A stretch of 63,999 nucleotides of DNA, counting the filler, from Sphacelaria rigidula (lineage: Eukaryota), in assembly GCA_964200075.2 (NCBI GenBank). It is 4 parts of 4 records of this genome, joined end to end, with 100 filler letters (N's around TTAATTAATTAA, not from the genome) between each part and the next. Parts side by side here need not be neighbours in the genome. Positions count along the whole stretch, not along the records: positions 48,193 to 63,999 come from CAXNAA020001583.1; 3 more parts are not named here. The stretch is one strand, 5' to 3'. Position 1 is the first letter of the stretch. The number at the start of each line of letters is the position of its first letter. Positions 1 through 63,999 of the stretch are shown here, piece after piece. A program made the translations under genes and the position numbers. The notes beneath the pieces are model-generated. The model searched no databases. It was not told the origin of the DNA and was given only the letters and a program-made list of their open reading frames with translations.

Positions 1-222
1 AGGGATGCGAGGTCAATGGTCTTATGACTATGGCATGCATGATCATGAGTACACCCCCCCCCTCCGCCTGGGTGAGCTCAGTACGAGTATTACAGTGAAT
101 AAACGTGGGTCCAAACGCTTTGTGGGGGTATTTTGGGTCAAATGAGAGATGTACCAACCCCCATTCCTCTCTCTCCTCCTTCCACGCCCACCGACCCCAT
201 CCGTCATCATGCACGCACACAG

Positions 223-1292
223 GATTGCGATGGAGGCCTTCGACAATGGCTCCTTATCGCAGTGTGCGTCACCGCAGTGTGTGGGATATTAGGCGCAGTG
301 TTCCACGGCAAGGGTGACGGCACACGACCATCTCGATTCTTGGATGATGACGAAGATGATGAGTACCCACCAAACTCGGGCGCGGTACCTGCAATGGGAT
401 TGAATCTGGGTCCCATGGAAGGGTCGCCAAATGGCGACCGCAACAATGGGGTAACCGCGGGGGGAACGAGCTTGCCCACCTTGGCGGAGGAGGGCGGAGT
501 GTCGCCGTTGCCGGGGGGGTCGGTAGCGTCGGACTTGCCGGGTTCTTGTGGAAGCTCCGTCACATCGTAAGTCTTTTGCTGTCTGAGAGGGGAACAAGGG
601 AGCGGGGGTGCGTAGATTAGTCGCTGTTAGCAAGTGGACTCTGTCTCTTTCCTTCAACACGGTGGCCTCGTGGCACGAGCTATATTGTGAAGTCATGGTT
701 CCCCCTTACCCCCCCCCCCCCAATATATATATATATATATATATCGCGTTTTTGGAACCCCGTTTCTTTTCGCTGCTCTCATACCCGTTGCACCCTTCAT
801 ATATTGAACGGGGGAGGGGGTCTTGGATGTTATGAGGACATGCACGAAGAGTGACTTGCCACACTTTGCCTGAAGAATCGAACCCAAAAAATGTCACTGG
901 TAACGGTATTTTGTGCCGATGTGACGTAGCGTCCGCCCGAATAACCACAACGCAGTACTTGTCTGCGGGAGGGACGCATTTCTTGTCGTGTATTGCAGTT
1001 GTATGTCCGTTCCTTACATGTACCCTTGCGAGCTTGTTTGCGCTGTACATAGACATGCTTCATAGCCACGTAGATTTGATGACACACGTGTTTTCCAGTC
1101 ATATGCACGATGCCGGTGGAGCTCAGTCGATGTCCCTCCTGTTTTGATGAAAATGTCGAAGCTTTTTTTTCAAACCAAGGGCAGGTAGCTGGACCCCATG
1201 TTCGCGCAAATTAGGGGGGTTCAACAATGGAACGGAGCGAAACGTGCAGCCACAGCACAGCTGAAGAGTCCCTGTCTGATTCGTCAATTGCC

Positions 1293-1334
<42 letters not shown>

Positions 1335-4300
1335 TGTGTGTGCTTGCCGTCCATCATTAATCGCCCCCTGCATCAACAGGCGACGAGAAAGCTCCGTATC
1401 GGCACAGCTAGCGTTACGTGCTTCCTCTTCTCTTCAGCGGCAATACTTTGGAACGGGCCCCAAGGTGCGCGTTTGGATCAACCACGCGCACGAGGGATGA
1501 TTTGGGGGGGGGGCATTCGGGGACGCGTGGTGTCCGAAATATTCCTGTGAAGTAACCTTTTTACGATTTGTAAAATTAGAACAGCATCGTTCTAATTTAC
1601 TTCTCATTTCATTTTATGTTTCATGTATTTTTTTCATTAATTTCATTTTTTTGTGAAAAGGTGATTCCTTGACAGACACTTCTTTGGGGTTTTGTGGGGA
1701 AATTTTTTATGCGGGCTAGCGGTTGGAATATTGCCTTTTAAAGTTAAGGCACGCACTTTTTACGTGTGTACATCCTTCCTTCCACAAACCGGCGCACGAA
1801 ATTTTCCGTGAGTGTTCCACTTCACTGCAGAGGATATCCACCATTGTTTTTGGCTCCTACCATTTCGGTGGGATCCGAGATTCGAAGCCAGGACCTTCCG
1901 CTCGTGAAGCGTACAAACTATCTCATGGTGTCGCCAGTGTGAAGAGGTGATTTTTCTTGACCAACACTTGTGGGAATTTGTCCCTTTTATGTGGTGGTTC
2001 CCTCAATTTACTTTTTTGCCCTTCAGTGTCTTGATTTGGCTTGTTTTTTTTGCTTGCCACCCGCGTACTAATGACCCGAGCGCATCAACCCGGATCGTCA
2101 CCCCCGTACTGTCAACCCTGGGGATTGTCATCCTCCAAGCCCCAGTCCGGACTATCGCCAAACTCATCACACTCAGAGTGCACCATCATGCACCCATCGT
2201 CTGTCAGTTCATATCTTGTCCCGATCCTCGTTTCGCCAGACTTACCAGGCTAAGTCCACGTCGCGTTTACACACCCACCCTCCGCCCGTCCTGGGTTGGA
2301 TAGGCCTGCACTGTTTTATCATACATGCTTTGGTTTTGTTATTATCATCAAGTTTTGAACGCACAAGTGGCCCCATGCTCTCGCCCGGGTGATGCGCGCA
2401 TTCGTTACGGACCTGCCCATATTTTTTTCCTGTGCGGTATGTCCGGATGTGGAAATATAACCATCAATAATCGGAAATACGCTCAAGCGATCATACATGA
2501 AAAGGGGAAGCATCAGAAGGCCACTTTGTCACGACCCCGCCATAAGAACCGTTGGCTGCCGCATAGTTATCCCGCAAGTTGCGGCGGGAGAACGGTGTGA
2601 CGTGGCGGGTGCGGTCCGTTCAGTGAGAAACCGCGCTTGTGGTGGTGCTTTTGCTGCGAGGATAAGGTCGGGTTGCGTCACGGCTGCGTCTCGTGGTCTC
2701 TTTCGATGGTCTTGGACGCTCTTGAAATGCGAAGATGGAGAACAACGCGAGCACGGTGGTGCTAGTTTACTGGCGGACATGGGGGCACAATCGCAACAGA
2801 AGACTTGATCCCCTATATATATTACGAATAGTACTGTAAACGCGGAAATTTTGAGGAGATAAATGACGTGTTGTTGCTGAAACTCTCCAAGAAGCAATGG
2901 CAGCTGGTGGGTGCTGTAGATCCATGAATAAATGGAGGCAGGGTACAAGAGCCGTCAATATATCTATATATGTGTGTGTTGCTTGTTTCATTGTAATCTT
3001 CATATCGCGAGTACTGCGTGAACGTTGGATGAATGTGTACATATGTCTAACCGTTGTGTCATGCGCCGAAGTGTAATGAGTTCCACGCTTGTCATGTGAA
3101 TTTTACATTTCGCTTGGCAGGTATTCCCGGATGCTATCTTCTTAGTATTGGTCCTCAGTCAGTGGTTTATGGCAGCGTGGAGCGTTGTGGGAGCGATATT
3201 GTATTTCCGACTGTTCGAGGCGGACAGAACGTGCTCACGTGAGTTGTCATGCATACTTTTTTTTTTCACTCTTCTTCCCTGTCGCTTCTTTGGTGGACCG
3301 TCTTTTCGCCAAGAAAGTATATTGCATGAGTCTTCGTTGAAGGTAGCGCGCCAATATCATGCGCCCACGTCAATGTGGGTATATTTGATATGACGTCTTG
3401 AGATAGCCCCTTAGCCCATGCATTTTTGTTCCCCTCCAGAACGGCTTGAAAAAATGGACTTGGTCTTGGTGTGTTTTCGTGTTTTTCTGCTCACTGGACT
3501 CGAATCGTTATGTGACAGGGGGGTATAGACTCCATCGTTACCAGATGGAAGGTTCATGGGTGTGACGGATACTGACACACTGGTGTACATGTATTTCTAC
3601 GCGGTGAAGCGCTGTCGAGTTACGGACATGTGGCTAAATATCCACTACAAGGTCAATTTGTTTTCGTACTCTTCACTACCTCAAGCAACGCAGTAACGTA
3701 CCCCCCCCCCCCGGCAACAGTTTGTGTCGAAAGATGCCTCCCCATTCTACCGTGCGACGGTTTCGAGGTAGCTGTAGCGTGCCAGAGCGTGCAGCATAGA
3801 TGGTCGCGTAACTTGTTTCATTCTCTTACATGCCGAGTAGTGGTACAGGTACATGGATGAAGAGGAAAGTCGAATATGTAGGATGAAATCAGGGGGGGGG
3901 CAAGTTACACGCTCATGGCAATCGATCCACCTGGACGAATGCCTGGTGCCATAATGCGCGGAAAGTCAAACATCAGTCCACCGTGAATTGTAACCCGATG
4001 GAAAGGGTAATATGCCAGAAGTTTCTGTCGAGGACCCATCACCTAGTCACATTGGCGGCAGCTTTGAGATTCGAAGAGGCTAATGCGAGTACAAGTTCGA
4101 ACAGGTGACACCTCCTCGACAGGCACCTTGTTGCAACTCAACCTGTTTCGGAGGATCGCACCCACCGGCCCACGTTGGGGTTGAACCGATATTTGGTGTG
4201 GGGTGCAACTGTTGGGGAAAAATATCACAAGAAGCACGGGCTGCGTGAGACGGGCAATCACGATTCCAACCGTTCGTTCGTCTTAACAAAAAGCCATGAT

Positions 4301-5455
4301 TGTCTCTGTGTCGCTCATGTCTCAGGATTTTGCCAAGAGTGATACAGTGAACGTCTTAAAATTTTCTGTTTGCCTCGTTTTTCTCCGCCCTTATGTCAAG
4401 TATGCACCCTCCGAATCATCTTCGACAAGTTTCCGTGATTGGAGGTCCCTAGTCTCACTCCGTGCACGCTGTGCCTCGTGAAGCGCAATTTGGGGCGAGC
4501 GATTATTGTCTTTGCGTTGCTCTCCACACCCCAGGCCTATCGAATCGCGCGCGCCGCGTTGATGCCCTGCCACCGCCCCTTCCCCCCCCACGAACTGCTC
4601 TATTTCTCTCGCGTTGGACTAACGAACAGCATTACTACGGCATTGGACGCTGCTTGTGGTCATCATCGGGTTCCTGTCGTGCTTGTTAACCGTTTGCTGT
4701 GAGTATATGCCCATTTAGCCCCTGTATGATTGACACGCCTTCACACCGTAGACCCCAGTTCACTTTGTTTCATGTGTAGTTTTTGCATTGGTGGGTGATG
4801 AGCACGCGCGTGGATTGATGGACGTTGAAGTTTTGGGTTGGTAGGATATTGATTGCCTTCGGCTTTATGCGCGGGCCACGTGCGCTGTAGTGCGAAATTT
4901 TGAGAGATCCTGCGGTACAAAAAATGTGGGGAGGCGGCCTGGACCGTTTGTGACCCGAAGAAGCCACGCAAGACGTTGCATAAGGCTATGTAGATGAACG
5001 TGGACTGCTGTCTTGATGTCCGTAATCGCCGATACGTTGGTAGGCTGGCGATGCGTTGCCCCACGAGATATGAGCGTAAATAATTGCCTCGCTTGTAGCT
5101 CACACGCTGCCAACCCCCTCGTTACGGACAGTATTTGACACCTCGCCTGCCGTGAGATGGTGGCTTCGGTGAGGGCCTTCGGGGCTCGTCGTGGTACTTT
5201 GGGCATCTTGTTTCTTGCAGGGAGATTTTTTAGGCAGAACTTGAACGTTACAAAGCCTACGGCAGGGGTTCGGAACGACTCCACCAGTGCCTCGGTGGCC
5301 TGAGAGTTTGCGCTGATGTTGATAGCGTCGTGCCTGCTGTTTTGGATATTTATATCTAGTAAGGTCCCCACCTGACGCCAACTTGAAATCGGGCTCGCCG
5401 CTGCCTTGCTCAACCTTTGGCGTACCCTCCCTGCCTTGCCTGTGCTGTGCGTGCG

Positions 5456-5493
<38 letters not shown>

Positions 5494-5840
5494 CCCTTCT
5501 CTTCTTTTTTTTTTCNNNNNNNNNNCGTGGACCCGGGGCCCCCCCCGCCCTGCCCCCCCCTTGGGCGCCCCCCCCCCCCCGCCCGGGGCTGGGGGGCCCC
5601 CCCCCCCCCCCCCCCCCCGCGCGCGCGTCTTCTATTTTTTTATTTTACGCAAAACAACACGCACATCTGCACGAACAAGACTCTGGAATCATGTGCTACA
5701 TGATGGGCAGCCCGTTCAAGAACGGGCAACACCGGAGTGATCACAGCTGCCAACAACATAACGGATTCGGTTCAGACATTGCGTCGGGCAGTGATATCAG
5801 TGAGAGTAGCACTACCGCTAAGGGGGTTGGTATGATGTGA
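223..5840 (+). CDS. Multi-exon, 5'-truncated multi-pass membrane protein (TMEM272-like / RING-E3-type TM module); exons 223-566, 2624-2666, 3121-3238, 4630-4698, 5680-5840
   Basis: Five AG/GT-bounded segments with compatible phases (0-2, 2-0, 0-1, 1-1, 1-stop) total 735 nt. They encode DCDGGLRQWLLIAVCVTAVCGILGAVF...FLVLVLSQWFMAAWSVVGAILYF...TCSPLLRHWTLLVVIIGFLSCLLTVCYSGIMC, i.e. three hydrophobic helices with a C..L..WL / W..VG....C.P.L pattern. Family call is from motif memory only. Confidence 0.6.
723..744. repeat. (AT)n microsatellite
   Basis: Seen directly. Confidence 0.9.
1294..1342. repeat. (GT)n microsatellite
   Basis: Seen directly. Confidence 0.9.
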
Positions 5841-8800
5841 AAATGTACATATATATTTAAGATGTTTTTTGTGTTACAACACATTGGCCAACTATCTTAC
5901 TGTGATTTTGGGGTCTGTTTTCTCTCTTTCTGTTTGTGTTACCTTTTGCACGTTTTCTTTTTCTCTTCCCGCTGTGCTCCCCACGCCGGAAAAAGTGGAT
6001 ATGATGCATCGTTTGCTTGTTGGTGTGTATATGTCGGAGTATATTTCGATCTTTTTCGCGCACGCAAGCAATGGGATTGGAGTGGAACAAGCAGTGTGTA
6101 TGCGGTTGAACCTCGCCATTGTTCCATCCCGTTTATTACTGCTGCGGCTGATTTTTCGCCGCCACTGCTGCTTTGCTATTGCACACGCGCAAGGAATGGG
6201 GATAGATATTAGCATACGTTGTGGAAAAAAGGAAGAGTAACGTTCTCTACGGTTGAGGAGTGTTCCAGTTGGCTGCAAGAAAATATCTTGAAAGGGTGCA
6301 CCAGTGTGCGTGCGAGCGAATCAAGTAGTGCCCATGGCGTTTATGTTGAATCTCTCTCATCGAGTTGAAAGGTACCGTGAGACGCGTCCTCGAATCAACT
6401 TCGGAAGTCAAATCGCGAACGGCGCGGTAGTAAAGTAGGGGACGCGATCGGGGGCTCAATCTGCAGTCAGGGTTTTTGCTGACAACGCCATGAGTGCAGA
6501 GCATGGTAACTTCTTGGAAGACATACGTGAAGGGTGTGGAGCGTTGGACTTCATTGTTTTGTGCTTGATGTATGTGAGTGTGTTCGTGTGTGCGGCTTCC
6601 TGAGTGGCATGTGGCACCGGACGCCAAACACGCCGTACGAGAGATGAAATTGCAAGTTGTCGTGGTCGACCCGGGGACGGAGCGCGTTGATTGTATCAGT
6701 TTACATCCGGAGCATGACAAAAGAAGGATTTCAGATAGACGTAAGGGCTGGCGCACAAGAAAATAAGCGCCGTACGGTAAAATGTGGTGGTTTATGAGGT
6801 ATTGGTGGGGCTGCGGTCATGGAATCGCCGCGTGTTGTGTTGCCGTGTGGAGCAGCCTGTCGAGTGTGTGCTGTGTTTGTTGTGTCCACCCTCGATGGCT
6901 GATGAGGGGGCGTTTTTTTTCCTTCTTGTTGAATACTTGTTGTGTTTCCGTTAAATATGTATACCTGAGGTTGGGTGTGGAGTTGTGCATGTGTGTTTTG
7001 TGTACAGACAATCGAGGTTAACGGCTCGCGTGCGTTGCGCGGCGGGTGCGTGTGCGTGTGCACCCTTGTATTCTATATTCAGGTTTCATGTGTGTTGCTT
7101 CCGACCTAGTCATGTGTGCGTCATTTATGGTCGATGCATGCGGTCACCATTTGCGAATGGCGTGCGTAGGAGATTTAAGAGTTGGCGTACTTGTCTTTAC
7201 CGAGTCGCCGCCCACCAAGGCACCCTGTACCCTCAATAACCGCTTCTGCCTCGCAAAAGAGCGATGACGCCACATATGGGGGCACGCACGGGTAGCGTGT
7301 AATGATCCGATATGTGCTGCGTTTGTGTTCACAACGATAGAATCTCTATACAGACGCGAAAATGTATTTTATTGAAGGAGAGCTCAACAGAAAATGTGAG
7401 TTTCATTTGTTGCATCTCAATTGAACCCTATCACGGTTCGGCACACGCACGTATATCATATGAGTTGATGCTGCGCAGGTTTCATGCACGTTGTGCGAGG
7501 AAGATCTTGCTTTAATTCCGTTACTGGCGGAATGAATGTGTGGGTTTTGGACTTGCTTCACTCAGAGGTCCTCTCTACAGTAGTGTTTACCCATCTCCAC
7601 GTGCACGATCATCTCGTGAAGTGATTCCAACTACTTCCCAAGGGGGGGCGGGGGAGGTGGTGAAGGGGGAGCTACGATGTCCCGAGATTCCAGTATACTG
7701 GCACCTGTGGGCCCCCTACAGAGAAACGTGCGTCGTGGCACGGTCGAAAGGGTCGTGTCATTTTTTTTCTTGTCTTGACTTCAGCAATTTTGGGGTGCGA
7801 GAAAATGTGGGCATAGACTAGGGAGTAGGGGAAGGGAATATATATATATAGCAAAACTGCACTTGAGACTCGAAATGCAAGATTTGCGATCGAGTCTTCT
7901 TCCATAGCGTGCTTTCGTGTGCGTTGGAGGTTCCAAGTCTACACTTCCCGCACCTGCCTGCGGCGGGAGTTGAGAAAACGGGCTTGAGCGCAGAATCAAA
8001 TAATGAAGAAAAAAAAAAACATCTCGAAAGAAGCTTTATAATCACCGTGCAAAGAAGAGGAGTTGATGAGCAGCAGGGCGTTGCACCACGACATATTGTT
8101 GTCCTCCACATGTCGTGCACGCGCACACACGCAACCTCGCCTTCACAGAAAAGCCCGATCACATCATGCGATGTACCATTGATAGACGTCAGCGCGGGTA
8201 ATAGCAAGTGAGGACGGTGTCCTCGACAACGAACGAGATTCAACCTTGATGCAACCAATAACGGCTGGAACATTTCTCAGTGCCTGCACTCCCCCTCCGC
8301 CCTGTTTGATCTTGAAGAAGAAAAGGTGGCATCGGCCGACAATCACCATGGAGCAACATGAGGGATTTGCAATCATCGCGGTCAACTCACCCATTTCCCG
8401 AAACAGAGCACATCCTTGCTCGGAGTCCAAAAGCATACTCTTAACATATGAGCAACCTCAGCTTGCCAAAGTTCGGAGTGCCCCCTCCATCAAGTCCTGA
8501 CGAAGACTTGTGCAAAAAACATGTTGGGATTGATGCCCTTATATTCCGGCAGAAATGATCGCCGCTGAATCGCCGAAAGGGTAGGTAGTAGGTAGTGTTG
8601 TTGGTGTTTCTCAAGACTTTTCCTCGTACCACGAGAAGGATACTACCACGGCTGTGTATCACAATCATTGTTATTTGTTTGCCTGTCCACTTCATGGCGT
8701 CTTATCTTTGGGGTGGTGGTGAAAAACGTGAGACTATCCCCCGCGTAAACTGTTTTTTCTTTTATCGTATTTTTACTCTGTTTCTCTTTGTGATTTTTTG

Positions 8801-10140
8801 CCGTTCGTAAAATCGAAAATGACTGAAGATTATGTGTTTAATTCAATGCGACTGTCAAATTCAATGCGCTCAGCCGTAATGCGGGCGATACGACAGGCTG
8901 GCACAAATCAGACACGAGCGGTAGTACCTCTATAGCTTCCGTGGAAGCTAGGAAGCTTCTGGTGGCTACATATTCGACCCTTTAATTCTTGAAACAGCCT
9001 GCACTCTCCTCTTTTACACCGAGTGTACGTAGGCTGTCTACTACTCTTGTGCCGCCTAGCGCCGTGCTCTACTGTTGTTGAACCTTGGACGGCTTGTTTG
9101 ATGGCTCCACTGGCAGATTCATCGGCTGACAATGGCCATGTGGCACAGGGCCAGACCATGAACAGGTGAGATTAACGTGCATAGAGCTTGATCACGAGGG
9201 AATTTTGTGCAGTGAAGATGGGTTTGTTGGTTTAGTTGTAGCACTTCAACTTGTGAACTGGTTACTTTCTGGTCGATACTGGATACTCCTATAGATTTTT
9301 TGAATTTATATTTAGAATTTATTAGGTTTTTCGGCTTCTGGTGAACGTTCAATCACCCCACAATTTTGGATCGATGTCCAACAACGTTTTTGTGATATTT
9401 AGAGGAGAGCGCTGATTGAGAGTGGCTTTGATCATTCGCTTTAACCTCACCATTTTTTCATACCGTGTGTGCTTTTTTTTGCCGCCATCACTGGCGTGTG
9501 CTTACTGCTACAGATCGATATCCTAATCAGGGATATCAAGGGCCTCAGTGGCGAGCATACCGGGCCTCGTGAAGTGTCATTTCGGAACTGAAACGGTTCA
9601 TTCACCAGTTGACCGCTTCCCACTCTCAATCGCATCCTCCACTATAGGTCTAACGAAAGCATTGTTGTACGTAGTATCAAGCACTCGACGCAGATTCCGA
9701 AAGGATGAACTATTAACTGTTTCCAGGTTCAATTTCTAAGGACGCTTCCAACGTTTCTTATGAAACAATCCAATCTATGGTGTCCGTCTTTTTAATTAAA
9801 CTACGCTCAGTAACCTCCCCCCCGCCCCCCACCCCACCCCGTACGCGGGTTCTTCCCGAGATTGCCCTGGCAACATAGAAGTGGGAAACATTTCCGGTGA
9901 AGGAGGTATTTGCCATGAGCAACCCGTTCCTTCCATCATTATCTTCCAGTTTTGAAAATTTTGAGTGAAGATGGAGGTCTGGGGAATTTCACGACTGTAA
10001 GCAGCATACTATCAATCTGTAGGGGGCATGCTTTTGCAACGGCTAGCTTATACCACATCAATTCCAATAAAGTGCACCCTGTACCTATGAGGCCGCTTTT
10101 CGTAGTAATAAAATGTACTCTCTGAAAACTTCCATTTTTT

Positions 10141-10532
10141 AGCCTTTCATGGCGGATTTTTGGCGGAATACGGGCCTTAGTGGATGAAGCCCCCTCTGAA
10201 AGATTCGCGGTGTCTTCCAAGGGGATTCTAGCGCACTTTTCCGATTTTCCGTACGCTCAGTTTTACTATTGGCCTGATCCCCGTTTTTTCAGTCGCCCCA
10301 AAACATCTTCGAGTTGTTGGGATAACTCTCCGGAAAAAACACGTACTATTTCTCGACAACTCAAAGATTGTTGGGGCGACTGAAAAAATCGGGAATGCGG
10401 TCAAAAGCAAAACTGGGCGTACGAAAAATCGGAAAAGCACGCCAGAATCCTCGTGGAAAACATGTCTTTTCTTTCAGAGGAGGTCTATTCCGCCAAGGTC
10501 CGTCTTCCGCCAAAAATCTGCCATGCAAGGCT
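10141..10532. mobile_element. Foldback/MITE-like palindromic element (~390 bp)
   Basis: AGCCTTTCATGGCGGATTTTTGGCGGAATACGGGCCTT pairs with AAGGTCCGTCTTCCGCCAAAAATCTGCCATGCAAGGCT. Inverted symmetry continues inward to about 10320/10350. Confidence 0.8.
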
Positions 10533-12954
10533 CAAATAGGCAGTTCTCAGAGTCCGTTTTCTGATTATAAGAAGCGGCCTGAGTAACGCTTGTTGATCCG
10601 TGCGGCGTGGTTGTTGTGAAAAACGTACACATATGAGAAGAGTGTTGCTTGTTATATCGAGGTGCCGCTCATCGCGGTTGCCGTGTTCATTGTCTGTTAG
10701 AAGGACAGGTATATGCTTGATGGTAAAGGTGATACTATCACGATCGTGCGCAGTGCTACTCGCTGTCGAGTCTGGCTGTACTTGGTGTGGTGAAAGGGCT
10801 GCTGTTAAAAAGCGAGGGAAAACATCGCCCTGCTGGATGATCCCGTTTATGGTTCCTAGGGCCCGTTTTAGATGTGTCATGTCTTGAACTGTATTAGGGT
10901 ATGTCCCCGGAGGAAAAAACAAGGTGGATTTTTCCCACATGCTGTTGGCCCGAGGCTCTGAAGACCAACTGCTTTCATTTCGATTTTTCACAGCCCTGTG
11001 AAGATCCAACCGACACCTCCAACCGACACCTCCAAATCGAAAAGTTCAACAGTTTTATCGACATCTCTAGATGAGCAGTTTGGTAAAGCTCTTGCGCTGA
11101 TAAGAGACACTTGGGCATCTACAGGCTGGTCCTACTCCCTGAGACAAAGGAAGTGACTGGCAATTTCTTGCTCGAGATTTTACGGTTGAGGACCTGAAAT
11201 TGCAGGAAGAGATGTGGATCTACCGTTCGACTGAATCTCACAAAGAATATACCACCCCTATCTGCAGAATATATTCAAAAACATGTGAAGTCATCACTAA
11301 CGATGGCCTTCGAACAGTCGATTTTTACCTGTCTTTGAAGTTCCAAGTCCGAAGTCTCAACCTCGAGCGAGAAATCTTGCTCAAGTGTTTTTGGCGAGTT
11401 GGGGCAAACTTTGACCCCATTGTATGATGTGTCGGCAAGATCGACTGATTTTCTGCTTATATTTCACTCTTCGAAGAACGCCACAATTCACTGCCTTGCG
11501 AGCTACCTTCGTCAGTACAAGCAGGAATTGGACTTGTTGCGCACGCAACGGCGATGATCCGATCCGAGGATTTTCGCATGGCCACTGGCAAGAGTCTCAA
11601 AACTCCCGTGCTGCACTTCAAGCCTCCATCTCTGTGTCGAACGGAATCGATGTACTCTACCTCACGGCACGCTGTCCTCGGCGTGCGCAGTGCTGCAGGC
11701 TCAACCTCCATTCGTTCCGGCAACACTTTCACACTGCTGTAGGGTCCGACTTTTTTTTCGAACTGAACCATCTCGCCTATGATGCTATCGATGGGCTGAA
11801 AGGGTCTAGGCCTAGCCAAAGTCGTGCGATGTAGTGGGACGCTGCACATGCCGCACGCGGTTCGCAGTTCGTGGCACGCAAGGTGCACGCTCTGATGGCA
11901 GCGTTAACAAAAGGGGCGGAATCTACTTGGTTTTTGCGCCTGACTGTTTGGGGGCGAAGCCGTCCATTTGTTCATAAATTAGCTCGAAAACCTCAAGCAG
12001 TTTACGAATGGCTGATCATAGTGTGCGGCGCACTCGGGGTTACTTGTACGACTGCAGGAGTCCAGGTTGTTGGGCCACGTTTCGCTCGTGCTCATGCTGT
12101 ATGCCCCAGAGACATTTTTTTTTCTATCGGGATGTGGGATCGACCTGTATGCGCGCGGTGAGTACACAGTAGTGAGTAACTGACGCCCGAATCAACAACT
12201 TGAAAACGCTGGTGCACCGGGGTCACAGAGAGTCTATCTCAAGTTTGAGTGTATATCTCGAGGACCCACCGAAGTTGTGCGGCGGTGCCCCAGCGGATAC
12301 GGAGTATTTTTGCCTGTGAAAAAGCAGGATGAGAAAAGCGGTCAAATCCAAGAAATCGCCTTGAATGCCCCTTGCCCTGAAATATGCCAGCCTTTTCGCT
12401 TGTGTGTGTGGATCGAAGGGGCGTGTCCGCAAGGTCGCACTACTTTTGTTCAAATATTGAAGATGATGCATTTTTCGTGCGCATTCGTGGTGACTGTTCT
12501 GGCGAAGTCATGGGCCACTTTCACCTCTGGTCGCTTCCCTTCTTTCATTTGTTCCGAGCAGCAGCACTGAAATGACGAAGGTGGTTATTCGTTATTGCGT
12601 CACATTGCCGGCGCGCGTGTCTTGTGCGTACAGTAGACATCTTCAGCTGTGCATGTGACGAGTGTGTATCGACGAGAGCAGCAGTCAGGATGACTTCACG
12701 TGAACCAGGGTAAGACTCTCCGATCACAGGAAAGCATATGCTTAGCATTGATGGGTTTTCCGGCTCTGAAATTTTCCGTGCATATCTCACGAGGAAGCCA
12801 TTTCAGAGCGATGTGCCGGTGGCTGTATGTGACGAAACCAAGACATGAAAGCTCCAAAATTTGAATAGGCCGGGGTTAGTCTGACTCACATGGAGCGAGG
12901 TGAGCAGTCTGGGACGGGGTCGCGACCGCTGGGCGAATACGACGTATGTCCTTC

Positions 12955-13336
12955 CCCCCCCCCTTGCGCCTGTGGCAAAACAAAAGAGAGCACAAGTCGT
13001 TTAGTTGCAGAATGTGAAGTATACAAGGAGGAACCGGACGTGCCAGAGGGGGAAATGCGGGACGTGGACGAAGGTGGCATGAAAACGTTTGAAGCTTTAA
13101 ACAGCAGCGAGAAAACGATGGCTATACTAGGAGATAGATGGTGGTCAGAGACGGCGAATCAGGACGGGGATAAGATATGTAAAAGGTTTTTGTGTAGTGT
13201 ATGGAAGAAACGTACTGAGCGCCAGAATGTTAGACGTATCTCTATTGGGAGTAGGAACGGTTCTCCGTCTCGGAAGGGATGCGTGGTCAACGGTCAAACG
13301 ACTAAGGAAAGAAACAAATGAGTACGCCCCCTCTCC
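12955..13336 (+). mobile_element. 5'-truncated non-LTR retrotransposon (LINE) 3' remnant
   Basis: ORF CACGKTKESTSRLVAECEVYKEE...ILGDRWW...FLCSVWKKR resembles the degenerate C-terminal CCHC zinc knuckle and W..R motif of LINE ORF2. It also resembles an abundant brown-algal repeat recalled from memory. Confidence 0.7.
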
Positions 13337-15966
13337 GTAACCGGGGGAGGAGGGACTTTGAAGTAATTTGTTTTCGATCCGCCCTACTTTAGTTACATGC
13401 CATTTTCTGTCTCAAGACACTACCCTTCAATGCTGAGCTCGCCAATTCGTCGGACCTTCCTGCACATATCGGGTACGCTACTGTACTGTACGATAATTCA
13501 CTGGTTGAAACGTAGGGATTATGAAATAGTTTTATAATAAAAACTGACCCAAGCTATGAAGTTCTCCTACGGGCTGGGACTAGCCGTTTCATTCAAGTTT
13601 GTCGTGAAACTGCGGTAACTTCAAACGCTCAGGAGAGGCGCGCATCATCACGCCAGCTGGCTCACTAGCTTCGAGAATATTTCCCCCTCACCTTGTTTTT
13701 GTCAAGAATTTGCGGATATTTTCTTGGCCGGGCAAATCCCGCCCGGTTCTTCCTTGCCGCAGGCAGTTGCTTCAAGGGGATATACCCCGATTTATTTTAC
13801 CTCACTCGGCGCGTTCATCCCTGATCAAATAGGGTGTATGCGACAGAAAGTTCATTTGCAATAAGTGGAATGCGGACGGGATCGGAGTGAATTAAAATAC
13901 ATATTCGGCGACTATGTCATTGACCCCCGGTAATTATAGACAAAAAAGCAAACCGCACCCCGCCATTCATGCGCTACCCCCTATAAGGCGCGCCAGTGGC
14001 AGTGACCACCGAAGTCGTTTTTTGCCGGACAACGGTCGTCAATTTAGTGTAATTGTGTATCGAGTCTTCCCGTTCTTCTGCGTTGCACTGCTTGTTTTTT
14101 TGCATCCGTTAGGGTAGAAAGTAGCGTCGACGCTACAGCGCTTCGCCGATTTTTGGACCCTTGGACCCGCAGCGCCGAATAACATTCTAGTGTCCATTTT
14201 AAGTAATCGGTGGCGTGCCGCCGGTTGGGTTCCAGGCCTGCCGATTTTATCATGGAGAGTGTGGCTGCTGATACAGCGTAAACTTGAGGGTGTGGCGGTC
14301 TTGTGCCATGATACTGTTGGGTACTCCAGCTGAAGGCGGGTTTGGTGATATAGACAGGAGAAAGCAACCAGCAAAAAGATGCAACACACGACGTCTTCGG
14401 TGTTGAGGCAGCGAGTGTCGATGTGTACTTGCGTATTTCGTACATGTGCAAGTTGCGACATTAACAGACTATGTACATGTGGTGATGACATGGCGGGAGC
14501 AAGTGCTGAGTGCAGCATGTATTCTAGCGCCGGCCGCGTTGAAATTCATGAGTTCGTGAGCCAGGGATACGCGAGGGATGAAGGCATCATGACGGAAAGT
14601 GGCGTGGTACTCTCAAGCGTTTCACCGGCCGCCGGGATGCGTCCGGCCGGATCGGCGCGCAGCACGGGTCCGAACGGTGACAATTTTTTCTACTCTGGCC
14701 TCCACCCTAACATCGCCGATGCTTTCCCCACGCGTTACGCATCCATTTGTCGCTTGACCTCTGAATTGTCAACCGTGGTACACAGTGGTACGACGAAGAC
14801 AGCGGCACGGTGGTGGGCTCTTCTTCAACACTCCCCACCCAGCACGGCGCTGGGTCGATTCTGCCCTCTGCTTTGGCAAGCGTGGGTGGTGGGACTCGTA
14901 GCGTCTTCGATTCTGCTATTGGATGCGAGCGTTTGGCTCTACGTGGGGTGTGTACGTCATGTACCCTTTGTGTTGTATTCCGCTGCAATTCACCATATGA
15001 TATGCTGGAGCATTGGGCTGTAGCTGACACCTGTGGTGCTGCCGCCCCCCCGCCCTCCCCCTGGTCAGTCTTTCCCTGACGATACTTGTAAGCGTACAGA
15101 AGTGTTCCCTACATACAACTATCCAAATGTACACGGCATCTTGCGGTGCTCGGCCACCTCAATCTCTTGTGCTTACCGTTGTGGTACAGCTTTGGTAGCT
15201 ACATTTTGCAAGGTATATCTTACAGCTCTCGATCCAGACCCCGTCAGCTACTCGTACTTGCCTGCGCTACTCGAGAGATGAAATCGTTAATCCGGATCTT
15301 GACTTTGTGTTTCCTCGTCTGCAGAAACGATTCACCGGTGGTACCCGCGTTTATACTTACTTACCTGCAGGCAAGAGTTTCGTAGTTGATCTGACCGCAG
15401 GATGACTTCGCCCCAATGTACATGTGTCGCACAACAGTGAAATTTGTTTCTAATTGCACCGTGCTGAAGCGAAATGTCCCTCATATTCCCAGGGTTATCT
15501 CTGCGTTCTTCCTTGGAAGCGCTCTAATTCCGGACTCTGGGGACAGCTCTGCGCCGTTCTTTCTACACCTCGCCGTGCCCTTCTTCGCCATCAAGGGCCT
15601 GAGAGAGGTAAGTGCAGTGCAGCATAGTGTCGTCCCCGAGCTGGAGCTATTGTGTAGTTTCAGCGGGTGGCCCGCTCTAGTCACATCGACTCAGGGCACC
15701 CCAATTACTGCTTTACTGCCCAAAAACACGACACTTGGCGTCTGCTGTTGCTCATGCTTACTTACGTTGACACCCGATGTGTACGTGCGTCTTCTTTACA
15801 GTGCACACGTCTGTCGCAGTGTCCTGATTCAACATGGTAACTGCTTTTTCTCTTGTTCTGCCACTTTTTTGCTTTTTTTTTTTTTCTGTTTTGCTTCCTC
15901 AGGGAGGCGCATGTGCATTCATGTTCATCTAATAGGCGTTCGTTTTGCTTCCAATTGCGAGTTATG

Positions 15967-16066
15967 NNNNNNNNNNNNNNNNNNNNNNNNNNNNNNNNNN
16001 NNNNNNNNNNTTAATTAATTAANNNNNNNNNNNNNNNNNNNNNNNNNNNNNNNNNNNNNNNNNNNN
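15967..16066. other. Artificial contig linker (44N-TTAATTAATTAA-44N)
   Basis: Six-frame stop linker flanked by Ns; three identical copies in the window. Confidence 0.97.
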
Positions 16067-16139
16067 AACGCCTGTTAGTAAATCGAGCTTATATTTTGCG
16101 CTTTTCCAAACGAGCTTATATTTCGCCCCAGAGGAAGTA

Positions 16140-16430
16140 CCATATAACTAACTCAGCCAGTGGGAAAAGGCACTTCTGAGCGATACCGTAATAGTATGAT
16201 TCATCGAGCGGAAAACGGTACCGATTAGTTTTATAGTATAACTCACCCAGTGGAAAAAGGTACGGCTGAGTTATACCATGTACCTCATCCAATGGACAAG
16301 GGTACCGCTGAGGTACACCGTATACATCTCATCCACTGGAAAAAGGTACCGCTGAGTTGTACCATGTACCTCACCCAATGGACAAGGGTACTGCTGAGTT
16401 ACACCGTATAACCCAGCCAGTGGAAATTGG
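16140..16430 (+). repeat. Tandem ~41-44-bp repeats (alternating A/B units), probably subterminal repeats of a DNA transposon ending near 17373
   Basis: CTCA(C/T)CCA(G/A/C)TGGA(A/C)AA(A/G)GGTAC(C/G/T)GCTGAG recurs about 6 times. Related motifs lie at 17260-17345, followed by TCCGACGTGTG (ending 17373), the terminus seen in other hAT-type elements here. Confidence 0.65.
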
Positions 16431-19224
16431 AAATAGGTTCAACCCATGTGCAACGCAGTTATTCTGTATACTACGACTCACAGGGGAGTTGACTGCATGA
16501 CGTGCGTTTGTACCTCACTCCAGCGGAAACGTGCAGACCACAGCGGTCGAAACACTGGCACGAGCTAGTGCGAGTGGACACACATGACGTATCTACCGCA
16601 CACGTGAGTAAATACGTGCCTCGGAGTAGATATAGATGGAACATGAAATTTCATTATCACTGAGTTTCACCATACTTCTTCTGTCTCGTGAGTTGGCGTA
16701 CATGAACTCGTACGGGCCCTCAACCGTGTCCGATCCGTTTTTCGATTTTTTTGTTGGAATCTTCGGCGTTTTTTTAGTTAAAAGCATGTTTGTTTGCTTT
16801 CAGCCGGTGCTTGAACCATGCGGCCGAACGGCCGAAAAAAAAATCAGTCACCCCAAAAATTCCGTATTTCACGCCTTTTCCACGGGAGAGAAAGTGTCGA
16901 AAACCATTGTCGCCATTTCGTCGCGGACACCAACCAATATCTCGGCGCCCCGTTTGCGAGGTAGAGGTGTGCTGGGGGGCGAGTCCATCGCTAAAATGGT
17001 GTAGTGGGCAGGCAGGGTACTATATTTGGACGCTTCTGAGAATTTTTCGAGAATTCTCGAAAACATTCTCGAAAATATTTTCAAAATAGGGTATATTTTA
17101 ACCCATTTTAGGTGAACAAATAGAACCCCCTTTTTTTTCTCTCTAGCTTCGTCTTCGTTTTACCTTTCGACCACCGAACCCGACTATACTATCCTCACCA
17201 ACACGGTTGTACCCAGACAGCGTATTGCCCGTAATACCCTAATTTATGAAACAGAGGAAGTATAACTCGGCCGGTAGATGTACGTACCTTTGAGTTATAC
17301 TGTGTATCTCAGCGCTACGTCATGCGAAAATGAGTTAACTCAAGTCAAGGTGAGTTCAGATGTCCGACGTGTGCACATGATATAAATGGTACCATGAGCT
17401 ATAATGCAATTCAGCAGGGAGGGAGTGTGTGGAATCCTCGATACCTGCGGTTCCACAGACAGGAAGTCGTGAACAAAGCCGCAGCGAAGCAACAAGGCGT
17501 TGGGTATCTCGCATCCCTTCCCTCGAAACGAGAGTCTCTCACATGTGTACACATCCCGCGCTCTGCAACTACTTTTGTTCCAAAGGTATAGCAGGGATTG
17601 CTGATGCGAGTTCTGTACGCGCAGTTCGCTGGTCCATGTCGGGGGTGCTTGCCTGCAGACGACGCGAGGACATTATGTGTAATGTACTGCTGGCTTTACT
17701 GACTGGACTGTAAATTTGTACCAGAGCATCTGACTCTTTTCGGGGGTTTCTGGAACGAGGCAAATTATTTTCGACAAAAAAAAGGCAGTTATTTTCATGC
17801 GGATCGGCCTCGTCCGCGTGAAGGATGAATGTTTGCATGTGCCTCTGGCCTGTAAAACGACCGGGCACAGTCCCGGCTGTTGATCATACCGCGGACTCTA
17901 CTCTCTACCGCTTGGGATCGCTTCGCCAAGACTTGCAACCTCACCATCTGCAGCAGTGTTGAGTTAACTCTCGCCAGGTCTGTGCTGTGGCATGCAGGCA
18001 GCCGAAGAGCAGTGTTCTATCTTCGGAACATATCCTCAGAGTGAACACTTTCTGGGCTGTACATGTGTGTGTACTTATTGGTTCTGCCTGCCGATTGTGA
18101 GAATCAATATTGCTACGTTGGAGGTACTTCCTAGACCTCTTCAACACGCGGGATCGGCGAGGAAGTGTAAATCACCCCAATTGAGCCCGTAACTCTTTGT
18201 CGCAGGAGCCACGCTCCCCCCCCCCCCATTTCCCCTGCCTTTTCGGGACAAAAACAGGCGTTTATACTGCAGCCGTGTTCCGGCTTGTAATTCTCGGAAG
18301 ACTGGATCTTCTCCGCCCCTGAACCTGTCTACATAAGGTGTACTCGCACGGCAATCTCCTGTAGTATCGGCTGTGGTGTACAGTAATTCGCACCATTTGA
18401 GCGAACTGCAGCACCGCCTGCACGTAACATACGGAACAGCATGTCTTATGGCATTGGTGCTACCGCCTAAATTCCACAGCGCGACGTTTTCGTTTTTGTC
18501 AACGGTGACTTGGAAAGTCAATGCACGACGATATGGCGGACAATACCACAGTAGTGAGATGCGTAGCCCCCCCCCCCCCCCCGGGCTTTTTTGGGACCAA
18601 AATACAAGATACGTACGGGTCTTCGGCTGTGGCTTCTGGGGCGTCTATTTGTGAAGTCCCTCGAACGGCCCCTCTCTGGATGTCAGCATGCGTGCACAAC
18701 GAGCTAACCCTTTGTGACCAATGACCCCTCTACTCGTGTACACACAAAATGAGTGTTTTTACGCATCTTGATCGTGAAAAGCAGTAGCCGTCTCCATGAA
18801 CCCCTCCGTCTGAGCACCGCCTCTCATCTGTCGTAGCATACGGCACGTTGGTGTATCTAGTTACTTGTTTAGCAGTGTAATAGTAGATTCCAGGGTGGGT
18901 TGGATGCTACATCGATGTGAAAAGACGGGAAAACTGTTCCTTTTTCGGCAACCAATACGCCTTATTCCCATGTACACAGAGGGGTGATCGAGTGTCGAGC
19001 TTGATCTTTGCAGGGGACAGGGCCGCCCGGACCTATGGTTGCTTGCTTCGCTTCACCTGCTAGCGTCTTCAACTCCCAAAATGCTCTTTGGTTGTCTCCG
19101 GCTCGATCCTTGGAACAATCAAGAGCTAGTTTCCCCCTAAATATGGTTGAAGTCCGATTGAAGAATCCGTGGATTTTTGCAGGGCAGAAACTCTCGTCAG
19201 CACGTTGCCCGCGTACTTTCTGTA

Positions 19225-19340
19225 TTGGTTGATTGATTGATTGATCGTCATACTTTCACGAACCTCCCCCCCCCCAGGTAGTCATGATCCAGCCGTGGTC
19301 ATCACCCACATGATGGACGTGCCCGAGACAACAAAACTGT
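19225..19340 (-). mobile_element. Retroposon 3' end with (CAAT)n tail; second copy at ~42776-42870
   Basis: GTCATGATCCAGCCGTGGTCAT..CCACATGAT.GACGT.CCCGAGACAA preceded by (TTGA)n at both sites. Confidence 0.65.
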
Positions 19341-21012
19341 GTCACTCGCTGAAGAAAAGTGAAAAGAACAGAGAGAAAAAGAATCTAGAATGGCCGGCCT
19401 CTGCCCCATGGCTTCGTTGGAAAAGGCCTTGCGCAGAAACCCCAGTCATACCCAATCGTGGAAAGACGTGAAACCGTGGAAGCAGATTGCGGCTTATCTA
19501 CGACGACCTCAGTGTTTTGGATATGAAGCTCTCATGCATAAATGCTGCGGAAGCGAGGCATCAAACTGGTCTTGCGTATACCTTCAGAAAATAATAAATG
19601 CACATATAGGAGGAAAGATGAGGAAAGAAAAAGAGAGCAGGAAAGGAGACTACAGAGATGGCGAAACCCACAGGACTCAGAACAGCACAGCAGGTGCAAA
19701 CACACAACAGGGGACACCACAGAACCATCGACCGAGGACAAAATCAATAACCGATAGGGAAAGACAGGGTTCTCCGATTGACGGCTCTCGACGCAGCAGC
19801 CTCTCGTTTGTGACGGCGGTCCGATTTTCGTTTTGTCTCCGCGTCGCCACATGTCCTCGAACTCTTCCGCTCTTTTTTGCGACTCCAAGATGCGATCTGC
19901 CCATGTCCCTCGCCGCGGTGACCCAATCGTATGCGTTGATCTACACACGTGGGTCGCCCTGTACTGGTAAACCCTTCATCACTTTCGTGTCTACAGTACT
20001 TGGCATGTCTTGCAACCGTCGACAGTCGATCTCTGCTGTCAGTGCTTCGTTCCATGCTCTGCGGTACCCATCCCATCAGGCTGTCTGTGCAGTCCAGTTG
20101 GAGTCGAGGGGTAAAACGTAGTATGCATTAGTTTGCTACTATATACAATATTCACCCGTGCACAGGAGCGCTCCATTTGCGGTGCGTAGCGCGGTGCTGA
20201 TCTTCATCCATCCCTGCCCCCCACCCCCCGCAAACAGAGACGAGACAGCTATCTCAAATATCTCAAATCTCGAAATCCGAAAAGGCGAATCGTCTCCGCC
20301 GTTCTGGAGCGGGACTTGTCGGATATCGAAAGCGGAGGAAGAAAAATAAATATTCTGCAAAGGGTGCGTCGTGAACGAAAATCCTCTCCCCCACCAGCAA
20401 AGACAAAAAGGCTCTTTGCTGTGATAATAGTACCCCCCGTTACCCTTCTTGATCGCCAGGGTTACTCGTAGATCACTTGTCGAATCGGCATCACGCTCGT
20501 TTCGAAAGTTACTGCGTGACCCGGATGACCTACGCTGGCGATCAAAGGGTTTCCTTGACTCAAAGTCAAGATCGGATACACAGCGTCTTCTTCAATGAGA
20601 GTCGTTCCGAAAGTCAAGAGCGGAGGAACTAAAACAAGAGCGGTGAGCCACCAGGAGGAATTCATGAAAAAAGGAACCGTGAAATAAGTGCCCGTGTGTG
20701 CTTAGAGGTCGAAATGCCTGTGCAAAGCTATAGTGCCTCAAAAGCAGTGCGCACGTCGATCTCAGTCAGCGCAGGGTCGGCCACAGGCCCTTGACAGGAT
20801 ACATGAGAAAGAGTACTACTCAGCAGAAGCCAAAAAAGTAAGATCTCGAACATCAAAGGAAGTGAGCTGTATCCGCCGTTCCGCAGCTGGGGTCGAGTGT
20901 CAAGAGCGGAGGAAGAAAAGAAGAGATGTTCTGCAGAAGGGTTCGTCGAGAATGAAAGCCCCGTTCCCCCCCCCTCGCAACCGGAGACGGATCACCTGTT
21001 GTGGTACCCCTC

Positions 21013-21123
21013 TCAACCCTTTGACCGCGAGGGTATTGGTCACCTGCTGGATCGGCATCAATTTCATTTGAAAAAAGTATATGCGATCCAGATGGGCTGC
21101 CCGCATCGCGGCCTAAGGGTTAG
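21013..21123. mobile_element. ~110-bp MITE (piggyBac-like TCAA-CCC...GGG-TTA ends); second copy 29359-29468
   Basis: Two diverged copies in the window; terminal inverted AACCCTT...AAGGGTT. Confidence 0.6.
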
Positions 21124-21154
21124 GCCATCCATTCAATCGGGATCACTTTCACTT

Positions 21155-21350
21155 GAAACTTACAAGGCTGTGTTATGTACGGTACACCGGCTGAAATTAG
21201 GGTACTGTATTTACGGAAGTGTAGAAGAGTTATTTTATCGGGAAAAGACCCTTCCAAACCATAGTGGATCGTTCAGAGCAAGACTTGATACCCTGCCGAA
21301 CTATATTGGTATCGAAATGTTAGGCACACATTCCGGTATGGTTTATTAAT
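21155..21350 (+). repeat. Dispersed repeat; inverted copy at ~43575-43725
   Basis: ACTTACAAGGCTGTGTT...TTTACGGAAGTGTAGAAGAGTTA...CACACATTCCGGTATGGTTTA matches the reverse complement of 43575-43725. Confidence 0.6.
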
Positions 21351-22550
21351 AGTATGACGACCGCAAATTCACCACTTTCGGGTATACCCTATCTAAACAC
21401 AACACAACTTTTTTTTTTAATTACTGCGTGACCCAGACGACTTACCCTGGCGATCAAACGGTTAAGTAGCGTCTCCGTGCCATTGCAACCGACTGTGTGT
21501 GGTTTTCCAACGGCAGTGCATCAATCAGTATCGTGGGTTCCAAAGCTCTGCGTTCGGATGGTTAACATGTTTGCACATGTCTGAGAGCGCGGCTTCCTTT
21601 TTTTCTTTGGTTCATCGCGATTTTGTTCAGAGTGTAGCTAGGCCGTGTCTTGGTACATCAGTTTTCGATCGGAAAAGTGCGGCGGAAAATAAATATCCCG
21701 ATCTAATGGATCGTGATTTCAACCATCTTTAAAATGCAGTCGACCTTACGGAATGTTCGTGAAACAAAATGGTTGATACTCGATTTTACTTGATTTCAAA
21801 CTGAAAAAAAAATCTGAGAAAATTCATCGTCTGGTGCAGGTGAGCAGTGGTGAGCAGCAGACCCAGCTCGTCCAGAACGTGTTTAGGTCCAAAATCGGCT
21901 TTGAGCTCTGGCAAGGCACACTTTGCCTGAGAAACATTTTACACCCCCCTTGCCCGAGGGTTCTCGGTATGCCTTGGTCGGGGTTAGGGTTATAGGGGTA
22001 GCATTGAGGTCGGCGGCATCTTCATGGTACCAACTATTGTGTACGTATATTTTCTCGGGTCCTCTCTTGAAATCAACTACGATAGTTGAAATCACAACCC
22101 GTCAAATCGGAGTTTTACGTTTCCGCCGTACATTTTCGATCGAAAAATAATGTCTCGAGACACGCCCTTATCATGTACTTTTTCTGTGCCGAAGTAACCA
22201 ATTGTATGCAGGTGTCAACATATCACATCGGTATCATGATTGCAAGGGTCGGAGAAATAGATGATTCGTGTGGACACTACTCGGTTTTAGTGTACTTGAT
22301 TCGAATCGTACCAATCAATCCCCAGGCTTTGTTTTCAGCGTTGCAAGCTAGGTACATGCAGCCCATACACGTGGAATGGCGCAAACGTTGCGTGGATACC
22401 CCGTTGGACCAGCGGTCACCTTATTTCTCCCTTTTGGGCAATCAGGCCGAAGACATCGTGGATTTGGTGATTCGAACCCGTGGTGATTCGTCATAACCGT
22501 GCATGATTTTGTGTACTTCTGCCTTCTCCTCTCAAAGACATGCATGTGTG

Positions 22551-22755
22551 CAAGGGTAGGTCGAGTAGAGTATACTCGGTTGCGGGGTATTTTAAAAGTC
22601 GCACTTGAAGTACACAAATTGGGGGTAGGGTTTTAGGGATCGCTTCACAGCTATTTTTGGGTTACGACTCCTCAAACTCCACCCTAATTTGAGAACCTCA
22701 AGTGCGTCTTTCAAAATCCCCCGCAATTGAGTATACTCTACTCGACCTGCCCTTG
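22551..22755. mobile_element. hAT-type MITE with 8-bp TSD CATGTGTG
   Basis: TIR CAAGGGTAGGTCGAGTAGAGTATACTC / GAGTATACTCTACTCGACCTGCCCTTG. Perfect direct repeat CATGTGTG at 22543-22550 and 22756-22763. Confidence 0.9.
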
Positions 22756-24034
22756 CATGTGTGTGCACGTTTTTTTTTTTCTTCGTCGTCCAGCCTGATT
22801 TGCAGACAATGTTCTCGTGCTTAATCCCTTGGTCGCGAGGGTAGTCCATCAGGATCATGCATCATTTTTCCATGTGAAAGAACTGAAGCCGATGTAACAG
22901 ATGACCTATGCTCGCCGTCACAGGGTTAACCAAGCTCAGTTTTGATGGTTGTGCTTTCGAGTTTTGGTGCGTAGAATCACGGGGGCGTAAAAAGAGTAAA
23001 ATAGAATGCGAGAGCATCGACACGTCTTCCTCGGTGCATTTTTTTCATGGAGGTTTGGTGCGTGACGGGATTTACTCCACATGGCGTGCGAGTATCACGG
23101 TAGACTTTTTGCCAGCGTGGTAGATACATCGGCATCCGTGGGCATCTGCCGCTTCATTACACATCGCCGATTATTCCCCAATTCGTTGGCGTCGATGAGA
23201 TTTCGATGGAACAGTTTAACCCTTTGGCTGCGAGCCTCGCCTCGGAACAGTTTTGCCGGTGACGGTCCAGGGACGTCCCGGGGTTTCCAGGGGGCGGGGG
23301 GGGGGGGGGGGGGGGGGATTGGTTTTTGTGGGGGGGGGGGGGGGGGGTGGTTGCAGAACAACCGGAAAGCTCACGATTCCAACCATGTGTATTCGGAAGT
23401 TTCCCTTGGAAAATTCTGAGCCAGAAACGAGGCTCGATATGAGGGGAGTGACCATTTTGATGGTTGTGATTGGGTATAATGAAGAACATTGATGGGGGCA
23501 CGCTTTTTTCCCCTGCTCGTCGTCTTCTACGCCTGCCTGCCTGACCCCTGTTGTGTGCATAGCTTCACACTTTCTGTAGTGTTGTTGGTGGAACACGAAG
23601 CGGAGACGCCAGCAGCGTGCAGTAGGCTGTATTCAGTGGAGAGCGATGACGCGCTGATTGTTATTTTACCGTTTTATGCAGCCACTGATGAAAGGAAAAA
23701 TTCGCGGTCTGCGTAGAGAAGCAGCACAGAGAAAATGAAGAAGAAAGTACAGTTGAGACGATGCAACACAGGTGTGAGACAGGTTTCTACTTATTATGCT
23801 AGCACGGGTGCTGTGTGCATGTGACCCATCATTCTTTTCAATATATGTAGGATTCTTTCAGAAAGCACGCTAGCATAAAAAGTAGAAGCCAAGTGTGAGA
23901 TCAAAACACGCTCGAGGTGTGCCGGCCATGCGCCGAGATAAGGTTGTGCCAGGTGGAGCGCGATGGCACGCTGACTGTTTCAAACCACTATATTCAGCCG
24001 CTGATGAAAAAAATTGCGTTTGTGTACGTTGACC

Positions 24035-24353
24035 GCCACGCCCCGGTGGTGTAATAGTCCGACTGTCGCCATCAGGTTGGAGAGAACGGGGGTTCGATCC
24101 CCGATGCTTTGGGTTTTTTCTTCGTCATGTATGATTTCCATCGTGGAAAGCGTGAGAACTTGAGTAAACAAAGTAGTCGACTGGGTTGGTGTGACGTGAG
24201 TAGACGCGGTGCGTTAGTGCTGATAGTCATGACCCAATCCGCAATACCAAAGTGTAAGGCGCGTTCCGGGGGAGAGAGGGGTTGATCCCTTGAGACCACG
24301 GACTCATCCCGAGGAAGGGGAGGTGTTCAAAGTGTGAGGGGAAAACAAAAAAG
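24035..24353 (+). mobile_element. tRNA-derived SINE (copy 1)
   Basis: Pol III A-box-like TGGTGTAATAG, B-box GGTTCGATCCC and an A-rich tail. Homologous along its length to 38913-39224. Confidence 0.8.
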
Positions 24354-25112
24354 TACGGTACAGTAGCAGCAGAAGCACAGACGGTCAAAAAAAGAAACGG
24401 GTAAGCTCGAGACGATGCGGCATTCTTACAAGATCAAAGCACGCTCGAGGTGTATCACGCCTACCCCGACAATACCAGGACTGCTGAAAAAGCATGGATA
24501 GGAGGAGAGGATGTATGTTGTTTGAGTATATCGCAGGAGTGCCGGCTGCCGAGGTGCGCCACTTGCAAATCAAAGTCTCCGTCAGCGAAGATATACCTAC
24601 TGTACTCACTCTGGACGCGATTGACTGCAGGCTCAAAACCGATCAGAAGCCTCCCGGCACTCTTTTTGTTTTTCCCGTATGTATGCCCCTATATTCAAAT
24701 GTTCATGAAAATAGGTGTTATGTTTATTGAAAAAAACAGCCGTTCTAAACCCGGAATGTGGCACAGTCAATGTCAGTCTACCCTGCGAGGGATGGCATGC
24801 AAAGGGTCGGCGAATAGCGCCACGATTACGAGGGCTTGGTTATCTATGATGCAGTTGTGTGTTCTTGGAGTTGACATGGCGATCAACCCACGTTACGGGG
24901 GCACAGGGTATTGATTTTTTTTCCAACAAGTCGACGTGGCGTGCTGTTTCAACAATAGAAGAATAGATGACGCCTATAAACGACACCCTGCAGTCTCAGT
25001 CGGGGACTAAAGAATCGGGTTATTTTCCATGTTGCACCTGCAATTGCTGTATCATAGCTTCTACGGAGAAGCTGCGAGCTGGGCCAGCCTAGACGCGGAT
25101 ATGTACTTCGCC

Positions 25113-25387
25113 GGCGAATTCGCAATTTTGTGCTTGGAGTTGGACACTGAAAATTGGTATGGACAATCAACAGGGCATGACAAAAAAAATTATGCCGGGT
25201 CCCACATGTATACATGTATATATTTATGATTCAACAGCATTTTACTAGAACCTGAAAACTGATCAGTGGCCTTAACTCATGACAAAAAAAACTATTTGGG
25301 ACCCGGCATGAGTTTTTTTTTATGCCCTGTTGATTGTCCATACCAGATTGTATGCTCCAACTCCAAGTAAAAAATTGCGAATTCGCC
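25113..25387. mobile_element. MITE with ~90-bp TIRs
   Basis: GGCGAATTCGCAATTTT...GGTATGGACAATCAACAGGGCAT...ATGCCGGGTCCCA recurs as its reverse complement at 25298-25387. Confidence 0.8.
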
Positions 25388-26856
25388 TTTTCAAAACCGG
25401 GCCGGTGGGATTACGGAACATTATTTTGCAGGCCGTTTACCCGCCCACGTTCGGTGTTTGTTTATTGAAACTTTGTGCGGGACCTCGCTAGGTCACGATG
25501 AACCAAGAAACTTGGATCAGGTTGGTTTTTACTTCTTATTTTCGCTGGTTCGGAGCGTTTTAATGTGGTATCGACCATTTTTTTTCGAGAGCGCCCGAAC
25601 CTCTCCCCAAAAAAGTTAAAATGGAGACCTTTTTTTTATTCAGCATACCTCTGTGGTTCTCCACTCTAAGCTTGAAATCACAATGCTAAAAAGTGAGCTT
25701 AAAAGTTGAGATAAGGCTCAAGAGCAATATTCATTTCTCCTCAAAACTCCCCTGAAAACACGAAAAAATTAAAATAAAGGACGAAAAAGAGTAAAAAGCT
25801 GTTTTTTATTTATTTCATTATGCACTAGCGGTTCTCCATACCAAGTTTCATAGCACAACTCTCAATAACTGAGACCCGATATCCAGATTTAGGGCATCTA
25901 GTGCCTCTGCTCGTAATATATTGATTTCAGTATAACCTTATCTACGCCATATTTCGAGACAGATTACTAATTAGGTGAAGGTGAGGGTATCTGTCGTCTC
26001 CCGTGCTCCAGGGAAGCTCCACACCAAAAATCGTCATCATCCGCTGAATGTATCGTTCGGGGTTTCATATAGGTTTTAGTGTGGATCTCCGTACGGTCTA
26101 GGAATTACTAGACATAGGGTTCAATCAACAAGAAATTGTTGGCCCAGATTTTTGAGCAGATGGGAACCTTCCCCTTGATCAAATGATAAATACGATATGC
26201 GGATCATGGCCCAACTCGTCTGTGTCGTCGACACATTGCTTTGAGAGCTTAAATCTCTTTCCAGGTCGGCCCAGCTCGTATAGCTCGTCCATTTTGCATG
26301 TGTTCGTTGATTATCTAGTCATCCTCCTCAGTCACGTACGCAACGATTGAACTGGCGCGATTTCCGTATTGCTCCGTCTAGTATTAAAACCCTGGGAAGT
26401 CTGGACCTCACGAAGGGAGTGAAATTGGGGCTCTTTGACTGGCTGACCGTTGCTGGATCATGGCGCATACGCGCATCACCAAAAAGCAATCACTCACGCG
26501 GACAAAAGCTGTCAGTCGAGGTACGACTCAGGTAGAGTATATTGCAAATATTACGGTGCACTACGGGTCCGATTTCTGCATCCGTTTGCATAGCGGTTAC
26601 AGACGCACATGACAGGGGAACAGCGCTATGTATTGATACGTGGTATTATCGAGTTGAATGCAACAGGGGCTAAGGAGCCCATTTGTGCGAGAAGTGCCCG
26701 AACCCATCTGTGTTGCCAGTGTCACATGCAGGATACTACCGTAGTCGCTGGCGACTTGTACAAGCTGATGGTGGTGGATGAAAGTACGATGTCCCCTCCG
26801 ACTACGCTGCCACTACCGGCTGGTCGAGGCGACCAGGAGTCGTAGGTGAAGCCGTT

Positions 26857-27117
26857 CACGCGTCGGGACAGATCATGATCTGTTTGAAACGACTAATCAG
26901 AGAAGACTCTCGAATCCGTGGGACTAAAAACACAAAATATGTGACCGCGGAGTCAGAGAAGCCAAAGAGCAACCTTTGCGCTTCTCGGCGTGCTCAGCGT
27001 CCGGCGCTGTAAGGAGAAAACATGTAAAAGGGGAGGGCGAATGACCCGGATCATGGTCCGGATCACTATACTGAGGAGAAGTAATGTTCAGACGGGTCAT
27101 GATCTGTCCGACGTGTG
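26857..27117. mobile_element. hAT-type MITE, TIR CAC(A/G)CGTCGG, 8-bp TSD AAGCCGTT
   Basis: AAGCCGTT at 26849-26856 and 27118-27125 flanks the inverted termini. Confidence 0.85.
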
Positions 27118-27125
27118 AAGCCGTT

Positions 27126-27568
27126 AACACGGGATCTTAGAATTGGGGATGGATCTTCTATTGGGGATGAGAAACCCGGAGCATTAAACTCTTGGTATCT
27201 ACACCAAATCTTCGAAATATGGTTCCATTTCTTCACCTACTGATAGCTATTGACAACTGCTACACGCCATATAAGTTTGGATGTCGATCACCGAAATGCT
27301 GGGGTCCCAGGTGAAAAACCTGTTTTGTGGAATTCCGGGTGTCCGAACGGACGCCAAAATGGTTCCGAAATTGGTTTTTGACCTAGGACCCCATCATTTC
27401 GGTGATCGAAATCCTAACTTCTGTGGCGTGTAGCAGTTGTCAATAGCTATCAGTGGGTGAAGAAATCGAACCACATTTCTAAGATTTGGTGTGGAGACGA
27501 AGATTTTAATTCTCCGGGTTTCTCATCCCCAATAAAAGATATATCCCCAATTTGTAAGATCCTGTGTT
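27126..27568. mobile_element. Foldback MITE (~440 bp), copy 1
   Basis: About 190-bp inverted arms starting AACACGGGATCTTA. Homologous copy in opposite orientation at 60488-60938. Confidence 0.85.
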
Positions 27569-28310
27569 CTTTGCTGCGTCAGTCGGTCTTGACACGATGT
27601 TCTAACGGTTTTACTCGGTAACCTTCCTCGCTACTCGCTAGTGATTTCTTGAGTGGATGCTTTTTTTAAGTGGGGTGCTGCTTGAAGACAATGAGGACGG
27701 AGGAAGCCGTGGCTTTTTCCGATCTAATTCTGCAGTAAAATTGTCAAGTCGCGCGCGCCTTTTCTACAGTTGATGTCAACACGAACAGCATCATGTCGTT
27801 TTTTGTTGACGCTGAAGATCTGGAGTGCTCTTAGGCATGTCAACACCCGTTTCATCGCGCCGTGGCACCCGGTGCTTCTCTACACCCTTCGAAAATAACC
27901 CGCCAGGCTTTGGTCCCTTGCCGACTGGGGGGTCCATCTGCTACTGTTGTGATTCGTCCTACTGTAGCAACAACAGGAGAAGAGAACGAAAATAAGATGA
28001 ACATACCGTGTGTAGGCGCCCCGGGTATGAGACCTACAGTACACTAAAGTAGGCAGACAATGGGTGCATCATCAGCATCTGCGTAGGTAAAATGTACCTT
28101 TTTAGTAACCTACATCAGCAACACAATTCAGGTGCTTCTGTCCACTAGTACCCGCTGCGGCAGAGAGCACGACGATACATGCCACCGACGACAACTTCTC
28201 TCTTCTGGTCAGCTGGGGTATGAACCATGTGCCCTCTTGCCGCATTGTCTAGACCAGACGCTCCGCTTACATGTACCATGCAACCCGTCGTATGTAACCC
28301 GGACGTTGTA

Positions 28311-28541
28311 TCTCGCCACCTGAATACCGCCACCGACTTGACCGACAAGTTTCCGGGTATGTTTGGGACCAAATGGGTACCTACATTCGAATGGAGGCCT
28401 GTTGGACGGTGTGGGGGTGCATTGGATCTCGCCACCTGAATTCCGCCATCGACTTGACCGACAAGTTTCCGGGTATGTTTGGGACCAAACGGGTACCTAC
28501 ATTTAAATGCAGACCTGATGTACGGTGCGGGGGTGCATTGG
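28311..28541 (+). repeat. Tandem duplication, 2 x 116 bp
   Basis: TCTCGCCACCTGAAT...GACTTGACCGACAAGTTTCCGGGTATGTTTGGGACCAAA...GGGGGTGCATTGG occurs twice. Confidence 0.9.
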
Positions 28542-29139
28542 CAATAGAAGGTGGTGAAAAAATCATCCCTATTATTTCCCCTCTACTGCGATGTCCGTTC
28601 CCCCGTCCCCAACCCAGGGGTACATGCCCGCTTCCCCCATCTTTAAAGCCCACTATATGCAGGTTAGAACGGCAACTTTGAGGTGTGAATCTCTTGATGT
28701 ATGTTTTTTGTTGCGTATGCCCCCCTCTCCTTCCCCTCCCTTCCCTGTCCCCATCCCCGTGCCCCCTCTCTCGGTCGCATGAAATGGCCTCGCTTGGCTA
28801 CGAAGGGCGATGCGACAAGTCGCCTCTACTGTTCGGGGCTCAAGCAGCGGCGTACAGACCAGGGCGTCTCCACGGTGAGTTGGTGCATCTACGTACGTAA
28901 TTTCATCGGTAGTCGTGTCGGGTTGTGCAGGAAGGAGGCGTTATGTTCCTAGGCTGGATTGCCGTGCCGTCCCCATACTGCACCGTACGCCACTGCAACG
29001 CACTGCACGGTACTGTAATTTAGCGCACCGGGCACTAGGCGCTGACCTCATCGCAGAGTAGCGAACAGCGCTGAGTAAGGTTTGCGGTATGGTGAGAGAC
29101 AAGCCAAGTATGGATCGGATTAAGAGAAAATTCGCATCC

Positions 29140-31300
29140 GACTACAGCGTATTCGTTGGAAGTCTACAATCGGCATAAACGCCTGCGGGTGGAATATGCT
29201 ACGGAAGCGCTGTTGTTATATGCTGGTGGCATCTGCAGAGGACAACAATCACCACGCTGCCACGAGCAATCTACGACGAACCCAGCGCTATGAACAGGCA
29301 CGTTCAAGAGCTCTTGTGTAGAGCTCGGAAATGGTACCAGCTATAACTGGCCATTTTCTCAACCCTTAGATCGCGAGGGTAGGTCACCTACTGAATCGGC
29401 ATCAATTTCCACTTGAAAAAGGTATGCCCAATCCAGATGGACTACCCGCACCGCCGTCGAAGGTTTAATAACGGTGATAATGATAAGGGTTATATGAAAA
29501 GTTTGGATAATGGTTTCAAACCATTATTTACCATTACCGGCTACGTATGCTACATACAGCACACAGCTACAACAGACAGTAAGTAGTACACAGTATGCAG
29601 CAGCAGTCCTGAGCTCGTATTTCAGTTCCATTTTTTTTCGATAAAAAATTATAATGGGCTACGTTTTTTAACCGAAATTCCAAGCCAAGTGCGCTATGGT
29701 TTTGCCCTTGAGAAGTGGCACAGATTCGACGTATTTTTTCAGCTCTGGCGAAGCCAAATGGCGTAAAAACGTACCTCCGGCACGGCGCCTCCGGCGGGAC
29801 CTCCTCTGCCCGGGGGGGATTTTCCGCTCGCGGGCTGCGCCACTCGATGACCAAACTATTATGCACCATGTAACTCGTTAGGCAAACTATTTCCGAGCTC
29901 TACTCTTGTGAGTAGTCCTCCAGCTTATGATTCAGATCCGCACAGTTGGTGTATTCCAGCATGGTATGAGAAATGGAGACCGAATTCATCAACTCAGTAG
30001 CTTGACTGCCACCACTGTAGTCAAGCTTCGGGCTCATCTGCCTCCTTCTCTAAAGAAATTGAAGATCTTGAGAGCGTTGCCGTGTTCATTTTCCTAGCGG
30101 GACCCTCACTGCAGAGGATAAGAGTTGAAACCTCGGGAAGGTCTGGCACATGTCATTTTTTTTTTTTTTCATTTCTCTTCCCTCCCCTCCCTGCCCCCCG
30201 CCGCTTCCACTGCATGGCCGAAAAATATAATTGTTCTGTTCATTGTGCAGCATGATGGCAGCTGAGGGGGTGTCTTTCGGAGAGCTTGACGGGAGAGACG
30301 TACGCGTGGGTATCATTTCCACCAGGTGACGGTCGATTGACTCCGCCCAACATCAGTCATAATCCAACGGGGTACAAATGCGGCAGGGCGTCTGCTGCTT
30401 CGGTGTGGGTAGGCCGATGGGAAACTATATATTAAGAGACGGATCGAAGATGCTTCCAAGGACGGGACGAACGTGGCATGGTTTTCGGAGAATTTATCAT
30501 GTATTGCAAGATGGAGCGATGGCTGATGAGGCGGTAGTTGCCTAACCTCTTCAAGGTGTTGGTTTGTCGTAGTTCGCATGGACGTACGATCAGCCCGCCA
30601 TTTCGAGTGAGTTTGGTTAGGTGATCACCCAATTGTGGAGCTGTTGACATCCGTGTTGTTTTCACAAAAACTACTTGCATTTCGCCCCTCCCCAAAGAAA
30701 AACAAACAAACAAAACACCGACAACCACAGTAGATGTTTGTCAACTTATGCTCTTCGATTTGCAAATATCCGGTGCTTGTGATGACACCAGGTGGAATGA
30801 AGACATCGTGGATCGTTTGTCTGACGGAGTCAAGCAAGCCCTGAAGGTGAAGGAAATGTTGTTCATGTGTGCGTTGTGCAACTAACTGCAAGGAGTACGG
30901 ACCTTTAACTGTTGTTTTTTCGGAAATGTTGTGTGAGTGGTAGAGGTACGCAGTGCAAATTTCGGGCTTATTTTCTTCTGCTGCGCTGTGCATCACTTAT
31001 CGCAGTAAACAGGGCGGCCTGGGTTTCTTCTATGATCGACTGGACATCCGTAATCCTCAGTAACGATTCCTCCATACCCTGTACAGAAGAAAGCACTGTC
31101 ATAAAGTGCACTGCGTACAGTATTGCTATTGCGTCTATTGTAATAGACAACATATTCCATACTGTACGCGTTGTACTTTTTGACGATGTAATCTGTTGTC
31201 CAGGGTATGGATTCTCGTACTTGCCGATGAAGTGTCCCCGGGCCTTCACAACACGCCTGTCAGCATGCGCGTGTTTCAGGGTGGTGGCCGGAGCTGTGGG
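29140..31300 (-). pseudogene. Possible decayed multi-exon gene of unknown family
   Basis: Protein-like minus-strand segments follow acceptor-like sites (near 31292, 30640, 30110), with frameshifts between ORFs 30968-31378 and 30625-30996. One frame is interrupted by the 29319-29902 element. Confidence 0.3.
29319..29902. mobile_element. hAT-type non-autonomous element, TIR TAGAGCTCGGAAAT, 8-bp TSD CTCTTGTG; contains a nested 110-bp MITE
   Basis: CTCTTGTG at 29311-29318 and 29903-29910; inverted termini. Confidence 0.9.
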
Positions 31301-32031
31301 GAAAAAATAGCAAGCAAAATGGTAGGGGGGCGGGGAAATGAGGGTAGAAATCCCGATTTTCAGTCGTCTTGAAATCATCCACGTTCACCATGTTGGCTCA
31401 TCATGCGCATTCCGCTTGTTTCCCCGACAACGGGTCCAACTCTTGCTGTGCTGCTGCCGATCTCGCCCGCCGCTGATGGATACACAGGAATGCAACGTGA
31501 CAGATGCCAATGTGTTCGAAACGAAGGTACCGGGGGCGTTCGAGCTTCCCCTGGCGGCACGGTGAGCTCTGTGGGATGACTATAGCTTCTGGCTTGCCGC
31601 CTGCTCTGTGACGAAGGACTTTTGTTGTCAAGTTGTGTTGGCGGGGGGTTCCCGTTTTTCCTTGCCGTTTGGGACTGAGATTTCCTGCAGTCTCGAGCAA
31701 AATATTGATCGATGCCATGTATATGGTCACGCCGGCGATTGGACCTTGGCAGTTGGAAAAAAGAAAAAAAAAGCTGTGAGAGGATTTGGCGTGCATATCA
31801 CTTGTACGGAGAGGTTTTTTGTATCGATTTTTTGTCGCACATGAAATGAGTCTCTGAGAATACAGCAGGGATATTAAGATGGAGATACCCGAGGCAAGTG
31901 ACAACGGAAGCACTTGCTCCAGGAAGCCCGAAAAAGGGTGGAAAGAGGGGGGGGGGGGGGGGGGGGGGCGGAGGAGGGGCGGGGGGGGGGGGAGGGGGGA
32001 GGTCGCGGGGCGCCGCCGCACTATACAAAAA

Positions 32032-32131
32032 NNNNNNNNNNNNNNNNNNNNNNNNNNNNNNNNNNNNNNNNNNNNTTAATTAATTAANNNNNNNNNNNNN
32101 NNNNNNNNNNNNNNNNNNNNNNNNNNNNNNN
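32032..32131. other. Artificial contig linker (44N-TTAATTAATTAA-44N)
   Basis: Same linker as at 15967-16066. Confidence 0.97.
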
Positions 32132-32425
32132 CAATACCAATAGTTACGCACAGCCAAGCATATTTTCTTTAAAGTTTGTATGCACCTACAGTTATGCGCC
32201 TATAGTCACATGATATATTGCTGTCCAGGACAACTCACTAGTACAACAGTACACCCAATACTTGTGCGTTATTCGTGCACGCGTCCTGTATCTGGTCGAT
32301 GAACGTCTTGTGCGATATGCGCTACTGTATAGGAATTGAGATCATGATCAGCGCCTCTCTCGCGAACAAACAGAGAGGTTATGCACGTGACCAAATATAC
32401 AAATACTACTCCGCTGTGGACAAAC

Positions 32426-32851
32426 CTGTATACATCGAATCCACACCCTCTCCGGGCGCTCGTCGAAGAACCTCTCTATTTCGTTCACATCATATCCATC
32501 GGCGCTCGTCAGGATATCATGTGTCTCCGACCGTCGAGCGCTGTTAAAGAGCACGTTGTCCCATGAAGGCTTCCACACTGAATCACCAATATCGCTACTA
32601 TTGCTATCACTGCGACCGTCGTGCCGTCTGGGTTCAAGGCTATTGCCAGTGGTAACCTCGCTCAGGAGCAACATCCGCGGTGGCGCTGTTCGGAGTAAAT
32701 CATTCCGTCTTCGGAGAGTATCATGCCTGGTCCTGCTGCCGATCGGGGGTGAGGCCCAGCAACAACAACTATCCCGAGTCCAAGACAGTTGCTGTCGTAG
32801 CGTCGACGACACGCGACATGATGGCGGCGGTGCCCTTAATTCGTCTAGCAT
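32426..32851 (-). CDS. First coding exon of a putative ABC1/UbiB atypical kinase (ABC1K-like); remainder lies beyond the contig end
   Basis: 142 codons ending at a CAG|GTTTGT donor. The N-terminus is R/S-rich and transit-like. It is followed by GYDVNEIERFFDERPERVWIRCIQ, resembling the Y....I...F..RP..V..R motif at the start of organellar ABC1K proteins. Confidence 0.5.
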
Positions 32852-33109
32852 GAACCAGTGGGTTATACTCGCAGGCTCCGAGCGTATAGAGTATGATAGC
32901 TGTTGTAGACACTGCGCCCAGCAGGGTGTGGACTACTGTCGTTACCTACATCTGTTCAACAGCTGTGCCTGTGACGTCGGTTGCAAAAATTAAGCTGAAA
33001 TATGCGGCGTAACCGACGAACAGGAACTGGACAATAAACACGCTATCGTCCTCATCTTTTTCATGCGCATTTTTATCGCGATCAATCCCTGAAACAGCAG
33101 CCGCACGTC
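32852..33109. promoter_or_regulatory. Probable bidirectional promoter / 5' UTR region
   Basis: 258 bp separate two divergent ATGs (32851 minus, 33110 plus). Inferred from geometry only. Confidence 0.45.
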
Positions 33110-36100
33110 ATGAGAGCGATATGTCTACTGGCAACAGCTATCGGCTTCGTATTTGGTCTGAGCCCTTGCGTCGTATGCTTTACAGTCGTCGCACCGCTTT
33201 CTGCCAGGCTGCGGCTGCACCCGGCGCCCGCACCCTATAGACGTATACCCACACCATTGCATCCAGGTCACCTCTCTCCCCGACTACCGTGGAGTGTCCG
33301 CCTGCCCTGGGGGGTGCAGCGGCGGGAGAAGCATGCCTTGAGTGGTGTAGAACAGGGTTCCGGTGAGGGAGATCGAGTGGGGGGGTCGGCTAAGACCGAA
33401 GAGGCGGAACCAAAAAGTAGGGCGGCGCAGGAGAGCGAGATGTTCGACTGGCTGGCCAACGGTTCTAACGTCTACAAAAAGGTTTCCTTGGATTTTGTGC
33501 GGAAGGGTGGGGGGCGCAGAGGGCTTGTTGTCAACGACAGCGTTAAGCAGGGAGAGGTAAGCTCTGTCGTACATGTAGATACTTGCAACGCAATCGTAAG
33601 TAGTTGGTGCGAAGATGCTGTGTGAGCCTTGGTAGGGTACATGTGTCCAAATGACGGTGTATAACACCCCCTGTAACAACGATCGAAGGCGAACGAGAGA
33701 TGATACTCGTATAAGGGATATCAAACATTTTGGGGGACCAAAAATAGGTATACTTCAACGAAAAACACCCTGCATCACTTCTTATCTAAACATTCGAGTC
33801 GTGTATATCACCAGCTCACACAAGGGTATGTTAATGGGGGTTAGGAATACAGCCCGGTCGCACCATCAATACTTGAGATTGGAAAGGGGCAAACTATACA
33901 TCCAGGTCTATCTGAACGTATTTTCACCGAATCCAGGTACATAGTAGCACAAGTCGGCGACATTTCCAGCGACGTGATCGGCCGAAATCATCGCATACGT
34001 GTTTATGGTGGAAAACGCGACAGGCGCACCTGAACTTGTCGTGTCTTCTCCCAAATCTATAACTGAACGTCCTGTATGGTACCTGAATCTGGCGACTTGC
34101 AGGGCTATCCTCGCAACAAAGTGATCATACGGTATGGCACTTGATTTTCGCGGTATCGCGGCAGTACATGACATTGGGTACCTGTACAGTGCGGTACAAA
34201 ACTATACGGTATTTTATTATCGTGGATTCTACGGCACCTCGGTGTCTGGTTTTCCGAAAGTACGGTACGGGCGGGACGGTGCGGGACAAACGCGATACCT
34301 ACGCGGTAGGATAAGAATACGGCGGGGAACTGCCGGAACGTGAAGCCACAAAACCGCGGTAATCTGTAAAGGAATATAGCGGTAGTTGGCACGCTGCACT
34401 GTAGATGTGTGTTCATGTGTGCGTTTACATTTTCAGTCGACGATTGTATTGCCAACCCCGATAGTCACAGTGCAGACATACAAGGGAACTGTAAAAAAAT
34501 ATGGCGAAAATCCAGTGCGGTACGCAAATCAATCAAGCAATCACACGTTTCAGTTCTAGAATGAAAATGCACACTACAGACAGTTGACAAATGACAATCA
34601 TTACTCAGCTATACAAGGCAGAAGAAGGCGAAACAACGAAACGGCAATATTACCTGGAGAGTGCGGCACAACCGAACGAGGTAGTACAACAACTGAGGCA
34701 AACAGAAATGGCGGATGAAATGAAAAAAATACACGTAGGAGCATCTTTGTAACGTTTTGTTCAGATTCTGGACCATTTTTTAGTCTACAGTTGACCTCGA
34801 TAACGGACTGTGCAGCCGATGTACCCCGAACAACGGTTGAAGTCCTCACTCATGGAAATAAAATGCCGTATATAGTTCATAGATCCGACAACATCCAGCG
34901 AAGTTACAGCACTCTCTTCAAAATCGGTCAATCAACGAAATGGGGATCATTCTGTCAACATGCTCATGAACAATTAATGAAACTCTATGACTTGGCCGGA
35001 TGCGATCGGATCGAGAAAATACACACGGCTTTATCATCGTTCCCGCGAGCAAGAGCGTCAATGGTTGTTCGGGGTGCGTTGGTTTAAGAGAACGCCGTTC
35101 AGGTCAAGACTGCGGGAAACTAGAAGGTATGGGCCAGGATCTGAAAACAAACGTTACGATCTGATTCATACACGAATATGCTGTCAGCTACATAAAATGC
35201 ACAAAGTGTCAAATACCAAATACCCCCATCAATCGAAATGATTGGTAAATACAATTTACAAATCATCAAGGATACTTATATTACTATACTAGGAACGAAA
35301 AACGACATTATATATTCTTCTGCCACCAGTACAAGAAACTTCGATTATCATGCCCTGCGACGATCATTTTGTCGGCATGTGAGTGTTCTGTGAACGGTAT
35401 GAGTATCGTTTGCGTTCGTAGCTTGTGACACAATCAGAGTCGATCATCGCCAACCTACCCACAGGAAGCCGTGGATAAGGCCGTGCGAATAAAAGGTGTC
35501 TTTAGGCCAAAGAGGCCAAATGGTTATCGGATCCTCGACTAGTGTTATACAGGCAGTGTACTTGGATGTGGTTCGTAATATCAAATTAACAACGGAGAAA
35601 TGGCGCCCTTTTCTCCGACCTTCTTGTTCAACATGGAAAAGGGCGAACCCGGACAAAATCGTGGCGTTTTGAAACGCGAACTTGAGGGCCCCCTCGTGCC
35701 TATTCGAAAATCCAGGTGGTTCTCTCTTTTCATCAACTCTCACCTTACACTATGGCACCTCTATGTTCGATTGCTAGGATACCATTTTTTATCATCAGCT
35801 TTTGGTGTAAGCACAATCGAACGTTAACAGTATATTTGTGTAAACCAGAACGTAACCTTTATTGTTAGATTCTGGACCGCAATCCTGGTTTCATAACATG
35901 TTGACCTGAACACTAAGGCTTGAAGCCCTTTCTCGTGGGAATGATATGCCGTGCATACTTTTTCGATGCCATCACATCTGGCGGAGTTATATACTTCCAT
36001 CAGAACGCCCTTAGTGGGCAAGAAAAAAGGAGGTAATGAGTTCGTCAATTGGCCGATTTTCAAAGACGCAACGTATTGTAACTTGGTCGGTTGTTATCAG

Positions 36101-39100
36101 ATCGACGAACAAAAAACGGTTTTTTGGTGTCACGCGTAAGAGGATCAACCTTTGTTCGGGGGTGAATCGGCTGGACAGTCCGTCATTCGGGCCAAATGTA
36201 GAGACTAGAACATTACCCAGGATCTGAGAATATGGTCACGATCTGTTTTTCACGAATATGTCATTTATTGCAGCCAAAATATGAAATCAGTGACTTTTAG
36301 CTTATTCTGAGTCAACCCTCTCGACGCCGGGATCTGAGTATATATGTGGCATTTCTGGTCAAATTGTACCGACCGCACAAGGGCATGTTTCACTATTGAA
36401 AGCGAAAGCTGCGAGGAACAAGTGTACGTGGGGGATCTAACACCCTGTCATGGGCATCGTGAGAACAACATGCGTACCTCCGAGTCACATTTCACAAATC
36501 ATTCGGGGTCCCAGGCGGGATATATATTTGGAGTGCGGCATTCGTAGTTCACGGTATGTACGGCACGGTACGGGTGAACTGTGGTAGGTACGATACTGTA
36601 CCATAGAAAAGCTGTGCAGTATTTCACGGTAACGGGATTATGATTTTGTCTTACCGTGGTACGGTACGGTACTGAATTTTGTAAATTTGTGCCGAACTGG
36701 GGAATAAGCGGCGGGAAAATCACCGCGATAAAGGTTTCGAGGAGAGCCCTCAACCCCTTTGGGACCGGGCTCCCAGAACGGCCAATGAGGCTGGTTCGTA
36801 GGAATGACGTGTCTGGCGTCTGCACGAAACAATGGCTTTATGTAAAAATCCACGTATATAACCGCCACATGCAGGGTTAGGAGGAAGACCGAAAGTTTCA
36901 TCCAATCTATTTCCAGGTGCAAATACAAAGTGTAATTCGGGTGGGGTGCGCATTGGGCGATGTACATCTGATGAACGAGCAGTATGGATCGCTTTAGAAA
37001 GCTTTCAACAGGATGCGGCGACCGGCGGGCCGCCCGCCACTTGTGGCGTTGGATGATATTATTGTCCCCATCACCTTGCCACATAGCCCTTTGTGGTGAG
37101 GGTGGGCTGCGATTTCCCTCTTTATTGCAAGCGGCAAATTCTCTTCGAACGGTATGGGCGCTGCGGCGCACATAAATACAGTACAGTACAGTGCAGTGCA
37201 GCACGCCTCTCGGACGGCAGTAGCAGCTACCGCTGCATACTCCCTTGCACGTTCTGGGCAGTTCTCAGCGACGGAGATCAGCTGCCTACACACAGCTTGT
37301 TCATCCCCGCCCACTACATACATCTTCACAGTGTTATGCAAGTCATCGGTAGAGGGATAGGCAGAATTCATGTCGGTAGCTCCTTTTGTCTTTCCACGAC
37401 CCACCTGGGTTTAGTGCCTTGTGAAAATGACCATATTGTGGCATGTACACTCCTTCTCGGTTTTTCCCACTCCACCCTGTGTTAGTGTAATTACTACGTT
37501 TGAGTATAGGCTGGTGACCCCCAAAAACTCCGGGGAAATCCCGAGAACGCTACACTAAATGCAAGTAATACGAGAAGCCGTGCTCCGAGCATCCTGGAGT
37601 TACGCACCTGGGAAGGCTTCTCTGGGCCAGGGATAGGGCCCCCACACGATCTTCGCAGTGACATCACACTCGGTAACAGTCCCCGCGCTGGTCGTTCGGG
37701 TCTGGTCGATAAATTTCGCCTCGCCGTGATTGGGTAGGTCGCTCCCTAACTTGTTCTCTATTGTTTCGCTGACACATGGTCAACCCGGTGTTAGTGGGGG
37801 GTCCATCCCAAAAGGGTTAGTATTGTACTTGAATGTGGCAGATTCCGGGGCTTGTCGCGGGGAAGAAATCTCACAGGAAATCTCATTGGACGGGACGAGA
37901 CGAGAATTCGCGTCCCGTCCCGTCCTCACGGGAAAATTTCCCGAACGTTGTACGTGATTCCCGTCGGATTGGACGGGACTTCCCGTCAACGGGACGGGAT
38001 CCTCTTCCAATCTGACGGGAAGCTGAGTACATATCCACCTATGTGGGATGTGATGACTTTTTGTTTTATCTTCGGACTCCGGTGCCTTCTACAGCCTATT
38101 CTTGACTTACATGTCACACGGAAGGATGATCGCAATTATGCACACGTCGGACGGATCAGCTCGTGACAGATCCCGGTCAGCTCATTTGGGGCATAGGTCA
38201 TGATCCATCCGAGGTGAGTTGTCACCCGTACGCGTTTGTCCGATGCTGATCCGTAGGACCCGGTTGACCCGTACAAGTGTGCCGACCGACGAGCTGTACG
38301 ACCCGTGTCATCTTTACAACACCACATAGTTTTCATTCATATCCCTTGGGTCAGGCAAGCGCCGTAGCTTGTCGTCGACCCGTGCGATTTGAATCTCATG
38401 TGCACCAAAAGCTACTCCTTGCCTGTGGAATCCTAATCTAGTACAGTATACACGAAACCCTTTCCCGCACCGGTAAGATCCGGATCAAGTATGCAAGAAG
38501 ACAATATTCAGCTCCCTCACCTGTCAACCTGTATGGCCGGGATACAATGCATGTTCACAAGTCCGGACGTTGACTGTGGCAACCCGGGCATATGGAACAT
38601 GAAGTACGTGTATTTTATTCCGAGTGGTTCCACGGCAGGGCTGCATATGTTTCCCGAAGATGTGCACTGTCGGCGCATCCGAATCAAGTATTCAATAAGC
38701 AGTATTCAGTAACCCTCACCTGCTAACCTGGCCCTGGTACAATGTGCATGTGCACAAGTCCGTATGTTGGCTGTACTGTAGCAACCCGGGAATATGGAAC
38801 ATGAAGTACTTATATTGTATCCCGCGTGGTTCCACGGTAGGGCTGCATATATTTTCCCGAAGATGTACACTGTCGGCGCATCCGAATGAAGTATACAATA
38901 AACACTATTGTAGCCACCGCACCCCAGTGGTGTAACGGTCCGGCTGTCACCATTAGGGTGGAGAGAATGGGGGTTCGATTCCTGATGCGTTGGGTTTTTT
39001 CTTCGTAATGTATGATTTCCACCGTGGAAAGCGAGAGAACGTGAGTAAACAAAGTGGTCAACTGGGTTTGTGTGACGTGAGTTGACGCGGTGCGGGAGTG

Positions 39101-42100
39101 CTGACCCAATCCGCGGGACCAAAATGAAGAGCGCGTACCGGGGGAGAGATGGGTTGATCCCCCGAGACCACGGACTCATCCCGAAGAAGGGGAGGGGTTC
39201 AAAAAAGTGCGAGGAAAAAAAAAAGGTATTCAGTAATCCTCACCTGACCTGTACTACCCGTGCGATTCGTACATATATGTCTGATGATGATCTGTATGAC
39301 CCGAGTATCGGTACATGATCTCCGTGGGCACACCTATGTAATCCGAATCAGGTGTACACGTCACGTCAAGAAGACCCTGTGTATCCTTACAACCCGTACA
39401 AGGTACCTCCCTCCTGATCGATGATATCCGGATTACGAGGACCGTTCCACGACTAGTTGCACTGTTTCACCCGAATCGGGTGCACAGGTGTGTCCACACT
39501 TGAGCTGTATGACCCGCATCCGATAGAAGGTGGTCCGTCCGACGTGTGCAAGTATGGCTCGATCTAACTGCTGATGTCGGATGCTATACCTCAACACTAA
39601 TGAATAATCATTTGCAATCAAAATGGCGGTCTCATTGTGCTTGTTTTGTGGGCGTCACACACATGTTCCCGTGAGGACGGGACGGGACCGGAATTTCCGT
39701 CCAGTCATCTTTTTGGCAACGGGGAAAGTACCTGTCCCGTTCCGTCCCGTCAGTTTCTTTCTGGCGGGAAATTGTTCCCGTTACGCCCCTTCTCTTAGTC
39801 CCGTGACAAGCCCGGTGGATTCCACGGGGATGAAGTGGTCCCGTCAGTTTCTTTCTGGCGGGAAATTGTTCCCGTTACGCCCCTTCTCTTATTCCCGTGA
39901 CAAGTCCGGTGGATTCCACGGGGATGAAGTGCCACATTTCAGCCCTTCCGACAGTGGTGAAACAAACATACACTTTCGAGCAACTCCCACGAGGTACCAT
40001 CGTCCAAAAGGACGACGTGTGTTCCGAATTCCAATCGAAGTCGGGCTCTTGCGTGCGGAGGTCCGGCGACCAAGTTTGCTCACCATAGATGACCCATGCA
40101 CACGCATAAAATAATCGTGGGCAACGAGTACCAACAAAAAGAGTCATGCACACCAACGCCCTGAAAGAGCCGTACACGCCAAACCCAACGACCGACGGCG
40201 ACCCATCGAAGCGGGAAAACAGATGGGAAGCTAGCACGAATAGTACTGTAGCAGTACCGCCGTCGATGGCGGGCGCTTGTGTACATAGTGTACAGCGTAC
40301 GCACGCATGCATGCAGACAGCATTGTACAACACATTGCCATACTTCAGGCAGTGATGCACACCCACTGGATGAGATGGAAATATTCTGATGGCGGGATGA
40401 TACATACATGGGGCGTCTTTCCACAAAATACAATCATCCCAAAGCCGAATCTCCGCACAATAGATAGATTCTGAAGGAATTTCTTACGCTTGACTCTTGG
40501 CCTGTACTGTGAGCGAAGTTCTGAAGTTTTGGCCGCAGCAAAAACTCGCAGAGACCAAGCGGAAAACACACAGAGGGGATGGGGGTATCGACAGTGCAGA
40601 CAGTACCATACGGTGCACCGTAGTATAGTGCTATTACTCCAGGGTGTTCCGTGTGTGCGGCTCTGCTTGATGTGCGGCAAAGTGCTGTACGGTGATGTTT
40701 GCATACACGCGTGCGTAAGCTGTACTCTTACTGCACACGCGCCTACCATTGATGACGGTATTGCTAATAGCAGTGCCATTTCCCCGCCTGTTTTCCCGCT
40801 TTCGATGGCTTGCCGTCGGCTGTGGGGTTTTGCGTGCATGGCTCTTTCAGGGTATTGACGTGCTGGTTCTTCTTGTTGCTATTCGTTGCGCACGATTATT
40901 TCATCTAGGTGCATGGGTCATCTGTCACGGGCAAACTCGGTCGCCGAACCTCCGCACGCAAGAATCAGACTTGGGTCGGAGATCGGATCACATGTCGTCC
41001 TTTTGGACAATGGTACCTTATGGGAGTTGCTCGAAAGTGTACCCGCCAACCATAATTTGTTTCGCCACCGTTTGAAGGGCTGAAATATGGCACTTCATCC
41101 CCTTGGAATGCGCCACATTCAGGTACAATTTCCGCCACGTTCAGGTACTGTACTCGCACGACGTTCAGATATAGGTTGGGGAGAAGAAACGAACAGGTTT
41201 TATGTGTGCCTGCCGGGTTTCCCACCACAATAAGGTACGCGGTGGTCTAGGCCGCTCACATGACTGGAAATGTGGCGAGCTTGTGCTACACGTGCACGAT
41301 GTACCTGAATGTGGCAGAAATGCGTCCCGATATACCTGCATCTGTCTTTTGCTCATGAAGAAAAATGCGCCTTCGGGTCATACAGCCCGGGCAGCAGTGA
41401 ACTACCAAAAGTAGGTTCCCTGCTACCGCACGGCCGCCCCGGAGAGGGCCGTGCGAGAGAACCGATCATTTCGCGCGCTACTGTAAGGTCATAGCCGACA
41501 CGGCCTGGTCGCGCCACATGTAGGGGACGAATGACGAAAAAATTCAAGAAAATAGCCAAGTTTTTTGTTCGATTGACCCGAGAGTTGGTGGGTGCGTTGC
41601 TCACACCGATGCGAAAACGACGATACCTGTTTCGACACCCAACTCGTCGTCGTTCGAAAGTCGTGTCGAAAACTGATATCGGGAAAACGTCCACCAGTAC
41701 GTGTGTCTGTCGAGGAATTCACCTTTTCACGTACAATAATGTGTGGATTTTTCAAGCGCTTGGAAATATACACGTATCTTGCAACATTCGCTCGGGGTTT
41801 GAGAGTCAAGATCTGAGATTTGAAGAGAGGAGTCAATCGACCGTTCGAAAGCTATGGCCAAGAGTACTTTTTTCCGTACTATTTTTTATTCCGCGGATAT
41901 AGGGGTGGTTCTATCTTTCGAAAATTCGGCCGAATAACCTAACTCCGTAGTGAATAAATAAAAATTGAAGCTCTCGAAGTCATGGTCTTCAAATGGTCAA
42001 CTCGCACCTCTCGTCGTTTTTTCATGTCCAAACTCTCAAACCTCGAGTGAAAAATCGCCGGTGACACTTTTTTCGTCTCGTACAGTGGGACCAGTCTATA

Positions 42101-45100
42101 GGGTTCATGTTTTCTATGTGGGTTTGCAGTGGTAGGCGAGGTCGGGTCACATAAAGGGCACGGCGGTAAAATCTTACAGGGGTTATGTTCTTTAGGGTAC
42201 GGGTATGTTCGTAAGGGTACGATATGTCTTGCAGAACTTACAAAACTGTCGAGTATGGTATGGAAGTTTTGCAGAAACCTTTACCCTCAATCAGGTATTT
42301 CTACAGGGGTATACCCGCACCCGGGTAAGGGTCAAAAATTTGTACAGAATTTACACAACTGTCGGGTACGGGTATTGCCTAGGCGAATACCCCGGGTATA
42401 CATAAAATTATGCCCTACAAAACATCACCTTGGAATACTTCGTTCGTGAAAAGCGCGAGGTTACAGTACATACATTTTCCACAACAAACAGCGAAAGGGG
42501 GACGTCGCGGTAAAGGCTCTGGGAGAAGGAGGAGGTCTGAAGCAGGTACACATATGCTGGAGAGTTTTGCCGCAGCGGTTAGGTGCTGGCTACTTTGGCC
42601 GACCAGATTGCGAAGTGATGGGCGGAATATACTAACGCGAGAGCTTGTATCTCTGATTCGCCCGAGTGTGTCCAGGGTTGTTAATCGTGTCGTGTAGCTG
42701 GTTATTTTTTTTCCAGATCAATCTAGACGTTTATTGGGAATTGGGACAGCCACAGCACCGAATGCTTGCTCGTTGGATTTTGATTGATTTGATTGATATT
42801 TGCACCTTAACGGAGTCATGATCCAGCCGTGGTCATTATCCACATGATAGACGTACCCGAGACAAAACAGAGCAGGATGAGCAGGATATGTATATATATA
42901 TGTGGATGATACATATTTGCAGTGACATATCACAACAGGAAATCATCGCCAGCCTCGGAGTGCCTTCGGCATCAGGACGATATCTCCTAAGATAGCCTCC
43001 TCCTTAGTCTGTCTATCCTAGCGATACGTCTTCCTCACATACATATATATATATATACGCCGGTAGTGCACGGGCTCGACAGTCAAGGTTGAACAATTCA
43101 CCAACGGGCGTACTCGAATGCACTTGGAGGTTCTACACGGGCCATTTGTTGTTTCACGTCCACTCCTTGAAATGTCGCGATGTTGCCTGGCTGCTTACTT
43201 TTGTGCGTGCATACGATCGCAGGTACTGCTGGAAGTTCCGTCACGAGTATGCTTGTGGTCTACACGAGATGGAGTCGTCAGCGTAAGTACCAAGGTTTTG
43301 TTCTGTAGTACATGCCCAGAAAGTGGAGAATCTTTGGCTGGCACACTTCGACTTCACGGTCGACGAGGGGAAGGAACTGGCTGAACCCCCCTCTCGCGAT
43401 AAAAAAAATAAGGCGAGCACCGCAGAAGGAAGATGGAGTACTTGAACAAGATAATAATTTAAAAAAAGTCCTGTGTTGGCCTTCCTCCTGTGTGACCCCG
43501 GCTGATGCGCCCACATGTACCGAAAGGTGTAGACGGGCGTCCAGAATTGATGGGATGACAACGCAACACACACGTACTAAACCGTACCGGAATGTGTGTC
43601 GAACATCCCAGTATGGTTCGGAAGGGCATTTACCGATGTAAAAAGTAACTATTTTATACCTCCGTAAATTCCCTATTAATAGCTTCAGCGGGTATGCTCC
43701 ACAGAACACGGCCTTGGTAAGTACCACTGCATCATCTCCACGGGGTGCCTTTTGTCGACTACGCTGGCACTGGTATGCTCTGAACGCTATAGCAGTACAT
43801 CATTCTACAGTACATACGCGCAGTATTGAGCAGCCCGTGGCTAGTTCATGACCGGCGCGCTCGTACAGAGCAACCGCGCACTAGCGATTGGATGTGAAGA
43901 TCTCATTGTTTCAGTCTGGCTGCCAAGCCCCCCGCTTGGCGGCTGAGCAGCAAATCCACAAGACTTGTGCGGCGTCTAAATGCACACACTAAAAATATAG
44001 CATACAGCCTACGACAACACTTATGCACGCTCAGGACGAATCAAATCGTGATTCAATTCATATTCATCATTCCAACGAATAAATGATACGATTCGTACAT
44101 CATTGCGATTCATACAGCTTTTCAGCTCGTGAGTCGTGCAGTACATGTCAAAGGTACCCGTTTCCTACCTTCCGTTCATAGGGGGTATATCATGGGCACA
44201 TATTCATCCCCTGTACTGCAATTTCAATTAATCGATTGTACATGCCATGCACTTCTCACCATCATGAGGCGGGAACGTCATGTACAACTTGCTTGACCGA
44301 GTCGTTCGAGGTGAACGCCCGTATATTTTTCTTACCTTCGGGTTAATGCGGGACCAACAATTTCATGAGGTTGAATCCTGTCATTTCATGGACCCTGATT
44401 CACGCGTACTTTTTCCCCATCTGTAATGCGCACAAGATGCCTGCACTGCATATGTGTTATCCACCCTCGACTCAGCGGGACCAACGATTTATACAGGTAG
44501 AATCCTGTAATTTCATGGGGAGTCAACTCGTGTTAACCCTGATTCATCCTAACCGTACACTCATGCATCCTCATCGACTTGTGCATACCGGCAAACAGGG
44601 TCTCCAGGGTCAAACCGATATGTGCTGGGAAGCTGCTGGTGACCTTAGAGAGCCGGCATCCGATGAAGATTATGCTAGAGGCCTCACCTGGGACGTCCGA
44701 CTAGCCGTGGCTCTTATGGAAGCCACCGCGGACATGCAAATCGGCGGGAAGTTCTGGAGCTACTACGGCCGTTTATTGCCTCCGCCACATACCGTTACTG
44801 TGGGTTGCCCTGTCGCCAGTATGCTGTTGTTGCTGCCATTAACCCAGTGATTCCTGACTGGCTGACTAAAAGCGTTCATAACTGGTATTGTTGTTGCTGT
44901 TGCTGCTGATTCTGTCGCTGATATTTGCCTAACAAGCCTGTCCTCGAGCCGTTAGCTACGTAATGGCATGTGGATACACTTTGACAGCTTGGCGTCCGTA
45001 CCTGACAGCGTTTGTATGTTGCGTCAGACGGAAATGCCATAGAACATACCTCAGTGCTCCTATATAAAGGCTTTGGCTAGGCTCGCTGGCAGAGCATAGC

Positions 45101-47257
45101 TACAACGCCCTCAAGTATCTCCCCACACACCCTCCAACACTACGGATTTCACCATACGTCTAACAACCATGTAACCACTACACGCCACAGGCTGCCCTCA
45201 TACTAAACACGCACACCGGTTCTCATGCCGACGGACTGTGAAGAACAACAAGCAACCATTTTACGATGACTGAACACCTCGACAATCGCCGGCTACCCCT
45301 CTACCGCCGCTGCTCCCCCGCCAATCCCACTCTCGTCCGAAAAAACACAAAATAAGGTCCCATTCTGCCTCCCGGAGCGCCTCTTGACCCAGCTGCACAA
45401 TCAAGGCATGGCAGCACGAGCGCGCAAGCAGATCGACCGGCTCAGGAACCTCTTCCCCGTCATGATGCAGACCCTGCTTTCTCACCCCCAAACTGCCCGC
45501 TACGCAAAAAAGCAAGGCGGCACGGCGGCGGCCGCGACCTCGGGGCAGGCAGAAGAGAGCGACGCTGCGCCCATGGCCCTCGCCTGGGCTTTCGCGATGG
45601 TGCGGAGCCGTGCTTTTGCCGCCGACAGCGATCTATTCGCCTTTGTACCGTTCCTGGTGAGCCCAGCCTATATATGAATAGTGTCTCACTGTACTTGTCA
45701 TGACCCTCACGGTGCGCGTCGTTATTGGGGCTGATTTGTGGGTTTTATATGTTCCGCCGCGAATTTCTGCTACATTGGCAGAGAACCGACCGCATGGCGA
45801 ACGGCATCGGCAGCATGATTACGAGAAACACGTCAACAACGCGATCTGCGGAGGCTGGGGGGGGGGCGGGAAAAGCTCTCACATTTAAGCTTGACCATGG
45901 CGCATTCCCGTATTCGTTTCTTGCTCAACACCTCCGGCTGCACGTGTTCTGGCTGCCACGTTGATCACACACCCCTGCAAAAGGGCTGTAAGAATACAAT
46001 GAAGAAAATCTGTGGAGGTTGCTGGCTGAATTCCCAGCGCTTCAGGGTCCATGTAAAATCCAGTAATGTGCTCCCCTATGCTCCAGGGTCTATCTGCTTA
46101 ACCCCCTGTTCCCCCCCCTCCTTCCCCCTCCCCGAACCCACTTGTGCGCCCTGCAGGACATGGCCAATCACGACTTCGCCCCGAGCACAAACTTCACTTA
46201 CGAAGACCCTGGAGTCTTCCGACTGCGAGCGTTGCGAGACATGGTCGACGGGGAAGAGGTGTCGCTGATATTATGCAAAAAGTGTTGCGTTGAATTCCGT
46301 GATCTCTCCTAGGGCGGAACACCAACAATATAATGTTACAGCAGTTGCTTTCCATACGGCAGCAGCCTGGTACCACGCGTCGTGATAGCGTTGATAGATG
46401 CTGCAAGCAAAACCTCTCAAAGGTTGCTCATCTTCTCTTCCGTCTCTCTGGATCTGGGCATCCCTCTAGGCAACCATATCGTACGGTCAGCAGCTGGATG
46501 CGGAGCAGCTCATGGTACAGTACGGGTTTCCTGCGCCACCGAACGCGAATCTCGCCCGTCCTCTCATGGATCCCAGCACACTCCGAAATCGCACCATCAC
46601 GAGCACCGCCACCTCCGTCCCCGCCACAGCCACGGGTGCGGCTAGTTCATTGAGTCGTAGGGAGTCTGGAGTATGCGATCTGGTAGCTTTTAGGGCAGTG
46701 CTAACTGTCGCGGAGTTTGGTCCCTCATGTTTTCATTTCAACCCGATCTACTTGGACACGCGAATGACACCTCATCTTGATTTTCACGATTGTTCCCAGT
46801 TTTTTTTTCTTACCTCTCAGCACAGGCCATGCTTCTGCGTTTGCATGCATGCGTGCGTCCATATTATGTGTTGGGGTGTCGCGGGTTAGTGGTGTGAGAT
46901 GTTTTTTTTTCCGGGTGCTGTGTTTGGCGTATTTTTCGTAGTCGTTTTTTGTTCATTCACAAGCCGCCCCCGTCCTTTCCCGTTGCCCTTTGTTCGTGTT
47001 CTTGAAAATTCATGCTACCTACCCATATATAGGAAAGGAAGGACACTCTTCGTTTTCTTTCTCTTCTTGGTCCCGTCTCTCAATCTACCTACCTTGCCGT
47101 CCGTACGTTCCCAGCAGAGCAAAAAGTAGAAGAGTGCGACGGGAAGGACGACTGGGAGGAGGTGCAGCGGCGAGCGCTGATGGACGACCTGTTCCGGCGT
47201 GCTCAGTACCAATTCGCGCAGAAGGCTGGTGACAAGGAGAGCGACTTCGAGATAAAG
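33110..47257 (+). CDS. Plastid-targeted SET-domain lysine methyltransferase (Rubisco LSMT/SETD3-like), 3'-truncated; exons 33110-33556, 43223-43282, 44599-44799, 45357-45656, 46157-46258, 46470-46635, 47115-47257
   Basis: Phase-compatible GT-AG exons give 473 codons. Motifs: signal peptide plus ASAF-like VVC-FT, MFDWL, GRRGLVVNDSVKQGE-VLLEVP, FWSYYGRLLP, WAFAMVRSRAF, FVPFL-DMANHD, LRDMVDGEE-ATISYG...LMVQYGF. Confidence 0.88.
34730..36262. repeat. Two inverted copies of a ~450-bp MITE-like repeat (34730-35190 and 35825-36262)
   Basis: ACGGACTGTGCAGCCGATGTACCCCGAACAACGGTTGAAGTCCTC is mirrored by GAGGATCAACCTTTGTTCGGGGGTGAATCGGCTGGACAGTCCGT, with further matches along the arms. Confidence 0.7.
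36750..37820. mobile_element. piggyBac-like non-autonomous element; related copy 50553-51189 in a ROCO intron
   Basis: Ends TCAA-CCCCTTTGGGAC / CCCAAAAGGG-TTAG. Both ends and about 350 bp of internal sequence match 50553-51189 in reverse. Superfamily inferred from CCC/GGG termini next to TTAA-like sites. Confidence 0.65.
38141..39548. mobile_element. hAT-type non-autonomous element (TIR CACACGTCGGACGGA; TSD CAATTATG/CAAGTATG) with an internal ~195-bp tandem duplication and a nested SINE
   Basis: Inverted termini, 7/8-matching TSD, internal repeats at 38505-38700 and 38700-38900. Confidence 0.8.
38913..39224 (+). mobile_element. tRNA-derived SINE (copy 2)
   Basis: A-box-like TGGTGTAACGG, B-box GGTTCGATTCC, poly-A tail; homologous to 24035-24353. 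Confidence 0.8.
39918..41105. mobile_element. Large foldback element, ~430-bp inverted arms
   Basis: 39918-40352 is a diverged reverse complement of ~40660-41105 (e.g. CACTTTCGAGCAACTCCCA / TGGGAGTTGCTCGAAAGTG). Confidence 0.85.
43310..43578 (-). repeat. Short interspersed repeat resembling an abundant brown-algal element
   Basis: Minus strand ...CAGCCGGGGTCACACAGGAGGAAGG...CCTTCTGCGGTGCT...CCCTCGTCGACCGTGAAGTCGAA. Recognised from memory only; single copy in this window. Confidence 0.5.
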
Positions 47258-48092
47258 GTAAGCGTGGAATCGCACTGCCAGTAGAGATATGAGAAGGTGT
47301 TGAATATAACAGAGTCGAAGCCCAACCCAACCCATCACCGTGTTTGGCTGTGCGATTGACCATTGCTCCGCGGTATGCTCCGCGTGATTGATCGCCTGTG
47401 AAAACATGGGAATGTGCTCCCCGCGTGAGTATTCTCGCGTGCGTTTTGTTATCAACACCCCGGTAGAGTCAGTGGACCTGCTTCAAAGCAGAGTCGCAGT
47501 GGTGTCCGGATGAACAATAAAGCGCTCATTGCTAAAGGCGGCGGCGCGGGATGGTTCGGGCGTTCTGGTTGTGAGTGCTTTGACGAAGGCTCACTTTTTT
47601 TTTACAAGCGCTGTGTTTACTGTCGTTTCACACTTCCTTTTGATAAGTAAGTTTTTTTTTTGGTACCAGTGTCATTGTGAGCAGGCATGATTTATTCTGC
47701 CCGCGTTTTCCTCTAGTGGATTCTAGAGCCAGGTAGTGCAAGACTGAAACCACTGCATTTTATCATAAAAATGCAAAAAGTTGCAAAGCCCCTCAAGAGG
47801 TAGTAGCTCTAACATAGTACAGTGCAGGAGAATATATGGCACGGGTACGGAAAACTCTCCTTGCAGAGATGCGGTATAACCCCTTCCCCCCCCGTCCCAG
47901 CTTTGTAGGGGCGGACCCCCGATGGGGTTGGCGTCGGTTGGCGATGACGCTATAAAACACGCCACTCACTGCGTAAGCTAGGCAACCAGCTTACCATTTT
48001 TTTTGCGCACTTGCGTTTTTTTCGCGGTAACCATGATGGTGGTCGAGCTAGATCATGTTGTGCGGCGTGAGAGAACCTCAACTCCGCACAAT

Positions 48093-48192
48093 NNNNNNNN
48101 NNNNNNNNNNNNNNNNNNNNNNNNNNNNNNNNNNNNTTAATTAATTAANNNNNNNNNNNNNNNNNNNNNNNNNNNNNNNNNNNNNNNNNNNN
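48093..48192. other. Artificial contig linker (44N-TTAATTAATTAA-44N)
   Basis: Same linker as at 15967-16066. Confidence 0.97.
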
Positions 48193-48281
48193 ACGGGTGA
48201 CAGCACACCTCGTACAGATAATTATTCATGCCCCAAATGAGCTGACCCGGATCTGTCACGACCTGATGCGTCCGACGTGTG
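48193..48281 (-). mobile_element. Terminus of the same hAT-type family as 38141-39548
   Basis: Reverse complement of 38141-38230; ends TCCGACGTGTG. Confidence 0.8.
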
Positions 48282-48404
48282 CAAGTACCTCCTGATGACA
48301 TTAATCAGATGCTACATATGCTGATGCTGTCAAAAATGCCAGAAAAGAAACGTGACCCCTCAAAAACTTCCTTCCCTATCTACGCCCCACAGGCCTCCTC
48401 TACA

Positions 48405-51400
48405 ATGGCTTCGACGGATCGTGACCTACTGCTTACCCTGATCCGTCGGGTTGAAAAGTCTCGGGACACCAATGCTGGTATCCCGAATTGGGAAGGGGTG
48501 ACATTCAACGACCAGGGCCGCGTCGTTGAGCTGGATCTGATCAGAAGAGGCCTCCGAGGTATTTCAAGGTCTACCCTGGGGCTTGACCTTTCCCCGACAG
48601 TTGGTTTACCGAAAATGGTTTTATCCATGAAATTGTAAATCTTGCAGCAAGCCACGCCGTTGATTTTTCACGCTCCTAAAGTGTGGAGCAACCGGTGGAC
48701 ATGCCTCGTATGTCCAGTCCCCACTGCGCTCGCACGCGGTCTGCACACCGAGACATGTCGCCACCTTTGTATCTCGCCTTGTTGCCCGCCTCCTTGAACA
48801 CGCGTCACCTGTACCCCACATGAAGTGTCTGACCGGTACGTGCCGCTGTTGGACAGCAGGCCTTCGTTACCGCCACTTTGAGGTGCTGCGATTCGTTGTT
48901 CTTGTCGTACTGTATGAGACCTATCAACTACAAATGTGACTCGCACCGACTCAGTAGCGTTGGTGATCGATTTCCTCGTTGACATGAACGCGCCAACCCG
49001 CAGACGCTTTTCACTGCCATGCCCAGGAAAACGTCGCAAACGCTGTGAACCCAGCGGTCCTCTCCCTTGCAAAATCGAATAAAAATCTTCAAAATATCGA
49101 CAGTTTTCCCCGTTGTATTTACAGCGGCAATGTTCACTTATGACACGACCTTATCCTTGTGTCTTCCAGTTGCAGCAGGTCGTACCCCCCTGAATTGAGG
49201 GATGCGTCTCTTGAACTGTTATCTCAAACTGTCGATTTTGTCGAACCATACGAGGTCGAACGGTTTTGGGTTTGAAATATTAAAGATCAGCCGCCGAAGA
49301 ATCGGACAGGAATATTGGACTGCGATTGTGCTGCTCAATATTGATTCATCTTCCATGAACTTCTGACTACAACTCAGGTAAAGTTGACCACCAATCAGGC
49401 AAAGATGAGAATATCGATCTTGTTCCCGTGCTCGATCAAATACCCACACTTTGAGGAAACATCATCCGCTGTATATACCGCTTGGGGTTTCGTATGGACC
49501 TGAGCATCGACCTTACTTCCGTACGGTGAAGCACTTACTTGACATGGCGTTCAATCATGGAGGAAAGATTGGCCCAGACCTTGGGGCTGACGGGCATCTT
49601 CCCCTCGAACGTTCTCCCGTGCAGGGTCTATACCCGAGGCGCTTGGGAATCTCGACGAACTGAGGATGCTGAGGCTAGAGAAAAACAGCCTCACGGGTGA
49701 GAAGTGATGCATTGAGGAGATTTGTATACTGAAAGATGTGCCATGCCTAAGCGAGTAGACCAATACATGGTGTAGCGCCACAGGCGAGACACAGTCGATA
49801 TTTCGGAGACCGACGGAAGCGTTGCGTTGACTTTCGTGTCTGCAGGACACATACCATCAAAACTTGGGGATCTCGACGCGTTGGAGCACCTCGATGCCAG
49901 CGTCAACAAGTTGAATGCTGAGTTTACAAGGTCGTGCAGCCCATTCTGTTTTTCCCATCACATATCGTGAAACGAGTCGGTCTGGCAACGCACACTTCGG
50001 CTAAAAAACACTTTGCACCCTCCCTTGCTCGGGGGTTCTCGAATTGCTTCTGTTGGTGTTGGGATCAGGGGCAGTTGATGTTCCTTGCAATGTTACCGAA
50101 CCTGTGAGCTTACAGCGCCGACCACAACTGCTGTTTTCCATGACATCGTCCCCCCAACCCCCATAAACATAAAGTGGAAACGTCGGTTTCGGACAGCGCT
50201 GTGGCTCAGTTGATAACATAAGCTGAAGGGGTACTACGCGATCAAGGTGCATTAGACCGAGGCCAGGGGGGCGTGATCCGGCTAGCACACGACGAAATCA
50301 ATCCATCATTATTCTCGAGTTTATTCTTCTCCTCAAAACACTGGAATCACTTTCCACGAATGTCGTGAATGAGTATTGCGTGATGATTCCCTCCTAACTA
50401 TTTCCGACTGTAATGATTCGGGAGTAACGATTAGACTGAAAATAATTCTGCCAGGCGGGCTGGTGGTGTCTCAAAAAACGACTGAAAATGAAGGTGACGA
50501 GAGTGGCTGATATATTACAGACCTGCCTTTCTCATCCCTAAAACAAATCAATCTCACCCCTTTTGGGGCCGCACCCCCACTAACACAGGGTTGACCTCGT
50601 GTTGGTGGAATAATCAAAAATATGTCTTCGAGCGACCCATTCAATCCCGGGAAGGCGGAATTCATCGACGAGACCCGGACGACCAGCACGACCAGCACGA
50701 GAGTTGATGTCGGATGTGATGCCACTGCAAAGATCGTGTGGGGGGCCCTATCCCCGGCCCAGATGAGCTTTGACAGGTTTCCCAATGCAGGGTGGTTGCA
50801 CATTGGTTTTATGGAATTACTTGCACTCAGTATACCCCTCACGAGCAACGAAGGGGGCAATGGCGGCCCGCCCCGACCACAAAGGAATGACGAGGTTATG
50901 GGGACGATAGTATCATCCAAAGCCACGAGTGACGGGCGGCCCGCCGGTCGCCGCATTTTGTTGGAAGCTTTCTACCGCGACACATACTGCTTGCTACATC
51001 AGATGTACACCACCTAATGCGCACCCTGCACCTGAAAACAGACCAGATAAAACTTTCGGTCTTCGTCGTAACCCCGCAGTTACATGGGCGGATTTTCAGC
51101 AACACTTCAGTGCTTCGTTGAGACGCGAGACACATCATTCCTCACCAGCCTCGTCAGTCGTCCTGGTGGCCCGGTCCCGCGGGGGTTGAAAAGGGGTATC
51201 CGGTATTTTTCTGTAATTTCTCTCCCAAGATAAACGATTATTCCGAAGTTGGGTATAGAAATTGTTTATTTTCACAGGTACGCTCTGGAAGTTAACCATA
51301 CAACTCGAACTCATGGAGAGTATATGTCCGAGTCGCGACCTGGTCATCATTCTGTCCAATTTTAGTTGGCGTTCGAGAGCAGAGCACACGGGATACATGT

Positions 51401-54400
51401 CGACAGCAATAGCCATACATTTCGACAGGCGTCGTCACGGCCTAGGGAAGTGCCCGCTATCCTGTGCAAAACAAGAACGTAACCCACTGAAGGTGGACAT
51501 GCGCCTTTTATTGTGGTCGCAAGTGGGGACAAGATATCGGCACCACAGCGGCGCAACACTCCCACACAGTTCGTCGGCACCGTTGAAGTAATCGTACGTG
51601 CTATCGTCGGTGCGGATATCTTGTGGCACCCATGTGTTCCGTCCACGGGCATACGGAACACGGATGTATAAACGATATAGCAGACATGAAACGATTTGAT
51701 CCACGCTTCTTTCGCCCAACATGCAGGCGAGATTCCGTCGTGGCTGGGACAGCTGAAGAAGCTGTTCCTGCTTGACATCAGCGATAACGAGCTCAGCGGT
51801 GAGTCTCTCAAACGCGTCCTAGTGTGCGGGAGCAGGGCCGATACCCGACCTCCCTTCAATAGTGCCAGTCCGGGTCCCGTTGATGTCCTGCGGCACTGTG
51901 TTCCGTCCACGTGCAGGCGAAACACAGTTGTAAAAGCCATATAGCAGACATGATGCGATATGATCCACACTCTTTTCGCCCAACATGCAGGCGAGATACC
52001 ATCGTCGCTGCGACAGCTGAAGAACCTGCAGCATCTTTACTTCAACAATATCCAGCTCAGCGGTGAGTCTCTCGAACGCGTCCTAGTGTGCGGTAGCAGG
52101 GTCGATACCCGAACTCCCTCGAATAGTGCCAGTCCAGGTACCATTGATGTCCTGCGGCACTGTGTTCCGTCCACGTGCAGGCGGAACAGAGTTGTAAAAG
52201 CCATATAGCAGACATGATGCGATATGATACACGCTCCTTTCGCCCAACATGCAGGCGAGATACCGTCGTCGCTGGGACAGCTGGAGAACCTGAAGCGTCT
52301 GTACCTCAGCTTTAACCAGCTCAGCGGTGAGTCTCTCAAACGCGTCCTAGTGTGCGGAAGCAGGGCCGATACCCGAACTCCCTCGAATAGTGCCAGTCCA
52401 GGTACCATTGAAGTCCTGCGACACTGTGTCCCGTCCACGTGTAGGCGTAACACACTTGTAGAAACGATATAGCAGACATGATGCGATATGATCCACGCTC
52501 CTTTCGCCCAACATGCAGGCGAGATACCGTCGTCGCTAGGACAGCTGGAGAACCTGCAGGATTGTCTCCTTAACTCTAACCAGCTCAGCGGTGAGTCTCT
52601 CCAAGGCGTCCTAGTGTGCGGAAGAAGGGCCGATACCCCAACTCCCTCGAATAGTGCCAGTCCGGGTCCCATTGAATTCTTGCGGCACTGTTTTCCGTCC
52701 TGGTTCAGCCGAAACACAGTGGTGGAAACGATATAGTAGACATGAAACGATTTGATCCACGCTCCTTTTGCCCAACATGCAGGCGAGATACCGTCGTCGC
52801 TGAGACAGCTGAAGGAGCTGAACCTGCTTTCCCTCAGCAATAACCAGCTCAGCGGTGAGTCTCTCCAAGGCGTCCTAGTGTGCGGAAGCAGGGCCGATAA
52901 CCGAACTCCCACGAATAGTGCCAGTCCGGGTCCCGTTGATGTCGTGCGACACTGTGTTTCGTTCACGTTCAGGCCAAACATGGAACGTTTTGATCCACGC
53001 TTCTTTCGCCCAACATGCAGGCGAGATACCGTCGTGGCTGGAACAGCTTCGAATGCTGAGCCTGATTGACCTCAGCAATAACCAGCTCAGCGGTGAGTCT
53101 CTCAACGGCGTCCTAGTGTGCGGAAGCAGGGCCGATACGCGAACTCCCTCGAATAGTGCCAGTCCGGGTCCCGTTGAAGCCCTGCGACACTGTGTATAAC
53201 AGACATGATGCGGTTTAATCCATGCTCCTTTCGCCCAACATGCAGGCGAGATACCGTCGTCGCTGGGACCTTCGTGGAACCTGAGGCGTGTTTTCCTCGG
53301 CAATAACGAGCTCAGCGGTGAGTCTCTCAAACGCGTCCTAGTGTGTGAAAGCAGGGCCGATATTCGAACTCCCTCGAATAGTGCCAGTCCGGGTCCCGTT
53401 GATGTCCTGCGGCACTGTGTTTCGTCCACGTGTAGGCGAAACACAGTTGTACAAACGATATAGCAGACATGGTGCGATGTGATCCACGCTCCTTTCGCCC
53501 AACATGCAGGCGAGATACCGTCGGCGCTGGGACAGCTGAAGAACCTGCAGCATCTTGGCCTCAGCTTTAACCAGCTCAGCGGTGAGTCTCTCAACCGCGT
53601 CCTGGTGTGCGGAAACGGGGCCGATATTCGAACTCCCTCGAATAGTGCCAGTCCGCGTCCCGTTGATGTCCTGCGGCACTGTTTTCCGATCCTGGTGCAG
53701 GCAAAACACAGTTGTAGAAACGATATAGCAGACATGATGCGATATGATCCACGCTTCTTCCGCCCAACATGCAGGCGAGATACCGTCGTCGCTGGGACAG
53801 CTGGAGAACCTGATCGAGCTGGACCTCAGCAATAACCAGCTCAGCGGTAAGTCTTTTGAACGCGTTCTAGTGTGCGGAAGGAGGGCCGATACCCCAACTC
53901 CCTCGAATAGTGGCAGTCCGGCCACTGATGTCCTGTGGCACTGTGTCCCGTTCACGTGCAGGCGAAACACAGTTGTAGAAACGATATAGCAGACATGATG
54001 CGATATGATCCACGCTCCTTTCGCCCAACATGCAGGCGAGATACCGTCGTCGCTGGGACAGCTGGAGAACCTGATCGAGCTTGACCTCAGCAATAACCAG
54101 CTCAGCGGTAAGTCTCTTGAACGCGTCCTAGTGTGCGGAAGCAGGGCCGATACCAGAACTCCCTCTGAAAGTGCCCGTCCGGGTCCCGTGGATGCTTGCG
54201 GCACTGTGTCCCGTCCACGTGCAGGCGGAACACTGTTGTAGAAACGATAGGAGGCACGATGCCAGGACGGCCGATATTAGAACTCCCAGTGGTGAAACCC
54301 CCCTGTCTTGAACAAAGCAGAAGGTACGTCAACCTGAGAACGAATTCAACCCCGAACAGCAATATGAACCGTGATCCGCACATCGGATTAATCGTCCGAG

Positions 54401-57400
54401 GTGGGGACATGTGCCAGCCGTTAGAAACGTTGAGTCAATATTTTGTTGTTGATTCAACTCCATGTCCAGTAATCGTCAGGGAAATGGTATGTATAGATGC
54501 AAGCAATCAGACACAGTCAAGGTAGTAACAGTAGTAGCAGCATATGTGCAACCAAGAGAAGGATCTCGTTTAGTGTTCCTTCTGAAAACACTTCCACCAC
54601 ATTCCACGTATATCTAGGTGATTCCATTGGGGGGTAGGGGGGGTGAACAACTTGAGAAATCAATCAAGTTCTTTTGCGGTACGTGATGTAAGTTCTAACC
54701 CTAACTCTAGGACATGGTATGAAGAACCGCCGGTGTAGATATTGGGAAATGAAACAGCTTTTTTTTGTTCAGTGTCCTCTTCCTTTTCCAAATTTTTTCG
54801 TGATGATCTTCCGCCTCATCTCAATTTTCCCCCCAATTTTCATAACTTCGCCCGTGTTGGTTTAAGTGTAAAGATGTCGAAGCATGCGGTGGAATCGAAT
54901 TCACTCGTTGCTGATTCGTCCACGCCATACCTTTCCTTCGACGGTTGGGAATATGACTGCCGTGAACCCGCCGGGTACGAGGAAAATCGATTTCACCGTC
55001 ACTCTCGAGTCGAAAACAATCAGATGAGACACGGCGTCAATCTCGAGAAGGAGGAGGGTTTGCCGAGAAAAAATAGGTGTCCATTTTTTTCATATAATCC
55101 GCCCCCAGGCTCGCCAAGCTCGCATTGTTCGGGGGTGCAGGGCCGATATTCCACCTCTTTGTAACACGCCAACTTCTGAGCGAAGCTACGGTAGAGGTTT
55201 ACTTTTGTTTTAGGTTGAATTGTTGAAAGCCTTTTATATAGCGCCGGGATAACCGTTGTAATATGCAGGGAATCCCCGTGCCGCTCAACCAACAACAAAT
55301 TGCTTTTCTCATCCACGTGTATCGCGGCAAAGATGATAAATTTCTGGTCACTTGGTGAATCAGGAGGGCGCAATTTCATTTCCTGCATGAGTTTCATATT
55401 AATGACTCACCAGCTTCATGCCTTTGACGAAGACGTCCACATTGCGAGAACATTCATTGAAAGCATGAGATGGCATCCAACCGAATGCAGGATGGAAGAT
55501 GGTTTTCAGCATGTTTACACCGTTACTGCATTTGAGGACCCGTGCTGCCGCCACACGCACGTCTTGGATTGCGCGTTATACGTTGGCTGTTGACAAAAAC
55601 GCTTCTATATCTACAATGTTTTTTTGGTTCAGTTCAATTTGTTGGAGCAGGTGGAATAGGACCTCAGCGTGAAAGCAGCCTGGAATTACGTTTGGCACAG
55701 GGGTAGACCACAATACAGACGTTTTGATCACGGTTCGATGTTCGAGGGTTCTTGAGGACCACCCTCAGAAAGTGATACATGCTCAACTTCGAAATGCCAT
55801 GTTCCTTGTACAACCGTCGTTCCCACGCGTGTGTGAGTCGGCAATTGGTCAAACGTTTCCTCCGCCTCCGGCTACCTTCATTTGATGTTTTTTTTCAAGC
55901 CGAGGAGTAAAAGCCGAAGCCCGCGTTCTCCTCCTGAAGTGTAGAGATATCTCCTACCACATCTGGCCTACGACCTGCGCTGTGTCCTTAACTGAGACTT
56001 TGAAATGCATGATCCCTGAGCGAGCTGGTGTATCTTCCATCTCGACGAAAACCTTCTAACGGGGATGGGGAGTTGCCTGGGCATCTTCGGCGGAGCACTC
56101 AGCATGATATTTCCGTCGTTTGAATGTCCTCGTTGTGCTTCTTTTTTCACGCTCCATTTATTCCCCAGGATCCTTGTAGGATCTGAAAACTGTTGGCAGG
56201 CGGATAATACTTCACTGATGCAAGCCCTCGTCTGCCCGACCGGATCCCACCGTTGCACTCCGGCCTGTACTCTCACCAGGGATCGGTGAAAAAAGATGTG
56301 TTGCGACTGATTGACAGACCATCCTTGAGAATTAGATTGAAGAACAACCCGTGGATCATGCCGCCGGGGGCCGTGGTGGAGGAGGGGCTCGAGGCGGTGA
56401 AAGCGTACCTCGTGGACGTCCAAGCGGCCAAGAATGCCGGGGCTGATGTCACGTCCCTCAGTCTTCTGAAAGTTGTCTTGGTGGGATCGGCTTCGGCTGG
56501 AAAGACTAGGTAAGTTACTCTGCGAGACAAATGCCCGCTGGTACGCAGCTTCATATAACGGATGGATAGCTGGACAACTCTACTTTTTCTGAATGTATTG
56601 GAACGTGGGCTACTTGATTTCATGACGAGACTGCATAGGCAGCGACTTGTGACATGTGCCAGTCCGGTTGCAGCCTTGTGCCACGGCGTGAAGATGGAGG
56701 CTGGCTGAGGGAGATGTATCCCGTACGAAGATGGCCGCGAATGCGGAAATTTTGTTGCAGATACTTGAACGAACCACAGTTCTTTGACCACATGTTGGAT
56801 GGGGTTTTTCTTCGCGCTGTTGCGGACATTTCGTATACCACCACCATATCCCACCCTCGTGAAAGCGCCGACCCATCGCACCCCCCTCGTGTCGCCGTGT
56901 TGAACGGTTGCAGTTTGATGCAGAGCATTATCGCGGGTTGTGGCTCCCCAACGACGGGGACAACAGCAGAGGCGAGTACAGTTGGGGTGGAACTACACCC
57001 TCACCAGCTCGAGGACACAGCAGTTGAGTTCTTTGACTGCGCTGGGCAGGTCGACTACGCCGGAATGCATCAGACATTCCTTACCCGACAAGCGCTGTAC
57101 CTGCTCGTGGTGGATGTTACGAAGTTCAACGCGGGGATTCCCGATGAGGTGGGCCGACTGAATTCGTTGTGTACCGTGATTTTTGATGCTCGTATCTATC
57201 CGTGGATGATGTCACTGCAGACCTTGTAGATAAACGAATGTGCCACACCCCAGATGCTTCAAGATATCATGTGAAAAACATGGGGAACGCTTGGCCGAGC
57301 AAGGTAGACTTGGCGTGAAGACTAATGCCCGTCAAATACCTGTTGGTGCAGGTAATCCACGAAGACATCATGCGGTGGCTGTACTACCTATACCTTCGGG

Positions 57401-60054
57401 CGCCAGGGTCCACCGTGATCCTCGTGGCCAACAAGTGTGACGGCTCGGTCGATGATTTCGCCGACACTGTGAAAAAGGTCCACATCAGGGTACGGGATCT
57501 GTTGGATGAATGGCACGAGAACCGTGGTCTTGGAGGCCAGTGTAGCGGCCGTGTTACGGACTTGAATATTCTTCCACGCATAAGTCGTGTGAGCTGCGAC
57601 GCCAGAGGCTCCCCGGAGGCTTCGGGTCTTCCCGTGCTGGTAGACCTGATTTTGAAGCAGGCTGCTACGTCCATCCGCGTGCCTCCCGCATGGGACCTTG
57701 CCCTCGAGATGATCAAGGACCTGAGAGCTAGTCGCGATCCAGTACAGGCTGCTCGGGAGAGGCTGGGGTTGTCGAACACGCCCCCGACCGACGGCGTCGG
57801 GAATTCGCACGCTTCACCCTTCATCTCGAAGGACGAGCTTTCCCTGAAGTGGAAACACGTCGTGGAAAATGTTCGAGGCGATGTACCGGAGGCGACTGTT
57901 TCTAACTGGGATAGTGCTCTGAACGGTGCACTATGGATAAGGTGTGTCCATCGTAGGTTGGTGGAGAACTGTTGGTTGTTACCCAACCCAGACCGAAAGC
58001 CAGTTTTGGTGCAAGTGGCTTGATTGGAACCAGTTTTCCACCTTCACTTTTTCGTATTGTTTTCCTTCGCCCACACACACACACATGCCCTGTTCGCTCT
58101 ATCCTGCTTTTGTCTTCAGTGATTTCGCGGGGCACACACTCCGCATTGATGGTGGTGACGGCATCTTCCTGGACGTGCTGTGGCTTTCGAAGGTCTTGAA
58201 CCCTATCGTGAGCCACAAGATACGTAATAGACGGTTCTACCACGAGCGGCTGCCAATGAAACGGAAGCTGGTCGAGGACAAGATTTTGCAACCCGAGTTC
58301 GCCCTTCATCTTTGGGACATGGACACCGATCGTGTACCGCTGCGGCCGGAGGTCAAGAGAGCACTCTTTCGCACTCTCGTCAAGCTAGGTGTTGCTATCC
58401 CCCTCGGGTGCTCAGCCTACGGGGACAGCAATGAACCGGGAGATATGCTGGTTATCATGAGGCTCGAAGAAAAGTGCGATGATGATAAGCAAAGGCTGTT
58501 TGAACACAGCCTTGCCAACGATAAGCAACCAGGTGACAGCGAAGTGACTCTCAAGTGGGAATTCGACAAGGCGGGCCCCCCGCAGGGGTTAGTAGAGCGG
58601 TTAATATCCTCCTGCCATGTACTCGGCGAGGTCGACGCGAGAGTGTGCTGGAGATATGGAGCTGCATTTAAATGTCGCCGGAAGGAACGTAGTGGCAAAG
58701 GGAAGCGTTCGTTATTCACGGTTGCTCTCAGCAGGGCGAGCTACAGCGGTCATGAGCTAGAGTTCACGGCGAGGGTAGTGGGGCCGCTTGAAAATGCGAG
58801 GGTCTGGGCAGCAATCCGCTACGTGGCATCTGGCATGCTCACCTTGTCCAAGGAGTGGCCTGGAGTACTGTGGGAGGCATGGCCAGTGTGTACGGAGGAC
58901 CACGCCAAGAAAGTGTACCTGGCGTCGTCGGTACGAACATGCAGTGTCGCTGTGACAGCTTGTGTTATTATTCTCCGCTCTTCGGGTTTAACACCGGAGA
59001 TCGATTTACTCATCGTCGCACTTGGACTGACCCCCACGCGGGGATCCCAACGGCGGTCGCATGATGTATGTAGCCGAGGCAGCGAAATCCAAACACCGCT
59101 GGAAAATTCAGGGAGTAAAAGAAATACACGATGCAGAGTGAACTGTGGAAACGAGGAGGAATAACTTGGCATGTCCGCTCTTTGCCGTGTATGGTAACAA
59201 GTCCCTTTTGCCTGACGGGTTTTTGCAGGCCGCGCTCGGCTACCTCCTGCTTCCCGCTGCAGCCCCAGATGCGATGAGCGACGAGTGGTGCGAATGCTTG
59301 TTGGAGTCGAGAGGTGTGCTCGCGCATGTTCGCGAAAAACTGGGCGTCGTAGTTGACACAAGAGAAGGTGTGGGCAGAGTTGGTCTTGGCTTGATTCGCG
59401 TTGAGGCTGGTATGGCAACGACGACAATGCCTTCTGATATGACGAAGGCCTATATTAGTGTAAAACCAGTATCTCGTTCGCATCCTTTTCGACTGTTCTG
59501 TGTGTGCAAACGTGACTAGAGTTCACAGCACGTTTTACCGAATGATCACACCCCGCTTGCTGTCCTCAATAGATCCATTCGATGGCGAGCAAGACGAGCC
59601 GGTGGAATCCCCAGAAGACGAGCTGGGGGAACCCCCAGAAGACGAGCCGGGGGAATCCCCAGAAGACGAGCCGGGGGAACCCCCAGAAGACGAGCCGGGG
59701 GAACCCCCAGAAGACAAGCCGGGGGAACCCCCAGAGGGCGATGGGACCGGTGCGACGAGCACCTGCGCGGCCGAAACGTTCGAACGATGGGTGCCGCACG
59801 CGTGGGATACCGCAAAAGGGCTCTTTGGCCTTGCCGTGACAGTGTTTTTAGGAGCAGTCGTGGTAGGCATAGTGGAAGATGAGAATACCCTGTGGAAGAC
59901 TTGTTTGGCGGTTATGGTTCTCCTGGTCGTATTGGCTGTATGTGCTGCAGCTATCGCGTGCAAATTCCCGAGCCGCCGAGAAGCTTGTGACGAGGAAAGG
60001 CGAAGGGGAGGCCAGCAGGGGAGGCCCGAGAATGATGCTGCCGCCATGGCATGA
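48405..60054 (+). CDS. LRR-ROC-COR (ROCO) GTPase with two C-terminal TM helices, ~1140 aa. Exons: 48405-48558, 49625-49696, ten LRR exons (51727-51798, 51991-52062, 52255-52326, 52519-52590, 52783-52854, 53021-53092, 53246-53317, 53510-53581, 53775-53846, 54036-54107), 56280-56509, 56914-57148, 57352-57941, 58120-58930, 59229-59367, 59573-60054
   Basis: LRR N-cap MASTDRDLL...WEGVTFNDQGRVVELDL; 24-aa plant-type LRRs; NNPW..PP..VV..G..AV..YL hinge; P-loop KVVLVGSASAGKT/S; switch I STVGVE; G3 FFDCAGQVDY..MHQTFL; G4 VILVANKCD; COR region IFLDVLWLSKVL...PPQGLVERLI. All junctions are phase-compatible except LRR10 to 56280 (1-nt mismatch). Confidence 0.9.
49179..49230 (+). pseudogene. Degenerate LRR pseudo-exon
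   Basis: CAG|GT CGT AC- CCC CCT GAA TTG AGG GAT GCG TCT CTT GAA CTG TTA reads GR[I]PPELRDASLELL with a 1-nt deletion and no donor. Confidence 0.55.
49846..49917 (+). pseudogene. Intact 72-nt LRR exon with a mutated donor (CTGAGT instead of GTGAGT)
   Basis: TGCAG|GA CAC ATA CCA... encodes GHIPSKLGDLDALEHLDASVNKLN; positions 49918-49923 read CTGAGT. Confidence 0.75.
50553..51189. mobile_element. piggyBac-like non-autonomous element in a ROCO intron
   Basis: Homologous (reverse) to both ends of 36750-37820; termini CCCCTTTTGGGGC / GGTCCCGCGGGGGTTGA. Confidence 0.65.
51610..54250 (+). repeat. Tandem array of 10 exon-intron cassettes (72-nt LRR exon + ~192-nt intron)
   Basis: Exon-start spacings are 264, 264, 264, 264, 238, 225, 264, 265 and 261. 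Acceptor GCCCAACATGCAG|GCGAGAT and donor CTCAGCG|GT(G/A)AGTCT are conserved. Confidence 0.97.
56016..56062 (+). pseudogene. Frameshifted LRR remnant
   Basis: CTG AGC GAG CTG GTG TAT CTT c CAT CTC GAC GAA AAC CTT CTA ACG G reads LSELVYL/HLDENLLTG; no GT donor follows. Confidence 0.6.
59590..59735 (+). repeat. Coding 24-nt minisatellite, ~6 copies (EDEPGEPP)
   Basis: GAAGACGAGCCGGGGGAA(C/T)CCCCA repeats within the last ROCO exon. Confidence 0.9.
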
Positions 60055-60246
60055 CCTTTGAAGCCTCATTGAATGCACGGTACAGCTGTAAGTATGTTTC
60101 ACCGGGAGCTATTTTCTCAGTGCTTTTCGTTGTGCGGTCAAGTCATGTGGCGATGCCGCTGCTGGGCCAAAAGTGCGCACTTAGTAGCCCAAATGACTGG
60201 GAGGCGCAGTCACAGCGAATATGCTCTCACCTTCTAGAACTTCGGA

Positions 60247-60264
60247 TTAGGGTTAGGGTTAGGG
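60247..60264 (+). repeat. (TTAGGG)3 interstitial telomere-like repeat
   Basis: Seen directly. Confidence 0.6.
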
Positions 60265-60487
60265 CAATGCACAACGTTTTCGTGAGATTGAAAAAAGGAT
60301 GACTGAGAGAGATGAGCTCAAATAAAAAAGGAATAATATCAGTGCCAAAATCCCCCTCCTACACGCTTTCGGCAGTAGCTTGCCGCTGAAGCCCTCTAAA
60401 TGTTCGAGTAGGATATTGACGTGTAGCTGTATGGACACGCCAGTGTCGCAGTCGAAACATCATTGAATGTAAAATTCGCCACATTAA

Positions 60488-60938
60488 AACACGGGATCTT
60501 ACAAATTGAGGATGAGAAACCGGGAGAATTGAAATCTTCGTATCCACACCAGATCTTCGAAATGTGATTCCATTTCGTCACCTCATCGCTGTTGGCTACT
60601 GCAACACGCCATGATAATTCGGATGTCGATCATTGACATGTTGGGGTCCTATGGAAAAGTATATATTTCGGAACCATTTTGGCGTCCGTTCGTACACACG
60701 GATATGCCGAAATTGGTGTTTCACCTGGGACCTCACCATTTCGGTGATTAAAACCCAAATTTATATAGTATGTTACAGTCGTCAGTAGGTGAAGTGGAAC
60801 CACGTCAGTAGGTGAAATGGAATTACATCAGCAGTTTAATGGTACCACATTTCGAAGATATGGTATGGATACGAAGGTCAACAAAATCCGGCTTTCTCCC
60901 CAATACAAAATCTATCCTTATTTTGTAAGCTCCCGTGT
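60488..60938. mobile_element. Foldback MITE, copy 2 of the 27126-27568 family
   Basis: Same termini; the internal asymmetric core is inverted relative to copy 1. Confidence 0.8.
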
Positions 60939-63178
60939 CACTGGAGCGAATGATGAAACGCCTCTCAGATCGTGTCTCATCAAGTTGTTACCAACTCGGA
61001 AGTATACAGTGGAATTGAATTTGCATGTACCTGACATGTCCCCGACTTTTGTGTTTTCTCCATCATGTGAGAAGATCATCAGCGTGGACGAATCAGGTAC
61101 AAGCAAATTTGACTCCACTTCACGTTGCTTAAGACGAACCATGCTGTCCCAGGGGGTTTGCTTCCACGAAAAATCGATCATGTGGGTGTGTCGGACAACT
61201 TATCACATTCGCCGTGCACTTGTGGGTGGGTAAAATTGGTCTTGTCTTCATGGAGAAGTGTCACCATGCAACATTATTCAACATTCCGGTTCTTGACGCA
61301 CGGATCGAGTTGTTCCGTTGTTCAAGACGCCCCCATCCGCCGCGCGTCGTGTCGTTTCCGTTGCGACGAGCAAAACCCCATTCAATCATCAGCGTACCTC
61401 ATCTGAAGTGACGCCTCTGCATGAATCGTACCTACAGTCCCGATGTTTTTCACGAGCAGGAACCTGGGGGTGTCCTCTTACGGACATGACCTGTTGCCCG
61501 AACGGATGAGCATGCAGGCTGCCTGGACACGGTGATATCGGGCGTATGATGGTACAACAAAGCGTGGATCACGAATTTGAAGGGTGTTGGAGAGAGTGTC
61601 GACCGTGTGGTACTCATGATGGATTGGGATGCTCGTGTGATGGGAGGGTTGCATTTCGCGCACTACATACAATGTTTTCGTGAGGCATTGTCTCGTCAAA
61701 TTGTTTCCGACTCGAAAACGTACGATGGACTCGAACTTGCTCGTACCTTTTACGCCCACGGCATATATGTCCACACCCAACTGGGGAAATATACAGCGTG
61801 GACAAATCAAACCGCAAGTTTTCAACACCAAAACAATTTGACAAGACACGGCCTCAACGCGGCCGTGTCCTATCAGATTTATTTCGACTCGAAAACATAC
61901 GGTCGAACCGAACTGGTGGTTACGAGGTCGACTCTGATATGTCCACGGCATTTATGTTCCTAGATGGCTTCAAGTCCATTCTCTTATTAGTTGCGCGCGA
62001 CGGGCAGGGTCAAAAACAGAAAAGCTCAGCTTTTTCGAGCGAAACGAGGGGCGGAATGAACGAAGCGGCACGTACTTCATTCGTTGCAGACAATCGTGCC
62101 AGATACTGCCCTTTCACAGAGGTATCCAAAACCTAAATGGTTCATTCGCAGCTATTGAATACCTTCTCAACCTTGCGGCATAAATCACGAACTCAGCACA
62201 GGAATACATGAACTGCTGTGAAAAATGTTTTCGTGAGACTGAGAACCGACGATACGATTGAGAGTAAGCTTGAGAGGAGGCTTTTCTTAGCTTTGAGCGG
62301 TCGGTTGTACCTGCATCATTAATGGACGAAACGCTTACCTCGCAAATTGATCCAAAATCCTGCCGTTTAAACTGTTGACGTTTCTCTGCTATTCATGCGA
62401 AAACACTTGCTTGCGACGGTGGAGAACCCTGGTGCGGTAACTGGTGATACGTCACTGCTCTCCATGCATGAAAATGTCGATGTCACGCTTGTTTGCGTGT
62501 AAATAGTACACAATGGCAACAAGACAAATGTCGTGAAGTGTTCCCGACAAAATACGCGTAGTAGTCTTGGTACCGTCTCGGGAATCCAGTCATCACTGTC
62601 ACTGACGGAACACCATCCCTCAATCCGGCTACGTGCAAGCGGTTGTCTTGCGAACAAACCCGTTGCGTCGCGAGGTCATATTAGGCTTGTTCGCATTCTC
62701 GAGCAAAAACTCACCTTTTATTTTGTGTAAATGACGCATTTGGCGGCGAAAGCCCCCCCCCAATGGCGGGAAACACCCGCTACGACAGAATCCAGCGGTC
62801 AACATAGATTTCCTGCATTATTGTCGGCGTCGTCTCGTATCCTGTTTCTTTCATCGGCGACCAAACAACAACGAAGACTGGAATGGCGGCGGCAGGCAAT
62901 CACTACTCGAAGACAGCGCACAAGTGATTTCAACACACGAACATCACCAGAGGATCGCGAATGATGTCTACGTTACCAAAAGACAAAAATGCCTCGTCGC
63001 ACAGGGACGGCTATCCCGTTCGTGATGGGACATAGTCAAGGCCCTGATTATCATCAGCACCGTCGTCCAAACTACCGCCGTCGCTGCTAGACTCTTCTTC
63101 GCCGCCCCGTTTCGTCTCGCCATCTACCGTACCGTCTACTACGTCTCTATTGGGCGAACAGCCCTGGGAACCAACGCG

Positions 63179-63660
63179 TTACACATCCGCCTTCCCCTCG
63201 AAAATTGGATATTGGCAGAGCAACTCCTCTCCCATACCAATAGGGCGTGTGACCTTGAACATTATGCCTTCAATGCTGTTTCGCAGTATCGACTTCGTCT
63301 CTTGAAGATCAACTACGGGGGTGTCGTGCTCCTTGGCGAAGACACTGCTGGGTACAACATTGGTGTCGTCCTCGACAGGTTCGGACGAGTTCATATAATA
63401 CAGGAAGGTCCTACGCCCGGGTTTCAGATACAACGTCGAACCCTCGTTCGACACCTCCCATGGCTGCAACAACTTCGAAAACTGAGGCGCTTTACAGATT
63501 TCGTGTCTAGGCACACCATCTGTTTCCATCGCCTGCCCTAGCTGAAGTAAATCGCACACCACAGCGGAACCCATCAACGCCTTAGGCGGTGAGTCTACGG
63601 CTTCATCGCCTCCACCGCAAACAGTCCCAGGCCTCCCCTGCTCGATTCATGACCAAACGT
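63179..63660 (-). pseudogene. Intronless compact SET-domain pseudogene
   Basis: The N-terminal SET motif ESSRGGLGLFAVEAMKP (63648-63598) ends in TAG. After a frameshift comes YYMNSS...TNV...IMFKVTRPIGMGEELLCQY, the SET C-terminal motifs. Confidence 0.65.
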
Positions 63661-63999
63661 GCGAGCACGGAGAGGGGGTGCGAGAGAATTCGGGAATGGA
63701 TACGTGAGGATGGAATCGGAACAGTTGCGGGCCGGTCGTCGAGTCGATCGAAAAAAATCACGATGTTTGTTCTATTTCGTGGGACGGATGTGGACTGTGC
63801 TGACAGTATCATCCGCAGCAGCGGAACACTTGTGTTCACTATTCATTTGCACTAATATTCATTATAGAGCTTTCGAGGGGGGCAGCTATGCTCGGTTTTC
63901 CGAGTTGTCGCCAGCGTTGCTTCGACACTTCCTACGATAGTCCCCCTACGTTTGTATTTGCATATGCACGAGCAACATTAAAACAATGAGTCGCAACCC

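What the first reader, a model, noticed from the sequence alone, without database searches (positions are those of the whole stretch)
48405..60054. ROCO receptor built from ten interchangeable, hypervariable LRR exon cassettes: candidate diversifying immune receptor
Seen: ten tandem cassettes at 51727-54107, each a symmetric phase-1 72-nt exon encoding exactly one LRR. Any subset or order therefore stays in frame (up to 2^10 skip combinations in principle). Residues 1-5, 7, 13, 23 and 24 are invariant. The concave-face xxLxLxx positions vary strongly (pos 14: F/Q/K/N/S/R/I; pos 15: L/H/R/D/E; pos 17: D/Y/L/S/F/G; pos 20: D/N/F/S). The non-coding introns look more conserved than this exon core. 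Known: LRR exon shuffling in Ectocarpus ROCO genes was proposed as an adaptive-immunity-like system (Zambounis et al. 2012), so the class itself is not new. To my knowledge the diversification mechanism is unresolved. Inference: a VLR/Dscam-like repertoire generated by splicing and/or DNA recombination.
Basis: partly seen in the sequence, partly recalled or inferred. Interest (0 to 1): 0.88.

Follow-up and report, generated by a model that had tools for sequence, protein, structure and literature searches.

The report
Brown-alga ROCO gene, ten LRR exons
This is a brown-alga candidate immune receptor gene whose binding domain is built from ten near-identical one-repeat exons that vary mainly at the predicted binding face, a gene design already described in brown algae in 2012 and 2024.

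Summary
Ten tandem units of about 264 nt (51727-54107) each hold a 72-nt exon with the same split-codon phase at both ends, encoding one 24-residue leucine-rich repeat. The stated invariant and variable positions are exact. Introns are 88% identical and the exon core 61%.

The cause is fast amino-acid change, not intron constraint. Synonymous divergence (0.148) matches intron divergence (0.128). At concave-face codons dN/dS is 4.6.

The gene has an N-terminal cap, 11 used LRR exons, a Roc GTPase, a COR domain, an acidic repeat and two C-terminal membrane helices. Its closest relatives are brown-alga "LRR-GTPase of the ROCO family" proteins.

RNA-like contigs confirm the predicted splice sites. 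The only two "exon-skipping" joints are ambiguous, because cassettes 6, 9 and 10 share their last 25-27 nt. No DNA rearrangement joint, docking/selector pairing or conserved intron structure was found.

The window copy has a 2-nt deficit that separates the LRR frame from the Roc-COR frame.

Both the architecture and alternative splicing of such exons are published (PMC3341825, PMC11378527). This is a new member of a known kind.

The parts
48405..48558 (+). Exon 1: start codon and a 51-residue N-terminal cap before the LRRs. It has no hydrophobic signal peptide and ends after the first base of a codon.
   Evidence: Frame and GT donor. RNA-like contig joint 48558|49625 in X3. The highest 12-residue Kyte-Doolittle mean in the first residues is 0.65.
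49625..49696 (+). Upstream 72-nt LRR exon (GSIPEALGNLDELRMLRLEKNSLT). Same exon type as the ten tandem cassettes but clearly diverged from them.
   Evidence: Scan. Joints 48558|49625 and 49696|51727 in X3. Pfam LRR_8 E 0.038.
49846..49917 (+). Inactivated 72-nt LRR exon (GHIPSKLGDLDALEHLDASVNKLN). The AG acceptor is kept but the donor reads CT instead of GT. The one bridging RNA-like contig skips it.
   Evidence: Sequence. Pattern scan. Joint 49696|51727.
51633..54249 (+). Tandem array of ten units (exon plus intron). Seven units are 264 nt; the others are 238, 225, 265 and 261 nt.
   Evidence: Tandem Repeats Finder. Unit table and alignment.
51727..51798 (+). LRR cassette 1 (GEIPSWLGQLKKLFLLDISDNELS)
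   Evidence: Joints 49696|51727 and 51798|51991 in X3.
51991..52062 (+). LRR cassette 2 (GEIPSSLRQLKNLQHLYFNNIQLS). The conserved Asn at position 21 is replaced by Ile.
   Evidence: Joint 51798|51991, side 42 nt.
52255..52326 (+). LRR cassette 3
52519..52590 (+). LRR cassette 4, which has the most diverged core
52783..52854 (+). LRR cassette 5. Its downstream intron is shortened to 166 nt.
53021..53092 (+). LRR cassette 6. Its downstream intron is shortened to 153 nt. Its last 27 nt are identical to those of cassette 10.
53246..53317 (+). LRR cassette 7
   Evidence: Joint 53317|53510 in X3 and X5, sides 49 and 72 nt.
53510..53581 (+). LRR cassette 8. Its core looks like a mosaic of cassette 2 (5' part) and cassette 3 (3' part).
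   Evidence: Joint 53317|53510.
53775..53846 (+). LRR cassette 9. It encodes the same peptide as cassette 10 and differs from it at 1 of 72 nt.
54036..54107 (+). LRR cassette 10, the last of the array
   Evidence: Joint 54107|54225 in X3 (side 26 nt, which fits cassette 6 as well), and an X5 loose end running from 54107 into exon-13-like sequence.
53704..53880 (+). Low-divergence tract between units 9 and 10 (5 differences in 177 nt, against 49 in 238 nt beside it). Read as a recent gene-conversion tract centred on the exon.
   Evidence: Pairwise alignment. Fisher P 1.6e-8.
54225..54323 (+). Alternative 99-nt exon that uses the acceptor-like GTGCAG|GCG motif in the last unit's intron. It keeps the splice phase but has an in-frame TAG at its sixth codon.
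   Evidence: Sequence. Joint 54107|54225 in X3, and an X6 contig that runs from this exon into exon-13-like sequence.
56280..56509 (+). Exon 13: linker and the start of Roc with the P-loop GSASAGKT. A 2-nt deficit in the A-rich run 56289-56295 puts it out of frame with the LRR exons.
   Evidence: The X1 contig has 2 extra nt here, 35 of 35 depth (table 4).
56914..57148 (+). Exon 14: Roc GTPase core with the DCAG motif
   Evidence: Pfam Roc PF08477, E 4.9e-7, 30.4 bits against a cut-off of 27. Joint 56509|56914.
57352..57941 (+). Exon 15: end of Roc (NKCD) and start of COR
   Evidence: Joints 57148|57352 and 57941|58120. Motif. Aligns with ROCO homologues.
58120..58930 (+). Exon 16: COR domain
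   Evidence: Homologues E 1.4e-139 to 2.7e-50. Model pLDDT 70.5. All 10 Foldseek hits with E <= 0.001 are ROCO proteins.
59229..59367 (+). Exon 17
   Evidence: Joints 58930|59229 and 59367|59573.
59573..60054 (+). Exon 18: acidic Pro/Glu-rich 8-residue repeat, two hydrophobic helices and the stop codon at 60052-60054
59591..59735 (+). Tandem repeat of 24 nt, 6 copies, encoding (E/D)EPGEPPE-like units just before the membrane helices
   Evidence: Tandem Repeats Finder. Translation.

Best explanation
This is a germline-encoded brown-alga ROCO gene of the membrane-anchored group. Its parts, in order, are an N-terminal cap, 11 used LRR exons, a Roc GTPase, a COR domain, an acidic repeat and two C-terminal membrane helices. 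The bulk of the protein most likely faces the cytoplasm. The ten cassettes are a young tandem expansion of one 264-nt unit (exon plus intron). Inferred: the array grew by unequal crossing-over and was later patched by gene conversion. Introns and synonymous sites have drifted by about 13-15%. The solvent-exposed residues of the LxxLxLxxN strand (cassette positions 14, 15, 17, 19, 20) have changed four to six times faster, which is the signature of diversifying selection on a ligand-binding face. Shown here: the array anatomy, splice phase, domain content, splice junctions in RNA-like contigs, the rate excess at concave codons, and mosaic tracts between units. Inferred: the ligand-sensing and immune role, the mode of array growth, and the membrane topology. 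The diversity documented here lies between repeats of one inherited gene. It is not a repertoire generated in somatic cells.
For: Anatomy:
- Ten 72-nt AG/GT exons with the same phase at both ends.
- Fixed LRR positions G1, P4, L7, L13 and L23 are present in 10 of 10 cassettes; L16 in 7 of 10, L18 in 8 of 10, N21 in 9 of 10.
- Single cassettes hit only LRR families in Pfam: 7 of the 10 submitted at E <= 0.05.

Domains:
- Roc: Pfam 30.4 bits, above the cut-off of 27. G1 GSASAGKT, G3 DCAG and G4 NKCD are present.
- COR: the model of exon 16 finds LRRK1 (8e04, E 1.1e-5), C. tepidum Roco COR (3dpu/3dpt) and LRRK2. All 10 hits with E <= 0.001 are ROCO proteins.
- Two hydrophobic helices near the C-terminus, with 19-residue means of 2.53 and 3.07.

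Relatives: the best is Sphacelaria rigidula, 81% identity. Ectocarpus "LRR-GTPase of the ROCO family" scores E 2.7e-50 and has the same hydrophobic tail.

Splicing: 12 of the 15 listed joints are GT..AG and fall at the predicted exon ends, in runs X3, X5 and X6.

Selection:
- dS 0.148 against intron K 0.128.
- dN/dS is 4.64 at positions 14, 15, 17, 19 and 20, and 0.79 at the codons outside the eight variable positions (11, 12, 14-17, 19, 20).
- Minimum changes per site: 1.80 at first and second positions of concave codons, 0.41 in introns, 0.40 at their third positions. Fisher P 5e-5.

DNA exchange: the unit 9/10 tract, and 2 of 45 unit pairs pass Bonferroni in a run-length permutation test.

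Literature: the same exon type, the same selected sites and the same transmembrane-tail group are described in PMC3341825 (sections 12, 15, 22 read).
Against: - The window sequence is not one open frame. Read as written, the LRR part runs into a stop 11 codons into exon 13. This copy may therefore be a null allele or carry an assembly error.
- The high-depth RNA-like contigs over exons 13-16 differ from the window by about 3-5% (records 16, 29, 30), whereas intron contigs are identical. Much of the transcript evidence for the Roc-COR half may therefore come from a close paralogue.
- The dN/dS figures rest on few synonymous sites (2.5 per pair in the concave set) and on non-independent pairs of repeats that exchange sequence.
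- A pairwise-homoplasy test for recombination was not significant (P 0.49).
- No ligand, immune phenotype or protein localisation was tested.
- Pfam does not recognise the COR region (0 families on exons 15 and 16).
Confidence: 0.85

Rival explanations
1. Combinatorial exon skipping (Dscam-like in outcome) turns the ten interchangeable cassettes into many receptor isoforms within one individual.
For: Every cassette has the same phase at both ends, so all subsets stay in frame. PMC11378527 reports up to nine splice variants with different LRR exon sets in Ectocarpus ROCO genes (sections 11 and 15 read). One search lists the joints 53092|54036 and 53092|54225. One alternative exon (54225-54323) is used in RNA-like contigs.
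Against: The two skip joints have sides of only 25 and 26 nt. The last 25 nt of cassette 6 equal those of cassettes 9 and 10, and the last 27 nt equal those of cassette 10. They therefore fit the ordinary 9-to-10 joint and the 10-to-99-nt-exon joint equally well. Contigs built from 31-letter words cannot cross the shared exon ends, so they neither show nor exclude skipping. There is no docking/selector complementarity above shuffles: flank B maximum is reached in 93 of 100 shuffles; flank C mean is reached in 42 of 100; flank A mean is reached in 2 of 100, uncorrected for three flanks. There are no compensatory changes in the introns (0 of 52 pairs). Fold z-score is 0.21.
Confidence: 0.25
2. 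Somatic DNA rearrangement or templated conversion (VLR-like) reassorts the cassettes in individual cells, as Zambounis et al. hypothesised.
For: Mosaic tracts between units show that DNA exchange happens at least on evolutionary time. RNA-like contigs carry LRR cores with this array's constant 5' part that are not encoded anywhere in the window (table 5c).
Against: The germline gene is already complete, with working splice sites at all ten cassettes in one orientation. That is unlike an incomplete VLR germline gene. The DNA-like run X1 shows no joint inside the array, although contigs drop rare variants. No unit copies or reverse-strand cassettes lie elsewhere in the window. The foreign cores are most simply transcripts of paralogues in a multigene family. 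PMC11378527 states that somatic recombinant ROCO loci have not been reported.
Confidence: 0.03
3. The window copy is a pseudogene or null allele. The 2-nt deficit is real, so the locus yields at most an LRR-only protein of about 326 residues.
For: The frames of the LRR part and the Roc-COR part differ, and reading through gives a stop after 11 codons. The high-depth RNA-like contigs at this spot carry a different, in-frame version. PMC3341825 reports that at least half of the Ectocarpus ROCO loci are disrupted by frameshifts or stops (passage seen).
Against: All 828 downstream codons, across six exons, remain open, and the G1, G3 and G4 motifs are intact. That would be unexpected in an old pseudogene. 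The DNA-like run X1 is identical to the window over three intron stretches (276, 585 and 649 nt), yet it has 2 more nt at exactly this A-rich spot (35 of 35 depth). This fits an assembly indel or a very recent allele. An AG at 56294-56295 could serve as an in-frame alternative acceptor (inference).
Confidence: 0.3
4. The array is an assembly artefact: a collapsed or expanded repeat.
For: Tandem repeats of 264 nt are hard to assemble, and the window has N runs 210 nt upstream of the gene.
Against: Every unit is distinct: intron differences are 7-16% among units 1-9, and there are two different intron deletions. RNA-like contigs join the upstream LRR exon to cassette 1, cassette 1 to 2 and cassette 7 to 8, with sides of 42-72 nt that include the unique cores.
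Confidence: 0.03

Closest known systems
Ectocarpus LRR-ROCO genes with "type I LRR exons" (Zambounis et al. 2012, PMC3341825; sections 12, 15, 22, 27 read)
   Same: One 72-nt exon per 24-residue LRR with the pattern GxxPxxLxxxxxLxxLxLxxNxLx. N-terminal cap, LRRs, Roc, COR. A subgroup with one or two C-terminal transmembrane segments. Inactivated LRR exons inside introns. Positive selection at positions 15, 17, 19 and 20. Frequent frameshifted copies.
   Different: Here the cassettes form one clean, young, same-strand tandem array with conserved 192-nt introns. No LRR exons were found on the non-coding strand. Position 14 is the most variable (7 residues in 10 cassettes). The host is closer to Sphacelaria than to Ectocarpus (81% against 39-56% identity over the COR exon). 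There is an extra acidic 8-residue repeat before the membrane helices.
ROCO genes of Ectocarpus, Saccharina japonica, Cladosiphon okamuranus and Nemacystus decipiens (Teng et al. 2024, PMC11378527; sections 10, 11, 15 read)
   Same: 72-bp LRR exons in which nucleotides 3-71 encode 23 residues. This is the same split-codon layout; they call it phase 2, and it is called phase 1 here. COR is not found by standard profiles. Selected sites lie on the concave face. Alternative splicing of LRR exons is proposed as the source of diversity.
   Different: Their evidence for splice variants comes from Ectocarpus annotation. For this gene, no unambiguous exon-skipping joint was found.
Drosophila Dscam1 mutually exclusive exon clusters
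   Same: Tandem arrays of interchangeable in-frame exons in a recognition protein.
   Different: Dscam uses docking and selector RNA pairing to pick exactly one exon (recalled knowledge). Here several cassettes are spliced in series, and no docking/selector pairing exceeds shuffled controls.
Lamprey and hagfish variable lymphocyte receptors (VLR)
   Same: LRR modules serve as the diversity units of a candidate immune receptor.
   Different: The VLR germline gene is incomplete and is filled in from flanking cassettes by somatic gene conversion (recalled knowledge). This germline gene is complete, with splice sites on every cassette, and no rearranged DNA joint was seen.
Plant LRR receptor ectodomains (GSO1, FLS2, BRI1 and others) and bacterial/animal ROCO proteins (C. 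tepidum Roco, LRRK1/2)
   Same: The 24-residue LxxLxLxxNxLSGxIPxxLGxL repeat type. A profile of the brown-alga homologues hits plant LRR-RLK ectodomains best (6s6q E 1.6e-226). That profile contains the homologues' LRRs, not the window's. The Roc-COR tandem matches C. tepidum Roco and LRRK1/2 by fold.
   Different: There is no signal peptide, no kinase and no ectodomain topology. The LRRs are probably cytoplasmic (PMC3341825 section 12).

Membership tests
ROCO GTPases | Roc (Ras of complex) GTPase domain with G1, G3 and G4 motifs | tested here: met
   Pfam PF08477 on exon 14: E 4.9e-7, 30.4 bits against a cut-off of 27. GSASAGKT, DCAG and NKCD are present.
ROCO GTPases | COR domain directly after Roc | tested here: met
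   Met by fold, not by profile. Pfam finds nothing on exons 15 and 16. The AlphaFold model of exon 16 (pLDDT 70.5) gives Foldseek hits to LRRK1, C. tepidum Roco COR and LRRK2. All 10 hits with E <= 0.001 are ROCO proteins, with query TM-scores of 0.37-0.46.
ROCO GTPases | One continuous reading frame from LRRs through Roc-COR | tested here: inconclusive
   Not open in the window as written, because of the 2-nt deficit at 56289-56295. A contig of DNA-like run X1 has 2 more nt there.
Brown-alga type I LRR-exon ROCO genes (Zambounis 2012) | Each LRR on its own 72-nt exon, pattern GxxPxxLxxxxxLxxLxLxxNxLx, same phase at both ends | tested here: met
   Ten of 10 cassettes plus the upstream LRR exon are 72 nt, AG/GT-bounded and in the same phase. 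G1, P4, L7, L13 and L23 in 10 of 10; L16 in 7, L18 in 8, N21 in 9 of 10.
Brown-alga type I LRR-exon ROCO genes (Zambounis 2012) | Inactivated or reverse-strand LRR exons inside the LRR-region introns | tested here: inconclusive
   One inactivated same-strand exon (49846-49917, donor CT) was found. No reverse-strand LRR exon was found in three scans.
Brown-alga type I LRR-exon ROCO genes (Zambounis 2012) | Excess amino-acid change at concave-face positions | tested here: met
   dN/dS 4.64 at positions 14, 15, 17, 19 and 20. 1.80 against 0.41 minimum changes per site, Fisher P 5e-5.
Dscam-like mutually exclusive splicing | A docking site complementary to a selector sequence beside each variable exon, and only one exon used per transcript | tested here: not met
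   Best 19-nt pairings between the flanking introns and the unit introns are no better than dinucleotide shuffles. Contigs join cassettes 1 to 2 and 7 to 8 in series.
VLR-like somatic assembly | An incomplete germline gene completed by copying flanking cassettes, with rearranged DNA in somatic cells | tested here: not met
   The germline gene already holds all cassettes with splice sites. No array joint is seen in DNA-like run X1. This is weak evidence, because contigs drop rare variants. The enzymes involved are not testable because no genome is held.

The most novel reading that the evidence does not exclude
Cassette choice differs between cells or individuals, so that one locus yields many receptor specificities. 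This could happen by regulated exon skipping or by DNA-level reassortment using the 88%-identical introns as recombination substrates. In this reading, the stop-carrying 99-nt exon from the last repeat unit acts as a switch between a full receptor and an LRR-only product.
Probability: 0.05. Interest if true: 0.9.

Novelty: new member of a known kind. Interest (0 to 1): 0.3.

Why it matters
Brown algae lack the classical plant and animal immune receptor sets. ROCO genes built from LRR exon cassettes are the main candidates for how they recognise pathogens.

This locus is an unusually clean example: ten young units whose introns serve as a built-in neutral yardstick. It shows directly that the binding-face codons change 4-6 times faster than neutral sequence, and that units exchange DNA.

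It also extends the architecture to a lineage nearer Sphacelaria than the four species studied in detail.

It does not add a new mechanism. Whether somatic or splicing-based repertoires exist remains open, and this array would be a good amplicon-sized target (2.6 kb) for that test.

Tried and rejected
- **Whole genome:** none is held for this window, so paralogues could not be surveyed.
- **RNA holders:** The look-up of sequencing runs listed no holder on record as RNA. X3, X5 and X6 are called RNA-like here only because they carry GT..AG joints.
- **Exon-skipping joints:** 53092|54036 and 53092|54225 were rejected as evidence because of the shared 25-27 nt cassette ends.
- **Conserved intron RNA structure:** 0 of 52 pairs show compensatory change and the covariation term is +1.76. 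Single-intron fold z-score is 0.21. No Rfam family is found in 48000-60500.
- **Docking/selector idea:** prompted by an 18-19 nt inverted match between 50663-50681 and the unit introns. It is not above shuffles: the flank B maximum is reached in 93 of 100 shuffles, the flank C mean in 42 of 100, and the flank A mean in 2 of 100, uncorrected for three flanks. A first version using duplex energies timed out.
- **Pairwise-homoplasy recombination test:** P 0.49.
- **Antisense open frames:** frames of 312-344 aa run across the array. They arise because the unit is 264 nt, which is 3 x 88. The 344-aa frame has no homologue among 8000 scored candidates.
- **Unit copies elsewhere in the window:** none, all blastn E > 0.2.
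- **Metagenome scans:** a scan with the intron-exon boundary motif and one with the COR exon both returned nothing.
- **Contig strings searched in the window:** two LRR cores and a 5' UTR string from the RNA-like contigs are absent.
- **Other long open frames:** Pfam on eight of them, including the high-copy element in the large intron, gave nothing.
- **LRR domain structure:** not predicted, because a spliced protein is not a letter-for-letter product of the window.
- **Supplements:** the supplementary tables of both papers were not seen. They may list further selected sites, for example position 14.
Full report
**The observation**

Tandem Repeats Finder reports overlapping arrays of period 264, 238, 225 and 261 nt over 51633-54249. 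A script found exactly ten 72-nt exons bounded by AG and GT, starting at 51727, 51991, 52255, 52519, 52783, 53021, 53246, 53510, 53775 and 54036.

Each exon begins with the last two bases of a Gly codon and ends with the first base of the next. The phase is therefore the same on both sides, and any subset stays in frame.

The ten peptides are GEIPS-x-L ... L-x-x-L-x-L-x-x-N-x-LS. Columns 1-5, 7, 13, 23 and 24 are invariant. Cassettes 9 and 10 encode the same peptide.

**Introns against the exon core**

Mean pairwise identity is 0.88 for the introns of units 1-9. It is 0.96 at the exon ends, 0.61 for exon nt 38-59 and 0.55 for nt 37-48. None of 169 sliding 24-nt intron windows reaches the divergence of the core (maximum 0.193 against 0.355).

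The introns are not unusually conserved. Their Jukes-Cantor distance (0.128) equals the synonymous distance of the exons (0.148). What stands out is non-synonymous change:
- dN/dS is 1.73 over the whole exon.
- It is 4.64 at positions 14, 15, 17, 19 and 20.
- It is 0.79 at the codons outside the eight variable positions 11, 12, 14-17, 19 and 20.

A tree-free count gives the same picture. The minimum number of changes per site is 1.80 at first and second positions of the five concave codons. It is 0.40 at their third positions and 0.41 in introns (10 of 10 against 68 of 192 sites variable, Fisher P 5e-5).

These five positions are the x residues of LxxLxLxxN. By established knowledge of LRR structure they line the concave sheet. 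Zambounis et al. place their selected sites 15, 17, 19 and 20 on the concave face of a model (PMC3341825, section 22 and the Fig. 4 legend read).

**The gene**

Splice joints in contigs of three runs (X3, X5, X6) define the model. Of the 15 joints listed, 12 are GT..AG. The exons are:
- exon 1, 48405-48558
- an older LRR exon, 49625-49696
- the ten cassettes
- 56280-56509
- 56914-57148
- 57352-57941
- 58120-58930
- 59229-59367
- 59573-60054

All have AG/GT borders.

Exon 14 matches Pfam Roc above its cut-off (E 4.9e-7, 30.4 bits against 27). The G1, G3 and G4 motifs are intact.

Pfam sees no COR domain. The same was reported for brown-alga ROCOs in PMC11378527 (section 10). However, an AlphaFold model of exon 16 (pLDDT 70.5) finds LRRK1, C. 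tepidum Roco COR and LRRK2 as its best Foldseek matches. All 10 hits with E <= 0.001 are ROCO proteins.

The last exon encodes six copies of an acidic 8-residue repeat and two strongly hydrophobic 19-residue segments. Exon 1 has no signal-like segment.

The closest database proteins are from brown algae. A partial Sphacelaria rigidula protein is 81% identical. Ectocarpus, Pylaiella, Ascophyllum and Scytosiphon proteins are 39-56% identical. Several are named "LRR-GTPase of the ROCO family". One Ectocarpus homologue has the same hydrophobic tail.

This is the transmembrane-tail group of PMC3341825 (section 12).

**A break in the frame**

The LRR part (315 codons plus one base) and the Roc-COR part (828 codons) are each open. 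In the window they are offset by 2 nt in the A-rich run at 56289-56295. Read as written, the product stops 11 codons into exon 13.

The DNA-like run X1 has no GT..AG joint and matches the window exactly over intron stretches of 276, 585 and 649 nt. It carries 2 extra nt at that spot (35 of 35 depth). The RNA-like contigs carry a further, in-frame variant.

The break is therefore either an assembly indel or a recent null allele. The intact downstream frame argues against an old pseudogene. Frameshifted ROCO loci are common in Ectocarpus (PMC3341825, passage seen).

**What the RNA-like contigs do and do not show**

Joints with sides of 42-72 nt that include unique cores link the upstream LRR exon to cassette 1, cassette 1 to 2, and cassette 7 to 8.

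A joint also links cassette 10 to a 99-nt exon at 54225-54323, but its 26-nt side fits cassette 6 as well. That exon starts at an acceptor-like motif that recurs in most unit introns. It keeps the phase but carries TAG at its sixth codon. Transcripts that include it would encode an LRR-only product or be degraded.

Two listed joints look like skipping: 6 to 10, and 6 to the 99-nt exon. Their sides are only 25 and 26 nt. The last 27 nt of cassette 6 are identical to those of cassette 10, and the last 25 nt to those of cassette 9. These joints are therefore equally the ordinary 9-to-10 and 10-to-99-nt-exon joints.

Contigs built from 31-letter words cannot cross the shared exon ends. Exon skipping is neither shown nor excluded.

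The high-depth contigs over exons 13-16 differ from the window by about 3-5% (records 16, 29, 30). They probably come from a close paralogue. Contigs also carry LRR cores with this array's constant 5' part that are absent from the window. That is expected in a multigene family.

**DNA-level history**

Units 9 and 10 differ at 5 of 177 nt in a tract centred on the exon, but at 49 of 238 nt beside it (Fisher P 1.6e-8). In a run-length permutation test, 2 of 45 unit pairs pass Bonferroni correction (4-10 and 6-7). A pairwise-homoplasy test was not significant (P 0.49).

One dead cassette with a CT donor lies in the large intron at 49846-49917 and is skipped by the bridging contig. No cassette or unit fragment lies on the other strand or elsewhere in the window.

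The simplest history is recent tandem duplication of a 264-nt unit, occasional gene conversion, and diversifying selection on the binding face.

**Tests of special mechanisms**

- The introns show no compensatory base-pair changes (0 of 52 pairs).
- They show no excess folding energy (z 0.21).
- They match no Rfam family.
- An 18-19 nt inverted match between 50663-50681 and the unit introns suggested a Dscam-like docking site. It is matched or beaten in 93 of 100 dinucleotide shuffles. It also lies in a high-copy element (X1 depth up to 81,547 in the bin 50664-51057).
- The DNA-like run shows no joint inside the array.

**Comparison with what is known**

The architecture, the exon type, the selected positions, the transmembrane subgroup, the inactivated exons and the somatic-recombination hypothesis are all in PMC3341825.

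The extension to four species, the alternative-splicing explanation, and the statement that somatic recombinant loci have not been reported are in PMC11378527. That paper calls the same split-codon layout phase 2.

The Phaeoexplorer preprint mentions expansion of ROCO orthogroups across brown algae (passage seen). A search for newer work on ROCO splicing in brown algae listed six papers (titles and abstract starts seen only). By title and abstract, none besides PMC11378527 is about ROCO splicing. I did not see the supplements of any of these papers.

**Verdict**

The interpretation as a ROCO receptor with diversifying LRR cassettes is supported. The proposed repertoire-generating mechanism is not supported by any result here, and in its splicing form it is already published. 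This is a new member of a known kind.

Three small additions come from this locus:
- the intron yardstick for selection
- a clear conversion tract between units 9 and 10
- a stop-carrying alternative exon derived from the repeat unit

Noticed in passing
window 56289-56295: A 2-nt deficit in an A-rich run puts the LRR exons and the Roc-COR exons in different frames. A contig of DNA-like run X1 has 2 more nt here. An AG at 56294-56295 could act as an in-frame alternative acceptor.
   Followed up: partly
window 54225-54323: A 99-nt alternative exon is seen in RNA-like contigs. It starts at a GTGCAG|GCG motif that recurs in most unit introns. It keeps the phase but has an in-frame TAG at codon 6, so it is a possible LRR-only or decay-targeted isoform.
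   Followed up: partly
window 50270-51057: A very high-copy element sits inside the 2-kb intron before cassette 1. Summed contig depth in X1 is 2,342 and 81,547 in two adjacent bins, against about 40-90 nearby. Its open frames have no Pfam match.
   Followed up: partly
window 59591-59735: A 24-nt tandem repeat (6 copies, 94% matches) encodes an acidic Pro/Glu-rich 8-residue repeat just before the two membrane helices. The Ectocarpus homologue P0014 has no such repeat.
   Followed up: no
window 52037-54276, minus strand: Three overlapping antisense open frames of 344, 316 and 312 aa run through the array. They arise because most units are 264 nt (3 x 88) and one antisense frame has no stop. The 344-aa frame has no homologue.
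   Followed up: yes
window 48093-48192, 15967-16066, 32032-32131: There are three identical-format pairs of 44-N runs separated by 12 bases. One pair lies about 210 nt upstream of the start codon. The 5' UTR string seen in an RNA-like contig is not found in the window.
   Followed up: partly
window 52519-52561 (table 5c): RNA-like contigs share the first 41-43 nt of cassette 4 and then continue with LRR cores that are not encoded anywhere in the window. They are most likely transcripts of paralogous arrays with the same constant exon ends.
   Followed up: partly
window 53510-53581: The core of cassette 8 looks like the 5' core of cassette 2 (CAGCATCTT) joined to the 3' core of cassette 3 (CTCAGCTTTAAC). 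This is a possible exchange within an exon.
   Followed up: no
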